From: Candidatus Latescibacterota bacterium
Lineage (GTDB): Bacteria > Latescibacterota > UBA2968 > UBA8231
Assembly: GCA_965261395.1 (NCBI GenBank)
Contig: OZ253462.1
Location: forward strand, 2,240,001 to 2,304,000
Reading direction: 5' to 3'
DNA: 64,000 nucleotides
Shown: positions 1 through 64,000 of the stretch, piece by piece
How positions within the stretch are numbered: position 1 is the stretch's first letter
How the letters are laid out: each line of letters starts with the position of its first letter
The notes under the pieces: generated by a model
The model's database searches: none
Told to the model about the DNA's origin: nothing
The model's input: only the letters and a program-made list of their open reading frames with translations
Translations under genes and position numbers: made by a program

Positions 1-9
1 CTCTACCTG

Positions 10-729
10 ATGGCCGACCTGAGCGTTTTCTCGGTCCTATCCCTGTTTCGCCGCGATCAGATCCGCCGGGGCAGCTTTGGCGAGCAAGCGTACGCGATTG
101 GCGCGCAGGCCCTGCAAATCGTCGGACTGGTTCTCTTTCTCGTCGGCGCGGTTTCGGCCCTTCAGTCCGCGGCCCAGCTCCGCCAGTTCGGGGCCGATAT
201 TTTCGTCGCCAACCTGCTGGGCATTGGCCTGACCCGCGAGTTGGGGCCGCTGATGACCGCGATCATGGTGTCTGGCCGCTCCGGGTCGGCCATTGCCGCC
301 GAGATCGCCACCATGAAGTTCACCGAGGAATTGGACGCCTTGCAGACTATGGGGATCGACCCGCTGCGCTTTGTGGCCGTGCCCAAGCTGTGGGCCATGA
401 TTGTCTGCATGCCGCTTTTGACGATCATGGCCGACTTTGTTGGCATCCTCGGCGGCACCTTCATCGGCATGGTGTCGCTGGACATCCCGGCTACTGTGTT
501 TCTCAACCAAGTCTTCTCGTCGCTCTTCCTCAAGGACTTGCTCACCGGGCTGGTCAAAAGCGCGTCTTTTGCGTGGCTTATCACGATCATCTCGGTTTAC
601 CACGGCCTCAATTTCAGCGGCGGGGCCGAAGGCGTCGGCCGGGCAACGACCTCGGCGGTCGTGTCGTCGCTGTTCGGCATCATTGTCCTCGACGCTTTTT
701 GGGGCATTGTCTTTTATTTCAAATGGTGA
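10..729 (+). CDS. mlaE: ABC transporter permease, MlaE/Ttg2B family (probably 5'-truncated by the window edge)
   Basis: RELGPLMTAIMVSGRSGSAIAAEIATMKFTEELDAL and GAEGVGRATT motifs; hydrophobic; overlaps the following ABC ATPase. Confidence 0.85.
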   Translation: MADLSVFSVLSLFRRDQIRRGSFGEQAYAIGAQALQIVGLVLFLVGAVSALQSAAQLRQFGADIFVANLLGIGLTRELGPLMTAIMVSGRSGSAIAAEIATMKFTEELDALQTMGIDPLRFVAVPKLWAMIVCMPLLTIMADFVGILGGTFIGMVSLDIPATVFLNQVFSSLFLKDLLTGLVKSASFAWLITIISVYHGLNFSGGAEGVGRATTSAVVSSLFGIIVLDAFWGIVFYFKW

Positions 730-1469
730 CCCACGCCATCGACATCCAAGACCTCTGCGTGTCCTACGGCGAGACGGCCGTCCTGCGCGGGATTGACGCG
801 CACGTGGATGAGGGGGAAATCGCCGTCGTGCTCGGTGGCAGCGGCTGCGGCAAGAGCACCTTGCTCAAGGCGATCATCGGCTTGGTGCAACCCGCCTCGG
901 GCCGCGTCGAAATCCTCGGCCAAGACGCGACGGCCCTCGGCGAGGAAGAGCTGGCGGCCCTGCGCAAGCGGTTGGGCGTGATGTTTCAATACGGCGCGCT
1001 GCTCAACTCGTTGACGGTTGAGCAAAACGTCGCCCTGCCCTTGGAAATGCACACGGACCTAGAGCCGGCCCTGATTGGGGAGATCGCGCGCACTCGGCTC
1101 GCCTCGGTGGGCTTAGGGCACGCTTGCGACCGCTATCCAGGCGAGTTGTCGGGCGGGATGCGCAAACGCGCCGCTCTCGCACGGGCCATGGTCATGGACC
1201 CGGAGATTCTCTTCTGCGACGAGCCGGGCGCGGGCCTTGACCCGGTCACCGCCGCCGAAATCGACGCGCTGCTCCTCACGCTCAACCGCGAGCTGGGCAT
1301 CACCCTCGCCATTGTCACCCACGAGTTGCTCAGCATCGAGCGGCTCGACGGCCGTCTAATCATGCTCGACCAAGGTCTCGTAGCATTTACCGGCACGGTT
1401 GCCGAGGCCAAGTGCTCGGAGCATCCGGTCGTCCGCTCTTTCTTTCACCCATCCGATTCGTCCGCATGA
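723..1469 (+). CDS. mlaF: ABC transporter ATP-binding protein, MlaF family
   Basis: Walker A GGSGCGKST, signature LSGGMRKR, Walker B ILFCDEP; ATG at 723 overlaps the permease end (ORF-track start at 390 is an over-extension). Confidence 0.85.
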   Translation: MVTHAIDIQDLCVSYGETAVLRGIDAHVDEGEIAVVLGGSGCGKSTLLKAIIGLVQPASGRVEILGQDATALGEEELAALRKRLGVMFQYGALLNSLTVEQNVALPLEMHTDLEPALIGEIARTRLASVGLGHACDRYPGELSGGMRKRAALARAMVMDPEILFCDEPGAGLDPVTAAEIDALLLTLNRELGITLAIVTHELLSIERLDGRLIMLDQGLVAFTGTVAEAKCSEHPVVRSFFHPSDSSA

Positions 1470-1942
1470 AAACCATCATCATCGCCGCCCTGAGCGAGAA
1501 CAGGGTCATTGGCCGCGACAATGCCATCCCGTGGCACTGCCCGGCCGACATGCAGCACTTCCGCCGCGTCACTCGGGGCCAAGCGGTCGTGGCTGGCCGC
1601 AAAACCTACGAGACCTTTCAGACGCGTCCCTTGCCCCAGCGCCTCAACTTCGTCCTCACCCGCAATCCGGCTTACGCGGTCGCCGAGGGCGTAGTTGTTT
1701 GCGCGAGCTTGGCCGAGGTTTTGCAGCGCGCCCGTGCCCACGGCAGCGAAAAACTCTTCGTACTCGGGGGTGCCCAAGTCTATGCGCAGGCCCTGCCCTT
1801 GGCCGACGAAATGATTCTGACGCACCTGCCCATCGAAGTCGAAGGCGACGCGTACTTTCCGGCGTGGGACGAAAGCGAATGGGAGGTGTCGAAAAGGCGC
1901 AGCGAAGGCGAGCTGATATTTGCGAACTATCGCCGCCGCTGA
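1466..1942 (+). CDS. folA: Dihydrofolate reductase
   Basis: IIAALSENRVIG, IPW, GRKTYE, RPLPQRLNFVLTR, LGGAQVY, EGDAYFP; ATGA overlap with the upstream stop. Confidence 0.93.
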   Translation: MKTIIIAALSENRVIGRDNAIPWHCPADMQHFRRVTRGQAVVAGRKTYETFQTRPLPQRLNFVLTRNPAYAVAEGVVVCASLAEVLQRARAHGSEKLFVLGGAQVYAQALPLADEMILTHLPIEVEGDAYFPAWDESEWEVSKRRSEGELIFANYRRR

Positions 1943-1982
1943 GTTAGAATTTTCACCCCAAACCTCTAAGAGAAGGCAGATC

Positions 1983-3167
1983 ATGTTTCAACAGTTAGCA
2001 ATGGCGCCTGCCGACCCCATTATGGGGCTGAGCGCGGAGTTCAAGAGCAACGCGAATCCAAACAAAATCAACCTCAGCGTTGGCGTCTATCAGGATGCGA
2101 GCGGCCAGACGCCGGTTTTGGCTGCGGTGCAAACGGCGCAGGAGCGCGTCTTGGCCGCGGAAAAGACCAAGAGCTATCTGAGCATTGAGGGCAGCGCGGA
2201 ATACGGTGCTGCCGTGCGGGAGCTAATTTTGGGCGTCGGGCACGAGGCGGCTGAACGCGCCATCACTGTGCAAAGCCCCGGTGGCACCGGAGCCTTGCGT
2301 CTAGCTGGCGATTTCCTCGCTCAGAATCTAGGCGACCGGTCCCTGTGGATAAGCGAGCCGACTTGGGCCAATCACCCCAAAATCTTTGCCTCAGCCGGCC
2401 TACGGGTCGAGACCTATCCCTATTTCGACGCCCGTGCCAACCGCATCGACGCCGACGCCTTGCTCGCCGCACTCGAGCAAATACCCTCCGGCCACGTAGT
2501 GCTGCTGCACGGCTGTTGCCACAACCCCACCGGCTGCGACCCCACCCCAGACACTTGGCGGCAGATCGCTGAGGTCGTCGCCGAGCGCGGCCTGTTGCCC
2601 TTAGTGGATTTTGCCTATCAGGGGTTTGGCGATGGGTTATGCGAGGACGCGATAGGCCTGCGGGCACTCTGCGACACCGGCTGCGAGCTGCTCGTGGCCA
2701 GTTCCTTTTCCAAAAACTTTGGCCTGTACAACGAGCGCGTCGGTGCTCTGACTTTGATCGGCGCGGACGCTGAGGTCGCACTTAGAGCCTTGAGCCACCT
2801 CAAAATCGCCGCGCGCACCAGTTATTCCAATCCCCCGGCCCACGGCGCGGCCATGGTCCGCGAAGTCCTTGGCGACTCAGGGCTGCGCCGCCAGTGGGAA
2901 GGCGAATTGGCGCAGATGAGCGAGCGGATCAATCGCGTGCGCCAACGCCTCGTCGCTCGGCTCAGCGAGCAGGGCGTGGAGCGCGACTTTTCGTTTATCA
3001 AGCGGCAGCGGGGGATGTTCTCTTTCTCGGGCTTGAACGCCGAGCAGGTCGAGGTGCTGCGAGAACAGTACGCGATCTACATCGTAGCGGGAGGGCGCAT
3101 CAACGTCGCCGGCCTGACGGAGGACAACCTCGATTACTTCTGCGCCGCGGTGGCTGCTGTCTTGTAG
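1983..3167 (+). CDS. aspC: Aspartate/aromatic amino acid aminotransferase (class I PLP)
   Basis: APADPIMGL, INLSVGVY, PGGTGAL, HGCCHNPTG, DFAYQGFG, SFSKNFGLYNERVG (PLP Lys), GRINVAG. Confidence 0.9.
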   Translation: MFQQLAMAPADPIMGLSAEFKSNANPNKINLSVGVYQDASGQTPVLAAVQTAQERVLAAEKTKSYLSIEGSAEYGAAVRELILGVGHEAAERAITVQSPGGTGALRLAGDFLAQNLGDRSLWISEPTWANHPKIFASAGLRVETYPYFDARANRIDADALLAALEQIPSGHVVLLHGCCHNPTGCDPTPDTWRQIAEVVAERGLLPLVDFAYQGFGDGLCEDAIGLRALCDTGCELLVASSFSKNFGLYNERVGALTLIGADAEVALRALSHLKIAARTSYSNPPAHGAAMVREVLGDSGLRRQWEGELAQMSERINRVRQRLVARLSEQGVERDFSFIKRQRGMFSFSGLNAEQVEVLREQYAIYIVAGGRINVAGLTEDNLDYFCAAVAAVL

Positions 3168-3191
3168 GGGCGACCGGCCGGTCGCCCCTAC
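3164..3191. repeat. 28-bp perfect palindrome GTAGGGGCGACCGGCCGGTCGCCCCTAC, REP-like
   Basis: Self-complementary over its whole length; begins with GTAG on both strands; lies between convergent genes and contains both TAG stops. Confidence 0.75.
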
Positions 3192-4252
3192 TGCACGGAG
3201 AAACTCAGGGCGCGCACCAGTACCGGGGTGCCGGTGAGGATTTCCGCTTGGCTCGACAGGGTGTTGCCGTCGTCGTACACCATGGTCTCTGGCCGGCCTA
3301 GGGAAATGTCATCGTCGCCGCGCAAGACCGCGATGGGTTCGGGGTGCTGGAGAAATTCGATCAGTGCTGCATCGAGCATTTCCAGCCCGGTGAAGCGGTC
3401 GATTTGCCCTTCTCGCACCAGCGTGGCGAACTGCTCGTAAAACGGCGCGGCGTTTTCGGCCAATAGCTGCGGGCCGGCGAGGAAGTACAGGGTATAGACT
3501 TGATCGATTTCGTTGAAGGTGATCCAATTGTTCTCGCCGGGGCCGTATTCCACGATGTCCGAATAGACGAATTGTTCGTCAAATAAGGTTTCTAACGCGC
3601 CGTCAGAACTGCACAGAAAGGCGTGGACTTCGGCGTCTCGGCTTAGCTTGAAGCGCAGTTGCAGTTGGTCGCCTTGCTGCAATTGCACGCCCTCTGCCAG
3701 CTCGACGACCTGGGCGACGCCTCCTTCTTCGCGCTTGGCAATCAGGTGCAAATCTACTTCAATCGGCCCATGGCTCGTGCCGGTTACAAGCTGGCGTGAG
3801 GCGAGCTCATGGCGCACGTCCCGTTCCAAGATGCGGGTGGTGCGAGTTGCCACTAGCTCGCCGCTTTTCCGCTCGACTAAAAACATCCGCACATACATCC
3901 ACGGGGTATCCGCTTCGAGCCGTCCGCCCAACGCGAGTGCGGCGCGCCCCCCTTGCTTTAGGCCCACCAATTCCTCGTTGCGCCACCGCTTCCCGGTCGT
4001 ATCGACCAGCCCCACTGCAACCTCGGCCTTCATCAGCGCGGACAGCAAATAATCGTTGAGTACCTTGGTCTGCTCGGTCTGCACGCCAGCGGGGTCGCGC
4101 AAGCCCAGCCAGTCAACCTCGCCCTCCCGAGCCTCGACGATTGCCACGAGGTCTTGAGCCGCAGTCGCTAGTTGACGGCTTTGCTCGCGCCCGCCGATAA
4201 AGGGCACACAGCCGCCAAGCGAGAGGATGAGCGCAATTACTAGCCCAGCCAT
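3188..4252 (-). CDS. Hypothetical lipoprotein, possible DUF4384-like C-terminal domain
   Basis: Lipobox-like LSLGGC after a hydrophobic N-terminus; LQQGDQLQLRFKLSRDAEVHAF resembles DUF4384. Confidence 0.55.
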   Translation of the reverse strand: MAGLVIALILSLGGCVPFIGGREQSRQLATAAQDLVAIVEAREGEVDWLGLRDPAGVQTEQTKVLNDYLLSALMKAEVAVGLVDTTGKRWRNEELVGLKQGGRAALALGGRLEADTPWMYVRMFLVERKSGELVATRTTRILERDVRHELASRQLVTGTSHGPIEVDLHLIAKREEGGVAQVVELAEGVQLQQGDQLQLRFKLSRDAEVHAFLCSSDGALETLFDEQFVYSDIVEYGPGENNWITFNEIDQVYTLYFLAGPQLLAENAAPFYEQFATLVREGQIDRFTGLEMLDAALIEFLQHPEPIAVLRGDDDISLGRPETMVYDDGNTLSSQAEILTGTPVLVRALSFSVQ

Positions 4253-4253
4253 T

Positions 4254-5960
4254 TCACTTTTCCAGCCGCCGCAAAACGGGCAATAGCATATCCTCGGCCA
4301 CGCGCTCCCAACTCATCTGCTGGGCCGCCGCATAGCCTTCGGCAAGCAATCTTTTGCGACCGGATTCGCCCGCAGACAACTGGCTGGCCAAGGCGCTGGC
4401 TACCACTTGGCTTTGCAATGCTTCGGCCTGTGTGCGTTCCCGCACTCCAATCGGTTGGCCGACGCGGTCGGCCTCGTCGATCTGGGTATAGGCTCCCTCG
4501 ATAAAGCTGCCCAACCCCGCCTCGCTGGCTGCCTGGCGCACAAAGCCGCGGCAACCGCACACATCGCTGACCACGCTGATGGTGCCAGAGCTTAAGCACT
4601 CGACTTGGGAGATGCCGAAAGGCTCGTAAATCGACTGCCCGAACTCCACGTCGCTGCCTCGGCGCAAGTCGGCAAACTCCGCATTGGCCGGCAGGAACGC
4701 GCAGCTTTGCTGGTCCCAGCCGAATTGGTTGACGAAAAGCGCCTTGACGGCGCGCGTGCGCGCATTAAAGGCGCGGACTAAAAGGTCGAATTTTAGTTCG
4801 CCGCTGCTGAGGTCGCTCCCCCCCTCGCGGTGAACTAGCGGCCAACCGTAAGCGGCCATGCGCTGGACGGCCTCGGGATCGCGGCGGCCAGTCTCGGTCG
4901 CTAATGCGATAAAAAGCGCCCGTTGCCCCTGCTCCCACAGGTGGTGATCCAAGTGTTCAAGCACCAGCAAATCGCGCCACAACCCTTTGCTCTCGACTAG
5001 GCGCGCGACGTGCGTGAAGACTAGATCTGGGGTCCAACCCAAGAGCGCGGCCCCGCTGGCCTGCACCTTTTCCCGCGCTGCTTCCCGCTCGACAGTAGAC
5101 AGCTCGACGGCTGGCACTCCGTTATATACGAGGTCGATGGGACGAGCGGCGAATTCCGGCCCGAGAAAGCGCAGCTCGTCCTCCACCCAATCGCCGACGG
5201 CGAGGACTGCGTCGAGACGCCAGGCTTGGCTGACGAGGGCGTGTTTGAAATAGCCGTCTTGGGGGCCGAATAGCTCGTCGATGTACTGGCCGTTTGCTCG
5301 CGCTTGGCGCAGCGCATTGTAAAAGGCAATGTCGCGCCCGGGCCGCTCCTCCACCAAGGGCCGCACGGTGGCCACTTCGTGCGCGTAGAACAGGGTCTTA
5401 CACGCCGCATCGCTCATCAGGGCCTTAAAGGCGGTACCTAGCCCCATGAATTCATGCGCCAACAGCAAGAAGGGCGCGTCTCCGACTAGGAAGCACACGG
5501 CCGCGAAGCCCGGCCCGGCCAAGCGCATGTATTGCTCGTATTCCCAGTGCTGTTCGTAGCGGTGCGATTCGAGGCCAAAGTGGAGGAATAGGTCGCGTTT
5601 GAATTCATTCAGTCGCTGAGGCGGGCGGCTTACATCCACTAGCAGAACTTCTGGCGAGGCTTGGTGCCCGTCTTGGGTCAGCAAGCGTCGGCCATAGACC
5701 AATCGCACGCCAAACTCCCGCTCGACCGCACTGAGTCGGTCGGCGACATTGGCGTCGCGGATGCTGCGGCTGGCGTCGTAGAGGATCTCGCCGTCCGGGC
5801 CGAGCGGTTGGGCACTGTCTGGATCGGTTAAGGGGCCGAGCAGGATCGTGCGCTGGCAATGGGCTTGGTAGCTGCGGGCTGTGATCAGACCGCGCAGGAC
5901 CGTGCCGATTCCACCGGCTTGCTGCACGGCTTCGTGCGTGACGTGGACGAGCGTGGCCAT
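4254..5960 (-). CDS. GT-B glycosyltransferase resembling GT3-type glycogen synthase
   Basis: VTHEAVQQAGGIGTV, AHEFM, YNGV, SKG, SIYEPFGISQVE motifs; alternative start at 5972. Confidence 0.65.
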   Translation of the reverse strand: MATLVHVTHEAVQQAGGIGTVLRGLITARSYQAHCQRTILLGPLTDPDSAQPLGPDGEILYDASRSIRDANVADRLSAVEREFGVRLVYGRRLLTQDGHQASPEVLLVDVSRPPQRLNEFKRDLFLHFGLESHRYEQHWEYEQYMRLAGPGFAAVCFLVGDAPFLLLAHEFMGLGTAFKALMSDAACKTLFYAHEVATVRPLVEERPGRDIAFYNALRQARANGQYIDELFGPQDGYFKHALVSQAWRLDAVLAVGDWVEDELRFLGPEFAARPIDLVYNGVPAVELSTVEREAAREKVQASGAALLGWTPDLVFTHVARLVESKGLWRDLLVLEHLDHHLWEQGQRALFIALATETGRRDPEAVQRMAAYGWPLVHREGGSDLSSGELKFDLLVRAFNARTRAVKALFVNQFGWDQQSCAFLPANAEFADLRRGSDVEFGQSIYEPFGISQVECLSSGTISVVSDVCGCRGFVRQAASEAGLGSFIEGAYTQIDEADRVGQPIGVRERTQAEALQSQVVASALASQLSAGESGRKRLLAEGYAAAQQMSWERVAEDMLLPVLRRLEK

Positions 5961-6071
5961 ACTAAAAAACATAGATCGCCGGGCATTTTCTGTCTAATGT
6001 CAGCAGTGCGACCAGACTTTGCGTACATTTTTCAAACTCTGTGAACCAGCAACTTTCTTTTGGGAAACAAA

Positions 6072-6941
6072 ATGGTCACAAACTGCTCCGCTCCACTGCC
6101 CTCCGCCGCGTATGACCAGCTCATCGACCTAGCCTTGCGAGAAGACCTCGGTGCCGTAGATGTAGAAGCCGATCTGACCGCTGCTTGGACCGTGGCGGGC
6201 GATGCCGAAGCTCGCGCTCGCATCATCGCCCGCCAAACCGGCGTCGTCGCGGGCATCGAGGTTGCCCGCGCGGTCTTTGCTCGTCTCGACGGGAGCATTG
6301 CTGTGTGCGCCGAAGTCGCCGACGGGGACAAGGTCGCAGCAGGCCAGACCCTCGTCCGCTTGCAGGGCCGCGCGCGCGCGCTCTTGGCTGGGGAGCGCAC
6401 TGCGCTCAATTTCTTGCAACAGCTTTCGGGCGTGGCCACCCTGACCCAGTGCTATGTGGAGGCCCTAGCCGGCACGGCCACGCGCATCACCGACACCCGC
6501 AAAACTACCCCAGGCTGGCGGCACTTACAGAAGTGGGCCGTGCGCATGGGCGGCGGCGTCAATCACCGCATGGGCCTGTACGACGCCGTGTTGATCAAGG
6601 AAAACCACGCCGCAGCCGCTGGCGGCGTCAGCGCTGCCATCCGCGAGGCACGGGGCCAAGCAGCGCCGATCTACGTGGAAGCCGAAAATATCGGGGAGGT
6701 CGAGGAGGCTCTTGCGGGCGGCCCGGACCGCATCCTGCTCGACAACATGGACGCACCGACCCTGCGCCGGGCCGTAGCGCTCATCCGCGCCGCCAATCCC
6801 GCCATTGAGATTGAGGCCACCGGCGGTTATACCTTGGCGACCGTGCGCGAGGCTGCGGCCGCCGGTGTGGACCTCGTCTCGATCGGTGCCCTGACGCATT
6901 CGGCACCGGCGTTGGATCTGAGCATGCTTTTTGAGAAATAA
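6072..6941 (+). CDS. nadC: Nicotinate-nucleotide pyrophosphorylase (quinolinate phosphoribosyltransferase)
   Basis: GERTALNFLQ, DTRKTTPG, NHRMGLYDAVLIKENH, ILLDNM, SIGALTHS. Confidence 0.95.
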   Translation: MVTNCSAPLPSAAYDQLIDLALREDLGAVDVEADLTAAWTVAGDAEARARIIARQTGVVAGIEVARAVFARLDGSIAVCAEVADGDKVAAGQTLVRLQGRARALLAGERTALNFLQQLSGVATLTQCYVEALAGTATRITDTRKTTPGWRHLQKWAVRMGGGVNHRMGLYDAVLIKENHAAAAGGVSAAIREARGQAAPIYVEAENIGEVEEALAGGPDRILLDNMDAPTLRRAVALIRAANPAIEIEATGGYTLATVREAAAAGVDLVSIGALTHSAPALDLSMLFEK

Positions 6942-6972
6942 AAGCGAACTGATACTACATTTTTGCAGAGCG

Positions 6973-7446
6973 CTAATCGTCCCGCCATTTGCAATAGGGA
7001 TTGCGCACGAGATTGGCGTTGTAATAGCGTGGATCGTCCGATACTTCGACGCCGGCCCAAGGCGGTTTCTCCACAGCCTCATCTTGGCTACTCAGCTCGA
7101 CTTCGGCGAGCACCAACCCCTCATTTTCTCCAGAAAACACGTCGATGGACCAAACCCTGCCCGCCCAAGACAAGGTGTAGCGCGTCTTTTCGATATGGGG
7201 CCGCTGGCACAGGGTTGCTAGGATGCTCTCGGCGTCTTGGCGCGGGATTTCGTATTCGTACTCGCGGCGCGCGATGCCGCTAGTTGGCCCCTTGAGCGTG
7301 AGTACCGCTCGCTCGCCTTCAATCCGCACGCGCACCACGCCTTCGTCTTGGATGGGAATATAGCCCTGCCGGAAGGCGACGCCTTCTAACTGGTCGAGGC
7401 AAGAGCGGTCGGCCACGAGATACTTGCGCTCGATTTCCCAGGGCAT
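6973..7446 (-). CDS. CYTH domain protein (triphosphate tunnel metalloenzyme)
   Basis: EIERKYLV (ExExK), RVRI, LTLKG, EYEYEI, EKTRY, AEVEL. Confidence 0.88.
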   Translation of the reverse strand: MPWEIERKYLVADRSCLDQLEGVAFRQGYIPIQDEGVVRVRIEGERAVLTLKGPTSGIARREYEYEIPRQDAESILATLCQRPHIEKTRYTLSWAGRVWSIDVFSGENEGLVLAEVELSSQDEAVEKPPWAGVEVSDDPRYYNANLVRNPYCKWRDD

Positions 7447-7486
7447 CGCTCGTCTCCCCAATTTGTCTCACATACTACCGATATGG

Positions 7487-7816
7487 TCATGGCGTGTGCT
7501 CTTCTACGTGCTTGGCCAAGCCGCGGGCTAAGTCGCCGCGTAAAACGCCGATCACTTGGGCGTCCTCGCGGCCAAAGCTCTGAGTCAGCACTTCCATTAC
7601 CTGTACTTGAAAGACGCGCGTACCTCCGTGCTCCAAGCGAGCCAGTTCGCGCAGCGTCCGCTGGGCAAGGTCGCTGCTGGCAAAGACAAAGGCCAACCCC
7701 TTGGCGCGGCGCACGGCCGACAGGCCGACGACCGTGGCCCCAGAGCGGCAGCCGATCCCCAAAAGCGCGGACAGTTGCGCGGTTGGGTTGAGGCGGGGCA
7801 GTACCTGCTCAGACAA
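7487..7816 (-). CDS. L7Ae/L30e-like RNA-binding protein
   Basis: LLGIGCRSGATVVG, FVFASSD, LTQSFGR, VIGV pattern of the YlxQ/L7Ae family. Confidence 0.6.
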   Translation of the reverse strand: MSEQVLPRLNPTAQLSALLGIGCRSGATVVGLSAVRRAKGLAFVFASSDLAQRTLRELARLEHGGTRVFQVQVMEVLTQSFGREDAQVIGVLRGDLARGLAKHVEEHTP

Positions 7817-8828
7817 AGGCCGGCGTGATGGGGGCTGATCCGCGCGCCGCCGAAATGTTGGCTGCTTCGAGCACGCCGATTACCCGGCCTGCGGATTCGG
7901 GGGTAATGACGAGGTCGGCGCGGCCCTGCAGATGCGCGAAAACGTTTTCGTAGTACGCGTTCCAATTGGACTCGGCGAAGGGCACCTCGGTGCTCATCTG
8001 GCGGCCGTTGATCAGCGTCTTGACGAGGTACTTGCCGCCCACATCCTCGATCATGCCCTGCGTGCCCAGCACTCGCCAGCGCGGCCGCGGACTCATCGAC
8101 AAGTTGGACATGGTCAGGGTGACGGTGCAACCGCTTTGGAAGCGCAACGTGTATTCGGAGTGGTCCTCGTTGTCGTATTTTTTCCACGCGGGATTTTTGA
8201 CTTGATAGCCACTGACTGAGGCGATTTTTTCCGGGACGATATTCAAAATCCAATCCGTAAAATGCGCGCCCCAGTCGTAGATGGCTCCGCCGGAGATTTT
8301 GCGGTTGGAGCGCCACCAAGTCCCCTGCTCGCCGTAGCCGTAAAATCCGGCCTCGATGCGGAAGACGCGGCCGATGATTTGCTCTTTGAGAATTAGATCG
8401 CGCAGCACCACAAAGTCGCCGTCCCAGCGCCGGTTGTGAAACGTCGAGATCAGGGCCTTGTTCTTTTTAGCCGCCGCCTGCATGCGCTTGACTTCGGCGC
8501 TGGTAATGGCGAGGGGCTTCTCGCAGACTACGTGTACCCCAGCGTCGAGGCACTGCACTGCTAGCTTGGCGTGCGTGTTGTGCGGGGTGATGATCGTCAC
8601 TAAGTCCAAGTTCGCGCTCCGCAGCATGGTGCCGACGCGGCCGTAGGTCTTGATGCCGGGGAAGTGCTCTTCGGCTACTTGACGCCGCTCGGGATCCAGT
8701 TCGCAAACAGCGGCCACTTCGACGCCCTCGTTTCTGGCCATGGAGGTCAGGTGCAACTGACCCATATTGAACGCGCCGCCGTAGCCTATGACACCGACGC
8801 GGAAGTGCTCCTGTTTTTTTGCCGCCAC
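7809..8828 (-). CDS. Gfo/Idh/MocA family oxidoreductase
   Basis: VGVIGYG, TPHNTH, VCEKP, FHNRRWD, GGAIYDWGAH. Confidence 0.9.
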   Translation of the reverse strand: MAAKKQEHFRVGVIGYGGAFNMGQLHLTSMARNEGVEVAAVCELDPERRQVAEEHFPGIKTYGRVGTMLRSANLDLVTIITPHNTHAKLAVQCLDAGVHVVCEKPLAITSAEVKRMQAAAKKNKALISTFHNRRWDGDFVVLRDLILKEQIIGRVFRIEAGFYGYGEQGTWWRSNRKISGGAIYDWGAHFTDWILNIVPEKIASVSGYQVKNPAWKKYDNEDHSEYTLRFQSGCTVTLTMSNLSMSPRPRWRVLGTQGMIEDVGGKYLVKTLINGRQMSTEVPFAESNWNAYYENVFAHLQGRADLVITPESAGRVIGVLEAANISAARGSAPITPAFV

Positions 8829-8983
8829 AGTGTGCTCCTCTGTTATCCGTTAAAGGTTTAAGACCGCGAATCTGCAAAATGTCGCTGTGCGAGTCAATGC
8901 GGTTGGTTTGTCCGTGCCCCAGTCTTTTACTATGTTGAACGCAACAAAATTGTCCCTTCCACAATCAAAATCCCATACGACAG

Positions 8984-11900
8984 ATGGAAACAAAACTAAC
9001 GAGAAAAGACCTAGCCTTCATCGGCGGCTGCGTGCTCCTTGCCGCCGTTAGTTTGGCCGTTGGAGTCCACTATTTCTATCGGGCCTTTCCCGAAGCCTCA
9101 ATCGACTTTCGCGTCACCCGCGACGAGGCCAAGGAGCAGGCGGCCGACTTTCTCGCCGCCCGCGGCTTTGACCTCGCCGCCTACCGTCACAGCGCCATTT
9201 TTCGCTACGACAACCAGACCAAAACCTTCCTCGAGCGCGAGCTGGGTCTCGAGGGAGCCACGCAGGTCATCGGCAATCCCGTGCAGTTGTGGCGCTGGAG
9301 CAACCGCTGGGTGCGGGAGTTGGAAAAGGAGGAGTTCCAGGCCACGGTTACAACTTCTGGCGAGCTCGTCAGTTTTAGCCACCTCATTGAGGAAGAAGCG
9401 CCCGGCGCGAGCCTCGCAGAAGCCGAAGCCCGCCGCTTGGCCGCGACCTTTCTCACTGGTGAGCTTGGCCGCGACCTCGCCGCGCTCGACTTCGTAGAGG
9501 CGCAGGCCCAAGAGCGACCCAACCGCATCGACTACACCTTTAGCTGGAAGCTGCGCGACTTCGCCGTTGGCGAGGCCCACTACCGCTTCTACGTGCGCAT
9601 CCAAGGCGACGAGATCGGCGGCTTTGGCGAGTATCTCAAAATCCCCGAAGCTTGGGAGCGCGACTACGCCGAGCTGCGGTCGCGCAACGAGACCACGGGC
9701 TTGGTGGCCGGGACCTTACTCATCCTAACCATACTGGCGATGCTGGTCTCGTTCTTTAGCGGCGTCCGCGCCCGAGACATCCGCTGGAAGACCGCGGCGA
9801 TCTTCGGGGCCATCGCCGCAGTTCTAACCCTGCTGGCCGAACTCAACAACCTGCCGCTGACCTCGTTTAGCTACGACACGACCGATACATACGGGTCCTT
9901 TCTGACGGGGCAATTGCTCAACAGCCTGTTCGCCGCCGCTGCCCAAGGCATCCTCATCTTCTTTCTCACCGCGGCGGCCGAGCCTTTGTACCGACGCTAC
10001 TACGCAAACCAAATCCAGATCGGAGGCCAGTTTACGCCAGCGGGCTTGCGCACCAAGCGCTTTCTCCTCGGCACCATCCTCGGCTTGGCCATGACTCCCG
10101 CCTTTTTGGCCTACCAGGTTCTCTTTTACATCACAGCCGAGCAATTCGGCGCTTGGAGCCCGGCGGACATTCCCTACAGCGCGATGATCAACACGTACAT
10201 CCCTTGGATCATGGTGCTGTTGATCGGCTTTATGCCCGCGGTCTCCGAGGAGTTCATCTCCCGGGCGTTTTCGATTCCTTTTCTCCATAAATACCTCAAG
10301 TCGCGCTGGGCTGCGGTTGTCATCGCGGGCCTTATATGGGGGTTCGCCCATGCCGGCTATCCGCAACAACCCTTTTACATTCGCGGCATTGAGGTGGGCA
10401 TCGGCGGTATTATCGTCGGCTATATTTTTCTTCGCTTCGGGATCCTCGCCCCCCTCGTATGGCACTACACGATCGACGCCCTGTACACGTCCCTAATCCT
10501 CTTCCGCTCGTCCAACAGCTACTTCATCGTCTCAGCGGCCTTGTCCGCGGGCCTGATGCTCCTGCCCTTGGCGGTGGCCCTCGTCCTCTACTTGCGGCAG
10601 CGCCGCTTCGCCGACCCAACGCCTTTGCTCAACAAAAGCGCTGCGCCCGCCGCCCCGGAAGCCGGCGCGGACGAGCCTACAGCGCCACAGCCCGCCGCCC
10701 CGGCCCCCACGTTTGCCTATACCCGGCTGTCTAAGCGGCGCATGGGTTGGGCCGCCGCGGTGGTCGTGGCCTCGCTGGGCCTTTTCGCCCTCGACTACGA
10801 AAAGCCGCTCAACTTTGTCGATGTCCGCCTGACTCAGGCCGAGGCCAAGGCCAAGGCCATTGAGCATCTAGCGGCGGCCGGCGCGGATGCCTCGGCATAC
10901 GAGGTGGTTACCTACTACCAAAACCAACCGGACGCGATGGCGATCCGCTACATCCTAGAGCGCGACTCGGTGGCCGTCGTCAATCGCCTGTACCAAGAAG
11001 ATCTGTCGGCCAGCTTGTGGGTGACACGCTTTTTCCGCTACGGAGAAAAGGAGGAATATCGGGTCGCTGTCCATCCAGAAGACGGCTCCCTCTACAGCAT
11101 AAATCACCTGCTAGCCGAAGAGGCCGAGGGCGCGGACCTCGAAGAGGCACAAGCCCAGGCAATAGCTGTCGATCACCTGCGCTCCTTTGGTCTCGATCCC
11201 GAGCGTTTGGAGCTAAAGGAAGCCTCGTCGGAAAAGCTCCCCAACCGCCGCGATCACCGCTTCGTCTTCGAAGCTGTCGAGGGTGACGCGCGCAACGTCG
11301 ATGAGTTGCGCTATCGGGTGCGGGTCAACGTGGCCGGCGACGAGCCGGTTTCTATCTATCGCTTCCTCAAAGTGCCCGAGGATTGGCAGCGTGAACGCCA
11401 GGAGAGCACCACGCTTAAAACCGCGCTTTCCGGCCTGCTCATCGTCTTGATTGCCGCCGTGGTGCTGCACGGCCTGTGGCTGCTCGTGCGCCGCGTGCGG
11501 AACGAGGGCCTAGCTTGGGCACCGCTGGTCAAAATTTCCGCAGTTGGGGCGGCCTTCTTATTACTCGACTTTCTCAATGGCCTGTCGGTTGTCGAACGCG
11601 CCTACGATACCCGCCTCACGCTGTCGATCTTTACCATCACCCAGATGCTTAGCTTCGTCTTGGGCAGCTTGGGGGTCGGCTTGATGATCCTCGCGGCCCT
11701 CGGCTTGGCCACCAGCCTCTATCCAGACTGGCCGGCGCGTCTGCGGGCTGCGCGGCGCGTGCCCGAATTCCGCGACGCGGTCGTCGGGGTTGCGCTGGTC
11801 CTCGTCGCCAGAGAGACGTGGCAGCACTTGCGCGGCTATGTAGAGAGCCGATTCATTGCCTCCGACCCGAGTCTCGGCTTTGGGCTACCCTCTGGATTGG

Positions 11901-12334
11901 ATCAGTATCTGCCCTTTTGGAATTCCCTGTCCGACGGCGTAATGGGGGCCATCTTCGTCCCGATTATCGCGGGCTTGGTGCTCTACTATAGCCGCGTCGT
12001 GGTAAAAAAGAGGCTCTACGGGGTCTTGGCGGGCTTGGGGGTGGGCTTGATTATGTCCGGTAGCAACGCCGCCCACTTCGACGAGTTCCTCTTTGAGCTG
12101 TTGACGTTTGTCACTAGCGTTGGCTTCGTCGTAGCTGCAATCGTCTTAATCTTGCGGAACAACCTCCTCGCGTACGTGCTATTGGGGTTTGCCTCGGTGC
12201 TCACGGCGGTCAAGGGGCTCGGTGCGCTGTCCGCACCAGCTTATCAGTTACAAGCCGGTATCCTGTTGCTGCTGGCTTTGGTGGTTGTCTTCTGCCTATG
12301 GTGGCGCTTGGGCACCGAGCGCGAGGCGTCCTAA
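8984..12334 (+). CDS. Large CPBP (CAAX/Abi) family intramembrane glutamic protease with internally duplicated architecture
   Basis: SEEFISR, WGFAH, LVWHYTID motifs; two similar extracytoplasmic blocks (ending YLKIPEAWER and FLKVPEDWQR), each followed by TM bundles. Confidence 0.75.
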   Translation: METKLTRKDLAFIGGCVLLAAVSLAVGVHYFYRAFPEASIDFRVTRDEAKEQAADFLAARGFDLAAYRHSAIFRYDNQTKTFLERELGLEGATQVIGNPVQLWRWSNRWVRELEKEEFQATVTTSGELVSFSHLIEEEAPGASLAEAEARRLAATFLTGELGRDLAALDFVEAQAQERPNRIDYTFSWKLRDFAVGEAHYRFYVRIQGDEIGGFGEYLKIPEAWERDYAELRSRNETTGLVAGTLLILTILAMLVSFFSGVRARDIRWKTAAIFGAIAAVLTLLAELNNLPLTSFSYDTTDTYGSFLTGQLLNSLFAAAAQGILIFFLTAAAEPLYRRYYANQIQIGGQFTPAGLRTKRFLLGTILGLAMTPAFLAYQVLFYITAEQFGAWSPADIPYSAMINTYIPWIMVLLIGFMPAVSEEFISRAFSIPFLHKYLKSRWAAVVIAGLIWGFAHAGYPQQPFYIRGIEVGIGGIIVGYIFLRFGILAPLVWHYTIDALYTSLILFRSSNSYFIVSAALSAGLMLLPLAVALVLYLRQRRFADPTPLLNKSAAPAAPEAGADEPTAPQPAAPAPTFAYTRLSKRRMGWAAAVVVASLGLFALDYEKPLNFVDVRLTQAEAKAKAIEHLAAAGADASAYEVVTYYQNQPDAMAIRYILERDSVAVVNRLYQEDLSASLWVTRFFRYGEKEEYRVAVHPEDGSLYSINHLLAEEAEGADLEEAQAQAIAVDHLRSFGLDPERLELKEASSEKLPNRRDHRFVFEAVEGDARNVDELRYRVRVNVAGDEPVSIYRFLKVPEDWQRERQESTTLKTALSGLLIVLIAAVVLHGLWLLVRRVRNEGLAWAPLVKISAVGAAFLLLDFLNGLSVVERAYDTRLTLSIFTITQMLSFVLGSLGVGLMILAALGLATSLYPDWPARLRAARRVPEFRDAVVGVALVLVARETWQHLRGYVESRFIASDPSLGFGLPSGLDQYLPFWNSLSDGVMGAIFVPIIAGLVLYYSRVVVKKRLYGVLAGLGVGLIMSGSNAAHFDEFLFELLTFVTSVGFVVAAIVLILRNNLLAYVLLGFASVLTAVKGLGALSAPAYQLQAGILLLLALVVVFCLWWRLGTEREAS

Positions 12335-12340
12335 AGCGGG

Positions 12341-13591
12341 ATGATGGAGCTTATTTCGTCCGTCGCCCTGCTGTGGGCATGGTTCGAGCGCCTAGTGGCG
12401 TGGATCCCGCGCTTCCTCCTCGTCGCTACGGCGGCGTACGTCATCCTCTATTTTGCGACGCTGGCCTTGGTCGCTGCGGTGCATCGGCACTGGTGGCGCG
12501 TCGCCTGGTTCCGCCGTCTGCTCTACTGGCAGTTCCCCCTGCCCCTATTAGGCGTGGTGTTCTGCGGCCTGAGCCGCTACCGCGATGTGCCTTGGCTGTG
12601 GACCGTCGGCACGAGCCTGTTCTCGGCCCTCGCTCTTTACCTCGGGGCCTTCTTCATCGCTGCACTGCTGATGACGCCGGTCGTCTTGGGCGTCTCGCTC
12701 TACGACCGTTTGCGACAAGGGGGGACGGAGGAGCCTAGTTCGGTTGAGCGGCGGCGCTTCCTTGGCCGCGGCCTCGCTGTGGTGCCCGCTCTTGGGGCGG
12801 TGGGCGTCAGCCACGGCATCTACACCTCCTATACTGGCACGCGCATGCCTGCGGTGCCGCTCCGCTATCCCGACCTGCCCGCCGAGCTAGAAGGCTTGAA
12901 GATCCTCCATCTCAGCGACCTACACATCGGACCGTACATCCAGCTCGCCGACCTCGAAGCCCTGCTCGCGCGCGCAGCCCAAGCCGCACCGGATCTGGTT
13001 TTGATTACCGGCGATATATGCGACCACAATCCGGATTACTTGGCGACTCTGCGCCTGCTCGAAAGCGTTCCGGCTCGGCTTGGGGCCTATGCCAGCTTGG
13101 GCAACCACGAGTACATGCGCGGCATCCGCCGCATCCGTCGGCACTTCGACCAGACCACAATCCCCTTGCTCGTGAACGAAGGGCTGTCGATGCCGGTGGG
13201 AGCGGCAACTCTCTATCTCGGCGGGGTTGACGACCCGCGCTGGCTGCGCAGCCCGGCGTCCTACGCGCAACTCCGCAACTCAGTGGAAAAGGCCGTAAGC
13301 GCGTCGCCGAGCGATGCCTTCACCGTGCTAATGAGCCATCGCTCGCAAGCCCTCGACTACGCCGCGCCCCTCGGCGGCACCGACCTGATTCTGGCCGGCC
13401 ACACGCACGGCTTCCAGCTAGGCTTGGCCGGTCGCAGCTTTTTTGAGCCGTTTTTTCCCGAGCGCTATATCTGGGGCCACTACGAAAAGGGAACCACCCA
13501 GCTCTACACTACAGCCGGAGTTGGGCACTGGCTGCCCTTCCGCTTCGGCTGCCCGCCCGAGGCCCCGATCATCACCCTGCACCGAGCTTAA
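12341..13591 (+). CDS. Membrane-anchored calcineurin-like metallophosphoesterase (YkuE-like)
   Basis: HLSDLH, ITGD, LGNHE, MSH, AGHTHG motifs after N-terminal TM helices. Confidence 0.88.
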   Translation: MMELISSVALLWAWFERLVAWIPRFLLVATAAYVILYFATLALVAAVHRHWWRVAWFRRLLYWQFPLPLLGVVFCGLSRYRDVPWLWTVGTSLFSALALYLGAFFIAALLMTPVVLGVSLYDRLRQGGTEEPSSVERRRFLGRGLAVVPALGAVGVSHGIYTSYTGTRMPAVPLRYPDLPAELEGLKILHLSDLHIGPYIQLADLEALLARAAQAAPDLVLITGDICDHNPDYLATLRLLESVPARLGAYASLGNHEYMRGIRRIRRHFDQTTIPLLVNEGLSMPVGAATLYLGGVDDPRWLRSPASYAQLRNSVEKAVSASPSDAFTVLMSHRSQALDYAAPLGGTDLILAGHTHGFQLGLAGRSFFEPFFPERYIWGHYEKGTTQLYTTAGVGHWLPFRFGCPPEAPIITLHRA

Positions 13592-13606
13592 AGAAAGGAA
13601 CGTACC

Positions 13607-14305
13607 ATGCGCGTACTCGTAACCGGCGCGGCTGGTCGCGTCGGATCTACCGTAGCCCGCGGCCTGCAAGCGCGTCACGAGGTGCGCGGCCACGACCGCG
13701 TGCCCATGCCCGACCTCGCCGATACAGTCGTCTCCGACCTCGCCGATTTCGACTCTATGTTAGAAGCCACTCGCGGCGTGGACGCCGTCGCCCACATTGG
13801 GGGTCTGCCCGGCGGTAACGAGTGGGAGACCATGCTACAGGGCAACTTCATCGGCACGTACAACGTGTTTGAGGCTGCCCGCCAAAACGGCGTCAAGCGC
13901 GTCGCCTATGCCAGCCGCGCCGGGGTCTTAACCCTCTATCCGCGCAGCATCCGCCGCACGGTCGAGATGACTACCACCCCGGTGGGCATCTACACGGTTA
14001 GCAAGGTCTTCGCCGAGGCTTTGGCCCACTCTTTTGCCCATCAGCACGATATGGAATTTGTCTGCGTGCGCATCGGCAACTTCAACCTCGATCGAGACCA
14101 ACCCGAACATCCACATCATCTCAGCCACGGCGATTGCGTGCGGGTGTTTGAGCAGGCGCTGATCCATCCGGGCGTAAAGTTTGAAATCGTCTTTGGGGTG
14201 TCGGGTAGCAACTGGCCGCTCTACGACGTCGAACACGGCAAAAGGGCGATTGGCTACGAGCCGCAGGATTATTCGGAGGTGCCGGAGGAGGAGTGGGGGA
14301 GGTAG
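13607..14305 (+). CDS. NAD-dependent epimerase/dehydratase (uronate dehydrogenase-like SDR)
   Basis: VTGAAGRVG, NFIGTYNVFEAA, YTVSK (YxxxK), VRIG. Confidence 0.8.
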   Translation: MRVLVTGAAGRVGSTVARGLQARHEVRGHDRVPMPDLADTVVSDLADFDSMLEATRGVDAVAHIGGLPGGNEWETMLQGNFIGTYNVFEAARQNGVKRVAYASRAGVLTLYPRSIRRTVEMTTTPVGIYTVSKVFAEALAHSFAHQHDMEFVCVRIGNFNLDRDQPEHPHHLSHGDCVRVFEQALIHPGVKFEIVFGVSGSNWPLYDVEHGKRAIGYEPQDYSEVPEEEWGR

Positions 14306-14387
14306 GGGCCGTTTAGACTGCCAATGAGACGCCGACGGCTGTAAAGCGCGTTGGATGATTGGGATTGAGACGATGGGGCACTCTTGC

Positions 14388-14416
14388 TTGACGAGTCTCG
14401 ACATAGGAAGTATTGT
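14388..14416 (+). promoter_or_regulatory. Candidate sigma70 promoter for the dynamin-HerA operon
   Basis: TTGACG (14388-14393), 17-bp spacer, TATTGT (14411-14416), about 155 bp upstream of ATG 14571. Confidence 0.4.
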
Positions 14417-14570
14417 GTAACCCAAGTATAAATTACCTAACAGCCATGCTGGACCAGAAGGAGTTTTTCGGGCATATCTGGCCAATTGGTTGGGTATGAG
14501 AGACATGGGCCGAACTTCAATAGTCTCTGTTCTCTCTATGGACTGCTTTTGTGAGGATAAAAATTAAGCG

Positions 14571-16637
14571 ATGGACTACGAAAAGCTTAAAGCACATCAG
14601 ACGGTTTTGCTAGATCTCTATACATCCTTGAGCGAAACCCTTAAAAGAGAGGGTGATGAGGTTGATTCAGACCTAAAGGCGATGCAAGAGAATATTGCAG
14701 CGGAGAAGTTTTTGCTCGCCATCGTTGGGGAAGTAAAGGCAGGGAAATCGACCTTCATCAATGCAATTCTTGGGGAGGCCATGTTGCCTTCTGATGATCT
14801 ACAAGCGACCTCTCAAATAGTTGAAATCTACAAATCTAATAAGATAGAGGTTGGATCTACTTTCGCTAATGGCAGATCGGAAGTCGTTGAGGAAGATAAA
14901 GCAGTTCCATTTCTCAAAGAAATTGCTTCCATCAATGACGATTCTCGCGGTATTCCAATCGTCCAAGTCAGCAGATTCCTGATTGATCATTACAGCGAAG
15001 CAAAGAGAATGGCTGTATTTAAGGAAAAAGAATTGGAGAATTTCTTAAACTCTGATCTTGAAAACATCTATAAATTAGATAAGGAGGAATTTCAAGGAAA
15101 AATCCGCGAATATATCAAGAAAAATATATCATGTGATAAGATTCCCCAAAGAGTTTCCCTCGGTTATCCACATGATTTTTCTGAATTCAAGCATTTCAGA
15201 GTCGTAGATACGCCAGGTATTAATGCGATTGGCGGAATTGAAGATCAAACGAAAGACTTCATTGACGAGGCTGATGCGGTTGTTTATTTGCACGACGCAA
15301 GCCAACTAGAAAGTAAAGCACTTCGCAATGCATTGGAAAAGGAAATCCCTAAAAGGGTTAAAGATCGTCTGATACTTGTCTTGACTCATAGAAGCGAGAA
15401 ATTTTATCCTGGTAGCGATGAACATGAGAAAATATTGAGAGAGGCTAAGAAGCTTTACTCTGAGATTGGATCAGATAACATCTTTTTTGTTGATAGTCTG
15501 ATTGAGCTACATTTGAAAGAGTTCTATGGGAAATCGATGGATGAGATCGATGCTATTCGCAAAGAAGATCCGCAATTACGAAGTTTAACCGCTAGTTGTT
15601 TTGAGGAGGCTGATGGTAATGAATATGTCCTTCTAGACCTATTAGAAGAACAGTCGAATTTCAGAGAAATTCGAGAAAGAATCGAAAGAGACTCAATAGA
15701 TTCTGCTTCTTTTCAAATGAAGAATTTTGCTAGTGCCATGCAAGAAGTGTATGGAGTTATTGAAAAAGAAATTAAAGTACGCATAGCAGACCTGAGAGAG
15801 GATTATAGGGATCCTCAGTTTTTTGCGTCGAAGATACAGAATCAAAAAGATAAAATGGAAAGAATGAAAAGAGATTACAATGAATTTAAAGACAGATTGA
15901 GGGTAGAATTCTCTCCTAGTGATGAGAACAGCAGGTATTCTCAAGAAGTAAATAAAATGATGAAGAGGTTGTCTGACAGGATTAGGAAGAAAATTTTTGA
16001 GCCTAACGACCATAATGACCAGAAAGAAGTAAAAGTCCAGCATTGGGTAAGGACTTTGCACCGCAAATTTGATAATGAAATGGCCAGTTTTGTTGATACA
16101 CTGAATGTAAATTTCCAAAAAGAAATAGAGGTATCGTATAGGAATGTTGGAGTACAAATTGATCACGAAATAAACGTGCCAATGACACCTTTGGACAGTA
16201 TATGGGATACTGTATCCAATGCAGTCGAGGAGAAGACAAATAAGGAATTAGCCGAGGTGGAGAAAAATTTTCGGGATCGTGTAAAATTTGTTTTTTTTCG
16301 TAGATACACTGAAGCTACAGAGGGTAAAAGAGACGAAATAAGGAGTTCTTTTCCAATATACTATTGGGACGAACTACGACCTGAGCTTAGAGAACTCTAC
16401 AAGGGGACAAAGACTAAATTGTCGAAGCAAATCAGTGCGATGATAAATAGCACCTGTGAGGAATATGAGAGTAAACTAGATAGAGAACTTCTAGAGCAAA
16501 AGCAGGATATGAAGAAATTTGAGGAGGATAAAATGAAAAATGAAAAATTAGGAAAAAATATTTTAAGTCTTGAAGAAAAAGAGAAAATAATTAATGATAA
16601 CATTCAAGAATGTATAAGAGTAGGAGGGGAACTGTAA
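14571..16637 (+). CDS. Dynamin-like GTPase
   Basis: G1 GEVKAGKST, G2 Thr in LQATS, G3 DTPG, divergent G4 THRSE; long helical/coiled-coil C-terminus; strongly AT-rich. Confidence 0.85.
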   Translation: MDYEKLKAHQTVLLDLYTSLSETLKREGDEVDSDLKAMQENIAAEKFLLAIVGEVKAGKSTFINAILGEAMLPSDDLQATSQIVEIYKSNKIEVGSTFANGRSEVVEEDKAVPFLKEIASINDDSRGIPIVQVSRFLIDHYSEAKRMAVFKEKELENFLNSDLENIYKLDKEEFQGKIREYIKKNISCDKIPQRVSLGYPHDFSEFKHFRVVDTPGINAIGGIEDQTKDFIDEADAVVYLHDASQLESKALRNALEKEIPKRVKDRLILVLTHRSEKFYPGSDEHEKILREAKKLYSEIGSDNIFFVDSLIELHLKEFYGKSMDEIDAIRKEDPQLRSLTASCFEEADGNEYVLLDLLEEQSNFREIRERIERDSIDSASFQMKNFASAMQEVYGVIEKEIKVRIADLREDYRDPQFFASKIQNQKDKMERMKRDYNEFKDRLRVEFSPSDENSRYSQEVNKMMKRLSDRIRKKIFEPNDHNDQKEVKVQHWVRTLHRKFDNEMASFVDTLNVNFQKEIEVSYRNVGVQIDHEINVPMTPLDSIWDTVSNAVEEKTNKELAEVEKNFRDRVKFVFFRRYTEATEGKRDEIRSSFPIYYWDELRPELRELYKGTKTKLSKQISAMINSTCEEYESKLDRELLEQKQDMKKFEEDKMKNEKLGKNILSLEEKEKIINDNIQECIRVGGEL

Positions 16638-16647
16638 TGGAACTACC

Positions 16648-16791
16648 ATGCGTACCCGACTACTGACGTGTGAACTGATCGGACTCTCTGAAAAGTTCAC
16701 ACAGTTCGTCGCCGAGATGAACAGCTTTGTTTTGGATGTCGCTATGCTGATTTGTATTGAGATGATCGGCTGGCCTATATCAGTAAAATAA
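16648..16791 (+). other. Possible 47-aa small ORF or gene remnant between dynamin and HerA genes
   Basis: ATG 16648 to TAA 16791 (MRTRLLTCELIGLSEKF...GWPISVK); a 9-codon ORF also starts at the TAATG overlap (16637) behind a strong AGGAGGGG RBS. Confidence 0.25.
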
Positions 16792-16812
16792 TACCCGTAG
16801 AGGAAAAAGATA

Positions 16813-19800
16813 ATGGAAAATCTGAACGATAAATCACTAGCCCTTGAAAAGCAAAAGGGGCTGGACCAGGAAAAAGGTGCTGAAGAACTCAACGAAATTT
16901 TCTCAGACCTTCTCCCTTGGACTATTGAGTCAACAGATGCTGCTATCCTGACAGAGAATACCATACAGAATCGCGACGAAATCGAGAGATTTTTCGATTC
17001 GATTTATTTGTTCCATATTGGAGAAATTTCTGTTTCTGCAGATGCTCAAGATGTAGCTGATTTGATTTATAAAAGACATCAAGCCGTGACTATTGCCGCG
17101 TATCAGTCAGATTATATGCTTACGACGATTATTTCGGGGAACGGTGGAGGCACTGTTGATATTTTTCTCGGTGTCTGTGGAGAGGTTGATGTGAAGAATA
17201 TGTTCCGGGAGCAATTGCAGGGGGTTTATCCCGGAAGGGGCATCCAATTTGAGGATGAGTCCAGAGAAGGAAGCATAAAGGATAGACTGCAAGAAAAGAA
17301 GCATGGCGGAATCCTCACAGGCATACCGACACAGAAAATAGACGAGGAAAAGCAGACATTCGATCTCTCTTCGGTGATAAGAAGTATGAATGGGCAGGAA
17401 TTCCTCTTGGCGATAATTTCCCGTCCAGTCGAAAAGCGTGAGGCAGCACAACAACTCCATGAATTGATGGAGCTAAAAGATCGATGTCATGTGCTAGCAA
17501 ACAGGACAATCGGTTCTGATGAGAATGTAAGCGTAAACCAGAGCCATGCAGTTCAAGAAGCAGTAGGTGAATCAAATTCGCATGGGTTCAATGTAGGAAT
17601 AGGAATGAATCCTGGGGGCCAAAATACAGGTTGGAATGCTATTCTCTATTCGTCCACTAAAATGACTCCAATGATGGCAGTTCTGCCTTCTGCAGGCTAT
17701 TCTTACACAAAAACAAAATTCTCAAGCTATGCAGAAACAGATACTACTGGCTGGTCAGAGAACATTGGGCGAAGTCTTTCTTTTGAACAGCAAAATACCC
17801 TTGCGATGGAGTTGGAAGATATCGCGGGAAAGTTGATAACCAGATTGCGTAATGGTCTAAACATTGGACTTTGGGAGAGTTTCATCACCTACGCGACTAT
17901 ATCCCCTACAGCTTCTCAGATTTTATCCGGCGTTTTAGCAGGAGAACTGATCAAGGCCGATCCCGAAGCACTGCCGATGCGAAATGTCTTCGATCATCTA
18001 TCCAAAGAAGTTCCGCTCTTTATGCCCAAGAAGCGGGATGGAAAATCTCTTATAACCGGGAATAAACTGGTATCGTTCTTGTCGAGCGATGAAGCAGCAT
18101 TGCTCATGGCACCACCGCTTTCTTCTGTTCCCGGCTATGATATCCGCATCAAACCCGCATTAAGTCTGACAGATACCATAGACCGCTCTGGTCACCCAAT
18201 TGGTCATATTTCTGAGCACGGAAGAAAGGTGAAAGGCTCTGAGTTTAGAATATCTAAAGAGGATGCCCGGAAACATATCTTCGTTTCTGGTCTTACCGGA
18301 TCGGGAAAGACGACGACAGTTAAGCACATCCTGGATTGTATTGATGCGCCTTTCTTGGTGATTGAATCCGCCAAGAGAGAATACCGCAGATTGTTGGCTG
18401 AGGATAAATACGACAAAAATCTGCGCGTCTATACTGTTGGTGATTCAGGCGTTTCACCGATACGTCACAATCCTTTTATGGTACTTCCTAGGGTGTCTGT
18501 CATCACCCATATTGACAATCTCAAGTCTATTTTTTACGCGAGCTTCTCACTCTACGGGCCTATGCCCTATATCCTCGAAAAATGTATTTACAATATCTAC
18601 AAAGAGCGCGGGTGGAATCTGACCACTGGCAAACATCAGCGCGTCAGAATAGGCACTTTCGAGGATTGCCAGAATCACCGCTTCATCTATCCCACCATCA
18701 GAGATCTGATTGATGAGGTGAACCGATATGTGAAGGAGGAATTGGAGTATAAAGGAGAACTACAGGACAATATCCGCAGTGCAATTGTTGTCCGTCTCGA
18801 ATCTTTGGCTGTCGGAGCAAAAGGTTTCCTCTTTAACACACACGATGCGATTGACATAGAGGAATTTCTAAACGAAAGGGTTGTGCTTGAACTCGAATCC
18901 CTTTCCGATGATGACGATAAAGCATTCTTTGTCGGTTTGATGCTATCCTTAGTGAGCGAATATCGACAATCGTTGGCCCGCCAGAGCGTTCTGAATGACA
19001 ATGATGATCTACGGCATGTGTTGGTGATCGAAGAAGCGCACAGGCTGCTTAAAAATGTACAGACTGAGCGCACTAGTGAAATGTTGGGTAATCCCAAAGG
19101 AAAAGCCGTGGAGTCTTTCTGTAATCTCATTGCCGAAATGCGATCTTATGGTCAAGGCGTGATCGTCGCAGAGCAAATCCCGACCAAAATAGCCCCTGAT
19201 GTGATCAAGAATACTAATACGAAAATTATTCACAGGCTTGTTTCTTTAGATGACCAGATCACCGTAGGGACGGGATTAGGGTTGGAGGAACACGAATGCC
19301 GATATCTGAACCAGCTTTCTGCGGGCACAGCGCTCGCACATAAAGAGGGGATGTCAAAACCCGTTGAAATTGCCGTCTTTAACAAGCTGCAAAATGAGCC
19401 AATTGGAGACATACGAATCGAACGTCAAGATTTGGAGTCGGAACTGGCTCTACACGAGAGTGGCTTGCTGGAAAGTGAGCACCTACAAGCAATCGCTCTG
19501 AGATTGGTCAATTCGGTTTTTCTGTCAAATTTAGAACTCGGCGAACTCTTACCCGATGCAATAAAGACAGCTAGAAAAGCAAAACAACTTACGTACGTAG
19601 AGGATAAAACCATAGAACATGCTTTGAGCGAATGGTTTCGCCGAATTTTATTTTCCTCAACGTTGGGTTTTGTGAAGGAAAAATCGATTGATGAAGAGGT
19701 TTTAGAGATTGTTGATCGACTTTGGCATGATCGCACTCGTTTTAATCGCGGGAGATTCATGCACGAATTTGACGAGTGGTTGGGTGATTGTAGTCGCGAC

Positions 19801-19950
19801 CGCATCAAGGAGAACATATCAAACGATGTTATTTCTGAATATAGCTCAAGGAAAATAGACATGAGGGAAACCATTGACAAAATACTGATTGTCGATGACT
19901 TGGAGATTGAGCAAGAAATAATGAACGCCGTTAGAAAGAGACTTATGTGA
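16813..19950 (+). CDS. HerA/FtsK-superfamily ATPase (DUF87-like) with long N-terminal extension
   Basis: HIFVSGLTGSGKT Walker A, LVIEEAH Walker B, EMRSYG Arg finger, EQIP sensor, NTNTKIIHRL. Confidence 0.88.
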   Translation: MENLNDKSLALEKQKGLDQEKGAEELNEIFSDLLPWTIESTDAAILTENTIQNRDEIERFFDSIYLFHIGEISVSADAQDVADLIYKRHQAVTIAAYQSDYMLTTIISGNGGGTVDIFLGVCGEVDVKNMFREQLQGVYPGRGIQFEDESREGSIKDRLQEKKHGGILTGIPTQKIDEEKQTFDLSSVIRSMNGQEFLLAIISRPVEKREAAQQLHELMELKDRCHVLANRTIGSDENVSVNQSHAVQEAVGESNSHGFNVGIGMNPGGQNTGWNAILYSSTKMTPMMAVLPSAGYSYTKTKFSSYAETDTTGWSENIGRSLSFEQQNTLAMELEDIAGKLITRLRNGLNIGLWESFITYATISPTASQILSGVLAGELIKADPEALPMRNVFDHLSKEVPLFMPKKRDGKSLITGNKLVSFLSSDEAALLMAPPLSSVPGYDIRIKPALSLTDTIDRSGHPIGHISEHGRKVKGSEFRISKEDARKHIFVSGLTGSGKTTTVKHILDCIDAPFLVIESAKREYRRLLAEDKYDKNLRVYTVGDSGVSPIRHNPFMVLPRVSVITHIDNLKSIFYASFSLYGPMPYILEKCIYNIYKERGWNLTTGKHQRVRIGTFEDCQNHRFIYPTIRDLIDEVNRYVKEELEYKGELQDNIRSAIVVRLESLAVGAKGFLFNTHDAIDIEEFLNERVVLELESLSDDDDKAFFVGLMLSLVSEYRQSLARQSVLNDNDDLRHVLVIEEAHRLLKNVQTERTSEMLGNPKGKAVESFCNLIAEMRSYGQGVIVAEQIPTKIAPDVIKNTNTKIIHRLVSLDDQITVGTGLGLEEHECRYLNQLSAGTALAHKEGMSKPVEIAVFNKLQNEPIGDIRIERQDLESELALHESGLLESEHLQAIALRLVNSVFLSNLELGELLPDAIKTARKAKQLTYVEDKTIEHALSEWFRRILFSSTLGFVKEKSIDEEVLEIVDRLWHDRTRFNRGRFMHEFDEWLGDCSRDRIKENISNDVISEYSSRKIDMRETIDKILIVDDLEIEQEIMNAVRKRLM

Positions 19951-20498
19951 TGGTTGTTGAAACCGCGATAGGTCCCGCTGCGGCGGGAGGTGTTGCTGAA
20001 GCCGTTACGGTTGTGGAAGCCGCTGAAGCGGCTGAGAACATCGTCGAGTCCCCAATAAGTGGGGCAGCCGAGTTGAGTGAAACCCTTTCTGCAATCCAGA
20101 AAGAGATTCCTCGGGAAATCGTCAATGGAAAGGTTGAGGCCACGCTCCAGGATGAGTCTTTCCGCGCTGAAATTTTGGAAGCAACATATCCCGATTTCTC
20201 TGAAAATTGTAGATTCGAGACCCATCTTCCCGATGATCAATACAAGGCAAATGATTATCAGCATTTCAAGTATTGTAATGAGCAATTGAGTCAAGCTCAT
20301 GAAAATGGCAGTCTCAACATAGAGCAATTCACAGATCGGCAACTGGAACAGATCCGTAATGGAGATAAACCCGAGGGATATACCTGGCACCACCATGAAG
20401 AGCCAGGACGCATGCAGTTAGTAGATTCTGAAATACACGCCAAGACTCCGCATACTGGTGGCAGGAGCCTGTGGGGTGGTGGCGGTGAAGCCCGATAG
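19950..20498 (+). CDS. HNH-fold nuclease toxin, WHH family
   Basis: YPDF, GYTWHHHEEPGRMQLV, HAKTPHTGG; TGATG overlap with the HerA stop (GTG at 19947 also possible). Confidence 0.87.
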   Translation: MVVETAIGPAAAGGVAEAVTVVEAAEAAENIVESPISGAAELSETLSAIQKEIPREIVNGKVEATLQDESFRAEILEATYPDFSENCRFETHLPDDQYKANDYQHFKYCNEQLSQAHENGSLNIEQFTDRQLEQIRNGDKPEGYTWHHHEEPGRMQLVDSEIHAKTPHTGGRSLWGGGGEAR

Positions 20499-20513
20499 AA
20501 AAGAGAGCATACT

Positions 20514-20912
20514 ATGAGCTTAAAGTGGAAATACGTCGAGCCATTGGACGAGAGCCAATTGTCTAAAGTCGAGGAACATTTCGGCCTCAGCTTGCCGGAG
20601 GATTACAAGAAATCACTTGTGGAATGCAATAGGGGAAAACCCACGTTAGAAAGGTTTGACACCGAATTTCAAAAGGAATGTGTCCTCGATTATATGATCA
20701 ATCTTGAGGAAACGGTCGCCATTGCCCAAGCAATCTCTTCTGAATATGGCGTCGATAACCTAATCCCCATAGGACGAGACCCGTTTGGGAATCTGATTGC
20801 CTTTAGAATTGTAGGTAAGCAGATTGATTCGGTGATTTTTTGGGATCACGAAAGAGGTAAAATTTCTAAGATATCAGATAGTCTCACTGAGTTTCTGGAG
20901 AACCTATACTAG
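20514..20912 (+). CDS. SMI1/KNR4 (SUKH) immunity protein
   Basis: VEEHFGLSLPEDYK, NRG, IPIGRDPFGN, IFWDHE, ISDSLTEFLENL; directly downstream of the nuclease. Confidence 0.9.
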   Translation: MSLKWKYVEPLDESQLSKVEEHFGLSLPEDYKKSLVECNRGKPTLERFDTEFQKECVLDYMINLEETVAIAQAISSEYGVDNLIPIGRDPFGNLIAFRIVGKQIDSVIFWDHERGKISKISDSLTEFLENLY

Positions 20913-20913
20913 G

Positions 20914-21225
20914 ATGTCTGATATGCCAGTGTCGGCGACAGCAATTCCCAATGAGTACCGCGCTGATGTAGCTCGGGCGGTGGAGATCTGCAAGGCGGAG
21001 GGATGTCGAGACGTATTTATATTTGGCTCGGTCGCAGCCGGCCGGCATCGGCCGCAGTCCGATCTGGATATAGGTGTCCGTGGCTGTCCGCCCGAGCACT
21101 TCTATCGGCTACTAGGTCGATTGATGGATGAACTCACCCATCCCGTGGACTTGGTTGATCTGGATCTTGAAATCCGAGTCGCTGAATTCCTTGAGCAGGA
21201 AGGTCAACTCGTGCGTGTTGGCTGA
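20914..21225 (+). CDS. Minimal nucleotidyltransferase (MNT antitoxin-type), no intact HEPN partner seen
   Basis: FIFGSVAAG...SDLDIGV (GS-x-DxD), PVDLVDL; 103 aa. Confidence 0.82.
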   Translation: MSDMPVSATAIPNEYRADVARAVEICKAEGCRDVFIFGSVAAGRHRPQSDLDIGVRGCPPEHFYRLLGRLMDELTHPVDLVDLDLEIRVAEFLEQEGQLVRVG

Positions 21226-21293
21226 GGCCCCCTGCCAAGAGAAAGTGGAGCACAAAATCGCTTATACGCTCTTTCGCAAGAGGATTCTATAGC

Positions 21294-22109
21294 TCATCCT
21301 TCCCCCTTCCACGGCGCACCGGGCAGAAGCGCAATGAGCCGCGCCAAAACCTTCTGGGCCGCCTCTCCCATGTCCCACTGATGGCCGTACGCGAGCAGGG
21401 GACTAATATCGGTTCCGAACTGTGGGTCTCGTAGTTTGAACGCCATGTTGCGTTCAAACTGGGCGCGGGTTACATGGTTGCCGCTCTGTTCCATGTAGGT
21501 GGCAAACGCTGCGACAATGCGGCTAGGATCGGCTGCCGTCCCTTCCAGAGCTATCGCCAAGTCGAATAAGTCACGACCTTTCTTGCGTTGATAGAGCGCA
21601 CGCAGCTTTGTGGCGAGAAGCTCGTCGAGTGCGTAAGTAACGACTTCAGAGGACCGGTTGAACCAACGCGAATCTACGAAAAACGGAATCCTTTTGAACC
21701 CGAATACAGAAAAATGCTCGCGGGAGTTGATCTCAATCTTCAGACGCAGGCGTATGGGCGGCGTGTCCTCGGACTCGAAGCGGTAAACTAATGTGATGCC
21801 GTCTGTTGTTTGCTTCCATTGGGGCTTGTCGAGCCAGGGGTCGAGAACTTCGTGTAACGCGTCTAGCATCGGGCCAGCGGGGCTGGGGCTGACCTGAACC
21901 AGATCAATGTCTTCGGAATAGCGGGCGGGAGGCTTCAGATGCAGCTTGTAGAGTGCCGTGCCGCCGCGGAACGCAACTCCGTTGGTCAGGACCGGATGAG
22001 AAAATATTTCGACCAGCGCTCGGCTAATGATCAGATCCTGCTCGACCTGAAAATCTTGCACCCAAGGCACCTGCGCCCGCCATGCCGTGACGTAATCGCG
22101 TGGAATCAC
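21294..22109 (-). CDS. abiEii: AbiEii-family nucleotidyltransferase toxin (type IV TA/abortive infection)
   Basis: VEQD, FRGGTALYK, RYSEDIDL, KIEIN, KLRALYQRKKGRDLFD. Confidence 0.88.
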   Translation of the reverse strand: MIPRDYVTAWRAQVPWVQDFQVEQDLIISRALVEIFSHPVLTNGVAFRGGTALYKLHLKPPARYSEDIDLVQVSPSPAGPMLDALHEVLDPWLDKPQWKQTTDGITLVYRFESEDTPPIRLRLKIEINSREHFSVFGFKRIPFFVDSRWFNRSSEVVTYALDELLATKLRALYQRKKGRDLFDLAIALEGTAADPSRIVAAFATYMEQSGNHVTRAQFERNMAFKLRDPQFGTDISPLLAYGHQWDMGEAAQKVLARLIALLPGAPWKGEG

Positions 22110-22915
22110 GCATCCACCTCAATCTCGGCGTTGACGAGCAGCCGCCAGTCCTTGGCGCGCGTCCCGTGGTTGCTGGTACCGGCTGGCAGGAGCAGAGCAG
22201 TGTCGCGCGCCCGCTGCTGCACGTGAGCCTTCAAGGGCAACGTCTTGTCCCCTGCGCCGACGAGTTCGAGAAGGTAGCCAAGACGCTGGGCCCAAGGGAT
22301 GGGAGCTGTTCGCGCCGCTGTTACCAGTAGATCAGGATCGATACGCTCGGCGAGTTCGAAGAGGACGGTTGCTGCTTGATCCAGCCCTCCGATACGTTTT
22401 TCATAACCGACCAGATCGACCGCCGTTGCCTCAATGCTTGAGGCTAGGATCGTTCCGCGCGGTGTATTGAAACTCTGAACCGGTATGTCGGCGATGCGCT
22501 TACGTGCTATAAAGGAGACTTCGACGGTGCCACAGGAGATCGACCGGCGGTTCCCGGCGAGAGCAACTTGGAATGACTGCGGACGGTGATGTGCCGCGCC
22601 GTGATACTGGGCGGCGGACAGGAGCGCAGCATAGTACGGGCGTTGCAGACGTTCCATGAGTGCCGGGATGAACTGGTCGGCAGGCAGGCAGCCAATGCGC
22701 CGATATTCTGGAGGCACGATGACGTAGAAGCCGCGAGCGGGGCTTGCGACCACTCCCTTTTTTGCCAATCGGTTCAGGGCAAGTCTGGTCGCGGCGGCGG
22801 AGACCCCAAGCGCTGTACGCAATTCCGCTGTTGCGAAGTGGTATCGGCCATCGGCAGCAAAATCGGCGATCAGATCACCGGCTCGGGGTTTGGCTATTTC
22901 CAGTTTCATGTGCAT
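22106..22915 (-). CDS. abiEi: AbiEi-family antitoxin/transcriptional regulator
   Basis: N-terminal wHTH-like region, GFYVIVPPEY, YYAALLSAAQYHGA, QRLGYLLE; 4-bp overlap with abiEii. Confidence 0.85.
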   Translation of the reverse strand: MHMKLEIAKPRAGDLIADFAADGRYHFATAELRTALGVSAAATRLALNRLAKKGVVASPARGFYVIVPPEYRRIGCLPADQFIPALMERLQRPYYAALLSAAQYHGAAHHRPQSFQVALAGNRRSISCGTVEVSFIARKRIADIPVQSFNTPRGTILASSIEATAVDLVGYEKRIGGLDQAATVLFELAERIDPDLLVTAARTAPIPWAQRLGYLLELVGAGDKTLPLKAHVQQRARDTALLLPAGTSNHGTRAKDWRLLVNAEIEVDA

Positions 22916-22985
22916 AAAGTATTATTATTCGATATATTAGGCAAGCGATTCCGTGCTAACTTACTAATTCAACGAGGTGATCTCC

Positions 22986-23858
22986 ATGGACCCAAGCTGC
23001 TTGCAGTACTGCATGACCGATGCCCAGCGCGATCATTTTGAACAGCAGGGATACTTAATCGTCGAGGATGCGCTCGACGATGATATGCTGGGCAGGCTGC
23101 TGGAGGCCGGCGACCGCGTCGATGCTCAGGAAAGGGCGGCGCGTGGCTTGGCACCCAATGCCTTGATGGCGAAATTCAGGACTATTGTCGAGGACGATGT
23201 TTTTCTCGAACTGCTCGATTGGCCCAAGACCTTCCCGCTGATTTGGGACATTCTCGGCTGGAACGTCCAGCACTATATCTCGCATTTGATCTACTACCCG
23301 CCCGAATCCAAGAATAGCGTCAATCTGAAGCCCGGGGGATGGCACCAAGACGGCGGCCGGCCGGTTCCCGAAATGGAGCGTCCCCAACCGAGGTTGTCGC
23401 TAAAGGTCGGATTCTGGCTGACCGACATCAGCGAGCCGGAGAGAGGGGGGATCAGGATTGTCCCCGCAAGCCACAAGCGGGACCATCCGCCCGATTTTGC
23501 CGATCCAATGCAGGTGCAGGTGAAGGCGGGCACGGCCGTGCTGTTCGACCGGCGGATGTGGCACGCGCGCGGGATTAATACTTCGGAGACGACCCGGAAA
23601 GTGCTGTTTTTGGGGTATAGCTATCGCTGGCTGCGCGGCCTCGACTACAACCTGATGCCCGACGAAATCCTCGCCAAATGCAGTCCCATACGCCGGCAAT
23701 TGCTCGGCGATGGAGTGGACGTCAAAGGCTGGTGGCAGCCAACAGATGAAGACGTTCCCCTCAAGGGCTGGCTGACCGAACACAAGGGGGAGGACTACGT
23801 CGAGCGGATTGGGCAAAAGCAGTGGGAAAGGGAAAAGTGGGAAGTGCCGTCCGGCTGA
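22986..23858 (+). CDS. Phytanoyl-CoA dioxygenase (PhyH) family 2OG-Fe(II) oxygenase
   Basis: FEQQGYL, WHQDG (HxD), IVPASH, AGTAVLFDRRMWH. Confidence 0.85.
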   Translation: MDPSCLQYCMTDAQRDHFEQQGYLIVEDALDDDMLGRLLEAGDRVDAQERAARGLAPNALMAKFRTIVEDDVFLELLDWPKTFPLIWDILGWNVQHYISHLIYYPPESKNSVNLKPGGWHQDGGRPVPEMERPQPRLSLKVGFWLTDISEPERGGIRIVPASHKRDHPPDFADPMQVQVKAGTAVLFDRRMWHARGINTSETTRKVLFLGYSYRWLRGLDYNLMPDEILAKCSPIRRQLLGDGVDVKGWWQPTDEDVPLKGWLTEHKGEDYVERIGQKQWEREKWEVPSG

Positions 23859-23952
23859 TCTGCAAGCTATATGACGACATCTAAACGGTGCGCCAGGGTG
23901 CCTGACGGAAGATGACCTACCCCCGTGAGAAGAAAAAAAGAAAGCAAACAAG

Positions 23953-26293
23953 ATGACCGACGCGAAGATACTGATTGTCGAAGACGATGAATCCGATGCC
24001 GCACACCTCGAAGAATGCCTCGAAAACCTAGGATACGCGGTGTGCGATGCGGTTTCGTGCGGGCGCGAGGCTATTGAAAAAGCTGCTGACATGCGCCCCG
24101 ATTTAGCCTTGGTCGATCTCAGACTCAAAGGGGAGGTCACCGGCATAGAAACAGCCGAGCAGATCGGCAGCCGGTTCGACGTTCCCGTGGTGTATCTGAC
24201 CGACGAAGCCGAGGGCGACCTGTTGCAACGGGCGCAGGCGACCAACTCGTTTGGCTACGTGCTGAGGCCGTTTGAGGCGCCAACTGCACCTGAATATCCA
24301 AACCGCCGTATCTATGCACGAGAGGGAATGCAGGCAGCGCGAGACGGAGATCAGGTTGAAACGAATCATCAAAAGATTGAAAGATTTCACCCGGCTAATG
24401 AAAACCGTATTCGACAGTATGAGCGAAGGTGTGGTCGCCGTCGATGAAAACAGGATACTCCTGTTTAACAACTCGGTCGCGAAACGGCTCGGCGGCGATA
24501 TTCCGCTGGATGAGGACATCGATAAATGGGCCGAAAAATACGGTGTTTTTCAGCCCGATGGAAAGACGCTCGTCACAAAGGATAAAAGTCCGCTGACACT
24601 GGCTTTGAGCGGCAAGGCCACAGACGATGTCGAGGTGTTAGTGCGCAATGAGAAAAAGCCGGAAGGTATTCATGTCAGCGTCAGCGGCAGACCTCTGCGG
24701 GGAAAAGCAGGAGCTTTGAAAGGGGGCGTTCTCGTCTGCCGCGACATCACTATGATCAAGCAAACAGAAGCCGCATTGGAACGGACGATCGCCCAGCAGC
24801 AGGACCAAGCCAGGCTCATGGAGACCATTTTCAGCAGTATCAGCGACGGCGTGTTGGTCGCCAACGCCGAGGGGAAACACACGTTTTTCAATCCCAGCGC
24901 CGAACAGATCGTCGGCGTCGGCATGCTGAATCTCAAGCCCCAACAATGGAAGGGGGAATATGGGGTCTTCTATCCCGACAAAAAAAACCGCCTGCCGACA
25001 GCACAGCTTCCCCTAGTGCGCGCCGTACGGGGTGAGGCGACCGACGAGATCGAGATGTTCATCCGCAATGAGCAAAAGTCGGAGGGCGTTTATATCAGCG
25101 TCAGTGGTCGGCCGCTACACACGAATGTAGGGGGGCATGGCGGCGGCGTGATCATTTTCCGCGACATTACCAAACAAAAAAAGGCGGCCGCGGAATTGGG
25201 CAAAACGATGGAGGAGCTACGCAAGCAGAGCGAGCTCATGGAAACCACGTTCAAGAGTATCAGCGATGGCATCATAGTCGCCGATGTAACGGGGCAGTCC
25301 TTCTACGTAAATCCCGCTGCCGAACAAATCGTCGGCATGAACATAACAACGGACCACCTCCCGGAGGAGTGGGTCGAGCGATACGGCCTCTTCTATCCCG
25401 ATCGGGAAACCCCCATGAAAATGGAGGATATGCCGTTCCTCCACATCTTCAGCCACGGCGAGTCAATGGATGAGATGGATCTGTTCATACGCAACCAAAA
25501 CAGGCCAGACGGCGTATATATCCGGGTGAGTGGACGGCCGCTGCTCGACAATCTCGGCGGGATCAGGGGCGGGGTGATCATTTTCCGCGACGTTACCGAG
25601 CGCATGCTCGCCGAGGAGGCGCTAGCGCAGGCATTTGCACAAGGGCGGTTGGAGGTAGTCGATACCATTCTCCACAACATCGGCAATGCCATCAACAGCG
25701 TCACCACGGGAATTGAGACTGTGCGCCAGAACTTGGTGAATGACCACGTCGGTCGCCGTCTCTTCGCGTTGGCCGCGGCGGTAAGAGAACACCAGGACGA
25801 CTGGAGCGATTACATCGAAAACGACCCGCAAGGCCGCAAAGTGATGCCGTTCATCATCGCGCTCTCTGAAAACTTCTCCAAGCGGAACGAAGGGCTGATA
25901 AAGACGGTCGGCCGCGTCAAGGACCGGGCCAATCACATCGCCGATATCGTCCGCACCCAAAAGGCGCTCGGCAGTCCCACCATGACTCGCAAGGACATCG
26001 ACCTGCACGATGCGCTCTCGGCCGCCGTCAGGGTATTGAGGGATTCACTCAGCAAAAAGGGAATCCATACCGACATCAACTGCGAACATGCACCGAGGGA
26101 GATTAGCATCCAAGAGAGCCAGTTTCACCAGATGCTGGTCAACTTGGTCAAAAATTCGATTGAAGCCATCGACGATCTCACCTTAGCGCAGGGGCTCGAC
26201 GAAGCGCCCCACATCCAGATCAGGGCCAGTGCCGAAGACGATTTTCTCAAACTCGAAGTAAGCGACTCAGCACGAGATCCACGACGATTTTGA
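23953..26293 (+). pseudogene. REC-PAS-PAS-PAS histidine kinase, frameshifted near 24276 and truncated in the HATPase domain
   Basis: REC domain (ILIVEDD, LVDL) continues in another frame as RQLHLNIQTA; three PAS repeats; H-box ILHNIGN; N-box NLVKNSIEA; ends at EVSDS with no G boxes. Confidence 0.75.
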
Positions 26294-27501
26294 AGAGATG
26301 TTGAGTCCTAGTTTCGCGCAGCCGTCAACAGAGGATCTTGCGGCGGCCTTCATGCACGAGGAAGATGAGGTCTGGCTCCCAGAGTTCGAATTGCTGCACG
26401 CCAGCAATGGGGAAGAAGCACTATCAATCATCCAGGCGGGAAAGGAATCGAACTGCCCCATCGCCGTCGCCTACATCGACATCAGAATGCCGCCGGGCAT
26501 CGATGGTATCGAAACGATCCGCCGGATCAGAAAGATCGATCGCGACGTCGAGATCGTCATCATGACCGCGTACACTGACAAGGCGCTGCCCGAGATCGTC
26601 CACGATATGGAACTGCTGCACAAGCTGCTCTATATCAGAAAGCCTTTCGCGCACGAGGAGATCCAACAGATCACCCTTTCCCTAGTCGAGAAGTGGAACA
26701 TCGAACGGGAGCTGGCAGAAAAACGGCGGCAACTCACCAATGGCCATCGAAGACTGGAAGCAGTGCTCAACGCTACCGGAGACGCCATTGCAATGCACGA
26801 CAGCGACGGCCACGGGGAGATGATCGGCAGCCTCGTCCTGTACCGGGACGTGTCCAAGGAGATCGAGGCCGAGCAGATGAGGACCGCGGTGCTGCGCTTG
26901 CGCACCGAGTTGGAGACGACCGGCTCATTTGCCGACCTAGTGGGCACCGGCCCCGGAATGCGGCAGGTGTACGCGCTGATGAAGCAGGCCGCCGAAGGCG
27001 ATATCGCGGTGCGTAAGCGCGGCGAGAGCGGCACCGGCAAGGAACTGGTGGCCAAGTCGGTTCACCACACCAGCCCGCGCAAGCAGGGGCCGTTTGTAGC
27101 CCTCAATTGCGCCGCCATTCCCGATTCTCGATAAACACGCCGAACGCGCCGACAAATCTATCAGCGGCACTTCCACCGCTGCCTTGCGCCTGTTGATCCA
27201 GTACGATTGGCCCGGCAACGTGCGCGAGCTAGAAAACGCCATCGAGCGCGCCGTGCTGCTGGAGACGGATGTGGTGCTACAAGCAGGCAGCCTGCCTCCC
27301 CAGTTGTCGCCGGTCATCGCTGTCGGGAGTGACGGCTCACCGCCGACCGCGATCCTGCCGCTGGCCGAGGTCGAGCGGCAGGCACTAGTCCACGCTCTCG
27401 AAGTCGCAGACAACAACATCACGCAGGCGGCCCAAGCCTTGGGTATCAATCGCGCAACCCTGCACCGCAAATTGAAGAAATACGACCTGTCCAAGGATTG
27501 A
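26268..27501 (+). pseudogene. REC-PAS-sigma54-dependent activator with Fis HTH, internally deleted
   Basis: REC lacking its start (begins QHEIHDDFEEM); collapsed PAS; GESGTGKE and NCAAIP then a stop with no GAFTGA or Walker B; later fragment WPGNVRELEN...AQALGINRATLHRKLKKY. Confidence 0.75.
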
Positions 27502-27518
27502 ACCGGACGGGCGAATCC

Positions 27519-27552
27519 GTCGCAAAATGCGACATTCGTTGCAAATTGCAAC
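27519..27552. promoter_or_regulatory. Tandem palindromes resembling bacterial enhancer (UAS) sites
   Basis: GTCGCA-AAA-TGCGAC (27519-27533) and GTTGCA-AAT-TGCAAC (27538-27552) just downstream of the Fis-HTH gene. Confidence 0.55.
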
Positions 27553-27778
27553 ATACGCTCTGCCTTCCTTGTCGATTTTTCCTGTAATTCCTCTATAAAC
27601 ATCCAGTTGTAGAATCTATTCCACAGGGGACAGAGGTCACCGGAGCGGTCTGCAATACGCATTTTGCAACACCTCCAAAACCTCTCACCGTTTTCGCATA
27701 TTCTCTAACCGGACTGAACTGGATCGCCGAAGGCAAAGCCATAGGGCGGGTATCGGAGAGCACAACAGCGATAGCGAC

Positions 27779-27793
27779 TGGCATTGAGCTGGC
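27779..27793 (+). promoter_or_regulatory. Candidate sigma54 -24/-12 promoter
   Basis: TGGCATTGAGCTGGC: GG-N10-GC spacing, about 230 bp downstream of the palindromes; imperfect -12 element. Confidence 0.3.
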
Positions 27794-28181
27794 GATGGTA
27801 TTCATGGATGGGGAGGTGGGGAGAACTCGTGTCGTCGGCTACGGCGCACGGGTTCACCCTGGCGGTGGATGCCGACGCTGAGCAGCGTATGATGGACGAA
27901 GTGCGTATGAGGAGGGAGATGTTGTGATAAGGAGCTGTCTGGAATTTCCGAGTGTGCCTGAGCGCGAGCGCAAGGTGGAGCGAACGGGGTGGACAGCCGC
28001 GGCCGCCGCGTTTGTTTGCAGTCGCGCGTTCCCGAAGGGACGCCGAATGCCAAGGCCAAGCATTCAGGCGCAGGCCGCTAGGGGTTTCAGGCAGCTTCCC
28101 ATTTTTCCTACCGTGCCACTTGCAACGCAACGTGGAGAAGACTGCTGTTGTTGGAAATGGACCACTCAAAGAGGTCGGCCT

Positions 28182-29321
28182 TCAATCCCACCACACTTCA
28201 CCGGGAACCAGATGAGCGCGCAGCAGCTCTTCGTTTAACTCCACCCCGGTCCCCGGCCGGTCGGGCACGGTAATATACCCGCGATCGACTACAGGCCCAC
28301 CCCAATCCACAGCAATATCGTCCCACCAAGGACAGTCGAGACCGTGGTGTTCCAGCGCCAGGAAATTCGGCGCGTTGGCACACACGTGCGCCGAAGCAAC
28401 GGTGCCCACTGGTGTGCAGATGTTGTGCGGGGCAAAGGCCAGCGAATGCAACTCGCATAATTCGGCCACTTTTTTGCCTTCCTGCACTCCGCCAAAACGA
28501 GGGATATCGGGCGTGATAATATCCGCGGCTCGGTCTTCGATCATGGGCCTGAGCCCATGACTCATCCAGTGATTTTCACCACAGGCAATGGGCACGGAGG
28601 TGTGGTCGGTCACGTACTTTAAGGCGTCGAGATTTTCCGGCGGGGTTGGATCTTCGAGCCACAGAATGTCGATGTCCTCCAGCCTCCGGGCCACCCTGAG
28701 CGCGTCCGCTGGCTGGTAACACCAGTGCATATCTAGGCACAACTCAACATCAGCGGGTAGGGCCTCGTAGGCCGCATGACTGACGGCACTCATGTACTCG
28801 ACCTCGGCCCTAGATAGGGCGCGATTGTGGTGATCCTTGCGGTACTCTCCTGGAGCGCTGTTGTCGATATCGACCTTGACGACGGTGTACCCGGCTTCTA
28901 CTCGCTGGCGCACCCCGTCGGCATAGGCTGCGGGCGAGTGGTCGCCGGGCCGAGCCGTGTCGGCATAGATACGCACCCGATCCCGGTACTTGCCGCCGAG
29001 CAACTGCCACAAGGGCAGGCCCGTCATCTTGCCGTGCAGGTCCCACAGCGCTAGTTCGACCCCCGACAAGGCCAGCACAATACTGCCCCCCGTGGACCCC
29101 GCGCCGATCAGTCCTCGGTAGATTTTTTGCGCTAGCCGGACGGGGTGGCGGGGATCCTCGCCGACGAGCAGTCCTTCAATGCGCGTGAGGATATCCCGCA
29201 CGCCAATGGGCAATTGCGCTTCGCCAATGCCGCAGATTCCCTCATCCGTTTCCACCTTGACCAGCGTCCACGTCCAAGGGACGCCCTGTATCATAACGGA
29301 TTTAATCGCTGTGATTTTCAT
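28182..29321 (-). CDS. Mandelate racemase/muconate lactonizing enzyme family (acid-sugar dehydratase-like)
   Basis: SGVELALWDL.GK, LLGG, VKVD, LDMH, WLEDP, ACGEN, APHN. Confidence 0.87.
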   Translation of the reverse strand: MKITAIKSVMIQGVPWTWTLVKVETDEGICGIGEAQLPIGVRDILTRIEGLLVGEDPRHPVRLAQKIYRGLIGAGSTGGSIVLALSGVELALWDLHGKMTGLPLWQLLGGKYRDRVRIYADTARPGDHSPAAYADGVRQRVEAGYTVVKVDIDNSAPGEYRKDHHNRALSRAEVEYMSAVSHAAYEALPADVELCLDMHWCYQPADALRVARRLEDIDILWLEDPTPPENLDALKYVTDHTSVPIACGENHWMSHGLRPMIEDRAADIITPDIPRFGGVQEGKKVAELCELHSLAFAPHNICTPVGTVASAHVCANAPNFLALEHHGLDCPWWDDIAVDWGGPVVDRGYITVPDRPGTGVELNEELLRAHLVPGEVWWD

Positions 29322-29391
29322 GTAGGCTGCGCTCCTCTAAGGAAGTTGCAAGCTTCTATCCCCTCCACGCTGAACTGGGGCCGCTGGCGTC

Positions 29392-30720
29392 TTATTGGCT
29401 CAGCCGGTCGAGGACATTGCGGGTGATCTGGGCGACGGTCGCGTCTCCTTTTAGCCCGTGCGACCAGTCGGTTGTCCCGGCCGTGAATACCGTGCCGCCG
29501 CGAGTATAGAGGCCCATGACCGCCGCGCCCTCCCGGCCCTTTTCCCAGCGCTCATACCACTCGCTGTCGTCCGAGTGCCATCGCGCTGGTGCTGTACACA
29601 AGATGATAAAGTCCGTCGGGGTGCCGTAGGTCCCTTTGGGTACTGGCAACCCGTTTTCCAGCACGAACTCACAGCCGTCGCACTCATAGCCGACGATGGT
29701 GTGCTCGCCTCCGAAGCTAGCGCCGCGCTGCAAGCCCGTTCCCGTAAAAATCCAGTGTTCCGGGCGATGGACTGTAAATGCCCCGGACCCGTCCATGTAT
29801 TGCCCATGGCTTAGGTGATAGCCTCCGTAGAGGAAACCGACGCCGGTCAGCTCGTTTTCCGGGCGGCCCACGAGGTGGTGGCTCCACAAGGTCGAAAGGT
29901 TCGCGTAGTCGCCGGCGGCATAGGCTGGGTCCATGTTGAACTGTTGCTTCCAGCACACCAGCGCTCGGCCCTCGTCCTCGCTGCGCACCCGCCAGCACAC
30001 GGAGTTGCCGCTAAAAAACGCGGCGTTGCCCCCGGCGGCGATGTAGGCCTCGAGGTGGTCGCGCATGGGAGCCGACCAGTATTCATCGTGCCCCACGCTG
30101 AGCACGAGCCGGTAGTTGTCCAACAGTTCGGGATGCCATTCGAGGTCGGAATTGGCGCAGTAGTCGAGCGCGTATCCAGCGCCCTCCGCCCATTCGACGA
30201 AGTCGCGCTCCCAGCGGTCGAACAGCCCGGCTAGTGGACGGTCGAAGGAGACGCGATGCCCCTGCAAGCCACCGCGGCCGTGATAGCTGTAGAAGCTGTA
30301 GCCGCCCCAGTTGTTGTAGGCACTATAGGTATTGGTGGCTAACTGGAGGAGGATGCGGCTGTCCGTGGGGCCAGCGGGGCGGACGATGAAAAAGCCTTGG
30401 CTCTCGGCGGTGCGCCGTCCCCGCCGCACGAACTTGCCGCCTTGGTCCTCGACGCGCAGCGCGAACTCGTAATACCCGCTGCGCCAGTCGTCCGGCACTT
30501 CCAATTCGCAGGAAACCGGCCAGCCGCAGCCGTTGGACGAAGCGTCTTCTGGCACCGGATGGGACGACCCAGGCAGTTGGTCCTGCCGCCATACGACTTC
30601 GCGCCCGGCACCTATTCGCGTCACTTCCAGCGCGTATTCGTCCGCGCTAGTGGCCACGTGAAAGCGCACTTGCTCACCGGCGCGGTAGCTGAGCTGATCG
30701 GTATAGCCTTCGACGAACAT
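29392..30720 (-). CDS. N,N-dimethylformamidase beta-subunit-like protein
   Basis: EGYTDQLSY, WRSGYY, TYSAYNNWGG, VSFDRP, SVGHDEYWS, FFSGN, GYECDG, VFTAGTTDW. Confidence 0.75.
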   Translation of the reverse strand: MFVEGYTDQLSYRAGEQVRFHVATSADEYALEVTRIGAGREVVWRQDQLPGSSHPVPEDASSNGCGWPVSCELEVPDDWRSGYYEFALRVEDQGGKFVRRGRRTAESQGFFIVRPAGPTDSRILLQLATNTYSAYNNWGGYSFYSYHGRGGLQGHRVSFDRPLAGLFDRWERDFVEWAEGAGYALDYCANSDLEWHPELLDNYRLVLSVGHDEYWSAPMRDHLEAYIAAGGNAAFFSGNSVCWRVRSEDEGRALVCWKQQFNMDPAYAAGDYANLSTLWSHHLVGRPENELTGVGFLYGGYHLSHGQYMDGSGAFTVHRPEHWIFTGTGLQRGASFGGEHTIVGYECDGCEFVLENGLPVPKGTYGTPTDFIILCTAPARWHSDDSEWYERWEKGREGAAVMGLYTRGGTVFTAGTTDWSHGLKGDATVAQITRNVLDRLSQ

Positions 30721-32489
30721 TATTCTGGGTACTCCACTATTACTACTCGCTCGTCTAACTCGCGTTGCAACCTCTCCACTTGTTCCACCACGTACTCTAC
30801 TGCCTGCTCTATTGGCGTTTCACGCCGCTCTTTTTCGCGCCGTAGCTTGACCTCGACAATCCCCTGCTGCAAACCGCGATCCCCCACCGTCACCCGCACC
30901 GGTATCCCAATCAGGTCGGCGTCGTTGAACTTGACCCCTGGGTTTTCTCGACGGTCGTCGAGGAGCACTTCAATACCGCGCGCTGTGAGGTCGGCGTAGA
31001 GTTGCTCGCCCGCGTCTTGCGCTGAGCCTTCGCCCTTGGCGAGGAGGACGATGTGTACCTGATAGGGCGCGACGGCAATGGGCCACACTAGGCCGTTTTC
31101 GTCGTGGTACTCCTCGGCGATACAAGCCAGCAACCGCCCCACGCCGATCCCGTAAGATCCCATGACGACTGGCTGCGCCTTGCCCTCGGCGTCGAGGAAA
31201 TCACCGCCCAGTGCCTCGGTGAACTTGGTGCCGAGTTGGAAGATGTTGCCCACTTCCACTCCGCGCGATTCGCGCAGCGCCGCCCCGCAGTTAGGGCAGC
31301 CGTCGCCTTGCCGGGCGGTAGCGATATCGGCGACCACGTTGGCCGTGTAGTCGCGGCCGTGGTTTACATTGGCGAGGTGGTAGCCCGGCTCATTGGCACC
31401 GGCCACCAGATTGGGCGAGGACGCTACCGAGTCATCGACCACCACCACCGCTCCCTCGACGCCGATGGGCGATCCATAGCCTGGCTCTGCGCCGATGGCG
31501 CGTATTTCCTCTTCCCGCGCCGGCCACATCTCCAGCGCGCCGACGGCATTGGCCAGCTTGGTCTCGTTGACGTCCATGTCGCCGCGCACGACCGCCAGCA
31601 CAAACGCGTCTTTCTTATCTCGACCGTCGCCGACGGTGGCCATTACAAAGAGCGCCTTGGCGGTCTTGTGCGCGGGAATGTCGAGTAGCGTGGTCAGTTC
31701 CTCGATGGTGGTGGCATTGGGCGTGGCGATTTTCTCGGGCGCGGCGGGCACCTCGTCAGGATTGGCCTGTTTGGCGAAGGTGGCGATCTGGCGGTTGGCC
31801 GAGTACCCGCAGCCGTCGCACAAGAGCAGGGTGTCTTCGCCGATCGGCGTCAAGTACATGTATTCGTGGGCCAGTTCGCCGCCCATCATCCCGGTGTCTG
31901 AGCTGACCGCGAGGACGTCGAGGCCGCAGCGATTGAAGATGTTGAAATACTGCTGGTAATGGGCGCGGTATTGCTTTTCGAGGCCCTCCCAGTCGGCGTC
32001 GAGGCTGTAGGAGTCCTTCATGGTGAACTCGCGCACCCGGATAAGGCCCGAGCGGGGGCGGGGATCGTCGCGCCACTTGGTCTGGATATGATAGACTAAC
32101 TGGGGCAGTTGCTTATAGGATTTGATCTCGCGGCTGACTAAGTCGGCTACGACTTCCTCATGGGTCATCGCCAGCACCATGTCGCGCTCGTTTTTGTCTT
32201 GGAAGCGACCCATCTCCGTGCCGACCGCGTACCAGCGCCCCGTCCGCTGCCAGAGTTCGGCCGGATGCACCACCGGCATGGTGAGTTCCTGGCCGCCGAT
32301 GGCGTCTATCTCGCGGCGGATAATGTCCTCGATTTTGCGCATGGACCGCTGCGCCAGGGGCAAATAGCTGAAGATGCCGCTGGCCAATGGGCGGATAAAG
32401 CCGGCCCGTAACAAGAGCTGGTGGCTGGCGACCTCCACGTCGGCAGTAACTTCGCGCAAGGTCTGGCTAAAAAGCCGACTCATTCGCAT
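30720..32489 (-). CDS. proS: Proline--tRNA ligase (bacterial type with INS editing domain)
   Basis: SHQLLLRAGFIR, THEE, QTKWRDDPRPRSGLIRVREFTMKDSYS, EVGNIFQLG, MGSYGIG, GVKFNDADLIG. Confidence 0.96.
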   Translation of the reverse strand: MRMSRLFSQTLREVTADVEVASHQLLLRAGFIRPLASGIFSYLPLAQRSMRKIEDIIRREIDAIGGQELTMPVVHPAELWQRTGRWYAVGTEMGRFQDKNERDMVLAMTHEEVVADLVSREIKSYKQLPQLVYHIQTKWRDDPRPRSGLIRVREFTMKDSYSLDADWEGLEKQYRAHYQQYFNIFNRCGLDVLAVSSDTGMMGGELAHEYMYLTPIGEDTLLLCDGCGYSANRQIATFAKQANPDEVPAAPEKIATPNATTIEELTTLLDIPAHKTAKALFVMATVGDGRDKKDAFVLAVVRGDMDVNETKLANAVGALEMWPAREEEIRAIGAEPGYGSPIGVEGAVVVVDDSVASSPNLVAGANEPGYHLANVNHGRDYTANVVADIATARQGDGCPNCGAALRESRGVEVGNIFQLGTKFTEALGGDFLDAEGKAQPVVMGSYGIGVGRLLACIAEEYHDENGLVWPIAVAPYQVHIVLLAKGEGSAQDAGEQLYADLTARGIEVLLDDRRENPGVKFNDADLIGIPVRVTVGDRGLQQGIVEVKLRREKERRETPIEQAVEYVVEQVERLQRELDERVVIVEYPE

Positions 32490-32592
32490 TTCACAATCCT
32501 CTCTGTCTATTCTGTGTGCTAGTTGGTAACGTAGCGCATCGGGCCGTTGCACTCAATTGCCATAAGAAATCTGCTGGGAGTCGTTTCAATGC

Positions 32593-33294
32593 TTAAAGTC
32601 CCCGATTGAGGACCACCGCACGCATCGCCCGATACATGCACGACAGCGACACCAGCACCCAAATCAAGGCAATCAAATACGCCAGATAGGGCACCTGCAA
32701 CGGATCCAGCCCCCAATAGGCCGACAGTATCCCGGCGTCCGTCCGCTCTGTATAGTACCACAGGTCGGTGCGGAAATCGTAGAGACTGTACAGGCAGAGC
32801 ATCACTCCCATCCACACCGCGCCGATGCTCGCCATTCGCTTCGACTTGCAGGCCATGATGCACAAGACTAGCCCGCCGCCGATCCCCAACACGGAATCGA
32901 TCCCCCCCCACGGCGTGTAGTACAGGGTCATCCCCGCGCAGGCCGCGCCAATGCACAGCAACACCAACCGCTGCGCCTGCGGATAAAGCGCGGTGTACAT
33001 CAGCAACGCCCCCCACAGCGCCGACCCCACGTAGCCTGCCGCGCTAATCAGCGGGAAAAAACCACCCTTGGTCAGGGTGTGCCCGGACTCGTTCCAATGG
33101 GTGCGGATTTCGAGGACCTCGCCGCCGGTGAGCAGAGCCGCTGCCGCGTGATTGACCTCGTGTACCAACACCACAAAGAAGCGGAACGGCTTAATCAGCG
33201 CGGTATCCCAAAAGGCCAGCGCCAGCCCTGTGCAAAGGAGATAGTAGCGAAATTGCCAGAAGACCCCGGCGATGTAGTGGATGCGGCGGAACAT
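32593..33294 (-). CDS. M50B-like membrane metallopeptidase
   Basis: VHEVNH (HExxH), AGY, TDAG motifs in a multi-TM protein. Confidence 0.8.
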   Translation of the reverse strand: MFRRIHYIAGVFWQFRYYLLCTGLALAFWDTALIKPFRFFVVLVHEVNHAAAALLTGGEVLEIRTHWNESGHTLTKGGFFPLISAAGYVGSALWGALLMYTALYPQAQRLVLLCIGAACAGMTLYYTPWGGIDSVLGIGGGLVLCIMACKSKRMASIGAVWMGVMLCLYSLYDFRTDLWYYTERTDAGILSAYWGLDPLQVPYLAYLIALIWVLVSLSCMYRAMRAVVLNRGL

Positions 33295-33299
33295 CGCCG

Positions 33300-35213
33300 C
33301 TAGGCACTAATCTCAGCGCCGATCAGCGCTACGGCCTCGGCTACTGGGAGCGGGTCGAGCTGCTCGCCGGATCGCTGCCGGATTGCCACCTTACCTTCTT
33401 CGACTTCGCGGTCTCCGGCGATTAGCATATAGGGAACCTTCTGCGTCTGCGCTTGGCGGATGCGCTTGTTGAGGGTCTCGCTGGCCGCGTCGAGTTCGGC
33501 CCGGACCCCGGTGGCGAAAAGCTGCTGGTGGAGTTGGCTCCCGTACTCGGCGTGGCGCTCGGCAATGGGCAGTACCACCGCTTGCACGGGTGCCAACCAC
33601 ACCGGGAACGCGCCAGCGTAGTGTTCGATCAAAAAGCCGATAAAGCGCTCGTGCGTGCCCAGCGGTGCCCGGTGGATGCAGATGGGTGTCTCTTCTTCGC
33701 CCGCCGCGCTGGTGTAGGTCAAGCCAAAGCGACCGGGCACGGCGAAATCTACTTGGTTGGTGGCAATCGTAAACTGCCGCCCGATGGCGCTCCAAACCTC
33801 GACGTCGATCTTGGGGCCATAGAAGGCGGCCTCGTCGGGCACCTCCTCGTAGTTGATCCCTCCCTTCGCCATTGCGCCGCGCACCATGTCCTCAGTGCGG
33901 AGCCACTTCTCGCGGTCATCAACGTACTTTGCCCCTAGGCCCGAGGATGCGTGAGTGCTCAGACGCATCAGGTAATTCTCCAAGCCGAACAGCTCGAAAT
34001 AGCGCAGATACATCTGGCAGACGGCGAGGAATTCCTCCTCGAATTGGTCGAGGGTGCAGTAGATGTGCGCGTCGTTCATCTGCAACGAGCGCACTCGCAT
34101 CAAGCCGAACAACTCGCCCGACTGCTCGTAGCGATAGCACGTGCCATACTCGGCCAGCCGCAGGGGCAGGTCGCGGTACGAGCGCGGGGCAGCGGCGAAA
34201 ATTTTGTGGTGGTGGGGACAGTTCATGGGCTTGAGGTAGTACTTGACCCCCTCCAACTCCATGGGCGGAAACATCGACGCGGCATAGTACGGCAAGTGCC
34301 CGCTGCGCTTATACATGGATTCCTTGCAGATATGCGGCGTGCGCACCCGCTGATAGCCGGCCTCGCGCTCGGTCTTGCGGGCCAAGTCCTCCAGTTCGTC
34401 GATGAGTACCGTTCCCTTGGGAAGCCACAGGGGCAAACCCGGCCCCACTTCGTCGTCAAAAGTGAACAACTCCAGTTGCTTGCCCAGCGTGCGGTGGTCG
34501 CGCTTTTTGGCCTCCTCCAGCATCGCCAGATGGTGGTCGAGGGCTTCGCGGGTGGCAAAGGCCGTGCCGTAGATCCGCTGTAACATCTTGCGGCTCTCGT
34601 CGCCGCGCCAATAGGCCCCAGCCACGCTCAGGAGCTTGAAGTGTTTGATTTGGCCGGTGCCGAGCATGTGCGGCCCCCGGCACAAGTCGATGAACTCGCC
34701 GTCTTTGTAAAAGGACAAGGTCTGGCCTTCTTCCAAGTCGGCGAGGATCTCTTGTTTGTAGGGAGCGTTGGCGACCATCTCTTTCGCTTCTTGGCGCGCA
34801 ACATCGATCCGCTCGAACCGGTGATTTTGTTTGACGACCCGCTTCATCTCCCGTTCGATCTTCTGCAAGTCTTCGGGCGTAAAAGGCGCGGCAACGTCGA
34901 AGTCGTAGTAGAAGCCGTCGTCAATGGCCGGGCCGATTGCCAGTTGTGCGTCCGGGAAGAGGCGCAACACCGCTTGCGCCAACACGTGCGACATGCTGTG
35001 GCGGTAGATCCAAGCCGCCTCGTCCGCATCCCAGGGAATAAGCTCGACTTCCGCCTCGCTGCCGAGCCGGGTGTGGAAGTCCACGCGCTCGTCATCGGCG
35101 CGGGCGGCAATGTATTGCTTCAACAGCGCCTTGTCCTCTTGGACGAGGATCTCCTTGAGCGTGCCCTCGCCGGGGTATTCGATGGCTTGTCCTTGGGGGA
35201 CCTTGATCAGCAT
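33300..35213 (-). CDS. thrS: Threonine--tRNA ligase
   Basis: RHSMSH, DLCRGPH, AYWRGD, QRIYG, RDHR.LG, KPMNCP, DAH, FYGPKID, IHRA; RBS AAGGAG before ATG 35213. Confidence 0.96.
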   Translation of the reverse strand: MLIKVPQGQAIEYPGEGTLKEILVQEDKALLKQYIAARADDERVDFHTRLGSEAEVELIPWDADEAAWIYRHSMSHVLAQAVLRLFPDAQLAIGPAIDDGFYYDFDVAAPFTPEDLQKIEREMKRVVKQNHRFERIDVARQEAKEMVANAPYKQEILADLEEGQTLSFYKDGEFIDLCRGPHMLGTGQIKHFKLLSVAGAYWRGDESRKMLQRIYGTAFATREALDHHLAMLEEAKKRDHRTLGKQLELFTFDDEVGPGLPLWLPKGTVLIDELEDLARKTEREAGYQRVRTPHICKESMYKRSGHLPYYAASMFPPMELEGVKYYLKPMNCPHHHKIFAAAPRSYRDLPLRLAEYGTCYRYEQSGELFGLMRVRSLQMNDAHIYCTLDQFEEEFLAVCQMYLRYFELFGLENYLMRLSTHASSGLGAKYVDDREKWLRTEDMVRGAMAKGGINYEEVPDEAAFYGPKIDVEVWSAIGRQFTIATNQVDFAVPGRFGLTYTSAAGEEETPICIHRAPLGTHERFIGFLIEHYAGAFPVWLAPVQAVVLPIAERHAEYGSQLHQQLFATGVRAELDAASETLNKRIRQAQTQKVPYMLIAGDREVEEGKVAIRQRSGEQLDPLPVAEAVALIGAEISA

Positions 35214-35231
35214 GACGTGCTCCTTGGCATG

Positions 35232-35264
35232 AAAAAACCCGCTGTCATCACGGCCGACAGCGGG
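35232..35264 (-). terminator. Intrinsic terminator (attenuator) upstream of thrS
   Basis: On the minus strand CCCGCTGTC-9 nt loop-GACAGCGGG followed by TTTTTT, 18 nt before the thrS ATG. Confidence 0.85.
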
Positions 35265-35295
35265 GAGAGGTTGCAAAACAAACTTTAGTCCGTCG

Positions 35296-35403
35296 CTATC
35301 CGGCGCACATGGTCGTCGTAGTCGTAGCAGTGGTAGGAGTCGGCCCCGACGGGAAACCGCTGAGGCGCTGTGCGGATGCGACTGTAAGCATAGCGGAAAT
35401 CAT
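35296..35403 (-). CDS. Thr-rich leader peptide of thrS (35 aa: MISAMLTVASAQRLSGFPSGPTPTTATTTTTMCAG)
   Basis: 8 Thr codons within 10 codons near the 3' end; lies directly upstream of the terminator and thrS; below the ORF-track cutoff. Confidence 0.82.
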   Translation of the reverse strand: MISAMLTVASAQRLSGFPSGPTPTTATTTTTMCAG

Positions 35404-35410
35404 GTTTTAT

Positions 35411-35439
35411 AAAATACCGGCAGGGTTTCGATTGTGCAA
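35411..35439 (-). promoter_or_regulatory. Candidate sigma70 promoter of the thrS leader
   Basis: TTGCAC-17 bp-TATTTT on the minus strand, 7 nt before the leader ATG. Confidence 0.5.
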
Positions 35440-35445
35440 GAGCCG

Positions 35446-36936
35446 TTAGGCCAGCTCGTAGTGGGTGCGATCGGGTAGGAGCACTGGCTGTCCATCCTCG
35501 GTGTTGATGCTCCAGTCTGCTAGCCGCAGGCGCATGTCTGCGAGGGCGTCGCGGTGTTGCTCCTCGTCGATCACATTGACCAATTCGTTTGGATCGGCGA
35601 CGAGGTCGTAGAGTTCGTCGCGGTCTCCCATGGGGTCGTGGACGTACTTCCACTGGCGGGTGCGGACCATCTTGCACCGGCCGGCCGCCTCGCGCCACTG
35701 CAAAGTGTCGATCAGGGTTTTGCGACCATAGGGTTGAGGCAGCTTTTCCAAGTCGGCCATGGTAAAGAGCGGCCCTCCGCTGCCGTATTCGGAAAAGGTC
35801 GCGTCCCGGGGCGCGGCGTCGGTCGCGGTGGGTAGTGGCATTCCGTGCATGGCGCGCGGCTGCTCCAATCCCTGCAAGTGCAATAGCGTCGGCACCACGT
35901 CGATCAGATTGGCCATGCTTTGGTCGCGCACTCCGGCGGCGACCTGCCCAGGCCAAGAGACGATCAGCGGCACCCGCGTCAGGCTGTCGTAGAAGACCCC
36001 GCCCTTGCACTGCATGGCGTGTTCGCCCATGAAGTCGCCGTGGTCCGAACAAAAGACCACAATCGTCTGCTCCCGCAGCCCCAGTTCGTCGAGCTTGTCG
36101 AGTATCTGGCCGAGCGCGTCGTCGATAAAACGCACCATGCCAAAGTACGAGGCCATGACGCCGTAGAGGTCTTCGGGCGGATCGCGGCGCACCCCCAGCA
36201 TTTGGTAGAGTGCCCGATTGCGTTCGGGGGCGCGCTCGTCGTCGAATTCGTCGTCGCGCCAGGGAGGCAGGTCAATGGCCGTCGGCGGAAATAGGGACGC
36301 GTACTCGGCTGGGCACAGCCACGGCTCGTGCGGGTCGGGAAAGGAAACCCACAGGGCAAAGGGCTGGTCTTGGTGCTTTTCGAGAAAGCGCGTCGTCTGT
36401 CCGGCGATTAGCCCGGTGGAGTGGTCCTCTAACGGCAGCTCGGAGGTGCCGTAGCTAAAGCGGGGGTTCTGGTGAGCGAGTTGGCGATGCTCGGCGGCGA
36501 CTTTGCGGCGACCTTCTTCTGGCCGGAACCAGTCCATGCCCCGCGTCTGTGGCCCTTCGTCGCGCCCGCCGTGGGTAAAGGCATTCCACACGTCGAAGAG
36601 CGCCAAATCCTCTTCCCGCTGGAAGCAGTGGTTTTTGCCGATTAGGCCCGTGGCGTAGCCGGCTGCTTTCCAAAGCTGCCAGGCGTGCTCGGCACCGGCC
36701 GGCATCAAGGTCTGGTTGCGCCGGCCGCCGTGCGAGTGGGGAAATTGCGAGGTCCAAAACGAAATGCGCGCTGGCACGCAGAGCGGGTGCGGGGTGATTG
36801 CGTTCTCAAAGAGCACTCCGTCGGCGGCTAGACGTTCCATTGACGGGGTTTGGCAGAAGGTGTTGCCGTAGAGGTGGCTGGCCGTGGCGCGCTGTTGGTC
36901 GGTCATTATGACGAGGATGTTGGGGCGGTCGGTCAT
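35446..36936 (-). CDS. Sulfatase (Cys-type formylglycine family)
   Basis: PNILVIMTDQQR, LCVPAR (CxPxR), GKNH, DPHEP, SDHGD, ELYDL..DPNE. Confidence 0.9.
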   Translation of the reverse strand: MTDRPNILVIMTDQQRATASHLYGNTFCQTPSMERLAADGVLFENAITPHPLCVPARISFWTSQFPHSHGGRRNQTLMPAGAEHAWQLWKAAGYATGLIGKNHCFQREEDLALFDVWNAFTHGGRDEGPQTRGMDWFRPEEGRRKVAAEHRQLAHQNPRFSYGTSELPLEDHSTGLIAGQTTRFLEKHQDQPFALWVSFPDPHEPWLCPAEYASLFPPTAIDLPPWRDDEFDDERAPERNRALYQMLGVRRDPPEDLYGVMASYFGMVRFIDDALGQILDKLDELGLREQTIVVFCSDHGDFMGEHAMQCKGGVFYDSLTRVPLIVSWPGQVAAGVRDQSMANLIDVVPTLLHLQGLEQPRAMHGMPLPTATDAAPRDATFSEYGSGGPLFTMADLEKLPQPYGRKTLIDTLQWREAAGRCKMVRTRQWKYVHDPMGDRDELYDLVADPNELVNVIDEEQHRDALADMRLRLADWSINTEDGQPVLLPDRTHYELA

Positions 36937-38026
36937 GGAGGGTTCCTTTGTGTGGATTGGACGCAGGAAGTAAGAGGGCGATTGCTCATAGCGGCGTCCA
37001 TTTGTCGATTATACTAGCGGCTATTTCATTGAATTCAATCAAGTGAAGCCCGTTGTTCAATAGCCCAGCCTTGATAACTCGGAATGACTAACCAACGCGT
37101 CACCTCATCACCGCGAGGGGTGAGCTCCCCGGATTCATCAACACAATTCATGGTAAAAACGAACTGGTCATTACGTTTTTCACCGTCCACGCAAAAAATG
37201 AGATCGACCGTAATATTTGTTATGGCGGATGTATTATCTATAATGCGAATGATGGCCGCATCAATCAGTGTCAGATCTTGCATCGTCTCACGAATTTCTC
37301 CGGCACGTCGGCTAATCGCGCGGTTGTCAAAGTAAACCGTCAACGCGCCCATACATCCAAAGTTGTTCTTCTTCCAAGCCCGCAAGAATTCAACGAGCGC
37401 TGCTTCCGGCTCACCCGAGTTGAAGGAGGCAATCTCAGACTCCGCAAGCACATTGATCCATCCCTCGAAAACCGGCCGAGGCGTCCATGCCTCAATACGC
37501 TCGCTTAGTTCTTTCGTCTGGACGTAGTTGGTGAATGTTTCGGAAAGAGATGGATTAGATGGAGGGTTCAGAGCCTCTTCCGCTTCACGAGCACGAATGA
37601 CGTCGGCAATATTGCTTAAGAAAGACCAGCATTTCGCGGTGACCAGTCGGTTGCCATATCCAAGGTCGCGGCCATGGAGGATACCATTTCGATAGGGAAA
37701 GCTGATGTGTTTTCTTGTCGTTTTGCGTCGGGTGCGGCACATCTCGCGGATCAGTTTCGGTAAAGCGTCTGGCTGTCCAGCGAGGGAATGAAGTTCTTCG
37801 AGGTTTACGCCCTCGCTGAATATTGATTTCTGGAACACATCCTCTCCGACCCCATCCGCAACGATGAACAACAAAGGCGCTGCGGCAAGATAACGAGTCT
37901 CTTGGGTCAACGTAAGCGCTTCCTGAAGTTGCTCTCTGCGAAGCTCGAACCCTTTCGTCTGACAAAGATGCTTTACAACAAAATGTAGCCTCTCACCTTC
38001 ATAATCAGTTGCTAATAGATCTTCGG

Positions 38027-39211
38027 GGCTTTGGTGCATGAATTGGTGTTTTTTTCGGTTGATCGGTTGAATAAAAACAGGCTCCTCAGTAGATTGAGCA
38101 CGACTTTCGCCAAAAAACCCATGCTTTCTCGTCCAAGGAACCTGTCATGGCCAACCTATCGTCTTGCCCCTCTTCCGTCAAGCCTGGTCGCTCGCCTCGC
38201 CGTCGCTCCAACGTCGTGTACCGGGTACGTAATTGGGCCGACTATGAGGCCGGGCTGCAACAGCGCGGTAGTCTGACGGTGTGGTTCACGCCCCAGGCCG
38301 TCGAAGCTTGGTATTATCAAGGGCCGCCTCAGCGGGGGGCGCAATATACCTTTTCGGAGGTCGCCATCCAAACGGCGTTGACGCTGCGTCTTTTGTATCA
38401 CTTGCCCCTACGCCAAACCGAGGGGTTTGTCGCTTCGGTGTTGGCCCTGATGGGCTTGGATCTGCGGGTGCCCGATCACACGACCCTGTCGCGCCGTCAG
38501 GCGGGTTTAGCCGTGGCGTGGCCGCCCCAGCGGGGAGACCAACCGATGCACTTGGTGGTGGATTCGACCGGGCTGAAAGTGTATGGCGAAGGCGAATGGA
38601 AGGTGCGTCAGCACGGCTGGAGCAAGCGGCGCACGTGGCGCAAATTGCACCTCGGGGTTAATGAAGCCACCGGCGAGATCGTCGCGCAGACCTTGACGAC
38701 GAATAGCCACGATGATGCGGGGCAGGTGGAGCCGTTGCTGGCACAGATCGAGGCCCCCGTGGAGGCGTTGGGCGGCGATGGGGCCTATGACAAACGCAAG
38801 GTGTTCAAGGCGTTGGCCGCGCCCGAGCAGGGGGCACCTATTCATCCGATCATTCCGCCGCGCAAGGACGCCAAAATCGAGCAACATGGCAACACCAACG
38901 CCGAGCCGTTGCCCCGCGATGAGACGATTCGAGCCATCCGCAAACGGGGCCGTCGAGGTTGGAAACACGAGAGCGGCTATCATCGACGCTCGGTAGCCGA
39001 AACGCAGATAGGCCGCTACAAACAGATACTTGGTGACACCTTGCGCACCCGAACCCTAACCAACCAACAGACCGAAGCGCGGTTGGGCTGTGCCTTGCTC
39101 AACCGGATGCGGGCGTTGGCGAAACCTGAGTCCTATCCGCTAACCAAAAAAGCGTAAATCACACGCGAAAGAAGCCAACACGGCCCCGACCGGTTTTCAT
39201 GCAACAAAGCC
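38027..39211 (+). mobile_element. IS5-family (IS903 group) insertion sequence, 1185 bp
   Basis: IRL GGCTTTGGTGCATGAA (38027-38042), IRR complement GGCTTTGTTGCATGAA (39196-39211); 9-bp TSD GATCTTCGG at 38018-38026 and 39212-39220. Confidence 0.95.
38147..39157 (+). CDS. IS5-family DDE transposase
   Basis: NWADY...RGSLT.W, PDHTTLSRR, VDSTGLK, WRKLH, GDGAYD, YHRRSVAET. Confidence 0.93.
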   Translation: MANLSSCPSSVKPGRSPRRRSNVVYRVRNWADYEAGLQQRGSLTVWFTPQAVEAWYYQGPPQRGAQYTFSEVAIQTALTLRLLYHLPLRQTEGFVASVLALMGLDLRVPDHTTLSRRQAGLAVAWPPQRGDQPMHLVVDSTGLKVYGEGEWKVRQHGWSKRRTWRKLHLGVNEATGEIVAQTLTTNSHDDAGQVEPLLAQIEAPVEALGGDGAYDKRKVFKALAAPEQGAPIHPIIPPRKDAKIEQHGNTNAEPLPRDETIRAIRKRGRRGWKHESGYHRRSVAETQIGRYKQILGDTLRTRTLTNQQTEARLGCALLNRMRALAKPESYPLTKKA

Positions 39212-39554
39212 GATCTTCGGCATCGTCAACGCGGCAGTCCTTGTGGGCGGCAAGTGCCGCCTTTGCCGTCTCAATATTTGTGGACTCAGAAATGAGCCAG
39301 CCGAGTTCAGAGAAGGCTTCATGGAATTCCTCAATCAATTTGGCAAGCTTGGTCGCTTGCTGCTTCGAATCCTTCAAATCAGCAACGATGGTCTTTAGGT
39401 GATCACCGCCTATGCCAAATCGCGAAAGCAGTGCCAGGAATGGTTCGAGATGTCCGATTGCGCGGACTAGGTTGATCTGTTCTTGAAACGCTGGAGGGAG
39501 TGGAAGCTTACGATTTCGTGACATCAATTCTCAGCAGAAGGTAATGTTTGATAC

Positions 39555-39785
39555 TCATGCGCTAGGCAGTGGAACTTCCCGTTCTCCGACCCGCCATGCT
39601 GCGTAGGCTAGCGCCTGATCGATGTCTTCCTGTTCAAGATAAGGGTAGGCGCTCAGGATTTCCTCGGAGGACCGGCCGGCTGCCAAGAGACCCACGATGG
39701 TTCCAACCGTCACGCGTAGCCCCCGGATACATGCCTTGCCGCCCATAACGGCAGGGTCGAGCGTGATTCTCGATAGTCCTTCCAT
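39555..39785 (-). CDS. DUF433 family antitoxin-like protein
   Basis: RITLDPAVMGGKACIRGLRVTV...YPYLEQEDIDQALAYA. Confidence 0.88.
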   Translation of the reverse strand: MEGLSRITLDPAVMGGKACIRGLRVTVGTIVGLLAAGRSSEEILSAYPYLEQEDIDQALAYAAWRVGEREVPLPSA

Positions 39786-39890
39786 GATCCGTTTCTCCTA
39801 TTCAATCGCGCTCCAATTAATCCGAACCGCATCGACCCTATTAGTTACGCCTAGGGACTTTTCCCAGTCAACAGCCTCTTTGGAAGTGCC

Positions 39891-40103
39891 CTACCGCTCC
39901 CACAATTCGCTCAACGGCATGGTGAGTATGCGCTCGTCGGCCAATGGGAGCTTGTCGCGACCGGCGTAGAGTAGCACCCCAGACTCGAAATCCTCGCCGC
40001 AGCGATCAGCCAGCCGCACAAGCCCTTGCCCGTCTTTGGAGGTGAGCGCATTGGCGGCTTTGACCTCAATGCCCCAAGTCTTCCGGCCCCGAGTAAGGAC
40101 TAG
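39891..40103 (-). pseudogene. C-terminal fragment of an AAA-ATPase/DUF4143-type protein
   Basis: Minus-strand frame LVLTRGRKTWGIEVKAA...GVLLYAG...MPLSELWER-stop (IEVK nuclease-like motif) with no start. Confidence 0.6.
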
Positions 40104-40156
40104 ACTAAAGCCTCCCGTAGGACGGGTGCCAGCGAGCGGGGAAACAGGGAGCGACC

Positions 40157-40194
40157 AGCGTCCAATTGTCGGTTAGAGGAGCGTCCAATTGTCG
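40157..40194. repeat. 15-bp direct repeat AGCGTCCAATTGTCG x2, 23-bp period
   Basis: Exact copies at 40157-40171 and 40180-40194, just past the patatin stop. Confidence 0.7.
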
Positions 40195-40206
40195 AATGTT
40201 ACTGTC

Positions 40207-41547
40207 TCAGGTAAACATAATCCTGCCGTCTTGGAGGGGCATGTAGATGGAGTGCGCAGCGTGAACTTGCCAAGCTGCATGCGCTGCAAGACGCTGCACA
40301 GTCTCCGGGGACAAGGCAGTGAATCCAGTCTTCACTGTGTTCATCCTGTGAGCAGCATTATCTCCTCCTAGTTGCGCGTGGTACTCTTTCGCAGCAGTGA
40401 AGTCGCAGCCAACTCCTTCCAAGTAGGCGACGATACGTGCGGGATCGTCATTCGAAGGAATCGTGGCTTCGGACTCCCCAGCATGCTCGCCGAGCTCCAC
40501 GAGCCTCCATCTCGGAATTGAACTAAAGAAGGAGTTCCAACTCTGTGCCACGCGAACAAACAAGAGTGCTCGCCGTCTGCGTTTCGGCTCTTGGTCCAAG
40601 TAGCTCGCTATCCCCTTGTTCGGCACGATTGAGCCACGTCGCAACTCTTCGGCGAGCCAAGAGTGAATCAATTGATCGTGGATCTCCTGTCTTGCCCAGC
40701 GGTTCTGCTTGTCGTTCATCACTAGCATGAGCCGATCAAGGGTCCGTCCACTTAAGAGCCACATGAAGAAACCCCTGACCGAACCAACAAGCCCTCGATT
40801 CTGCCAAGGTCGGTCATGGACACCCGCATCGCTCACAACAAGGTTCCATGAGGCATAGCGTCGGCTCTTCAAAAGAGTCTGAATGCCGAGATTCTCAAGC
40901 ACACCACCGTCGGTAAGGTAAATTTTCTTCGCTCCAGCCAATGAGTCCCTAAATTGCGTTCCGGGTGGGAAGTCTCTCAGTTGCAAGGTTAGCGGTGGAA
41001 GGCCGATTGGGAACGCAGCGGAGGCAGCGACAGCACGCGCTAAGGGAAAATTGCTCCAAGGCACTACATGGGATGGTCTAGCTCCGGGGACAGTAATTCC
41101 CCAGGCAGAGAATCCGTCCCGTGAAAACTTAGCTATCTGACCGTTGTTCAATACCGTCGTGTTTATACACAAAGCCGGGCGTTCAGGCAGACGCTCTAGC
41201 GTAACTCCCTGTAACAAAACGCGATCGAAGGTATCCGCGAGCAAATGAGTTCGCGAGTACGGTACTTTAGGGATCAGCACGCGGAGCAGAGACGGCCTGA
41301 TCGACCTAGCAATGAACCCGCACAAAAGTTCTTTCTGGATACTATCAGTGAACTCCCTTACACTCTGTCCATCTACCTTTGCTGCCATCCAAGCAGCACC
41401 AAAGAGTGATCCGCCAGATACCGTAGAAACAACATCTATCTTGTCAATTAGATTCAGTTCCGAAAGCGCAGAGATCGTTCCACAATGAAATGCTGCGGCG
41501 CGAGACCCGCCTCCAGACAACGCAAGTCCGAGATCGTACATGAGCAC
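40207..41547 (-). CDS. Patatin-like phospholipase, putative defence effector
   Basis: LALSGGGSRA oxyanion motif, TVSGGS nucleophile Ser, VAASAAFP, DGG catalytic Asp. Confidence 0.87.
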   Translation of the reverse strand: MLMYDLGLALSGGGSRAAAFHCGTISALSELNLIDKIDVVSTVSGGSLFGAAWMAAKVDGQSVREFTDSIQKELLCGFIARSIRPSLLRVLIPKVPYSRTHLLADTFDRVLLQGVTLERLPERPALCINTTVLNNGQIAKFSRDGFSAWGITVPGARPSHVVPWSNFPLARAVAASAAFPIGLPPLTLQLRDFPPGTQFRDSLAGAKKIYLTDGGVLENLGIQTLLKSRRYASWNLVVSDAGVHDRPWQNRGLVGSVRGFFMWLLSGRTLDRLMLVMNDKQNRWARQEIHDQLIHSWLAEELRRGSIVPNKGIASYLDQEPKRRRRALLFVRVAQSWNSFFSSIPRWRLVELGEHAGESEATIPSNDDPARIVAYLEGVGCDFTAAKEYHAQLGGDNAAHRMNTVKTGFTALSPETVQRLAAHAAWQVHAAHSIYMPLQDGRIMFT

Positions 41548-41562
41548 TTACCGATGGACCTT

Positions 41563-43776
41563 TTAATGAGCTTTGATGTGACACTGAATCTCTGTTTCCC
41601 CAACGATCAGTACAATTCCCGGAAGTCCCTCCGACCGCATGTGCTTGGTAACGAATTCTAGAACTTGCTTATCGTCAGAACTCATTTTCAACGATATACC
41701 TGAAGGATGTGAGTGCCATTCCCCTATGTAGTGTACGGCTTGACCTGTCCATTTTTCGATTTTCTCTACGTCCTTGCGAAGTCCCACTGAGCCTCGGATG
41801 AATGCCGTTGGCCATTCTTCGCTATCGGGGGGAGCAGGTAGTGCATCCACAAGAAGAATACTCTTGCGGTGCGCGTCCACTGTCCCGACCAAGACACCGC
41901 CAGTCTCACATGGTAAAGCGCTAGAACGAAGATCGAGAAGGTGGGTCTTAAGACGGGAGTTGATGCCTATTTTCCAGTCCGATCCCTCAAACCATTGGCA
42001 GGCCGTTGCCGGTGAGCAGTGGTGCTCTACTGCTAGTTCGTCTGTCAAGCGCCAGATGGATACGAACCCCTCTTCTGTGAGTCGCTGCACTGCGCCCGCC
42101 GTGATTGCCGCATGGAGCGCCACGCGATCTTGGGGTATGTGCATCGAGATATCGGCGCACGAGCCGCCGTATCGAAGTGATGCGGGATTTTCTTGGTAGA
42201 ACTCTTGGAGGTCTTTCGTTCGAATAAGAAGCCGATGGAACTGGGCTTCCAGTTCATAAATCGTGAAAGCCCGGTCGGCGTCTTCGACAAGCATCACAAG
42301 GTATCTGCCGCTTGGACTTAAAAAAGCCGATATTCGCCGTGCCTTCGAAAAAGTGTCATCCGCGAGATGCCGCGCCACCGCGGTAGACGCGGAGAAATCG
42401 AAGACGATCTCCGCCTCATTAAGAGCCGCGGCGAGATTCCTCGCCTTGTCTCTTGGATTAAGCACATCGCAGACGAGGGCTTGTACCTTCGAGTCCTGGA
42501 CCGTGTCCATCAGCGCCGCTGCCATATACTGAGCCTTCGGGAAGCCCAAGCTCCGACTGAGCAACGCGTGTCGTGTCAGGTTATGGGGCAAAAGCACATC
42601 GTGATCAATAAGCGTCCATGAACCGAACCCCGTCCGGATCAGGTTGGACACTACTTGCGAGCCGAGAGCTCCTTGTCCCACTGCCACCGCCTTGCGCAGA
42701 TCGGGATCTCGTCCGGCAGCGCGGGCCGCTATTCGCATCGAGAGCTCAGACACCGGGTGAAGGCATACTAGCCTGACTTCTTCAGGGGTTGGATTTTCTT
42801 GAGGGATCAGAGTGCAGGCGTGTCCCTCTCTCATTTGCCATAGACCGAGGTTTTCTCCAAGTGTAGCGACTGTCTCGTCAATAGAGAACGCAAAAATGTC
42901 CGTCGCCTCTACGGCTCTACCGCTCTTTCGGAGCTTGGGCAGAACCGTTATCAGGATCGGTTTTCGGTCTAGGAGTTCCTTGTTCTCTCTCCACTTCTCG
43001 AGTCGAGACACGAGTTCCGTAACGAGGTCGATCTCCGCGGCCGAAAGCAGATCGCGAAGGTCTGCGAGCGTAAGAGGCGTATGTGCGATGATGCCATGCT
43101 CCTGCGCTTGACCGACGAAGACCGTCGCCACGGAGTGTACGACGTGCTCTTGCCCAAGATCCTCGATGTCCTCCGGATGCCGAGCTACCAGAACGGGCCG
43201 TTTCATTTCAGGCGTTTGGACGTGGATCACGTCGAGGCGGACTGGTCCATTTTCCTCCCCGAAATTCGCTGGCACGATAAGCGGAATACCTGTACCCAAT
43301 AGCAGTGGCTCCAAGGGCTGATCGTCGGCATGCAACTCATCTCGCGCCGTTGCGGCGAGCCAATTGCGAAGGACTTCTATGAAGCGCCCAGGCGTCCACC
43401 AGAGCTGGGTTTCATGCCAGGGCTCTTCAAAGAGACAAAGACTGCGAGGAACTGCCGTATCGCGTAGGTTCAAATGGGGTACGAAGGGGAAACAACGGCG
43501 CAGTGCGAAGACCTCTGGTGTCCATCTGTCATCACGCGAGAATTCGGTCGATAGCCGCTCTTGCAGACGGATATCGTGAATGCGATCTTGGGCAAGCTCA
43601 ACGTCGACCTCAAACGTGACAATATCTGTATCCTCGGTCTTGGAGAGTGATACGAGGCGGGCAAAAGGAATCTCACCTGCTCGCAGGAGCTCTGCCAACT
43701 CGCGAGCACGGGATACAAACGAAGTGCTATCGTCACACAACTCGCCTTTTGCCGCGATCCAGAGATCCTCTGTCAT
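41563..43776 (-). CDS. Fused E2-like / E1 (ThiF) / JAB protein (Cap2-Cap3-like)
   Basis: E2: VPHLN...SLCLF; E1: GQGALGS, DHDVLLPHNLTRH, GGSC; JAB: ETGGVLVG, YIGEWHSHP, SSDD. Confidence 0.88.
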   Translation of the reverse strand: MTEDLWIAAKGELCDDSTSFVSRARELAELLRAGEIPFARLVSLSKTEDTDIVTFEVDVELAQDRIHDIRLQERLSTEFSRDDRWTPEVFALRRCFPFVPHLNLRDTAVPRSLCLFEEPWHETQLWWTPGRFIEVLRNWLAATARDELHADDQPLEPLLLGTGIPLIVPANFGEENGPVRLDVIHVQTPEMKRPVLVARHPEDIEDLGQEHVVHSVATVFVGQAQEHGIIAHTPLTLADLRDLLSAAEIDLVTELVSRLEKWRENKELLDRKPILITVLPKLRKSGRAVEATDIFAFSIDETVATLGENLGLWQMREGHACTLIPQENPTPEEVRLVCLHPVSELSMRIAARAAGRDPDLRKAVAVGQGALGSQVVSNLIRTGFGSWTLIDHDVLLPHNLTRHALLSRSLGFPKAQYMAAALMDTVQDSKVQALVCDVLNPRDKARNLAAALNEAEIVFDFSASTAVARHLADDTFSKARRISAFLSPSGRYLVMLVEDADRAFTIYELEAQFHRLLIRTKDLQEFYQENPASLRYGGSCADISMHIPQDRVALHAAITAGAVQRLTEEGFVSIWRLTDELAVEHHCSPATACQWFEGSDWKIGINSRLKTHLLDLRSSALPCETGGVLVGTVDAHRKSILLVDALPAPPDSEEWPTAFIRGSVGLRKDVEKIEKWTGQAVHYIGEWHSHPSGISLKMSSDDKQVLEFVTKHMRSEGLPGIVLIVGETEIQCHIKAH

Positions 43777-44882
43777 CAGCCCGCTCGCGGTGCCGTGCGA
43801 TTCACGAGCGGAGCACCCACCATGACCTTCTTCTTCAGGGACGCGCCCGAACTTCCGATCTCGATGATGAGCCGCTCTGGGGCGCTCTTTTTGGTGTGCT
43901 CCATCGTCACGACAAACTCTCCCTGGAGACCTTTGGCAACTTTATCGTAGTAATTAGCTGCCTGCTGGTGAGGAGGATCATTCGTCTCCTCGGGCGGAAC
44001 GGGGTCGCTGGACGACACCAAGATCGCTCTGGATTGACCTTGGTTCTCGTAGAGCCATTCGACCTCTGGAACAGGCTCCGTCGAGGTCTTTCCCTTCTCG
44101 GGTCCGAGTGAGAGATAGCTGCAATGATGAGGCAACTTCACGACATCGTATTCTAGGCGGCTCTCGTTTCCGTGTGCTTTGGTCACGGTGACGATTCCAG
44201 CGAGATCTTCGTGGTCTAGGTCGGCACCTAAGAAGACACGGGTCAATCGCCCGCCAACCTTGAACATTGCTTGCAACGCAAGCGAAGTGGAATTTCTCAC
44301 GATCGCGCGGCCGTCAGAGGCCGACTCCGCAAACGGCGAGTGAACAAAGAGCTCTACTCCACCGGATGCGAACGAGAATCCCGGTACGAGGCGTCCTGCG
44401 TCGGTGATGAGGTGCGCTCGGTCGCTGAGCTTCAAGCCCTGCTGGTTGAGCCACTCCTCAAGGGATTCGGGACGCGAAAAGACACGGATGCCCTTACCCT
44501 CCTTGAGCCTGTGCCGTGCCTCGGCCCGGATAATCTTGGCCTCCTTCGCTTCGAGTGCCTCCTCCACGATAACGGCGGCGGGCACCCAAAGTTCTCCGAT
44601 CTTGATGCGGTCGTTGCTCTGATACTTGGCGGCATGGTCTAAAAAGAAAACGTCGCTGACCCCCTTATAATGATCTTCGTCGAGGTGCGATATGGCCAGC
44701 ACGTCGACATCATCGCGTGTGCCAAGGTCTTCACGCAGGGCTTTCGGAAGGTCGATACGGAGGTCATTTTCCTCATCTCCTCTGGTTGCCGCGAAATCCA
44801 TAACGAGAACGCGGCCGTCGGTCAGTTCGACTAGACAGCAATCGGCATTGCCGAGCGGATAAAATGTTAATTTTGGTGTCAT
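43776..44882 (-). CDS. Metallo-beta-lactamase-fold (ComEC/Rec2-like) hydrolase ending in ...APRAG
   Basis: FYPLGNADC, SHLDEDH, GAD, KLPHHCS; TGATG overlap with the E2-E1-JAB gene. Confidence 0.82.
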   Translation of the reverse strand: MTPKLTFYPLGNADCCLVELTDGRVLVMDFAATRGDEENDLRIDLPKALREDLGTRDDVDVLAISHLDEDHYKGVSDVFFLDHAAKYQSNDRIKIGELWVPAAVIVEEALEAKEAKIIRAEARHRLKEGKGIRVFSRPESLEEWLNQQGLKLSDRAHLITDAGRLVPGFSFASGGVELFVHSPFAESASDGRAIVRNSTSLALQAMFKVGGRLTRVFLGADLDHEDLAGIVTVTKAHGNESRLEYDVVKLPHHCSYLSLGPEKGKTSTEPVPEVEWLYENQGQSRAILVSSSDPVPPEETNDPPHQQAANYYDKVAKGLQGEFVVTMEHTKKSAPERLIIEIGSSGASLKKKVMVGAPLVNRTAPRAG

Positions 44883-44970
44883 ATCTTGTCCTCCCTTATC
44901 ATATTTGATTCTTTGTTCATCGGCGGAACTCTACTGGCCTCGATCCTAGTCTCTCCAGGACTGCACCAAG

Positions 44971-45010
44971 AAAGTATCATTTGTTAAAAATTAGAAAAGA
45001 TGATAACTTT
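44971..45010. promoter_or_regulatory. Imperfect inverted repeat in the divergent promoter region, candidate operator
   Basis: AAAGTATCAT (44971-44980) ... ATGATAACTTT (45000-45010) in an AT-rich gap between the MBL and XRE genes. Confidence 0.4.
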
Positions 45011-45047
45011 GTCAAGAGATCAATCAAATGCCCCACGAGGAGAAACA

Positions 45048-46181
45048 ATGGCTGGTGAAGAGCACATTGCCGCGAATATCGCCCGGCTACGGCTGGATCG
45101 GCAGTTGACCCAAGAGGAACTCGCCCGCAAGGCGGGACTCTCAAGGGTCGCGCTCGGAAAGATCGAACGAGGTATCGTCGTCCCACGTGCCCGGACCCTC
45201 ACCGCTATAGGAAAAGCATTAGGCGTTCCGCTCGGCGATCTCGCGACGCCTGTTCGGCCCCTTGAGACCGTGCGATTCCGCGTCCAGGCACGAGTCCACG
45301 CTCGGGCGCAGATCTTGGCCGAGGTCGCAAAGTGGCTTGACGCCTACACCCAAGTCGAAGCCGATCTCGGCCAGTCGTGTCTCTTCCGATTCAAGGCTGT
45401 TCGCACTCAGCACAGGAACCCAATGAAGGCCGCTCAGGCCGCGCGCAAAGCCATCGGGCTTAGGCCGGAAGAGCCGGTGCGCGACATCTGCGGACTACTC
45501 GAAGGCAACGGGGTGAAGCTCCTGCTCATCGAGAGGAAAAGCGACTCCTTCTTCGGACTGAGCGTCGGTGCAAGGGACGGCGGTCCTGCCGTGGTGGTCA
45601 ATACTTGGGAGCGGATCTCAGTGGAGCGCTGGATCTTCACCGCGGCACACGAACTCGGCCATTTGTTGCTCCACCCCACCGAGTATCGACGCGATGCCAC
45701 CGAACTCCCCGTGCAGACAGAGCGCGAGGCCGACGCCTTTGCGAGCCACTTCCTGATGCCAGAAGCCGCGTTCGCCTCGGAGTGGGACGAGACCCGGGGA
45801 CACCCGCTCCTCGTCCGCGTCCTCAAGGTCAAGCGCATCTTCCGAGTGAGTTACAAAACCGTGCTCTATCGGCTGGTCGAGTCTGGTCGTGAAACCTCGG
45901 ATATCTGGCGTGCATTCCAGCTCCAGCATCGCGGTTACTTCGGCAAGACGCTTCGCAGGACCGACGAACCCGAAGCACTTGAAAGAAGCGAGTTCGCCTG
46001 GAACTGGAGTCGCTCCGGCGAGCCCGAGGGCCTCTCCCGGCACGACTTTGTCGAGGGTCGCCTCTCGCGGCTCGTGCGACAGGCGCTCGAACAGGAGCAC
46101 ATCTCACTCGGGCGTGCCGCCGAGATTCTGGGGCTGGCCCGGGAGGAGATGAGGAGGCAGGCACGTGAGTGGGTGGGGTAG
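45048..46181 (+). CDS. XRE HTH fused to ImmA/IrrE-family Zn metallopeptidase
   Basis: LTQEELARKAGLSRVALGKIERG HTH; FTAAHELGH (HExxH); EREADAFASHFLMP; GAGGAG RBS before ATG 45048. Confidence 0.9.
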   Translation: MAGEEHIAANIARLRLDRQLTQEELARKAGLSRVALGKIERGIVVPRARTLTAIGKALGVPLGDLATPVRPLETVRFRVQARVHARAQILAEVAKWLDAYTQVEADLGQSCLFRFKAVRTQHRNPMKAAQAARKAIGLRPEEPVRDICGLLEGNGVKLLLIERKSDSFFGLSVGARDGGPAVVVNTWERISVERWIFTAAHELGHLLLHPTEYRRDATELPVQTEREADAFASHFLMPEAAFASEWDETRGHPLLVRVLKVKRIFRVSYKTVLYRLVESGRETSDIWRAFQLQHRGYFGKTLRRTDEPEALERSEFAWNWSRSGEPEGLSRHDFVEGRLSRLVRQALEQEHISLGRAAEILGLAREEMRRQAREWVG

Positions 46182-46683
46182 ATGGCGATGGCCCAGACCG
46201 TGCTGCTCGCCGACGCAGATGTGCTCATTGACTACCGCGAGTCGGAGATCAAGATCCTTGAACTCGTGGTGCAGCATATAGGGAGAGTGGTCGTTTTGGC
46301 TCCCGTGCTTGATGAGGTGCAGGGCGTGACGCCGGCGCAATGTGCACAACTCGGGATTGAGGTCGTCGAGGTCGAGACAGAGCAGTTGGTACGGGCTTCA
46401 GAGGTCGAGTCCCGCGTGTCCTTCAATGATCGCCTCTGCTTGGTCACGTGTCGCGAAGAGGGTTAGGACATGCGTCACAAACGACGGTGCGCTCCGACGG
46501 CTCTGCGAGCGCCACGGCGTGGCGACGCGATTCGGCCTCGGTCTTATGGTAGATCTGGTCGCTGCCGGTGCCCTCACCCGGCAGCGTGCCATGGCTGTCG
46601 CCCGCCAAATCCAAGCGTCGAACCCGCTCCACATCAACGAGCGCGTAATTCAGCGGTTCTTGGAAGCCCTTGGGGAGACTTGA
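46182..46683 (+). pseudogene. PIN-domain protein with +1 frameshift near 46465
   Basis: LADADVLID, VLDEV, SFNDRLCL, then GGT TAG; removing one A gives GWTCVTNDGALRR... continuing to TGA 46683. Confidence 0.72.
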
Positions 46684-46790
46684 CATCTAGTCCTAGCGCA
46701 CCGGCTCTTCCAGCCCGTCTCGCCACGACATGTACTTGGCCGGTCGCACGACCTCACGCCGCACGATGCGATCATCTATCATAACGACCT

Positions 46791-48002
46791 ATGAACCGAC
46801 CGTCGCGTTTTGCGCGCACCACCGCTGGCCTGGACCTCAAGGCCCTGCTCAGCCCACTGCGCAAAGTTTTCTGGCTGTCGCTGGGAATCGCCGTGCTGCT
46901 GAACGCGATCTTGGTTCTGCTCAACCCCTTCCAGCAGCAGGCTGAAAAAGCACCTCGGCCGCTAACCACCAAATTCGTCAAACGCCAACCGCGCCTGACT
47001 AAGGCGCTGGAGCTGCGCAAGATTCCCCAACGCAAACGCCCGATGATCCGTCGCCAAGTACGCGCCGCCGCCGCCCGCATGGATCAGGTGCAAGCTACCG
47101 CGGCTTTCTCCACGCGCGCCATCATCGCTCGTTCGGTTGGCATAGCGAATATGCTCCAAGTCGGCCAGAGCAACCCACAGACGCTCCAAGCGGCACTGGA
47201 ACCGGTCGTGGGGCTAGCAGCGAACGTGGAGATCAGCCGCACACCCGAGCATAAAATCGACATGGGCTTGGAGATGCTGGATGTCGATGCCATGGACACC
47301 GGCCGCTACCGCGCCTTGGTGATACAGGATCCCAACGACAAGCAGGGGATCAAAGGCTTTGTCAAATTCGCCCGCGTGGTCTCGGCCACTTATATGACTG
47401 AGACCCGGACCAATGTCGTCGATGGCGGGCTTAACAATCGGGAAATCGACGTCCTGCGCGATATGCTCAACGAGTGGACCGGCTTGCGAGCTGAGTTCGT
47501 CGGCAGCTTTACCTTTGATGACAACCGCTTTCTATCAGTGCCGATCGTCATCCCCCAAGGCGAGCCCAATGAAAACGAGTTGGAGAATCTGGCGCGCTAC
47601 CTGCTGGCGGGGGGCTTTGTCATGGCCGAGCAATTCGACTTCGAGGGGTTTTGGACCGAGGCTCTAGAAAAATACGGGGGACTGGTCAAGGGACGCGATT
47701 TTTACACCGAACGCCTGCGGGAAGACCATCCGATATTCACGGCCTATTTTGACTTGGGGGATGGCGTCGCGCAGGGTGCCACGCGTTTTAACGATCCGTA
47801 CTACTGGAATGCGGTGAAGGGCTTGTTCGTCAAGGGACGGCTGGTGGCCGTGCCTCGGGCCAACTCGGGTATCGGGGGGTATCTGGGCTTTGCCGCCGAC
47901 CGCGATGCGACCCGCATCCTACAGTTTGCAATCAACACCGTGATCTACGCGCTGACCCAAGAAGGGTCCATGACGCAGCGGTTAATGCAGATTGTACACT
48001 GA
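46791..48002 (+). CDS. Membrane-anchored DUF4159-like protein
   Basis: N-terminal TM; ELENLARYLLAGGF, DHPIF, GLFVKGRLVA, FAINTVIYALTQ. Confidence 0.65.
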   Translation: MNRPSRFARTTAGLDLKALLSPLRKVFWLSLGIAVLLNAILVLLNPFQQQAEKAPRPLTTKFVKRQPRLTKALELRKIPQRKRPMIRRQVRAAAARMDQVQATAAFSTRAIIARSVGIANMLQVGQSNPQTLQAALEPVVGLAANVEISRTPEHKIDMGLEMLDVDAMDTGRYRALVIQDPNDKQGIKGFVKFARVVSATYMTETRTNVVDGGLNNREIDVLRDMLNEWTGLRAEFVGSFTFDDNRFLSVPIVIPQGEPNENELENLARYLLAGGFVMAEQFDFEGFWTEALEKYGGLVKGRDFYTERLREDHPIFTAYFDLGDGVAQGATRFNDPYYWNAVKGLFVKGRLVAVPRANSGIGGYLGFAADRDATRILQFAINTVIYALTQEGSMTQRLMQIVH

Positions 48003-48048
48003 GGAGGCCAGTTTCTTTTCGAGGATTTCCTGACCACTAGGAGGTGAT

Positions 48049-48996
48049 ATGCCGACGATTCAGGACCACATCTCTCTCGACGCACTCACCGACAGCACCT
48101 TGAGCACGCTGAAGGCGATCGGCGTCGACGACATTGCCATCATGCATCCGACGCCGCCCGGTCCCGGAGAGGACCAGGCCCCGCTGTGGCGCGATGTGCG
48201 CCGCACGGTGGAGGCCCACGATATGCGGTTCTTCAACATCGGCTTGCGGCCGCACCCCTCGATCACGCTGGGCCGCGATGACCGGGACGAGCATATCGAA
48301 AGGTGGTGCGCTCTCATCCGTAGCATAGGCGCGGCGGGTGTGCCGAGCCTGACGTACAATTTCCGCGGCATTGGCAACTTCCGTACGGAGTCGGCCGTGG
48401 GGCGCGGGGGCGCCCGGTACAGCACGTTTGACTTTGCTGAGTTCCAGACCAATCCCCAGCTACATCCCGATCAGCGGATTTCGGAGCGCGACCTGCGCGC
48501 CAATTTGCGCCACTTCATGGAGCGCATCACGCCGGTGGCCGAGGAGTGCGAGGTGCGTCTGATGATGCATCCCGACGACCCGCCGCGCCTCGATCCACTG
48601 GGCGGGGCCGCGCGCGTGCTGTCGTCGCTGGCCGACTTCGAGCGCCTCTTTGAACTGGTGCCGAGCCAAGCCAATGCGATGTTGTTCTGTCAGGGGTGCG
48701 TGGCCGAGATGGGCGAGGACATCCCGGCGGCCATCCGCCGCATAGCTGGCCTCGGCAAGATCGGCACAGTGCACTTCCGCAATATCCGCGGCGGACCAGC
48801 GCGCTTTGAAGAGGTATTCCTCGACGAGGGCGACGCGGATATGTACGCCATGATGCGGGTCTACGCCGAAGTCGGGTACGACGGGCCGTTCATGCTCGAC
48901 CACACGCCGAGTTTGCAGGATGCGTCGGCGGCCTGGGCTGGCCGGGCCTACGCCATTGGTTTCATTCGGGCTACGATGCAGGCGGCGTACCGCTGA
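48049..48996 (+). CDS. uxuA: Mannonate dehydratase family protein
   Basis: ITLGRDDRD, YNF, MHPDDPP, FCQG, HFRN, FEEVFLDEGD, DHTP, AYAIG. Confidence 0.8.
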   Translation: MPTIQDHISLDALTDSTLSTLKAIGVDDIAIMHPTPPGPGEDQAPLWRDVRRTVEAHDMRFFNIGLRPHPSITLGRDDRDEHIERWCALIRSIGAAGVPSLTYNFRGIGNFRTESAVGRGGARYSTFDFAEFQTNPQLHPDQRISERDLRANLRHFMERITPVAEECEVRLMMHPDDPPRLDPLGGAARVLSSLADFERLFELVPSQANAMLFCQGCVAEMGEDIPAAIRRIAGLGKIGTVHFRNIRGGPARFEEVFLDEGDADMYAMMRVYAEVGYDGPFMLDHTPSLQDASAAWAGRAYAIGFIRATMQAAYR

Positions 48997-49075
48997 GGTC
49001 GAGCAGCCGGGGTTGGGGTGCCCCGATCCCGACAACGCCCGCGTACATCCCCATTTGGTCGTGGGCAGATATTCT

Positions 49076-51040
49076 TCACATGATCGACACTTCGTTGCCC
49101 CGCACACCGGGATCAATTAGCGCGTAGATGATGATCCACAGGCCGGCCACCATCGCCTCGCCGAGAATCAGGCCCAAAAAGAACGGCCGCAGCGTCTTGA
49201 ACAGCGCAATCCCTCCATATTTCAAGATGAAGGACTTGAGCAGCCAGGTCAGAAACACCGCGAACCAGATGTGACTCGTCAGCCACCCGATGCTGATGAC
49301 GTAGCCGACCGGGTGCAGGGGCCACCAGTAGAACCGATGCTGGCCGAGCACGAGGACGGCCTCGATCACGCCGCCGATGCCGGTAAACACCAAGCCGCGC
49401 ACATCGGGCAAGGTCGGGTTGAGCAAGGGTCGCGCCATGTCCGTAAAGGTGCGCACCGCCTGCTTTGTCATGAAGAAGGAATTGAGATTGATGCCGCCGT
49501 GCTCGTAGCACAAGTAGAGGATGACCCACGTCGCGCCGGCGAGACTGCAAAGCAAGGCGACGATCATTCCCCAGAACAGGCGGCGCTTCGATCCAGGCAC
49601 GATCTCGGCCAGCTTGAGGGCGTTGGCGCAGGCGATCATTGGAAACACCCGCATCTCCGACTGCCACACATAAGTGAAGGTCAAGGCCACCAGTCCCTGG
49701 GTGCCAATGGCGGACGTCCCAACCGTGGAGATCGCAAAGAAAGCCGCCACCATCGGGGCTCTCGCCGTGGCCACGCCGGCGGTGGCCACCACCCGGGTGA
49801 TCATGAGGTAAAAGATCAGGCAGGCCGCCAGGAACAGCGGCAGTACGACGAGGGGAATACCTGAGTACCACAGCCAAGCACCGGCGAAGGTCAAGCTGCC
49901 GACGAACCCGAAGAAAGCGACGCGGTAGGAGAGCAACTCCTCGGTGTCGTCCACGCGCGGGTCGTTGTGCCAAGCGCGGTGCCACACGTCCTTGAAGTGA
50001 CGGCGGCCGGCCCACAGCGCAAACAGCACAAAGACGATGCAGGCTCCCATTTGCTGGTGGGTCAAGTCTGCACTTTGCGACAGAGAGTAGAGGCTTAGCT
50101 GCTCGGTGCTGTCAATACCGACGGTGGTGAACAAACCTTCCTGCACCTTGCCCAGCAGGTAGAAGAACCAGATGCTGAACAGGATCTCCAGGCTGACCAG
50201 ATAGAAAAACCCCACCCAGGCGAAGTCGAACCAGAACGGGACGTAGACCGCGTCGCGGAAGAAGTGGATCACCGAGAAGAAATAGGGCATCCGCGGGATG
50301 AAGGGAAAGTAGGTATTGAGTCCCGACAGACTGAGCAAGGCAAAGGGCACGAAAAACCCCAGCCACATGACGCGGCTCCTGAAAAACGGACCGAGGAGTC
50401 GCCGCGCCCCGCTATTGCTTTCGATCAGCTGCAGGGGTAGCTGTACCATCGGATAGGCGAGCCGCTCGTTGACCGACCACTGGCGGTGCAGCATCGTACT
50501 CAGGCAGATCATCATGAAGCTGATCGCCATGAAGAACAAGTACCAGGCTCCGAGTGGCTCGATCCACGCCTCCCACGGAATCGGTGCCCCCGCGGGCAAG
50601 CCCTCGTGGAGATCCTTCACCATCTGGAAATCCTTGGGTGCCACCCAGTTGGGGGTGTGAATTGCGAAGAGTTCGAGCCAGTCGTTCTCGGGCGTGGCGT
50701 AGTAGACCAGCCCGCTGATGACGGGGATCAGGTAGCCGACAAAGGCCTGGGTGGGCACGGTGGCGGCCAGCAGGGCCATGATGTAGGCCATGACGAGGTC
50801 GGCCTTGCTCAGCGCTAGTTGCCGCCCGATTGCGCCCAGCAGTGCGTTGACAAAAATCGCCAAGATGAACAGCAGGAAGATGGCCGCCGGCAGGGAACTG
50901 TTGCGCGCCAGATCGGCGCCACCGACGAGCAGTACGGCGTAGGGCACGCCGGTCCCCACCAAGAGCGACAGCGAGATGCCGGCCACCAGTCCCTTCCAGG
51001 TGAACGGGCTCGGGCTCTTGTGCGACGTGGAGTTGGACAT
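49076..51040 (-). CDS. Multi-pass membrane protein, DUF6785/DUF6784-like putative transporter
   Basis: Many TM helices; QW...ERLAYP, WWPLHPVGY, K..ILKYGG, PFFLGLILGE. Confidence 0.65.
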   Translation of the reverse strand: MSNSTSHKSPSPFTWKGLVAGISLSLLVGTGVPYAVLLVGGADLARNSSLPAAIFLLFILAIFVNALLGAIGRQLALSKADLVMAYIMALLAATVPTQAFVGYLIPVISGLVYYATPENDWLELFAIHTPNWVAPKDFQMVKDLHEGLPAGAPIPWEAWIEPLGAWYLFFMAISFMMICLSTMLHRQWSVNERLAYPMVQLPLQLIESNSGARRLLGPFFRSRVMWLGFFVPFALLSLSGLNTYFPFIPRMPYFFSVIHFFRDAVYVPFWFDFAWVGFFYLVSLEILFSIWFFYLLGKVQEGLFTTVGIDSTEQLSLYSLSQSADLTHQQMGACIVFVLFALWAGRRHFKDVWHRAWHNDPRVDDTEELLSYRVAFFGFVGSLTFAGAWLWYSGIPLVVLPLFLAACLIFYLMITRVVATAGVATARAPMVAAFFAISTVGTSAIGTQGLVALTFTYVWQSEMRVFPMIACANALKLAEIVPGSKRRLFWGMIVALLCSLAGATWVILYLCYEHGGINLNSFFMTKQAVRTFTDMARPLLNPTLPDVRGLVFTGIGGVIEAVLVLGQHRFYWWPLHPVGYVISIGWLTSHIWFAVFLTWLLKSFILKYGGIALFKTLRPFFLGLILGEAMVAGLWIIIYALIDPGVRGNEVSIM

Positions 51041-51112
51041 CCTTCTACGGACCTTGGTTACCTAGCGCCTGAAGTGTTGGCCGTCAGGTCAAACAACCCA
51101 TGCGCTACTCGC

Positions 51113-52747
51113 TCATGCCGGACAGACCAACTCCTTTTCGAGGAGGCCCTGATTGCCCGAATAATCAACCGGCACCTCGATCAAATGCACCCCTCGCGCG
51201 TCGAGGCAGGTGCGCAGCGTCGGCAGCAACTCGGCGGTGGCACCGATGCGGTGGCCGTGCGCTCCGTAGCTGGCGGCGTATTGAACGAAATCCGGGTTGC
51301 CGTAATCGAGACCCCAATCTGCAAAGCCCATGTCGGCCTGCTTCCACTTGATCATGCCGTAGCCGTCGTCGCGTAGAATGAGGACCACGAGGTTCATCCC
51401 GAGGCGCACCGCGGTCTCCAACTCTTGGGAATTCATCATAAAGCCGCCATCGCCGCAGATGGCCATGACCTGTTTGTCCGGCTCCACCAGCCGCGCCGCC
51501 ATGGCCGAAGGCAGCCCGGCCCCCATGGTCGCCAAGGCATTGTCCAACAGCACGGTATTGGGTTCGTGGGCGCGATAGTTGAGGGCGAACCAGATCTTAT
51601 AGACGCCGTTGTCGAGACATATAATGCCGTCGTCGCGCATCGCTCGCCGCACGTCGGCGACCAGCCGCTGGGGCGCGACCGGAAATCCGGGATCGTCGTT
51701 GCCGACCGCGCGGATTTCGTCGATCCACTCTTTGACCTTGGCAAAATAGCTGAAGTCCCAGGTCTTTTGCCGGTTGATCCGCAGCAGCAACTGCCAGATG
51801 CTGTTGCCGATGTCGCCGATGACCTCTAGCTGGGGGAAATAGACCGGATCGACCGAGGCCGAAGAGAAGTTGACGTGAATGACCTGTAAGCCGTTAGGCT
51901 CCATGAAAAACGGCGGCTTTTCGACCACGTCGTGGCCGACGTTGATGATGAGGTCGGCGCGGTCGATGGCGCAGTGCAACGGGTCGTGGGCCGACAGCGC
52001 GGCGTTGCCCAAAAAGAGCGGGTCGCGCTCGTCGACGACGCCCTTGCCCATCTGGGTGGTGAAGAACGGGATGCCGGTGTCGCGGATGAAGTTGAACAGC
52101 ATCTTGGAGGTGCGCTTGCGGTTAGCCCCGGCCCCGATGAGCAAGAGGGGGCTTTGCGCCGCTTCGATTAGGTCGGCGGCTTGGGCGATGGCCTTTTCTT
52201 CGGGGATGGGGCGCCGCACGCGGTCCCTGGGGAAGAGCGGCGTGTCGGTGTCTTCGCAGGCGATGTCTTCGGGCAGCTCTAAATGCACGGCCCCGGGCCG
52301 CTCCTCCTCGGCTAAACGGAACGCCTCACGGACGCGGGAGGGCACACTGTCGCCGCTGACAATCTGGTGGGTGTACTTGGTTAGGGGCCGCATCATCTCG
52401 ACGATATCGACGATTTGGAATTGCCCTTGCTTGCTCGACTTGATGGGCTTTTGGCCGGTGATCATCAGCATGGGCATGGCGCCGAGTTGGGCGTAGGCTG
52501 CGGAGGTGACGAAGTTGGTCGCCCCCGGTCCCAAGGTAGATAGGCACACGCCGGTCTTGCCGGTGAGGCGGCCGTACGTGGCGGCCATGAAGCCTGCGGC
52601 TTGCTCGTGGCGGTTGAGAATCAATTGGATCTGCTCGGAGCCGCGCAGCGATTCGAGCAAGTCGAGGTTTTCCTCGCCCGGAATGCCGAAGAGAAATTCC
52701 ACGCCCTCGTGCTCCAAGGCGCGGACGAAGAGGTCAGATGCTTTCAT
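51113..52747 (-). CDS. Acetolactate synthase large subunit-like ThDP enzyme
   Basis: MKASDLFV, FGIPGEEN, RHEQAA, TLGPGATN, GDGGFMMNSQE ThDP motif; ORF-track start at 53362 is over-extended. Confidence 0.88.
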   Translation of the reverse strand: MKASDLFVRALEHEGVEFLFGIPGEENLDLLESLRGSEQIQLILNRHEQAAGFMAATYGRLTGKTGVCLSTLGPGATNFVTSAAYAQLGAMPMLMITGQKPIKSSKQGQFQIVDIVEMMRPLTKYTHQIVSGDSVPSRVREAFRLAEEERPGAVHLELPEDIACEDTDTPLFPRDRVRRPIPEEKAIAQAADLIEAAQSPLLLIGAGANRKRTSKMLFNFIRDTGIPFFTTQMGKGVVDERDPLFLGNAALSAHDPLHCAIDRADLIINVGHDVVEKPPFFMEPNGLQVIHVNFSSASVDPVYFPQLEVIGDIGNSIWQLLLRINRQKTWDFSYFAKVKEWIDEIRAVGNDDPGFPVAPQRLVADVRRAMRDDGIICLDNGVYKIWFALNYRAHEPNTVLLDNALATMGAGLPSAMAARLVEPDKQVMAICGDGGFMMNSQELETAVRLGMNLVVLILRDDGYGMIKWKQADMGFADWGLDYGNPDFVQYAASYGAHGHRIGATAELLPTLRTCLDARGVHLIEVPVDYSGNQGLLEKELVCPA

Positions 52748-52761
52748 TAATGCTCCTTGTG

Positions 52762-53811
52762 CTAAACGATTGGTAGGACGGCACCGACCCGGTGAGCGCA
52801 ATCTAGGATTTGCCGCCAAGTTTCTTCTTCGACAGCCACGCCGGCCTGGCGCCGCTGTCGCTCGCGCTTTTCTAACTCTCCGGGCAACAGGATGGCATCG
52901 ACGCCCGCGGCCTTGGGCGAGGCCCGCAGATAGGCTACAAACGCCCGCACTTGAGCCGCGTACTCGGCTAGCGGCTGAAAGCGCCCAATGTCGATGACCA
53001 GCAAGAAGCAGCCATTGCCGATCCGCGCCTTCCGGCCCCGCGCACAACCCGCCCCGCTCAGCGCCCCGCCCAACAGCTCCACCACCACCCCAAGTCCGTA
53101 GCCCTTGTGGCCCATGACGCCGCCAAAGGGCAAGAGGCTGCCGCGCGGCTCGTCGTAAAAGTCCGCGGGATCCGTCGATGGCCGGCCAGCCGCGTCGATG
53201 ATCCATCCCTCGGGAACTGGCTCGCCGCGGTTGCGCTTGACCCGCACCTTGCCCTCGGCCACCACGCTGGTCGTAATGTCCAGCACGAGTGCTCCGCCCT
53301 CTCCGTCGGGCCAACCGCCCGCCAGCGGATTGGTGCCCAAGCGCCCGGCGATGCCGCCCCAAGGGGCCACGCTGGCTCCGCCGCCGTGCGAGTTGGCGCA
53401 GAGCAGGCCGATCATATTCGCCTCGGCGACGCGCTCCACATAGCTGCCGAGGCGACCGATGTGGTTGGAGTTTTTGACGGTTATGGCGGCGACTCCGCAG
53501 TTGCCAGCGCGCTCTAAGCCCATCTCCACCGCTTGGTTCATCACGACTTGACCAAATCCCCAGTGCCCGTCGAGCACGGCCGCCGCCGCGGTCTGGCGCA
53601 CGACTTCGACCTCGGCGTGGGGAACGATCTCCCCCTTTTCGATGGTGCTTATGTATTGGGGAATGCGGATGACGCCGTGCGAGTCGTGCCCCACGGCATT
53701 GGCATCGGCCAGCAGCTTGGCGACGACATCGGCGGCGGCAGGCGGCGCGCCGGCTGCCGCGAAAATGGCTGCGCCGACTTGGCTCAAGTGTTCGATGGAA
53801 AGTACAGGCAT
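52762..53811 (-). CDS. Ldh_2 family (type 2 malate/L-lactate dehydrogenase-like) oxidoreductase
   Basis: GHDSHG, SNHIGR, GTNP, LDITTS, GHKGYGL, LPGE. Confidence 0.88.
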   Translation of the reverse strand: MPVLSIEHLSQVGAAIFAAAGAPPAAADVVAKLLADANAVGHDSHGVIRIPQYISTIEKGEIVPHAEVEVVRQTAAAAVLDGHWGFGQVVMNQAVEMGLERAGNCGVAAITVKNSNHIGRLGSYVERVAEANMIGLLCANSHGGGASVAPWGGIAGRLGTNPLAGGWPDGEGGALVLDITTSVVAEGKVRVKRNRGEPVPEGWIIDAAGRPSTDPADFYDEPRGSLLPFGGVMGHKGYGLGVVVELLGGALSGAGCARGRKARIGNGCFLLVIDIGRFQPLAEYAAQVRAFVAYLRASPKAAGVDAILLPGELEKRERQRRQAGVAVEEETWRQILDCAHRVGAVLPIV

Positions 53812-53815
53812 AAAG

Positions 53816-55273
53816 TTATCGGGTAATAGACGCGGCTAGCACCGCGAGTAGGTCTTGCGCCTGCTCCTCGGAGAGTTTGACTCGCCGTCGCGCTTTGTCG
53901 ATTAGGGCTTCGGAACGAGCGACCTTGCCCTCGGCGTAGATCTTTAGGGTCTCGCGGCAGAGCGATTGTACTAAGCGGGTGGCTTTGTCGCCATCTACGC
54001 CGACCTCGGCGGCGGCACCCGCGATCTGCTCCTGTAGCCGCCCCTGCTCTAGGTCGGCGAGTGTCTTGGCCAGCAGTTTTTGCAAGAGATGTTGCGCCTG
54101 CGTCCGCCAAGTCCCCGCGTATTCCGCTATGTCTATGACCAACCCGTCGGTGCGAACATTAATGCGATCCGCGCTCAAGCGCGCCAGCGATTGGGTCAAT
54201 CTATAATAGAGGGAATCGACTTGGCCCAGTGATACCTCCTCGTCGTCATTGAGCGCCCGCACCCAAGCTGGTGCTGGATGCCTCTTTGCCAACAACGACC
54301 TGTTCAGCCGCGACCTAAGTGTTGGCACCGCCGCAGTTTGCACGGCTTCTTGGGACCTGCTTGCGGTCTTTATTGTGCCAGCATCGCCGCGGTCCGTTTC
54401 AGCCGGAATTTCCCGCTGTGCGACCGGACTTTCCTCAACGACAACCGAGTCCCGCTCCTCCCGAACCTTTGCTTCGTCCGGTTTCTTCTGGGCCACCTTC
54501 GGCACGGTAATCTCCCGCGTCTTCTCCGCGATCTCCGCGATGACCTGCTGCTTGGGCAGTTGGCGCAACCCGGGTGGCTGCCCCTTGAGCTGCACCTTGC
54601 CCTGCCACCAGATCCACTTGTTGCTCTGCCGCACCTTGTTGCGCAGTGCCTCGGCGGGCCGGTCGGAATCCGGCAGCAGAAAGAGCGCGTCGAGCACCAT
54701 GTCGGGCTGGGGATAGAGGCCCAACCAGCTCCAGGGAATGCCCACTTCAAAGGTGTAGAGCTGATCGCGCCTCGCCCCTCCAGCCTCTACGGGCACGCGC
54801 TCTGTAGGCTGCTCGCGCTGTAGTCCCCCCCACAGATAGGGCGCGCCGTCGGCCGGACTCAGCCAGATGGTATGCCCCAAGGGCTGCTCTGGGCCGCGCA
54901 AGAAAATTTTCAGGTGATCGTAGTAAAACATCGCGTCCTTGCGCTCCCCGGATGGGCCGCGCCATTCGCTTTTGTCAGGGGGAATCTGTTGGGCATCTAC
55001 GGTATCGTCAACTACTGCGGCCGCCACGTACACGTAGTCGGCGTCCCACATCAGGTAGAGGTCGGCCTCGTGATCGGCCGAGCCAGCAAAGGCTCCGCGC
55101 ACGCCCACGCGCTCCCCCCCGGGGACTAGACCGATGTGCTCGGGTGCCCCCCACTCGACCAATATGCCATCGAGCGTTGGCTTGGAGGCCACCGGCACCA
55201 CGGCGACCGGCTCTGCGCTGACGGCCTCCACGGCCATCAGACTCGCCCACGCGGCCCAGGCAGCTCGTCTCAT
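53816..55273 (-). CDS. Secreted protein with CBM9-like sugar-binding domain and helical C-terminus
   Basis: Signal peptide; PTLDG.L.EW, LMWDADYVY.A..V.DD, YTFEVGIPW. Confidence 0.55.
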   Translation of the reverse strand: MRRAAWAAWASLMAVEAVSAEPVAVVPVASKPTLDGILVEWGAPEHIGLVPGGERVGVRGAFAGSADHEADLYLMWDADYVYVAAAVVDDTVDAQQIPPDKSEWRGPSGERKDAMFYYDHLKIFLRGPEQPLGHTIWLSPADGAPYLWGGLQREQPTERVPVEAGGARRDQLYTFEVGIPWSWLGLYPQPDMVLDALFLLPDSDRPAEALRNKVRQSNKWIWWQGKVQLKGQPPGLRQLPKQQVIAEIAEKTREITVPKVAQKKPDEAKVREERDSVVVEESPVAQREIPAETDRGDAGTIKTASRSQEAVQTAAVPTLRSRLNRSLLAKRHPAPAWVRALNDDEEVSLGQVDSLYYRLTQSLARLSADRINVRTDGLVIDIAEYAGTWRTQAQHLLQKLLAKTLADLEQGRLQEQIAGAAAEVGVDGDKATRLVQSLCRETLKIYAEGKVARSEALIDKARRRVKLSEEQAQDLLAVLAASITR

Positions 55274-55275
55274 CC

Positions 55276-55797
55276 TCACTCGTCTTGGCGCAAGGAGGAA
55301 ACGGCCCAAACAGCGTCCGGGTCATCCATGGCCACAGCCCGCACGCCTCCGGGTACAAACGACAATAGCCCTTCGTAGCTGACCTGTCGCTCGGCATCGG
55401 GATAGATCCAATCGTGCAAGTAATACACCGCGTGTATCTTGGCTTGGAGGATTTCTTTGGCACAGCCAAAACAAGGCCGCATCGTCGAATACAGCACCGC
55501 TCCTTCGGTGGCGATCCCAAAGCGGGCCGCCGACAACAGTGCGTTTTGCTCGGCGTGGACGCAGATGCACAAATCGTAGTCCTTGCCCGAAGCGTACTGG
55601 TCGCGGCGGTCGCAGCGGTCGCACCCCCCGTCGAGGCAGTTGACCATGTTGTGCGGGGTGCCGTTGTAGCCGGTCGAAATGATCCGGTCGTTCTGCACCA
55701 AGATAGCTCCAATGCGGTTGCCCGTGCAGTTGGCACGCGCTCGGACGGCCATGGCGATCCGCATGTAGTACTCGTCCCAATCGGGCCGCTCGAACAT
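55276..55797 (-). CDS. dCMP deaminase (ComEB-like)
   Basis: RPDWDEYYM, STGYNG, HAEQNA, PCFGC. Confidence 0.9.
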   Translation of the reverse strand: MFERPDWDEYYMRIAMAVRARANCTGNRIGAILVQNDRIISTGYNGTPHNMVNCLDGGCDRCDRRDQYASGKDYDLCICVHAEQNALLSAARFGIATEGAVLYSTMRPCFGCAKEILQAKIHAVYYLHDWIYPDAERQVSYEGLLSFVPGGVRAVAMDDPDAVWAVSSLRQDE

Positions 55798-55923
55798 AGT
55801 GCTTCCCTTCCTCGACATAATTGCTCAGTCGCCTGCTAGCTGTTTTGTGCGGATCGTGCGGAATATGGGTTGGTCGGGGAATAATATGCCCGCTGCTGCA
55901 AGGGGTCAACCGCGACCTAGTAG

Positions 55924-57210
55924 CTATTCCTGCGCCGTTTTTGGATCCCGCACGAACGCGATCGACACCAGTAAGGCGACGACGGTCAGGCCAAAGACGA
56001 GCAGAAACGGAGTCGCCGGGCTCCAAGCGTAGAGGAAGCCGCCGCAGAGCGCTGCCGCCATCAGCGGCAGGGTGGTCAAAAATCCGGTCCCAGGGCCGCC
56101 CGTCCCTCCAGAGGCACTGCCGATCGACACGGATCCTCGGCCAATGGCGGCCATCACGCGTCCGCGGATTGCGCTGGGCACGGTGTCGGCTAGCAGGGCA
56201 CCCATAGCGGGGCTGAAAAAGGCTGAGGCCACGGCGATGACACAGCGGATCGCCAGCACGAACCCAAAGGAGCCAGCCAGCAGATACAGTGGAGTCGCAG
56301 CGGAGAGCAGCAAAGCGGCGATGAGAAACCGCGTGCGTCCAAAGCGGTCGGTGAGGAACCCCGCCGGAACCGTCGTCAGGTTCCGCAAGCCGAACTCTAC
56401 CAGCAAGATCAGCCCCCACTGCGAAGCCGTTAGCCCAAGGTGGGTCTTCGCGTACACCACCCAGAAGGGGCCGGCCACGCCGTTGGCGATGAAACACAGA
56501 ATGATCACCACGGACACGGCCCGCAGCGAGCGCGGGAAACCCCGCAGCAGCGCCGGGATGCCAGTATAGGAACGGCCTAGCGCCTGTCCGAGGTTGGCGG
56601 CACTCACCGCTTCCGCTGGTGGCTGCCGGGTCTCGCGGATGAAGATCAGGTTGATCGTAGCTCCCGCGGCGTAGGCCGAGCCCATCACCACGTAGAGGAT
56701 CCGCATCCCCGCCTCAACTCCCCAGGCGTCGATGGCCACGCCGGCGACAAACGGAGCGAACAGCGCCAAGCCCCCGGTCAAGCCGGCCATCGTCGCCATT
56801 CCGCGACCCCGGTTTCTAGCGGACAGAGAGTCGGCGATGAGCGCCGATGTGGCCGGGAAGTGGAACACGGCAAAGCCCCGCATCAGCATGGCCGCGGCCA
56901 CCCATTCCCAACTCGGCGCTACGGCGTTCACCAGCACGGCTATAGCGGAGAAGTAGCCGGCCGCCGCGATCAACCAAGCCCGGTTCATGTGGTCGGCGAG
57001 ATAGCCGGCGATCGGAAACGCGATCAGCCCGCCGAGCGGTCCTAGGGCGTAAACGATCCCGATCTGCTCCGGCTCGCCGCCGAGGGCCAGGATGTAGAGG
57101 GGGACGTACGGGAATACCATGGCCCGACAGAACATGCCCAGACTTCCCGACACGATGAGCACGAGGACATTGCCACGGAGAAATCCGAAGGACTCGGACA
57201 GAGGCCGCAC
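55924..57210 (-). CDS. MFS transporter
   Basis: About 12 TM helices; GYLADHMNR and GFLTDRFGR motif A; RGR motifs. Confidence 0.87.
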   Translation of the reverse strand: MRPLSESFGFLRGNVLVLIVSGSLGMFCRAMVFPYVPLYILALGGEPEQIGIVYALGPLGGLIAFPIAGYLADHMNRAWLIAAAGYFSAIAVLVNAVAPSWEWVAAAMLMRGFAVFHFPATSALIADSLSARNRGRGMATMAGLTGGLALFAPFVAGVAIDAWGVEAGMRILYVVMGSAYAAGATINLIFIRETRQPPAEAVSAANLGQALGRSYTGIPALLRGFPRSLRAVSVVIILCFIANGVAGPFWVVYAKTHLGLTASQWGLILLVEFGLRNLTTVPAGFLTDRFGRTRFLIAALLLSAATPLYLLAGSFGFVLAIRCVIAVASAFFSPAMGALLADTVPSAIRGRVMAAIGRGSVSIGSASGGTGGPGTGFLTTLPLMAAALCGGFLYAWSPATPFLLVFGLTVVALLVSIAFVRDPKTAQE

Positions 57211-57298
57211 TATCGCTCCCTCATCCCCTCACTACGCCTGAGCAGCGAAGGGCGGTGAAAACAGAAGCAGGTCAAGGCTAGGGTCATGGCCGCGGTGG

Positions 57299-59305
57299 TC
57301 AATAAGCCAACCCCACCGGGATGAGCCGCTTGATTACCGCGGCTTCCCCCTCGACTTCCAGCCCGAGCAGGTAGAGACCAGTCGGCAAAAGTGCCCCGCT
57401 GTCGTCGCGGCCGTCCCAACGAATGCGCTGTAGGCCCGACTTCTGTCCACCTGCTGCCAGCGTGGCGACTTTGCGGCCATCGAGTGCGTGGATATTCAGC
57501 CGGGCTGCCACGGTGCGGGGTAGTCCTAGGAGGGTATACTCGATTTCTAGCAGGTCGTTGACTCCGTCGTCGTTGGGCGTGACGACGGCGGTAGAGAGGC
57601 GCAGATCGCGGATTTTCTCGGCTTGGGTGGTCGAAGAGGCCAGGACACGCAGGGTACCGGTGGCGATGTCGCCGCCGACATCGCCACCCCGCACGGGCTG
57701 AGGCAGATTCTGGCTCTGGCTGTCGAGTACTTCGCCGTCGAAGGTCCAGGCAAAGTCGAAGACCTCGGCGGCGAAGACGACGCGGATCAACTCGTTGCGC
57801 CCGGCGTTTAGTCGCTCCGGCAAACGTATCGTCAACTCGTCTGCTCTTTCGACCACTTCGCTGGCCACCACCTGTCGCAAAGGGGAGCCCATTTCGAGGT
57901 GCTTGAACGCGGGCTGGCCGCCGGTGCGGATACGCAGCGCGTCGAAGCCCGCGTCGCCGGCGTTAACCTCGGCTTTGACAGCATAGACGAACTCCGTCAT
58001 CGCGCCCATCTCCACCTCAGCAACGCCGCGCAGGGGCTGCGGATCGTCCAACCGGGCCACTTCGCCGATGACCGAGGTGGCCAAAGTCGGCGAGGTTTCG
58101 ATCCACAGGGAATCAAGCCGCACGAAGGCGTCGAACTCCTCACTATTCAGGACGATTTTTAGCTGCAAATGGGAGCCGGACCGCAGGCCGAGCGTTTGGC
58201 CTGACTCGAACGCTGGGACCGACCAGAAGGTCCAGTTGTCTTGGTCGTATTCGATTCCAGCGCGAATCCCCGGCTTGGGGCGCGTCGTCAGCGTCAGCGT
58301 CCCCCCCTGTCCGTCGTCGGCATTGACCGCCCCGCTCGGGTTTTTGAGCACTTCTTGGTAGCGTTGCTGCGGCACCGGGACGCGAGTGCCCATGTCGGTG
58401 AACTCGTAGTAGATATCCGGCTTGGGGTCGGTGCCGGTGCGCGCCTCGACTTGGATTGAGACTGGGGCGTCGGCGGTCTCCACCAGCTCGCCGTCCACCA
58501 TTCGCAGCGCTGTCGCCGACCAAGAGAAGCGCCCGAAGTTGACCTTCCGCTCCAAGTCGAATATTCGGGTCTTGTACACCGCACGCAGGGGAACACCCTC
58601 GCCGAAGAGCTCGAAATCGCCGATGGTGCCCCGATGGGCTTGGCCCTTGGCAAAGGTTGCCTGGGACGATTTTTGCAGCGCCTCGATCTGGGCGGCTTCG
58701 AGCGAGCGCGAGAGCCGACGGATATAGCGGGTGAAGCGCACGTACTGGCGGGGAAACTGGTGCTGCACGTCGGCGCGGAAATTCTCCTGCACATCGGCGA
58801 TCTGCCGCCATTCGCTCGTGTTGTGGGCGGCGACATAGAGTTCATAGGCGGGCACTACGTCTTCGCGCAGGCTCTTGCCGTCCGAGCGGTATCCCTGCGA
58901 GGGCGTATAGAACCCAAAGGAAAAGATGGGCACTGGCACGGCCAAGTCGAAGGTGAAAGTGCGGCCGTCGGGACTGCCGCCCGAAGAGGGCGCGAGATAG
59001 GACGTGCTGTCGCCGTCCACTAGGCGCAAGTTGCCAGATACTCGCGCTCTTTCGCCGTCCACGTAGCCTAGTTCGCGGGGATTCCAGTCGCCCCAGTTGG
59101 TCAGATAGGAGAAGACGGAGCGGTCGGGCTGTATATAGACGGGCTGGATCGCTCCGGGCGTGGTAGTCTCATCGATGAGAATGGCGACCGAGTCGTGCTC
59201 GGCCCACTCCAAGCCGCTACCGCCGATCTGCCACAAGACAATGTCAGCCTCCGCCGTGGTGATCCACGACGCGGCCAGCCACATCAAGATGCGCGCGTAG
59301 GTCAT
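57299..59305 (-). CDS. Secreted beta-rich protein with C-terminal FlgD-Ig-like domain
   Basis: AGGAGG RBS before ATG 59305; signal peptide; TPNDDGVND...WDGRDDSG...GLYL C-terminus; paralog of the upstream gene. Confidence 0.7.
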   Translation of the reverse strand: MTYARILMWLAASWITTAEADIVLWQIGGSGLEWAEHDSVAILIDETTTPGAIQPVYIQPDRSVFSYLTNWGDWNPRELGYVDGERARVSGNLRLVDGDSTSYLAPSSGGSPDGRTFTFDLAVPVPIFSFGFYTPSQGYRSDGKSLREDVVPAYELYVAAHNTSEWRQIADVQENFRADVQHQFPRQYVRFTRYIRRLSRSLEAAQIEALQKSSQATFAKGQAHRGTIGDFELFGEGVPLRAVYKTRIFDLERKVNFGRFSWSATALRMVDGELVETADAPVSIQVEARTGTDPKPDIYYEFTDMGTRVPVPQQRYQEVLKNPSGAVNADDGQGGTLTLTTRPKPGIRAGIEYDQDNWTFWSVPAFESGQTLGLRSGSHLQLKIVLNSEEFDAFVRLDSLWIETSPTLATSVIGEVARLDDPQPLRGVAEVEMGAMTEFVYAVKAEVNAGDAGFDALRIRTGGQPAFKHLEMGSPLRQVVASEVVERADELTIRLPERLNAGRNELIRVVFAAEVFDFAWTFDGEVLDSQSQNLPQPVRGGDVGGDIATGTLRVLASSTTQAEKIRDLRLSTAVVTPNDDGVNDLLEIEYTLLGLPRTVAARLNIHALDGRKVATLAAGGQKSGLQRIRWDGRDDSGALLPTGLYLLGLEVEGEAAVIKRLIPVGLAY

Positions 59306-59409
59306 ATGCCTCCTATTGCCGAGTGCACTGCGGAGTCGGGTTGGTCTCGATTTCGCCTTGGCAGCTATGGGCCTTGGCGCGGGCGATTGGTCGGTGAGGA
59401 ACTCGTCCA

Positions 59410-61716
59410 TCAGTAGACTACCGAGATCAGGCGGTTCTCGCTGCGGGTCAGCGCGTCGCCTTCAGCCGTGACGCGGAGGATGTAGATCCCAGGCGCGACG
59501 GTGCGGCCCTGGCTGTCGCGGCCGTCCCATTGATAGGTCTGGTGACCGGCCGTAGTGGCCGCGTCGCTGATGAGGGCGACCCGATGGCCAGTTAAGTTAT
59601 AGACGCCGATGATGACCGGTCGGGGGTCGAGCATTTTGAACAGGTCGAGATCAATTTGCAACTGGTCTGAGATGCCGTCGCCATTGGGAGTCAGTACCCG
59701 GTTCGATAGCGAGAGGTCCGCAAAGAGTCGTCCGTCGGTGGGCAAGGAGATAAAGGTCCGGTCGCTGGCAATGGCGGCCTCGGCGTCGCCGGGGTCAACC
59801 TGTTGCCGCAAAGTGGTTGACAGGGCGCTGTTGAAGAGGAAGGCTTCGAAGCGGGTCTGGTTGAGATAAAGGGTACTCTCGAAGTCGATTTCGATTAGGG
59901 CCGAGCGTCGCACTGGCTCAGCGAGGAGAACCTTGAAGCCATTTTCGGTTTCTTCGACCGGGGCGGTGACCGGCTCGCCGGCGAGCCGCAGCGCACGGAA
60001 GGTGGCCCCAGCGGTGGAGGCCAGTTGGATCTGATCAAAGCCCCGACTGGACGAGACGAAGTCGGAGCGAAGATAGTAGGTAAATTGGCTCATTTCGCCG
60101 GGGGAAACCTCAATGGGAAAGACTTCGGCGCGCGTCTGTTGAGCCAGTGGATTATTGAATTCGAGGACGATATCGTCTAAGGTCGCGGTGGCGAAAGGGT
60201 CTTCGGAGAGGAAGTGGATGTCCAACTGCACGTAGCGCCGAGGGCCGGGCGAGAGGAAGACCTGTCCGGAGGTCGCGTAGGCCCGGCTCCAGTTGCTCCA
60301 GTCGGCCCCAGCGATGCGGACGGTGTCGATGGCCCCTTTGAAGCTGGGGATCAGCTTATTGTATTGTCTCTCGGTGACTTGCTTGCCGTTTTTGTTGTAG
60401 AAGGTGTACTGACTGTCGAGGAGGTTGCCGGTGCGGCTGCGGATTTCGACGTGAGTCCCCGGCGGTGTGTCGATCGCCCAGCCTATTTCCGCAATATGCT
60501 GGATGGAGCCCAGGTCGTAAATCGGCGAGCGCGCCATCACCGCGGCCGGGTGGCCCTCGCCGAAGACCTGCCACTCGGCCGTGGTGCCGATGCGGCCGTT
60601 AAAGGCTTCGAAGCCCTCGGACATGGGGAAGATCAGCCGCACATGGCGGACCTTGCGCAGCGGGAAGCGCTCCTGAAAATGGCGGACTTCTGTTAGGTTG
60701 CGGCGATCCGAGGGCAATTCGCCCAGCAGTTCCCAACTCAACGAGCCATCCGGTGCCTTCGATCCGTCCGACGCGAAGAATTGGTACCAGAGGTAGTTGA
60801 ATTGACGCTGCCGGCCACAATCGCCGCACGCCGCCTTAGGCGCGATGCCACTGGGATCACCGAGCATTCGCACCCTGTCCACCCAATACAGCGCCCCTAG
60901 GTCAATCTCGAACTGTCCGATCTGCTGTTCGGGCTGCGTGCCGGAGCCGCCGCGATGTACCGTGCCCCAATAGGTGGTGATATCGCCATCGACGAGGGTA
61001 TTGCTGATCCCCTTCGACTCGGTGAGGGTGCGGCCGATCTTAGAGGTGGCCTCAGAGACGATTTCGACGCTGCCTCCCCGGCCCCAGATCCCCAGCGAAA
61101 GGTTGTCGCCGATGCTCTCGACCACCACCTCGCTCAGGCGGATATGCTCCGTGGGTAGGTCGGCCTCGATGCGGATATTCTTGAGTGGATTGAGCTGGTA
61201 GTCAATCTCGATGAGGGGTGCTTCGTTGAAGCTATAGCGCCAGCGCTTGTTGTAGCGCAGCGTGCCGGGAAGAACGGAATTGGCATTGCTGAAGAAAGGC
61301 TCGCCGTCGGAGGTGAGGACTTTGAAAAACTCCAGCGGGGTGCTGTTGGCGGCGAAGTGGAGCTCAATTTTGCGCGCCGATACGACGCGCCCCAGATCGA
61401 CTTCGATCCACCAGTCCTCTACGCTGGCGCTCGGATCGGGAGCCCAGTAGGTCGCCGGATCGCCGTCGATCAAATTGAGGGCGTCGCCGGGGTTGGAGCC
61501 CACTTTGCGGATGCCGCCGCTGGCAAAGTCAAAGGCGTTGGCGACGGCGTTGATATTGCGGCGGACAAAGGAGGGTTTGAGCGTACCGCGTGCGACCTCG
61601 ACGGCGTCGCCGGGCAGTTGCCATTGGCGCCAGTCGTCCGACGACGCGATGCGAAGTTGGTCGCCCGCGAGGGGCGTGGCGAGCACTAGGGCACTCACGA
61701 GGATGGCGTTGCGCAT
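59410..61716 (-). CDS. Secreted protein with discoidin-like domains and C-terminal FlgD-Ig-like domain
   Basis: Signal peptide MRNAILVSALVLATPLAG; LIDGD..TYW...WIEVDLG twice; TPNGDGISD...WDGRDSQG...PGIY. Confidence 0.72.
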   Translation of the reverse strand: MRNAILVSALVLATPLAGDQLRIASSDDWRQWQLPGDAVEVARGTLKPSFVRRNINAVANAFDFASGGIRKVGSNPGDALNLIDGDPATYWAPDPSASVEDWWIEVDLGRVVSARKIELHFAANSTPLEFFKVLTSDGEPFFSNANSVLPGTLRYNKRWRYSFNEAPLIEIDYQLNPLKNIRIEADLPTEHIRLSEVVVESIGDNLSLGIWGRGGSVEIVSEATSKIGRTLTESKGISNTLVDGDITTYWGTVHRGGSGTQPEQQIGQFEIDLGALYWVDRVRMLGDPSGIAPKAACGDCGRQRQFNYLWYQFFASDGSKAPDGSLSWELLGELPSDRRNLTEVRHFQERFPLRKVRHVRLIFPMSEGFEAFNGRIGTTAEWQVFGEGHPAAVMARSPIYDLGSIQHIAEIGWAIDTPPGTHVEIRSRTGNLLDSQYTFYNKNGKQVTERQYNKLIPSFKGAIDTVRIAGADWSNWSRAYATSGQVFLSPGPRRYVQLDIHFLSEDPFATATLDDIVLEFNNPLAQQTRAEVFPIEVSPGEMSQFTYYLRSDFVSSSRGFDQIQLASTAGATFRALRLAGEPVTAPVEETENGFKVLLAEPVRRSALIEIDFESTLYLNQTRFEAFLFNSALSTTLRQQVDPGDAEAAIASDRTFISLPTDGRLFADLSLSNRVLTPNGDGISDQLQIDLDLFKMLDPRPVIIGVYNLTGHRVALISDAATTAGHQTYQWDGRDSQGRTVAPGIYILRVTAEGDALTRSENRLISVVY

Positions 61717-61817
61717 AGGATTTATCCGGTTGAGCCAAGCCAATAACCCAATATAGGACGCGCAAAAGGAGCCTAACAAGTAAGGGAGCGTTTTCCCATC
61801 GGCGGCGCAAGTTCCCG

Positions 61818-62195
61818 CTAGGCCACCCCTATGGAAGCGTGGATCTGCGCGAACTTCCACTCGCCCGCTTCCCGCTCCAATACGCCCGTCAAACGCAGGG
61901 CTAGTTCCTCGTCCTGGCCTTGCCATTTGAGCCGCCACTGCTGTCGGGTGTAGAACCAAGCCACCGAATCGCGCTCCTGCACGTCGAGGTGCTCGGTGTC
62001 GATGGTAAAATCCCGGGTGCTGGCGACGTGGTGGTAGTAGTACTGGGCAGCGCGCCCACCGCCCTCGATGTGTTCCCCCGGCTCTGTGCCGATCTTGACA
62101 AAGTGATCGGCTGGGGAGATGAGATCGATGAGCTGGTCGGCATCGCCTGTTGTCAACGCGGCGAAGTAGGCCTCGACCGTCTGGCGGGCGTTCAC
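61818..62195 (-). CDS. SnoaL/NTF2-like protein
   Basis: VEAYFAAL, IGT, RLTGVL....WKFAQIHAS. Confidence 0.78.
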   Translation of the reverse strand: MNARQTVEAYFAALTTGDADQLIDLISPADHFVKIGTEPGEHIEGGGRAAQYYYHHVASTRDFTIDTEHLDVQERDSVAWFYTRQQWRLKWQGQDEELALRLTGVLEREAGEWKFAQIHASIGVA

Positions 62196-62276
62196 GTCGC
62201 AGGCTCCTTCCTGCTAGGGGTAACGTAACTTCTTGCGGTCCACAGCCATCCGCAAGCTAGCGATCCGGGGAGCCGT

Positions 62277-62304
62277 TTGACATCCAACGGTTCCCTTGTA
62301 TAAT
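62277..62304 (+). promoter_or_regulatory. Consensus sigma70 promoter
   Basis: TTGACA (62277-62282), 16-bp spacer, TATAAT (62299-62304), 35 bp before ATG 62340. Confidence 0.7.
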
Positions 62305-62339
62305 TGAGCCTCCGCATCGCTTTCCCAGTGTCCGACGCC

Positions 62340-63440
62340 ATGGCCCGCATCCTGCTTGCCCTCTTCATTGCCGCTCCTCTCCACGCCGACATCTACAACC
62401 TCCTCGGCGAGCTGACCCACCACCTGCGCTCGGGCGGAGTGCCCCGCGACGGCATCCCGGCCATGACTAACCCCCAGAGCGTTGCGCCGGCAGACGCGCA
62501 CTATCTCGCGGATTCGGACCTAGTCCTCGGCGTGGTCGCAAACGGTGCCGCGCGGGCCTATCCGCATCGCCTCGGCTGGAAGCACGAAGTCATCAACGAC
62601 CAGCTAGGCGACCAGTACATCTGCGTCACTTTCTGCCCGCTGACCGGCACCGGGCTAGTTTTTGACGCGACGGCTCCGGACTCAGCCCAAATCGAATTCG
62701 GCGTCTCCGGCATGGTACTCAACAGCAACTTGGTGCTGTACGACCGCCGCGACGAGAAAACCCTGTACCCGCAGATGATCTACGTTGGTATTAGTGGCGA
62801 GTACAGAGGGCGGCGCCTCCAGCTCTTGCCCGTGGTCGAGACGACTTGGGGCCTGTGGCGCACGCTGTATCCGCATACCACGGTCGCCCAAGCGGCGACC
62901 GGTCTAGACCGCTACCCGGACTATATCCGCGCACTATATCCACTAGATGGGTACGGCCACTACCCTTATGGCAACTATCGCAGCAACCAACGGATGATTA
63001 TTTTTCCGCTTACTACCGCTCGGCCCAGCGACCGCTTGTCGGCCAAGGAAATGGTCTTGGGGTTGCGAGCCGCTGGCGAGAGCAGGGCCTATCCTTTCAG
63101 CAGGATGCCCAATAAGGCCGTCATCAACGATCGCGTTGGCGACCGCGCCGTGCTCGTGCTCTACGACAGAGAGACTTCCACCGCCATTCCCTACAGCCGG
63201 GTTGTCGGTGATCAGCTTTTGACCTTTCGCATACTCAGCCGCACCGGCGATCTGCCTTTGGCCTTTGCCGACGTGGAGACCGGCAGCGAGTGGAACATGC
63301 TCGGCGAGGCTCTTTCCGGGCCGCTCAAGGGCGCGCGGCTAGAGCAAATCCCAGCCTATAATTCGATGTGGTTTGGATGGTCGGCCTACTGGCCGCAGAC
63401 CCGCTTGTGGAACGGCGATGGCATCTTGCCCTCGCCCTGA
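62340..63440 (+). CDS. DUF3179-like secreted protein
   Basis: GVPRDGIP, ARAYP, HEVIND, TFCPLTGTG, FGVSG...NSNLVLYDR, WFGW...P.T. Confidence 0.8.
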   Translation: MARILLALFIAAPLHADIYNLLGELTHHLRSGGVPRDGIPAMTNPQSVAPADAHYLADSDLVLGVVANGAARAYPHRLGWKHEVINDQLGDQYICVTFCPLTGTGLVFDATAPDSAQIEFGVSGMVLNSNLVLYDRRDEKTLYPQMIYVGISGEYRGRRLQLLPVVETTWGLWRTLYPHTTVAQAATGLDRYPDYIRALYPLDGYGHYPYGNYRSNQRMIIFPLTTARPSDRLSAKEMVLGLRAAGESRAYPFSRMPNKAVINDRVGDRAVLVLYDRETSTAIPYSRVVGDQLLTFRILSRTGDLPLAFADVETGSEWNMLGEALSGPLKGARLEQIPAYNSMWFGWSAYWPQTRLWNGDGILPSP

Positions 63441-63454
63441 TAAGGAGCTTGGCC

Positions 63455-64000
63455 ATGCACGAAGTCCCCAAAGGGAAGATTACTTGTATTGAAAAATGCG
63501 TTCTGCGCGGCACCCGGCCGCGCTACATCGGCTTCAATGCCCGCATTCCCGCCCACGGCACGCAGATCACGGACCCGGTCGTCAGGGTGCGCACGGACGG
63601 CGGGGCTTGGGGCTTGGGGTGGTCTCGCATTGGCGAGACCGAAGCGCGCGCGCTGCTCGGCAAGGAGATCGGCGATCTCTTCCAACTCCCCGACGGCTGC
63701 CTGCCCGCGGGCCGCAACCTCGACCTGCCGCTGTGGGATTTGGTGGCGCGGATGATGGATTTGCCGCTGTACCGCCTGCTCGGTGCTCGCGGCAAACGCG
63801 AGGTTGAAGTGTACGACGGCTCGGTCTATATCGACGATTTGGAAGCCGCAGATGAGGAACAAGTCAAAGACATCTTCCGCGGCGAAGTCGCCACCGGCCA
63901 CGAGCACGGCTATTTGCACTTCAAGATCAAGGTCGGTCGCGGTGCGCGCTGGATGCCCACGGACGCAGGTCTGAAGCGCGACGAGCTGGTCATTCGCACG
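63455..64000 (+). CDS. Enolase-superfamily (mandelate racemase-like) protein, 3'-truncated by the window edge
   Basis: AAGGAG RBS, ATG 63455; DLPLWDL, PLYRLLG, YDGS, FKIKVGRG (KxK); open to the end; absent from the ORF track. Confidence 0.8.
   Translation, partial: MHEVPKGKITCIEKCVLRGTRPRYIGFNARIPAHGTQITDPVVRVRTDGGAWGLGWSRIGETEARALLGKEIGDLFQLPDGCLPAGRNLDLPLWDLVARMMDLPLYRLLGARGKREVEVYDGSVYIDDLEAADEEQVKDIFRGEVATGHEHGYLHFKIKVGRGARWMPTDAGLKRDELVIRT

Follow-up and report, generated by a model that had tools for sequence, protein, structure and literature searches.

A Latescibacterota locus encoding a dynamin-like GTPase, a predicted VirB4-like ATPase and a DNase-immunity pair: a copy, without its putative membrane anchor, of an apparently mobile five-gene candidate conflict cassette

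A WHH-type nuclease toxin and its SMI1/KNR4 immunity protein are encoded in a Candidatus Latescibacterota genome directly behind the genes for a dynamin-like GTPase and a very large ATPase. The question is what these proteins do together: deliver the nuclease to another cell, hold it ready against incoming DNA, maintain a selfish element, or nothing in common. Here, we address this question in the window, by which we mean the whole stretch of 64,000 nucleotides analysed, and in related loci.

Results

The four genes all lie on the + strand, with ORF coordinates of 14571-16637 (dynamin), 16813-19950 (ATPase), 19947/19950-20498 (toxin) and 20514-20912 (immunity protein). The ATPase/toxin junction reads ...CTT ATG TGA TGG..., the A at 19950 being common to the ATPase stop codon (19948-19950) and the toxin ATG. 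The toxin stop codon (20496-20498) is followed by 15 nt and then by the immunity ATG at 20514. The co-directional genes, TGATG overlap and 15-bp gap reported in the preliminary description were thus re-derived from the ORF coordinates, and the reported AT-richness was also recovered: the GC content is 0.36-0.47 in windows centred from ~15000 to ~20500, as against 0.56-0.65 in both flanks. Secretion genes had been described as missing nearby, and none was found among the 13 flanking ORFs scanned. All four ORFs are full length and carry intact catalytic motifs, and none of the four proteins has a hydrophobic segment according to a Kyte-Doolittle scan with a 19-residue window and a threshold of 1.6. 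Directly downstream lie AbiEi/AbiEii and an MntA-like gene. Four contigs of an RNA library match the dynamin and ATPase genes with 99-100% identity; they may stem from DNA carry-over and so give no more than a weak hint.

The first gene (14571..16637, +) encodes a 688-aa dynamin-like GTPase (Dynamin_N, 9e-17), the nearest solved sequence of which is Nostoc BDLP (2j68, 5.8e-7). Its G1 (GxxxxGKST) and G3 (DxPG) motifs are kept across 32 aligned homologues. The protein is just 54-60% identical to its nearest relatives, with a dN/dS of 0.35-0.42, and the cassette has a dS roughly double that of its syntenic flanks.

The second gene (16813..19950, +) encodes a 1045-aa protein previously described as a giant HerA ATPase. 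Its P-loop matches are all sub-threshold (DUF87, 17.7 bits against a cut-off of 23.2); therefore, "HerA" is correct for the superfamily but unproven for the family. An AF2 model (mean pLDDT 73) comprises an N-terminal domain (residues 1-232 plus 313-395), a disordered Ser/Thr/Gly loop (233-312), a small barrel (about 421-480), the ATPase domain (480-860; Walker A, 493-500) and a C-terminal helical domain (874-1045). The top Foldseek matches of this model were VirB4 (4ag6, 2.9e-9) and TrwK, followed by HerA (4d2i, 1.7e-7). The N-terminal domain, folded alone, matched residues 16-377 of TrwK/VirB4 with a Z of 11.3 and an rmsd of 4.2 A over 228 residues (Foldseek, 4.9e-4). Membership in the HerA/FtsK superfamily thus stood, but the protein is not a typical HerA, since both its N-terminal domain and its ATPase fold match VirB4 first; judged by the models, it is better called VirB4-like. 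The best solved-chain sequence matches to the second half of the ATPase domain were 8yho (3.2e-10) and 8xau (1.1e-8). Across 30 homologues, the Walker A, Walker B and arginine columns show no variation, and the dN/dS is 0.15-0.21.

The identification of a WHH nuclease paired with a SMI1/KNR4 immunity protein was borne out by Pfam-type matches. The toxin tip (20190..20498, +) matches Colicin-DNase (1.7e-26) and WHH (3.9e-19), both above cut-offs, and the 132-aa immunity protein (20514..20912, +) matches SMI1_KNR4 (5.8e-19) and SUKH_6 (8.2e-19). Across 17 sequences, neither the W-H-H residues nor the His/Gly columns downstream of them vary. Residues 1-80 of the toxin (19950..20189, +) form a leader, an acidic Ala/Glu/Val-rich tag that aligns with the leaders of other WHH-tipped toxins, including agreement in a KE-x-P block. 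A profile of the common leader retrieved 33 representative proteins, and in 30 of these the match starts within residues 1-10. A profile comparison of the window-type leader with the common one was not significant (E 0.03, probability 1.6%); the case for its homology is the alignment of the full-length toxins.

Among 32 leader-bearing representatives, the tips were LHH (8), Colicin-DNase/WHH (7), Endonuclea_NS_2 (2), HNH (1) and Col-Pyo_DNase (1); one FliH match is probably spurious, and the rest have no assigned tip. Judged by sequence, every recognisable tip is a predicted DNase. Variable tips behind a conserved N-terminus, for which the preliminary description had proposed a search, were indeed found: on the ATPase tree, the tip behind the shared leader changed at least 11 times among WHH, LHH, NucA-type and one unassigned type, and a matching immunity gene accompanies each type. 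The immunity clusters follow the toxin-tip clusters with zero exceptions. Each locus has one toxin and one immunity gene, the sole extra being a second immunity-like match upstream in L031, and no orphan toxin/immunity arrays were seen at the loci examined.

When the ATPase was modelled together with the toxin, as had also been proposed, leader residues 35-80 were placed on the C-terminal helical domain of the ATPase with an interface score of 0.71, as against 0.00 for the best of three controls. The docking mark was reached by 58/80 solved complexes and 2/110 mismatched pairs, counts that apply only roughly because own alignments were used. Three runs had at least 81% of contacts in common, with a partner pLDDT of at least 69. 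The C-terminal domain is the most divergent region of the ATPase between leader types (17% identity, compared with 59% for the ATPase core). The modelled complex speaks for ATPase and toxin being physically linked.

In the related loci, the cassette has five genes, which encode in order the dynamin-like GTPase, a transmembrane-hairpin protein of ~220 aa (MID), the ~1040-aa ATPase, the ~190-aa toxin and the immunity protein. This order is constant, and stops and starts mostly overlap. The dynamin gene lies upstream of the ATPase gene on the same strand in 32/34 loci (34 of the 41 had sufficient upstream sequence for judging), a toxin tip is encoded behind the ATPase in 39/41, and an immunity gene is present in 38/41; the combination is therefore conserved far beyond chance. 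The association of the four genes is real, but the system is not the four-gene one first proposed, because the full cassette has MID as a fifth gene, which was lost here.

The hosts are bacteria of many phyla, including diderms and a monoderm (Clostridia) bin, and two archaeal bins. The distribution within the phylum is patchy (13/168 genomes) and the ATPase tree conflicts with taxonomy; the cassette is apparently horizontally mobile. A distant plasmid version consists of ATPase, WHH and SUKH genes without dynamin or MID. Behind the genes for more distant relatives of the ATPase lie those for long toxin-like proteins, one a MafB19-type deaminase and one with an OmpA domain, and these long proteins look like exported ones. 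Restriction, pAgo, GmrSD, WYL and AbiE genes are, on a qualitative view of about a dozen loci, frequent neighbours. By Pfam scan, the L022 cassette lies between type III Mod and Res, with GmrSD, and ORF sizes suggest the same setting for L024 and L026. WYL/WCX regulators lie near the L016 and L028 cassettes, NERD-UvrD near that of L010, and type I R-M with a Piwi protein near that of L038. The view that the combination had not been described held up: we found no description of it in the literature searched, and a PADLOC run, another of the proposed checks, gave partial P-loop matches but no full match to a named system in PADLOC-DB v2.0.0. The cassette is apparently undescribed.

Full MID homologues are present in 29/35 assessable loci. 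The window's copy has lost this gene. A remnant of 18 codons and a stop (16610..16666, +) was identified by its match to the MID of L008, the first 12 residues of which match 16610-16645 with 75% identity before the frame stops. In place of MID is a spacer of 175 nt (16638..16812), of which 86 nt (16646-16731) are similar to L008:12281-12366 by blastn. The spacer is unique within the genome and contains a weak terminator-like hairpin (16704-16722), which came from a consensus scan with 11 such sites, as against 5.6 on average (sd 2.7) in shuffled sequence. No MID homologue was found elsewhere in the 6.55-Mb genome. The MID-less junction is not an artefact of this assembly, because a metagenome contig (run X7) covers 16547-16905 with zero differences. 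MID is also missing from L002, L004, L006 and L011, and all five MID-less loci adjoin a MID-bearing relative on the ATPase tree and retain intact ATPase, toxin and immunity genes. L004 has lost the dynamin gene in addition, and an IS-like gene is inserted in each of L005 and L013.

Discussion

Our preferred reading, held tentatively and at a little less than an even chance, is that the ATPase holds the DNase as part of a defence-type module, the window carrying a copy, lacking the membrane anchor, of a mobile five-gene conflict cassette. The DNase would be co-produced with its immunity protein and kept inert, as we infer from established WHH/SUKH pairs, and, according to the docking model, its N-terminal leader would park it on the C-terminal helical domain of an ATPase hexamer. 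In complete cassettes, MID might anchor this complex at the cytoplasmic membrane, next to the dynamin, as suggested by its topology and gene order, both of which are VirB3-VirB4-like. On attack by phage or other incoming DNA, the ATPase might feed DNA to the tethered DNase or strip off the immunity protein; DNA would then be cut at the entry site, or cell-wide as abortive infection, and the dynamin might sense or repair the disturbed membrane. The window's genome would retain the soluble part only, namely dynamin, ATPase, DNase and immunity protein. The window's copy is without any membrane component and is, therefore, no working exporter in its present state.

In the main rival reading, MID and the VirB4-like ATPase might be a minimal T4SS-derived translocase that exports the DNase through recognition of its leader, with the dynamin remodelling or fusing membrane to reach a neighbour, the immunity protein shielding kin, and the window's copy being a disabled exporter. 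Several observations favour this scenario or count against a defence-type module. According to Zhang 2011 and 2012, the hallmark of exported polymorphic toxins is a constant N-terminal tag followed by a swappable tip, with an immunity gene that changes in step with the tip, and WHH, LHH and Endonuclea_NS_2 tips with SUKH immunity are classic parts of them; by analogy, the repeated swaps and exactly matching immunity clusters would fit export. The VirB4-like fold, including the N-terminal domain, and the hairpin topology and gene position that MID shares with VirB3 point to a translocation machine; in R388, the N-terminal domain of VirB4 sits on VirB3. To our knowledge, no named HerA-effector defence system has an immunity protein. 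Type VII secretion signals sit on ATPases, and the leader modelled on the ATPase may be likened to them. The exported-looking proteins behind distant ATPase relatives, with the MafB19-type deaminase and the OmpA-domain protein, fit export as well, as does the reported link of the bacterial dynamin LeoA with toxin release (PMC4159319). Even so, we consider delivery rather unlikely. No outer-membrane or channel component is conserved, though the hosts are diderms, a monoderm bin and archaeal bins, and the MID sequence matches neither VirB3 nor any solved chain. Receptor-binding and translocation domains are absent from the ~190-aa toxins, the recognised tips are solely predicted DNases, as against the mixed repertoires of known delivery systems, and orphan arrays are absent. 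The ATPase gene, encoding some 1000 residues, stays intact in the five MID-less loci, and defence-island neighbours are frequent. The context, the DNase-only tips and the surviving MID-less copies lean towards an abortive or defence function over a delivery machine.

MID-less copies could, however, be merely recent decay, since a dN/dS below 1 is not assignable to the post-deletion period. The corresponding scenario, a selfish addiction module in which a toxin-antitoxin-like pair maintains itself on a mobile island and the dynamin and ATPase are leftovers here, agrees with the deletion of MID at the locus and its absence from the whole genome, its repeated losses in the phylum (with that of dynamin in L004), the IS-like insertions, the AT-rich island, the fast dynamin and the raised cassette dS. 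We think that this is improbable, given four full-length ORFs with intact catalytic motifs, the low dN/dS of the ATPase and a five-gene order across many phyla that a bare addiction pair leaves unexplained; the RNA-library contigs hint weakly in the same direction. That the four genes are unrelated and became neighbours on an island by chance is very improbable: each family also occurs alone elsewhere, and nothing more speaks for it, whereas order and strand are repeated in dozens of loci of unrelated taxa with overlapping frames, and a toxin-ATPase interface is predicted for which the controls score zero.

Among known systems, the cassette shares a dynamin-like GTPase in a conflict context with Eleos (LeoA/LeoBC) and DynA. 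Eleos is described as a pair of dynamin-like proteins that acts against phage (bioRxiv 10.1101/2022.12.12.520048), and DynA as acting in phage defence through membrane binding (PMC12998192). Unlike Eleos, the cassette has a single dynamin gene, to which the PADLOC model for LeoBC gave a weak and partial match (2.5e-13, best stretch 41 residues), that for LeoC a still weaker one (1.4e-4) and the LeoA models none; unlike the cassette, Eleos and DynA come without an ATPase, nuclease or immunity gene.

With polymorphic toxin systems that have ATPase-recognised N-terminal tags, such as type VII LXG/WXG toxins with EssC/YueA (Zhang 2011 and 2012), the cassette shares a constant N-terminal tag, recombining WHH/LHH tips, a SUKH gene directly downstream and a HerA-FtsK superfamily ATPase alongside. 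Its leader, however, is neither WXG nor LXG, its ATPase is predicted to be VirB4-like with a single ATPase domain, unlike YueA/EssC, and no EsaA or EssB-type partners were seen at cassette loci. It also differs from polymorphic toxin systems in its DNase-only tips, the absence of orphan cassettes and hosts that include diderms and archaeal bins.

The HerA-effector systems (SIR2-HerA and HerA-DUF4297) resemble the cassette in ATPase superfamily, a likeness shown also by the 8yho and 8xau matches, in an effector gene that adjoins the ATPase gene, with the effector modelled as bound to the ATPase, and in defence-island settings. They differ in that docking in the cassette is predicted on the C-terminal helical domain, that its N-terminal domain is VirB4-like and that it includes a membrane protein and a dynamin; PADLOC HerA models cover just part of its ATPase. 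We know of no named HerA-effector system whose effectors have a swappable leader-tip design.

Finally, the VirB3-VirB4 (TrwM-TrwK) inner-membrane core of T4SS and conjugation systems differs from the cassette in several respects. VirB6, B8-B11, VirD4, relaxase and pilin genes were not found in the flanks scanned, the cassette ATPase scores far below the family cut-offs (NF045975, 39.7 bits against 590) and adds a C-terminal helical domain and the disordered Ser/Thr/Gly loop, MID is without detectable sequence similarity to VirB3, which is half its size, and the cassette is coupled to a dynamin and a toxin-immunity pair. What the two share is a two-domain ATPase in which both the N-terminal and the ATPase domains best match VirB4, and a small transmembrane-hairpin protein that is encoded directly upstream and translationally coupled to it.

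Results

The cassette in the window

Four ORFs lie on the plus strand of the window exactly as the preliminary description had proposed: a gene for a dynamin-like GTPase (14571-16637), an ATPase gene (16813-19950), a toxin gene (19950-20498), and a gene for a SUKH immunity protein (20514-20912). The reported overlap of the ATPase stop with the toxin start was also found, in that the TGA at 19948-19950 shares one base with the ATG at 19950, and the gap between the toxin stop (20498) and the immunity ATG (20514) is 15 nt. GC content over the four genes is 0.36-0.47 as compared with 0.56-0.65 on both sides, which agrees with the claim that they are AT-rich. The 13 scanned flanking ORFs include no gene for a secretion protein, again as had been noted, and T4SS families were absent from the scanned flanking proteins of the window and of the related loci sampled. 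A 19-residue scan at a threshold of 1.6 detected no hydrophobic segment in any of the four cassette proteins, the dynamin-like chain (P0001) included; the membrane hairpin is carried by a separate protein, designated MID, which is described below. Candidate promoters were no more numerous in the window than in shuffled sequences, and terminator-like sites numbered 11 against a shuffle mean of 5.6 (sd 2.7), in a scan that we judged uninformative. In RNA run X20, the parts of the locus that have no cover carry no meaning.

Directly 3′ of the immunity gene is a gene for an MntA-like nucleotidyltransferase (20914-21225), with no HEPN partner among the listed ORFs. It is followed on the minus strand by an AbiEii (1.1e-37)/AbiEi_1 (7.5e-47) type IV toxin-antitoxin pair, the cluster extending from 20914 to 22915; the window cassette thus sits in a small defence/toxin-antitoxin cluster. 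Contigs of three metagenome runs contain a joint from 14833 to 21250 that skips 6416 nt, the short side of which is 24 nt and too weak to use, and metagenome depth at 20868-21300 is several-fold above that over the cassette. The joint and the depth step may reflect related strains that lack the island.

The dynamin-like GTPase and the VirB4-like ATPase

The assignment of the first protein to the dynamins was upheld by a Dynamin_N match (9e-17; 62 bits, cut-off 27), and its G1 and G3 motifs are conserved across 32 sequences. A classical G4 motif (N/T-K-x-D) is not obvious, and a conserved L-T-H occupies the G4 position. The protein also matched BDLP (2j68) at 5.8e-7.

The name HerA, which had been given to the ATPase, held for the HerA-FtsK superfamily and not for the HerA family, as all scores fell under the curated cut-offs and the fold points to VirB4. 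DUF87 scored 17.7 bits (cut-off 23.2), HerA_C 15.5 (cut-off 22), and the NCBIfam HerA models 21-33 bits against cut-offs of 800-970. Membership of a VirB4 sequence family was likewise rejected (NF045975, 39.7 bits against 590). The Walker A, Walker B and arginine finger columns are invariant in the homologues. In the AF2 model (mean pLDDT 73), the chain begins with an N-terminal domain of alpha/beta type (residues 1-232 and 313-395), into which a disordered Ser/Thr/Gly loop (233-312) is inserted; then come a small barrel, the ATPase domain (480-860) and a helical C-terminal domain (874-1045).

Foldseek returned 83 matches to the model at E ≤ 0.001, in which VirB4 came first (4ag6, 2.9e-9) and was followed by HerA (4d2i, 1.7e-7) and then by SIR2-HerA and DndH. 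TrwK/VirB4 of R388 aligned with the model over about 960 columns; with a profile built from 30 homologues, the match to solved HerA chains was confined to the latter half of the ATPase domain (8yho, 3.2e-10). When the N-terminal 405 residues were folded separately (pLDDT 66), the N-terminal domain of TrwK/VirB4 was the best match by two independent methods: Foldseek (4.9e-4) and VIA-align, which superimposed TrwK residues 16-377 with Z 11.3 and an rmsd of 4.2 Å over 228 residues, the runner-up having Z 9.2 over 99 residues. Against the Atlas, the N-terminal part matched unnamed clusters only. From the fold matches of both domains, we conclude that the window ATPase, as modelled at pLDDT 66-73, is a VirB4-like two-domain protein.

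Conservation and distribution of the cassette

A search with the ATPase yielded 2528 proteins (E ≤ 0.001), a large share of which match over the full length with 40-88% identity, and 46 genomic loci were found. Forty-one of these (L001-L041) are close relatives, referred to as the ingroup, and five (L042-L046, about 35% identity) form an outgroup. In 32 of the 41 ingroup loci, a dynamin homologue is encoded upstream in the same orientation, which makes 32 of the 34 that could be assessed, because seven of the nine loci without it are on contigs that end too near the ATPase gene; L004 and L038 are true absences. Three MID queries located the MID gene in 29 loci (29/35 assessable). The ATPase gene is directly followed by a gene for a toxin of 160-280 aa in 39/41 loci, the exceptions being L027, with no ORF at this position, and L038, with a remnant only. 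An immunity gene (100-150 aa) follows the toxin gene in 38/41; L041 ends at a contig edge, and L036 and L038 have none. Neighbouring genes of the cassette overlap by a few bases in most cases. The rare co-occurrence that, according to the preliminary description, would speak against a system was therefore not seen, and the recurring gene order across related loci rules out chance neighbours. In L036, the toxin is truncated, the MID position holds only a 127-aa ORF, and a second dynamin-like gene lies downstream of the cassette (L036:12520-14610).

According to the record titles, some of which derive from metagenome bins that can be misassigned, the cassette occurs in Latescibacterota, several classes of Pseudomonadota, Bacteroidota, Ignavibacteriota, Cloacimonadota, Calditrichota, Planctomycetota (Scalindua), WOR-3, Binatia, Myxococcota and Campylobacterales, as well as in one Clostridia bin and two archaeal bins. 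Within the phylum of the window, the ATPase was present in 13 of 168 genomes, and within its genus in 5 of 31, the window's own genome included. No ingroup cassette was found in the plasmid collection, where 53 records matched the ATPase, in each case with less than 60% identity and with query coverage below 80%; identity was 27-37% among the 20 matches listed of the 53.

More distant ATPases have other partners. The outgroup ATPases have a membrane protein encoded upstream; in L042 the ATPase gene precedes one for a long protein with a MafB19-type deaminase end (8667-10343), and in L045 one for a long OmpA-domain protein (10408-12951). An Exiguobacterium plasmid (L047; NZ_CP081879.1, 46403-58709) encodes a relative of 29% identity, with genes for a WHH toxin and a SUKH protein downstream. 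This locus has neither dynamin nor MID, the N-terminus of its WHH toxin differs, and upstream are genes for a 658-aa protein that has no Pfam family and is unlike dynamin and for a large PD-(D/E)XK protein. The trio of ATPase, DNase and immunity protein is thus older or wider than its association with dynamin and MID.

In a survey of neighbouring genes, which is a sample of loci and not a statistic, the five-gene cassette of L022 (Tenacibaculum) was found between a type III methylase gene and that for the Res restriction subunit, with GmrSD next in order, an arrangement that looks like insertion into a type III restriction-modification operon. In two other Tenacibaculum loci (L024 and L026), the adjoining ORFs are similar in size to the L022 neighbours. 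Other neighbours encode WYL/WCX regulators (L016 and L028), a NERD-UvrD helicase (L010), two AAA-ATPase_like/PDDEXK_9 proteins (L020), a type I restriction-modification system with a Piwi-domain protein (L038), and an IS66 transposase (L014). The remaining neighbours are ordinary metabolic genes.

A modular toxin with matching immunity

The toxin was correctly described as a WHH nuclease (PF14414, 3.9e-19; 68.6 bits against 25.1). It also matches Colicin-DNase (PF12639, 1.7e-26; 93.3 bits against a cut-off of 25), and 17 aligned sequences agree without exception in the W-H-H and later His columns. The immunity protein proved to be of the SMI1_KNR4/SUKH family, as had been stated (5.8e-19; 69.4 bits against 25.4). 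The aligned toxins have in common an N-terminal leader of about 55-80 residues that begins with M-(I/L/V)-E and contains a K-E-x-P block; a Ser-Leu-Glu-x-Leu motif is also conserved in the majority of lineages. This leader matches no Pfam family, consistent with the earlier statement that the toxin has no known trafficking domain. The window-type leader is divergent, although it can be aligned within full-length WHH toxins; a direct comparison with the common leader by hhalign was not significant (E 0.031, probability 1.6%).

The pattern that had been proposed as a test of polymorphic delivery, variable tips behind a conserved N-terminus, was found. Clustering of the last 120 toxin residues gave four clusters (19, 11, 9 and 1 members), which Pfam checks of cluster representatives assigned to WHH/colicin-DNase (18 loci and the window), LHH (11 loci), no Pfam family (9 loci) and Endonuclea_NS_2 (1 locus). 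The third of these had no Pfam match and no PDB sequence match, and the Atlas gave leads only, to Tox-REase-7 (0.88) and Tox-REase-2 (0.87), so that this tip is treated as unassigned. The immunity clusters, for which genes absent from the ORF picks were recovered by tblastn, match the tip clusters one-to-one: one SUKH type accompanies WHH, a SUKH_5 type accompanies LHH, and a DUF7832-like type accompanies the third tip. A quick IQ-TREE run gave an ATPase tree that requires at least 11 changes of tip label (minimum possible, 5), and sister clades with differing tips are seen in L022/L026 versus L024/L030 and in L014/L016 versus L018/L019.

A search of 1.84 billion representatives with a leader profile retrieved 33 proteins at E ≤ 0.001, mostly chains of 150-280 aa, and in 30 of the 33 the match begins at residues 1-10. 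The exceptions are P0155 (from residue 35), P0156 (from residue 25) and P0130, a repetitive protein of 1032 aa that was set aside. Among 32 leader-bearing representatives scanned with Pfam, the tips were LHH (8), Colicin-DNase/WHH (7), Endonuclea_NS_2 (2), HNH (1) and Col-Pyo_DNase (1), the rest having no family; a FliH match in one of the 32 is probably spurious. All recognised tips are DNases. Each locus searched has one tip and one immunity gene, apart from one extra immunity-like match in L031, and queries with the tip and immunity families seen here detected no orphan tip/immunity cassettes nearby or elsewhere in the window's genome.

Modelled docking of the leader

The preliminary description had suggested modelling HerA together with the toxin and dynamin; of these contacts, the ATPase-toxin interface was scored. 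ATPase residues 400-1045 and the toxin, both entered as alignments, gave a docking score of 0.71 (0.66-0.72 in three runs) as compared with 0.00 in all three controls. Among solved complexes, 58 of 80 attain a score of 0.71, as do 2 of 110 mismatched pairs, a calibration that holds only roughly here because we used our own alignments. At least 81% of contacts were common to the runs, and the partner pLDDT was at least 69. The toxin contributes residues 35-80 to the modelled interface, which places the contact in the leader rather than in the DNase. The ATPase contributes its C-terminal helical domain (889-897, 919-924, 944-952, 1001-1023 and 1037-1044), with a few residues at 598-625. The model thus predicts that the leader docks on the C-terminal helical domain. 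This domain is also where the ATPase of the window type differs most from those of distant cassettes (17% identity versus 59% for the ATPase core), which would fit co-divergence with the leader.

Loss of MID in the window

MID is encoded between the dynamin and ATPase genes of complete cassettes by an ORF of about 215-230 codons; it has no Pfam family, and two hydrophobic helices are conserved as a pair near residues 115-170. The window has lost this gene. Only the first 18 codons remain (16610-16666), with 75% identity to the L008 MID over 12 residues, after which the frame ends and a 175-nt spacer follows. An 86-nt piece of the spacer (16646-16731) has 84% identity to L008:12281-12366, which is downstream of the L008 cassette; the piece is unique in the window's genome, and a weak terminator-like hairpin is present at 16704-16722. 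No MID was found elsewhere in this 6.55-Mb single-contig genome with the L003 MID as query, nor by tblastn with 30 upstream-ORF queries that included MIDs. Because 16547-16905 is covered with zero differences by a contig of a separate metagenome run, the deletion junction is real.

Of the window and the 11 Latescibacterota loci, those without MID are the window itself, L002, L004, L006 and L011. In the ATPase tree every MID-less copy stands beside a MID-bearing relative, which indicates several separate losses, and the ATPase, toxin and immunity genes are intact in every MID-less locus. No MID was fused to a longer protein among 2582 candidates, which is weak evidence. A MID profile gave no match to solved chains below E 0.058, VirB3 included. 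In PADLOC-DB v2.0.0, the L022 MID had a weak match to LeoBC (4.5e-5), and the two other MIDs run had none. An ORF of about 290-300 codons without a Pfam family lies between the MID and ATPase genes of L005 (7008-7904), and one of similar size (288 aa) is at the same position in L013. Seven matches to the L005 protein (50-55% identity) are scattered over the window's genome, which gives it the appearance of an IS-like element.

The upstream genes of the window are shared only by L003, with protein identities of 89-90% and dS of 0.32-0.38. For the cassette genes, dS between the window and L003 is 0.61-0.91, about twice that of the syntenic flanks, which suggests either that alleles were replaced by recombination or that the AT-rich island evolves faster. 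In comparisons of the window with L003 and L001, dN/dS was 0.15-0.21 for the ATPase, 0.35-0.42 for dynamin, 0.24-0.31 for the toxin and 0.20-0.30 for the immunity protein.

Discussion

Both the trigger and the output of the cassette we infer. Our tentative preference is for a role of the defence type, in which the DNase would be tethered at the membrane and be released, or fed DNA, by the ATPase. We favour this because the recognised tips are DNases only, the same parts serve very different cell envelopes, the cassette often lies among defence genes, each locus has one toxin, and the soluble trio of ATPase, DNase and immunity protein persists after loss of the sole membrane protein. That the cassette exports its toxin is less probable but remains a serious rival. 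Delivered toxins are marked by a tag that stays constant while the tips are exchanged and immunity varies with them (PMC3113570; PMC3482391), and a VirB4 protein with a membrane hairpin resembles a translocase. Somewhat more doubtful still is the specific scheme in which MID and the VirB4-like ATPase would be a stripped-down translocase, derived from type IV secretion, that reads a new leader and exports DNases with the help of a membrane-fusing or membrane-budding dynamin; if true, it would be a new secretion route usable in archaea as well as in monoderms and diderms. It seems improbable that the cassette is purely selfish, or in decay, in the window's genome.

If the cassette is as it appears, it unites a membrane-remodelling dynamin, the core ATPase of DNA transfer and a toxin-antidote pair whose DNase heads can be exchanged. 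Both possible roles would be novel: an immune system that holds a tethered DNase at the membrane entry point of foreign DNA, or a minimal secretion route with just two membrane-associated proteins. Bacterial dynamins, the roles of which are mostly unclear, would gain a defined genetic partner, and the short leader and the small helical domain constitute a testable docking pair. MID-less copies such as that of the window are natural "knock-outs", the persistence of which can separate the two models.

The claim that this combination lacked a description stands, in that no account of a cassette of dynamin, HerA/VirB4 and toxin-immunity genes was found in the openly accessible literature, supplements aside. 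The accessible portions of the polymorphic-toxin papers PMC3482391, PMC3113570 and PMC3239186 do not contain the word dynamin and name HerA only for YueA-type type VII pumps. Nor does the cassette match a named system in full: PADLOC-DB v2.0.0 gave only partial P-loop matches (LeoBC, mad8 and HerA), and the toxins and immunity proteins run against it had no match. Eleos has two dynamin-like genes (LeoA and LeoBC), whereas the window cassette has one, and the window proteins gave only partial matches to LeoBC and LeoC and none to LeoA. MID is similar to VirB3 in gene position and hairpin topology, although a sequence link was not found; structure titles for R388 list VirB3 together with VirB4 in the inner-membrane complex. 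Unlike polymorphic toxin systems, the cassette has no recognised trafficking domain, no known secretion genes in the scanned flanks and no orphan cassettes of the families queried, but it has the same constant N-terminus, recombining tips and directly downstream, co-varying immunity gene.

What the first reader, a model, noticed from the sequence alone, without database searches (positions are those of the whole stretch)
40207..44882. Cyclase-free CBASS-like operon: MBL hydrolase + E2-E1-JAB fusion + patatin phospholipase
Seen: three tightly linked minus-strand genes (TGATG overlap, then a 15-bp gap) with intact-looking catalytic motifs and no CD-NTase or ubiquitin-like gene. Established: type II CBASS uses Cap2 (E1-E2) and Cap3 (JAB) with a CD-NTase and often a patatin effector (CapV). 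MBL plus E2-E1-JAB neighbourhoods are known from comparative genomics, and I recall the two-gene form being reported as antiphage (6A-MBL); this needs verifying. Inference: this is a three-gene variant with a lipase effector whose activation cannot rely on a locally made cyclic oligonucleotide, implying another trigger such as direct conjugation or an MBL-generated product.
Basis: partly seen in the sequence, partly recalled or inferred. Interest (0 to 1): 0.8.

Follow-up and report, generated by a model that had tools for sequence, protein, structure and literature searches.

The report
6A-MBL antiphage operon with patatin effector
These three genes are a copy of an already named bacterial anti-virus system (6A-MBL) that also carries a membrane-cutting lipase, an add-on that recurs in many related loci and is sometimes fused to the ligase, yet is missing from the curated descriptions I could check.

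Summary
Three co-directional minus-strand genes (MBL 43776-44882, E2-E1-JAB 41563-43776, patatin 40207-41547) have a 1-nt TGATG overlap and a 15-nt gap, and all expected catalytic residues are present.

The first two genes pass NCBIfam's equivalog cut-offs for the named anti-phage 6A-MBL system: 371.5 bits against a cut-off of 220, and 611 against 320. The core is therefore known, not new.

The MBL protein is ComEC-like. It ends in a flexible tail, ...PRAG. This tail motif is present in 77 of 78 related loci, terminal in 51 and followed by 1-6 extra residues in 26. The MBL itself is therefore the likely ubiquitin-like substrate.

The patatin is a real partner.
- It lies directly downstream in 16 of 80 related loci.
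- The same slot holds a 4-TM protein in 23 of 80 and small TM proteins in 8 of 80.
- 42 of the top 43 longer relatives of this patatin are single-chain E2-E1-JAB-patatin fusions.
- A same-genus genome lacks exactly these three genes.

No cyclase lies nearby. The genome's only CD-NTase is 3.95 Mb away, in an IS-disrupted CBASS with its own SAVED effector.

How the lipase is switched on is inferred, not shown. This scan has noted the same architecture before on other DNA. I rate it a new variant of a known kind, of moderate interest.

The parts
43776..44882 (-). 6A-MBL MBL-fold enzyme (368 aa), ComEC-like. It has a disordered C-terminal tail ending ...APRAG, and Gly368 is the predicted conjugated residue.
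   Evidence: NCBIfam NF058524: 371.5 bits against a cut-off of 220. Metal ligands conserved. AF2 model pLDDT 89.9, with residues 353-368 below 50. Best fold match is the ComEC MBL domain 9ic4, E 8.4e-14; the sequence profile also hits 9ic4 at E 2.2e-7. Tail motif found in 77 of 78 loci.
41563..43776 (-). cap2_3: a single-chain E2-like / E1 (ThiF) / JAB (JAMM) protein of 737 aa.
   Evidence: NCBIfam NF058523: 611 bits against a cut-off of 320. Pfam Prok-E2_A, ThiF and Prok-JAB. Cys114, Cys540, E624, H688 and H690 are invariant in 31 sequences.
40207..41547 (-). Patatin-like phospholipase (446 aa), the predicted membrane-lytic effector. Its Ser44/Asp213 dyad is intact.
   Evidence: Pfam PF01734, E 5.8e-22. 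Invariant GGGxR, S44GG and D213GG. AF2 model pLDDT 78.7, pTM 0.82. Fold matches are PlpD, CapE and CapV at E about 1e-7. No PADLOC family at E<=0.1.
45000..46181 (+). Divergently transcribed single-chain XRE-HTH + ImmA/IrrE (Peptidase_M78) protein. It is a candidate CapH/CapP-like regulator of the operon.
   Evidence: Pfam HTH_3 (27-81, E 3.1e-13) and Peptidase_M78 (206-292, E 1.7e-16). A 77%-identical copy sits in the same divergent position in L007. HTH/M78 genes lie upstream of the MBL in 8 of 80 loci.
44883..45027 (-). Intergenic region between the regulator and the MBL gene, with one sigma-70-like site (TTGATT-16-TATCAT).
   Evidence: It is the only promoter-like site in 39700-45100, against 2.7 expected in shuffles, so this is weak evidence.
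40195..44958 (.). Indel unit: the stretch holding exactly the three genes. It is missing from a same-genus genome that keeps both flanks.
   Evidence: blastn of window 30000-52000 against L105 (G011). Window 40107-40194 matches L105 5176-5089, and window 44959-46703 matches L105 5016-3274. About 72 bp lie between these in G011.
40158..40194 (+). Two direct copies of GCGTCCAATTGTCG at the downstream edge of the cassette.
   Evidence: exact copies at 40158 and 40181. The G011 print shows three copies in tandem, two exact and one with a mismatch; the exact-match scan scored one.

Best explanation
This is a 6A-MBL anti-phage system in a three-gene form.

Shown by sequence: an operon encoding a ComEC-like metallo-beta-lactamase-fold phosphodiesterase/nuclease, an E2-E1-JAB fusion (cap2_3) and a patatin phospholipase.

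Inferred by analogy with type II CBASS Cap2/Cap3 acting on the cyclase C-terminus:
- The E1 domain adenylates the terminal Gly368 of the MBL's flexible ...PRAG tail.
- The tail passes through Cys540 and Cys114 to a target amine. This primes or relocates the MBL enzyme.
- The JAB domain reverses the conjugation. In homologues with 1-6 extra residues after the motif, it would also trim the tail.

The patatin is the swappable membrane-destroying executioner of an abortive-infection response. It occupies a slot that other 6A-MBL loci fill with 4-TM, small-TM, PLD or second-MBL proteins.

My preferred reading (inferred, about 45% of the weight) is that the lipase is controlled at the protein level by the ligase/MBL machine. 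This could be through a complex, clustering or conjugation, rather than through a cyclic nucleotide.

The divergent HTH-M78 protein probably keeps the operon repressed until a stress or infection cue arrives (inferred).
For: Core identity. NF058524 scores 371.5 against a cut-off of 220, and NF058523 scores 611 against 320; both are equivalog models. An MBL gene lies directly upstream of the ligase in 78 of 80 related loci. The other two loci begin at a contig end.

The tail as a ubiquitin-like substrate. [RK][AVMH]G lies within the last 12 residues in 77 of 78 MBLs. It is terminal in 51 and followed by 1-6 residues in 26. It is also present in pGOX1, a Klebsiella plasmid and the fused-type system of G021. 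The tail is disordered in the model.

The enzyme is active. Metal ligands are at least 99% conserved in 75 sequences.

Patatin linkage.
- A same-strand patatin starts within 160 nt in 16 of 80 loci spanning many phyla.
- 42 of the 43 best 'longer' hits to the patatin profile are E2-E1-JAB-patatin single chains of 1027-1228 aa, with patatin at the C-terminus.
- Among 168 genomes of the phylum, the four best patatin matches (at least 304 bits) are all next to or fused with cap2_3. The remaining 8 genomes score at most 192 bits and have no cap2_3 hit within the roughly 1.5-kb flanks.
- The three genes are present or absent as one block between same-genus genomes.
- Gluconobacter oxydans pGOX1, a genome listed in the 2006 founding table, carries MBL + ligase + patatin.

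Modular slot. The third-gene type needs 31 changes on a 78-row ligase tree. Patatin alone needs 13, of which at least 10 are forced by well-supported branches.

Literature. [quoted passage not shown]
Against: - No experiment bears on this locus, and anti-phage activity is known to me only through citations of van den Berg et al. 2024, which is not held.
- 26 of 80 loci have no same-strand ORF of at least 100 aa starting within 160 nt of the ligase stop; two of these end at a contig edge. The core therefore works without a lipase, and the lipase may be an optional second arm rather than the executioner.
- The 80 loci are the 80 best of 494 confirmed matches. They are biased towards relatives of this ligase, and my ORF calling was naive.
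- Frequent swapping between unrelated effectors with no shared domain (hhalign probability 0.1) is easier to reconcile with a generic or diffusible signal than with a specific protein interface.
- The regulator also occurs without the cassette (G011), so it may not be dedicated to this operon.
Confidence: 0.8

Rival explanations
1. Second-messenger relay, as in CBASS. The conjugation-primed MBL enzyme makes or releases a diffusible small molecule, for example a nucleotide or lipid-derived product of its phosphodiesterase activity. This molecule binds and activates the patatin, or in other loci the TM effectors.
For: - MBL metal ligands are conserved in loci with and without a third gene.
- Effectors are swapped often between close ligase sisters, as in signalling systems.
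- The nearest solved patatin structures include the nucleotide-activated CapE and CapV.
- PMC11601596 calls the conjugated proteins 'signaling enzymes'.
- The MBL fold hits after ComEC include phosphodiesterases: Pce/CbpE (1wra), NAPE-PLD (4qn9) and a cAMP-bound MBL (7e3w).
Against: - 42 natural ligase-patatin fusions are not expected if the signal diffuses.
- Two-gene loci would have a signal but no receiver.
- The patatin and 4-TM families share no detectable sensor domain.
- Only 2 of 17 members (1 of 17 on a second model) weakly match PADLOC's CBASS phospholipase models, and the window's protein does not.
- The best fold match of the MBL is a nuclease domain (ComEC).
Confidence: 0.2
2. The patatin is an unrelated neighbour, either a separate defence or lipid-metabolism gene. 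It is merely packed beside a two-gene 6A-MBL system in a variable island.
For: - The founding description says the operon is 'usually' two genes (PMC1779556).
- NCBIfam has only two 6A-MBL models, and no such model matches the patatin or 4-TM families.
- Klebsiella plasmid copies are two-gene.
- The region is a low-GC variable island with an IS element.
Against: - Patatin sits in the same position and strand in 16 of 80 loci across phyla.
- It is fused to the ligase in 42 protein clusters.
- The gap is only 15 nt.
- The three genes behave as one indel block.
- There is a score gap between ligase-linked patatins and other patatins.
Confidence: 0.03
3. The patatin is a CapV-like receiver for cyclic oligonucleotides made in trans by the genome's own type II CBASS.
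For: The genome encodes one CD-NTase with Cap2/Cap3-like genes. The patatin fold resembles CapV and CapE.
Against: - That CBASS lies 3.95 Mb away and has its own SAVED-domain effector.
- Its Cap2 gene is split by an IS5-family insertion.
- The patatin travels with 6A-MBL in other genomes and is fused to its ligase.
- The window's patatin matches no PADLOC CBASS phospholipase model.
Confidence: 0.02
4. The cassette is not defence. It serves a mobile element or DNA uptake and processing, with a ComEC-like nuclease controlled by conjugation and the lipase acting on the envelope.
For: - ComEC is the closest structure.
- cap2_3 homologues are common on plasmids: 293 PLSDB records, of which 134 are predicted conjugative.
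- Some sources name the homologues 'integrative and conjugative element protein (TIGR02256 family)'.
Against: - NCBIfam's curated name is 'anti-phage', and reviews cite experimental anti-phage activity.
- The companions are typical of defence islands: an HTH-M78 regulator, toxin-like membrane effectors and sporadic distribution (5 of 41 genomes including the window's own).
Confidence: 0.05

Closest known systems
6A-MBL anti-phage system (operon type 6a of Iyer, Burroughs & Aravind 2006; NCBIfam NF058523 + NF058524)
   Same: Both core proteins pass the equivalog cut-offs. The gene order (MBL, then the E2-E1-JAB fusion) is the same. The MBL metal site and C-terminal ...RAG tail are conserved.
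   Different: The accessible descriptions give two components: 'usually two genes' in 2006, and two NCBIfam models. This locus has a third, tightly coupled patatin gene and a divergent HTH-M78 regulator. I could not read the 2024 paper that named the system, so it may already mention accessory genes.
Type II CBASS with a patatin effector (CD-NTase + Cap2 + Cap3 + CapV/CapE)
   Same: E1/E2-like ligase plus JAB peptidase acting on the C-terminus of an operon-encoded enzyme. The patatin-fold effector is in the last position. The effector slot is modular. An HTH/M78 (CapH/CapP-type) regulator is present.
   Different: No CD-NTase is in the operon. The conjugated enzyme is an MBL-fold hydrolase. 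E2, E1 and JAB are one chain. The patatin does not match PADLOC's CBASS phospholipase models. Ligase-effector fusions exist.
CapH/CapP transcriptional switch of CBASS and other defence operons
   Same: An XRE-type HTH plus an ImmA/IrrE (M78) metallopeptidase, encoded divergently upstream of an immune operon. The genome's own CBASS has the two-gene form.
   Different: Here both domains are in one 393-aa protein, followed by a PIN gene. The same protein occurs in a relative that lacks the cassette. Function was not tested; I saw the CapH/CapP paper only as a search listing.
Bil / Bub bacterial ubiquitination-like defence pathways
   Same: E1, E2 and JAB chemistry used in phage defence.
   Different: Those pathways encode a separate ubiquitin-like protein and separate E1 and E2 proteins. 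Here there is no Ubl gene, and the tail of the MBL enzyme plays that part.

Membership tests
6A-MBL anti-phage system | MBL-fold protein of the NF058524 family | tested here: met
   371.5 bits against a cut-off of 220, covering model positions 1-346 of 346
6A-MBL anti-phage system | Single-chain E2-E1-JAB protein of the NF058523 family | tested here: met
   611 bits against a cut-off of 320. Pfam Prok-E2_A, ThiF and Prok-JAB occur in that order.
6A-MBL anti-phage system | The two genes are adjacent and co-directional, with the MBL first | tested here: met
   1-nt TGATG overlap. The same order occurs in 78 of 80 related loci.
6A-MBL anti-phage system | Intact catalytic residues: MBL metal site, E2 Cys, E1 Cys and nucleotide loop, JAMM motif | tested here: met
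   The assignment of Cys114 and Cys540 as catalytic is by position and invariance, not by structure.
6A-MBL anti-phage system | Protection against phage | not testable with these tools
   Known only from citations of van den Berg et al. 2024. The paper is not held.
Type II CBASS | CD-NTase (SMODS) gene in the operon | tested here: not met
   The only SMODS match in the genome is at C1:6232512-6232940, 3.95 Mb from the window.
Type II CBASS | Cap2-like E1/E2 and Cap3-like JAB | tested here: met
   PADLOC E1-E2 models (best E 3.3e-30) and JAB models (4.2e-22). The relationship is at domain level only.
Type II CBASS | Nucleotide-activated CapV/CapE-type phospholipase | tested here: inconclusive
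   The patatin fold matches CapE and CapV at E about 1e-7, no better than PlpD. The window protein hits no PADLOC phospholipase model; 2 of 17 relatives hit one weakly and 1 of 17 a second. Ligand binding was not testable.
Bil/Bub ubiquitination-like systems | Separate ubiquitin-like protein gene | tested here: not met
   There is no free ORF of at least 60 aa in or between the three genes. No HMM search for beta-grasp proteins was run.
CapH/CapP regulators | HTH repressor plus M78 protease encoded divergently from the immune operon | tested here: met
   HTH_3 and Peptidase_M78 lie in one protein 117 nt upstream on the other strand. Cleavage and DNA-damage response were not tested.

The most novel reading that the evidence does not exclude
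6A-MBL is a nucleotide-free immune relay. Ubiquitin-like conjugation of a ComEC-like MBL enzyme through its own ...PRAG tail directly switches on interchangeable membrane-destroying effectors: patatin, a Csx27-like 4-TM protein, or PLD. These effectors are docked on, or in some lineages fused to, the E2-E1-JAB ligase. Protein conjugation would then replace the second messenger of CBASS. A bolder form is that the conjugation target is the effector itself or a membrane amine, tethering the nuclease at the membrane.
Probability: 0.3. Interest if true: 0.75.

Novelty: new variant of a known kind. Interest (0 to 1): 0.45.

Why it matters
The 6A-MBL system has a name and reported anti-phage activity, but I found no published mechanism for it.

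In the 80 loci sampled, 54 (about two thirds) carry a same-strand third gene. In 47 of the 80 that gene is membrane-directed: patatin in 16, a 4-TM protein in 23 and small TM proteins in 8. The patatin is naturally fused to the ligase in dozens of protein clusters.

This turns an unexplained two-gene system into a testable sensor/ligase-plus-effector design. It asks whether ubiquitin-like conjugation alone, without a cyclic nucleotide, can fire an abortive-infection effector.

It also suggests that curated annotation (two NCBIfam models, none in PADLOC v2.0.0) misses a component.

Tried and rejected
Complex prediction. I ran the ligase E1-JAB part (residues 340-737, alignment A1) against the patatin (A4). 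The result was 'no answer', score 0.00 against a mark of 0.32, and the controls were not run. This is not evidence either way. The full ligase plus patatin exceeds the 1000-residue limit, so it was not tried.

Shared sensor domain. Profile-profile comparison of the 4-TM family (A2) with the patatin family (A4) found nothing (probability 0.1).

Third-component models.
- Pfam gave no consistent family for the 22 4-TM proteins.
- NCBIfam has no 6A-MBL-named model for either third-gene family.
- 4 of the 22 4-TM proteins weakly resemble Csx27 (best 44 bits, below the cut-off of 65).

Literature.
- '6A-MBL' is held in 2 papers.
- Further searches (the last two found nothing) and passage look-ups gave no text linking patatin or TM genes to 6A-MBL.
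- The two Cap2 papers I queried contain no 'MBL', 'lactamase' or 'Pycsar'.
- van den Berg et al. 2024 is not held, and supplements are closed, so prior description cannot be excluded.

Rejected readings.
- Trans-activation by the genome's CBASS, because that CBASS has its own SAVED effector and an IS-split Cap2.
- Chance adjacency of the patatin.

Promoter and terminator scans were no better than shuffles.
Full report
OBSERVATION.

The window holds three co-directional minus-strand ORFs at the reported coordinates:
- 43776..44882, 368 aa
- 41563..43776, 737 aa
- 40207..41547, 446 aa

The first stop and the second start share one base (TGATG). Fifteen bases separate the second stop from a GTG start. 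All other ORFs of at least 60 aa in this span overlap these genes in other frames.

The region sits in a low-GC stretch. GC is 0.49-0.57 between about 36.5 and 45.5 kb, against 0.59-0.66 on both sides.

WHAT THE GENES ARE.

Domain searches gave the following.
- Pfam finds Prok-E2_A, ThiF and Prok-JAB, in that order, in the 737-aa protein, and Patatin in the 446-aa protein. It finds nothing in the 368-aa protein.
- NCBIfam places the 368-aa protein in NF058524, 'anti-phage 6A-MBL system MBL-fold protein' (371.5 bits, cut-off 220).
- NCBIfam places the 737-aa protein in NF058523, 'anti-phage 6A-MBL system cap2_3 protein' (611 bits, cut-off 320). Both are equivalog models.
- PADLOC v2.0.0 has no 6A-MBL model. 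It matches the ligase only to CBASS E1-E2 and JAB models, matches the MBL weakly to MBL components of DRT, Lamassu and Avs1, and does not match the patatin.

The name '6A' goes back to row 6a of Table 1 in Iyer, Burroughs & Aravind 2006. [quoted passage not shown]

Anti-phage activity is attributed to van den Berg et al. 2024 in passages of a review and two preprints. I could not read that paper.

CATALYTIC INTEGRITY.

- In 31 aligned ligases, Cys114 (E2 region), the G367xG369xxG372 loop, Cys540 (E1 region) and the JAMM residues E624 and H688xH690 are invariant.
- In 75 MBL homologues, H66xD68xD70H71, H181, D221 and H252/H253 are at least 99% conserved.
- In 17 patatins, GGGxR, S44-G-G and D213-G-G are invariant.

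THE MBL IS THE LIKELY CONJUGATED SUBSTRATE.

The window's MBL ends ...APRAG. I examined 78 MBL genes upstream of related ligases.
- 77 carry [RK][AVMH]G within the last 12 residues.
- The motif is terminal in 51 and followed by 1-6 extra residues in 26.
- The one exception, L028, is a truncated ORF.

The tail motif also occurs in Gluconobacter pGOX1 (...PRAGRWR), in a Klebsiella plasmid (...PRAGVSNQ) and in the diverged fused-type system of a same-genus genome (...RVGFGKYL).

The AlphaFold2 model of the MBL is confident overall (pLDDT 89.9), but residues 353-368 fall below 50. This indicates a flexible tail.

The pattern parallels ubiquitin-like precursors and the CD-NTase C-terminus used by Cap2/Cap3; that comparison rests on established knowledge and was not tested here. 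[quoted passage not shown]

The closest solved structure is the MBL domain of ComEC, by fold (9ic4, E 8.4e-14) and by sequence profile (E 2.2e-7). Phosphodiesterases such as Pce/CbpE follow.

IS THE PATATIN PART OF THE SYSTEM?

This sample leans towards relatives of this ligase.

An MBL gene lies directly upstream in 78 of 80. The other two loci start at a contig end.

A same-strand ORF of at least 100 aa starts within 160 nt of the ligase stop in 54 of 80. These 54 divide as follows.
- 23 belong to one family of about 250 aa with two N-terminal and two C-terminal hydrophobic segments. It has no Pfam family.
- 16 are patatins. One of them (L016) is truncated, and one (L082) was recognised after correcting the frame.
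- 8 fall in three small TM families.
- 2 are second MBL-fold proteins.
- 5 are singletons.

Of the 26 loci without such an ORF:
- two end at the contig edge;
- L053 has a convergent patatin directly downstream;
- L059 has a PLD-like gene after a small ORF.

The patatin loci come from records labelled as many different phyla.

On a maximum-likelihood tree of 78 ligases, the third-gene type needs 31 changes. The tree was a quick search under LG+G4. Three loci (L048, L069 and L075) were dropped because my extraction hit stops. Patatin alone needs 13 changes, at least 10 of them forced by well-supported branches. Close sisters differ in effector, for example L008 (small TM) and L012 (patatin), or L032 (patatin) and L044 (4-TM). 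The slot is therefore modular, as in CBASS.

FUSIONS.

- 42 of the 43 best hits are chains of 1027-1228 aa. 40 carry all four Pfam domains (PF14457, PF00899, PF14464 and PF01734); the two shortest, P0130 and P0153, lack the E2 model PF14457.
- In these, the ligase part lies N-terminal and the patatin occupies roughly residues 650-1150.
- A simple motif check found GGGxR, xxSxG and DGG in 39 of 42. The three misses may reflect my fixed offset.

The domain order equals the gene order here. This is the strongest evidence of functional coupling.

SPECIFICITY.

Among 168 genomes of the window's phylum, 12 have a match to the patatin profile at E<=1e-20.
- The four best (at least 304 bits) are the window, two unfused relatives and one fused form. 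All lie beside or within cap2_3.
- The other eight genomes (at most 192 bits) show no cap2_3 within the roughly 1.5-kb flanks fetched.

PADLOC's CBASS phospholipase models match weakly: one model hits 2 of 17 of these patatins and a second hits 1 of 17. The AF2 model (pLDDT 78.7, pTM 0.82) resembles PlpD, CapE and CapV about equally (E about 1e-7, 13-19% identity).

THE CASSETTE AS A UNIT.

The system is sporadic among relatives. 5 of 41 genomes (the window's own plus 40 relatives) have a cap2_3 match over the cut-off; apart from the window's own, that is 2 of 24 in the genus.
- G006 carries the regulator, MBL, ligase and patatin at 86-94% protein identity in the same place.
- G021 carries a fused ligase-patatin with a diverged MBL.
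- G011 keeps both flanks at about 90% DNA identity but lacks window 40195-44958. That is exactly the three genes, with about 72 bp in their place.
- G011 does retain the HTH-M78 gene and an intact PIN gene. Divergent from them it has an AAA_14/DUF4143 gene, of which the window keeps only remnants.
- L007, from a different context, has regulator-MBL-ligase-patatin at 71-80% identity.

REGULATOR.

The divergent 393-aa protein combines HTH_3 and Peptidase_M78. HTH/M78 genes lie upstream of the MBL in 8 of 80 loci; 5 are divergent (one of these split into two genes) and 3 are co-directional. Klebsiella and Hymenobacter plasmid copies have a divergent WYL protein instead. A regulatory role is inferred by analogy with CapH/CapP, a paper I saw only as a search listing.

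NO LOCAL CYCLASE.

The genome's single SMODS match is 3.95 Mb away. It lies in a type II CBASS with separate E1 and JAB genes, a SAVED-domain effector and two-gene CapH/CapP-like regulators. Between the cyclase-side fragment and the E1 gene sits an IS whose 1185 bp are 100% identical to the IS at window 38027-39211.

MECHANISM.

Shown: gene content, conservation, the tail motif, the modular slot, the fusions and the indel.

Inferred:
- The E1 adenylates Gly368.
- A thioester relay runs through Cys540 and Cys114.
- The MBL is conjugated to an unknown acceptor.
- The JAB reverses the conjugation or trims the tail.
- The MBL acts as a nuclease or phosphodiesterase.
- The patatin destroys the membrane as the abortive-infection step.

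The fusions favour protein-level control of the lipase. The frequent swapping, together with the lack of any shared domain between the patatin and the 4-TM family, favours a generic or diffusible cue. I put about 45% on protein-level control, 20-25% on an MBL-made messenger, and the rest on other arrangements.

NOVELTY.

The core is a known, named system. The patatin-bearing three-gene form is common: it occurs in 16 of 80 sampled loci and in a genome listed in the 2006 table (pGOX1). It is absent from the curated models and from the texts I could search. Earlier notes of this scan describe the same architecture on other DNA. The primary 2024 paper and all supplements were unavailable, so prior description cannot be excluded.

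Noticed in passing
G000:C1:6225000-6237000 (L091): The same genome has a type II CBASS: a SMODS cyclase, a 212-aa fragment, an E1 (ThiF) gene, a JAB gene, a SAVED-domain effector and divergent HTH + M78 genes. An IS5-family transposase sits between the 212-aa fragment and the E1 gene, so the Cap2 gene appears to be split.
   Followed up: partly
window 38027-39211: An IS5-family element (DDE_Tnp_1_5/DDE_Tnp_1 transposase at 38147-39157) is 100% identical over 1185 bp to the copy inside the distant CBASS locus. The element is therefore recently active and has landed in or beside two defence loci.
   Followed up: partly
window 46182-46683: The PIN-domain gene after the HTH-M78 regulator is frameshifted here, giving two ORFs of 94 and 113 aa. 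It is an intact 166-aa ORF in G011. The regulator's C-terminus has a weak UPF0175 (antitoxin-like) match, which hints at a toxin-antitoxin-like pair.
   Followed up: partly
window 39832-40194: These are remnants of an AAA_14/DUF4143 ATPase gene. The gene is intact (415 aa) in G011, and about 980 bp of it are missing in the window.
   Followed up: partly
window 40158-40194; L105 5060-5130: The 14-nt unit GCGTCCAATTGTCG occurs twice in the window, at the cassette edge. The G011 print shows three tandem copies (two exact, one with a mismatch) between the regulator and its divergent gene. It may be an operator or a recombination site.
   Followed up: no
L009, L010 and 21 other loci (alignment A2 holds 22 of the 23): The commonest third gene of related 6A-MBL loci is a protein of about 250 aa with four TM segments and no Pfam family. 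4 of 22 weakly match NCBIfam Csx27, the type VI-B CRISPR accessory membrane protein (best E 2.4e-11, 44 bits, below the cut-off of 65).
   Followed up: partly
L045:8192-9220, L063:8254-9288, L059:9112-9849: Other occupants of the third slot are a second MBL-fold protein (two loci) and a PLD-like (PLDc_2) protein after a small ORF (one locus).
   Followed up: no
PLSDB plasmids (L088, L089, L090): cap2_3 homologues occur on 293 plasmid records, 167 of them Klebsiella. The Klebsiella and Hymenobacter copies examined are two-gene with a divergent WYL-domain protein. Gluconobacter oxydans pGOX1 has the patatin form.
   Followed up: partly
P0164, P0215: Patatins of the same profile are also fused to STAND-type NTPase domains (PF13401/PF20703/PF13191). 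The same lipase module therefore appears to be reused by another class of defence-like proteins.
   Followed up: no
window 37035-38039 and 39555-39785: A 334-aa ORF has no Pfam family and lies in the lowest-GC part of the island (GC 0.49). A 76-aa DUF433 gene lies between the IS and the cassette. Neither is explained.
   Followed up: no
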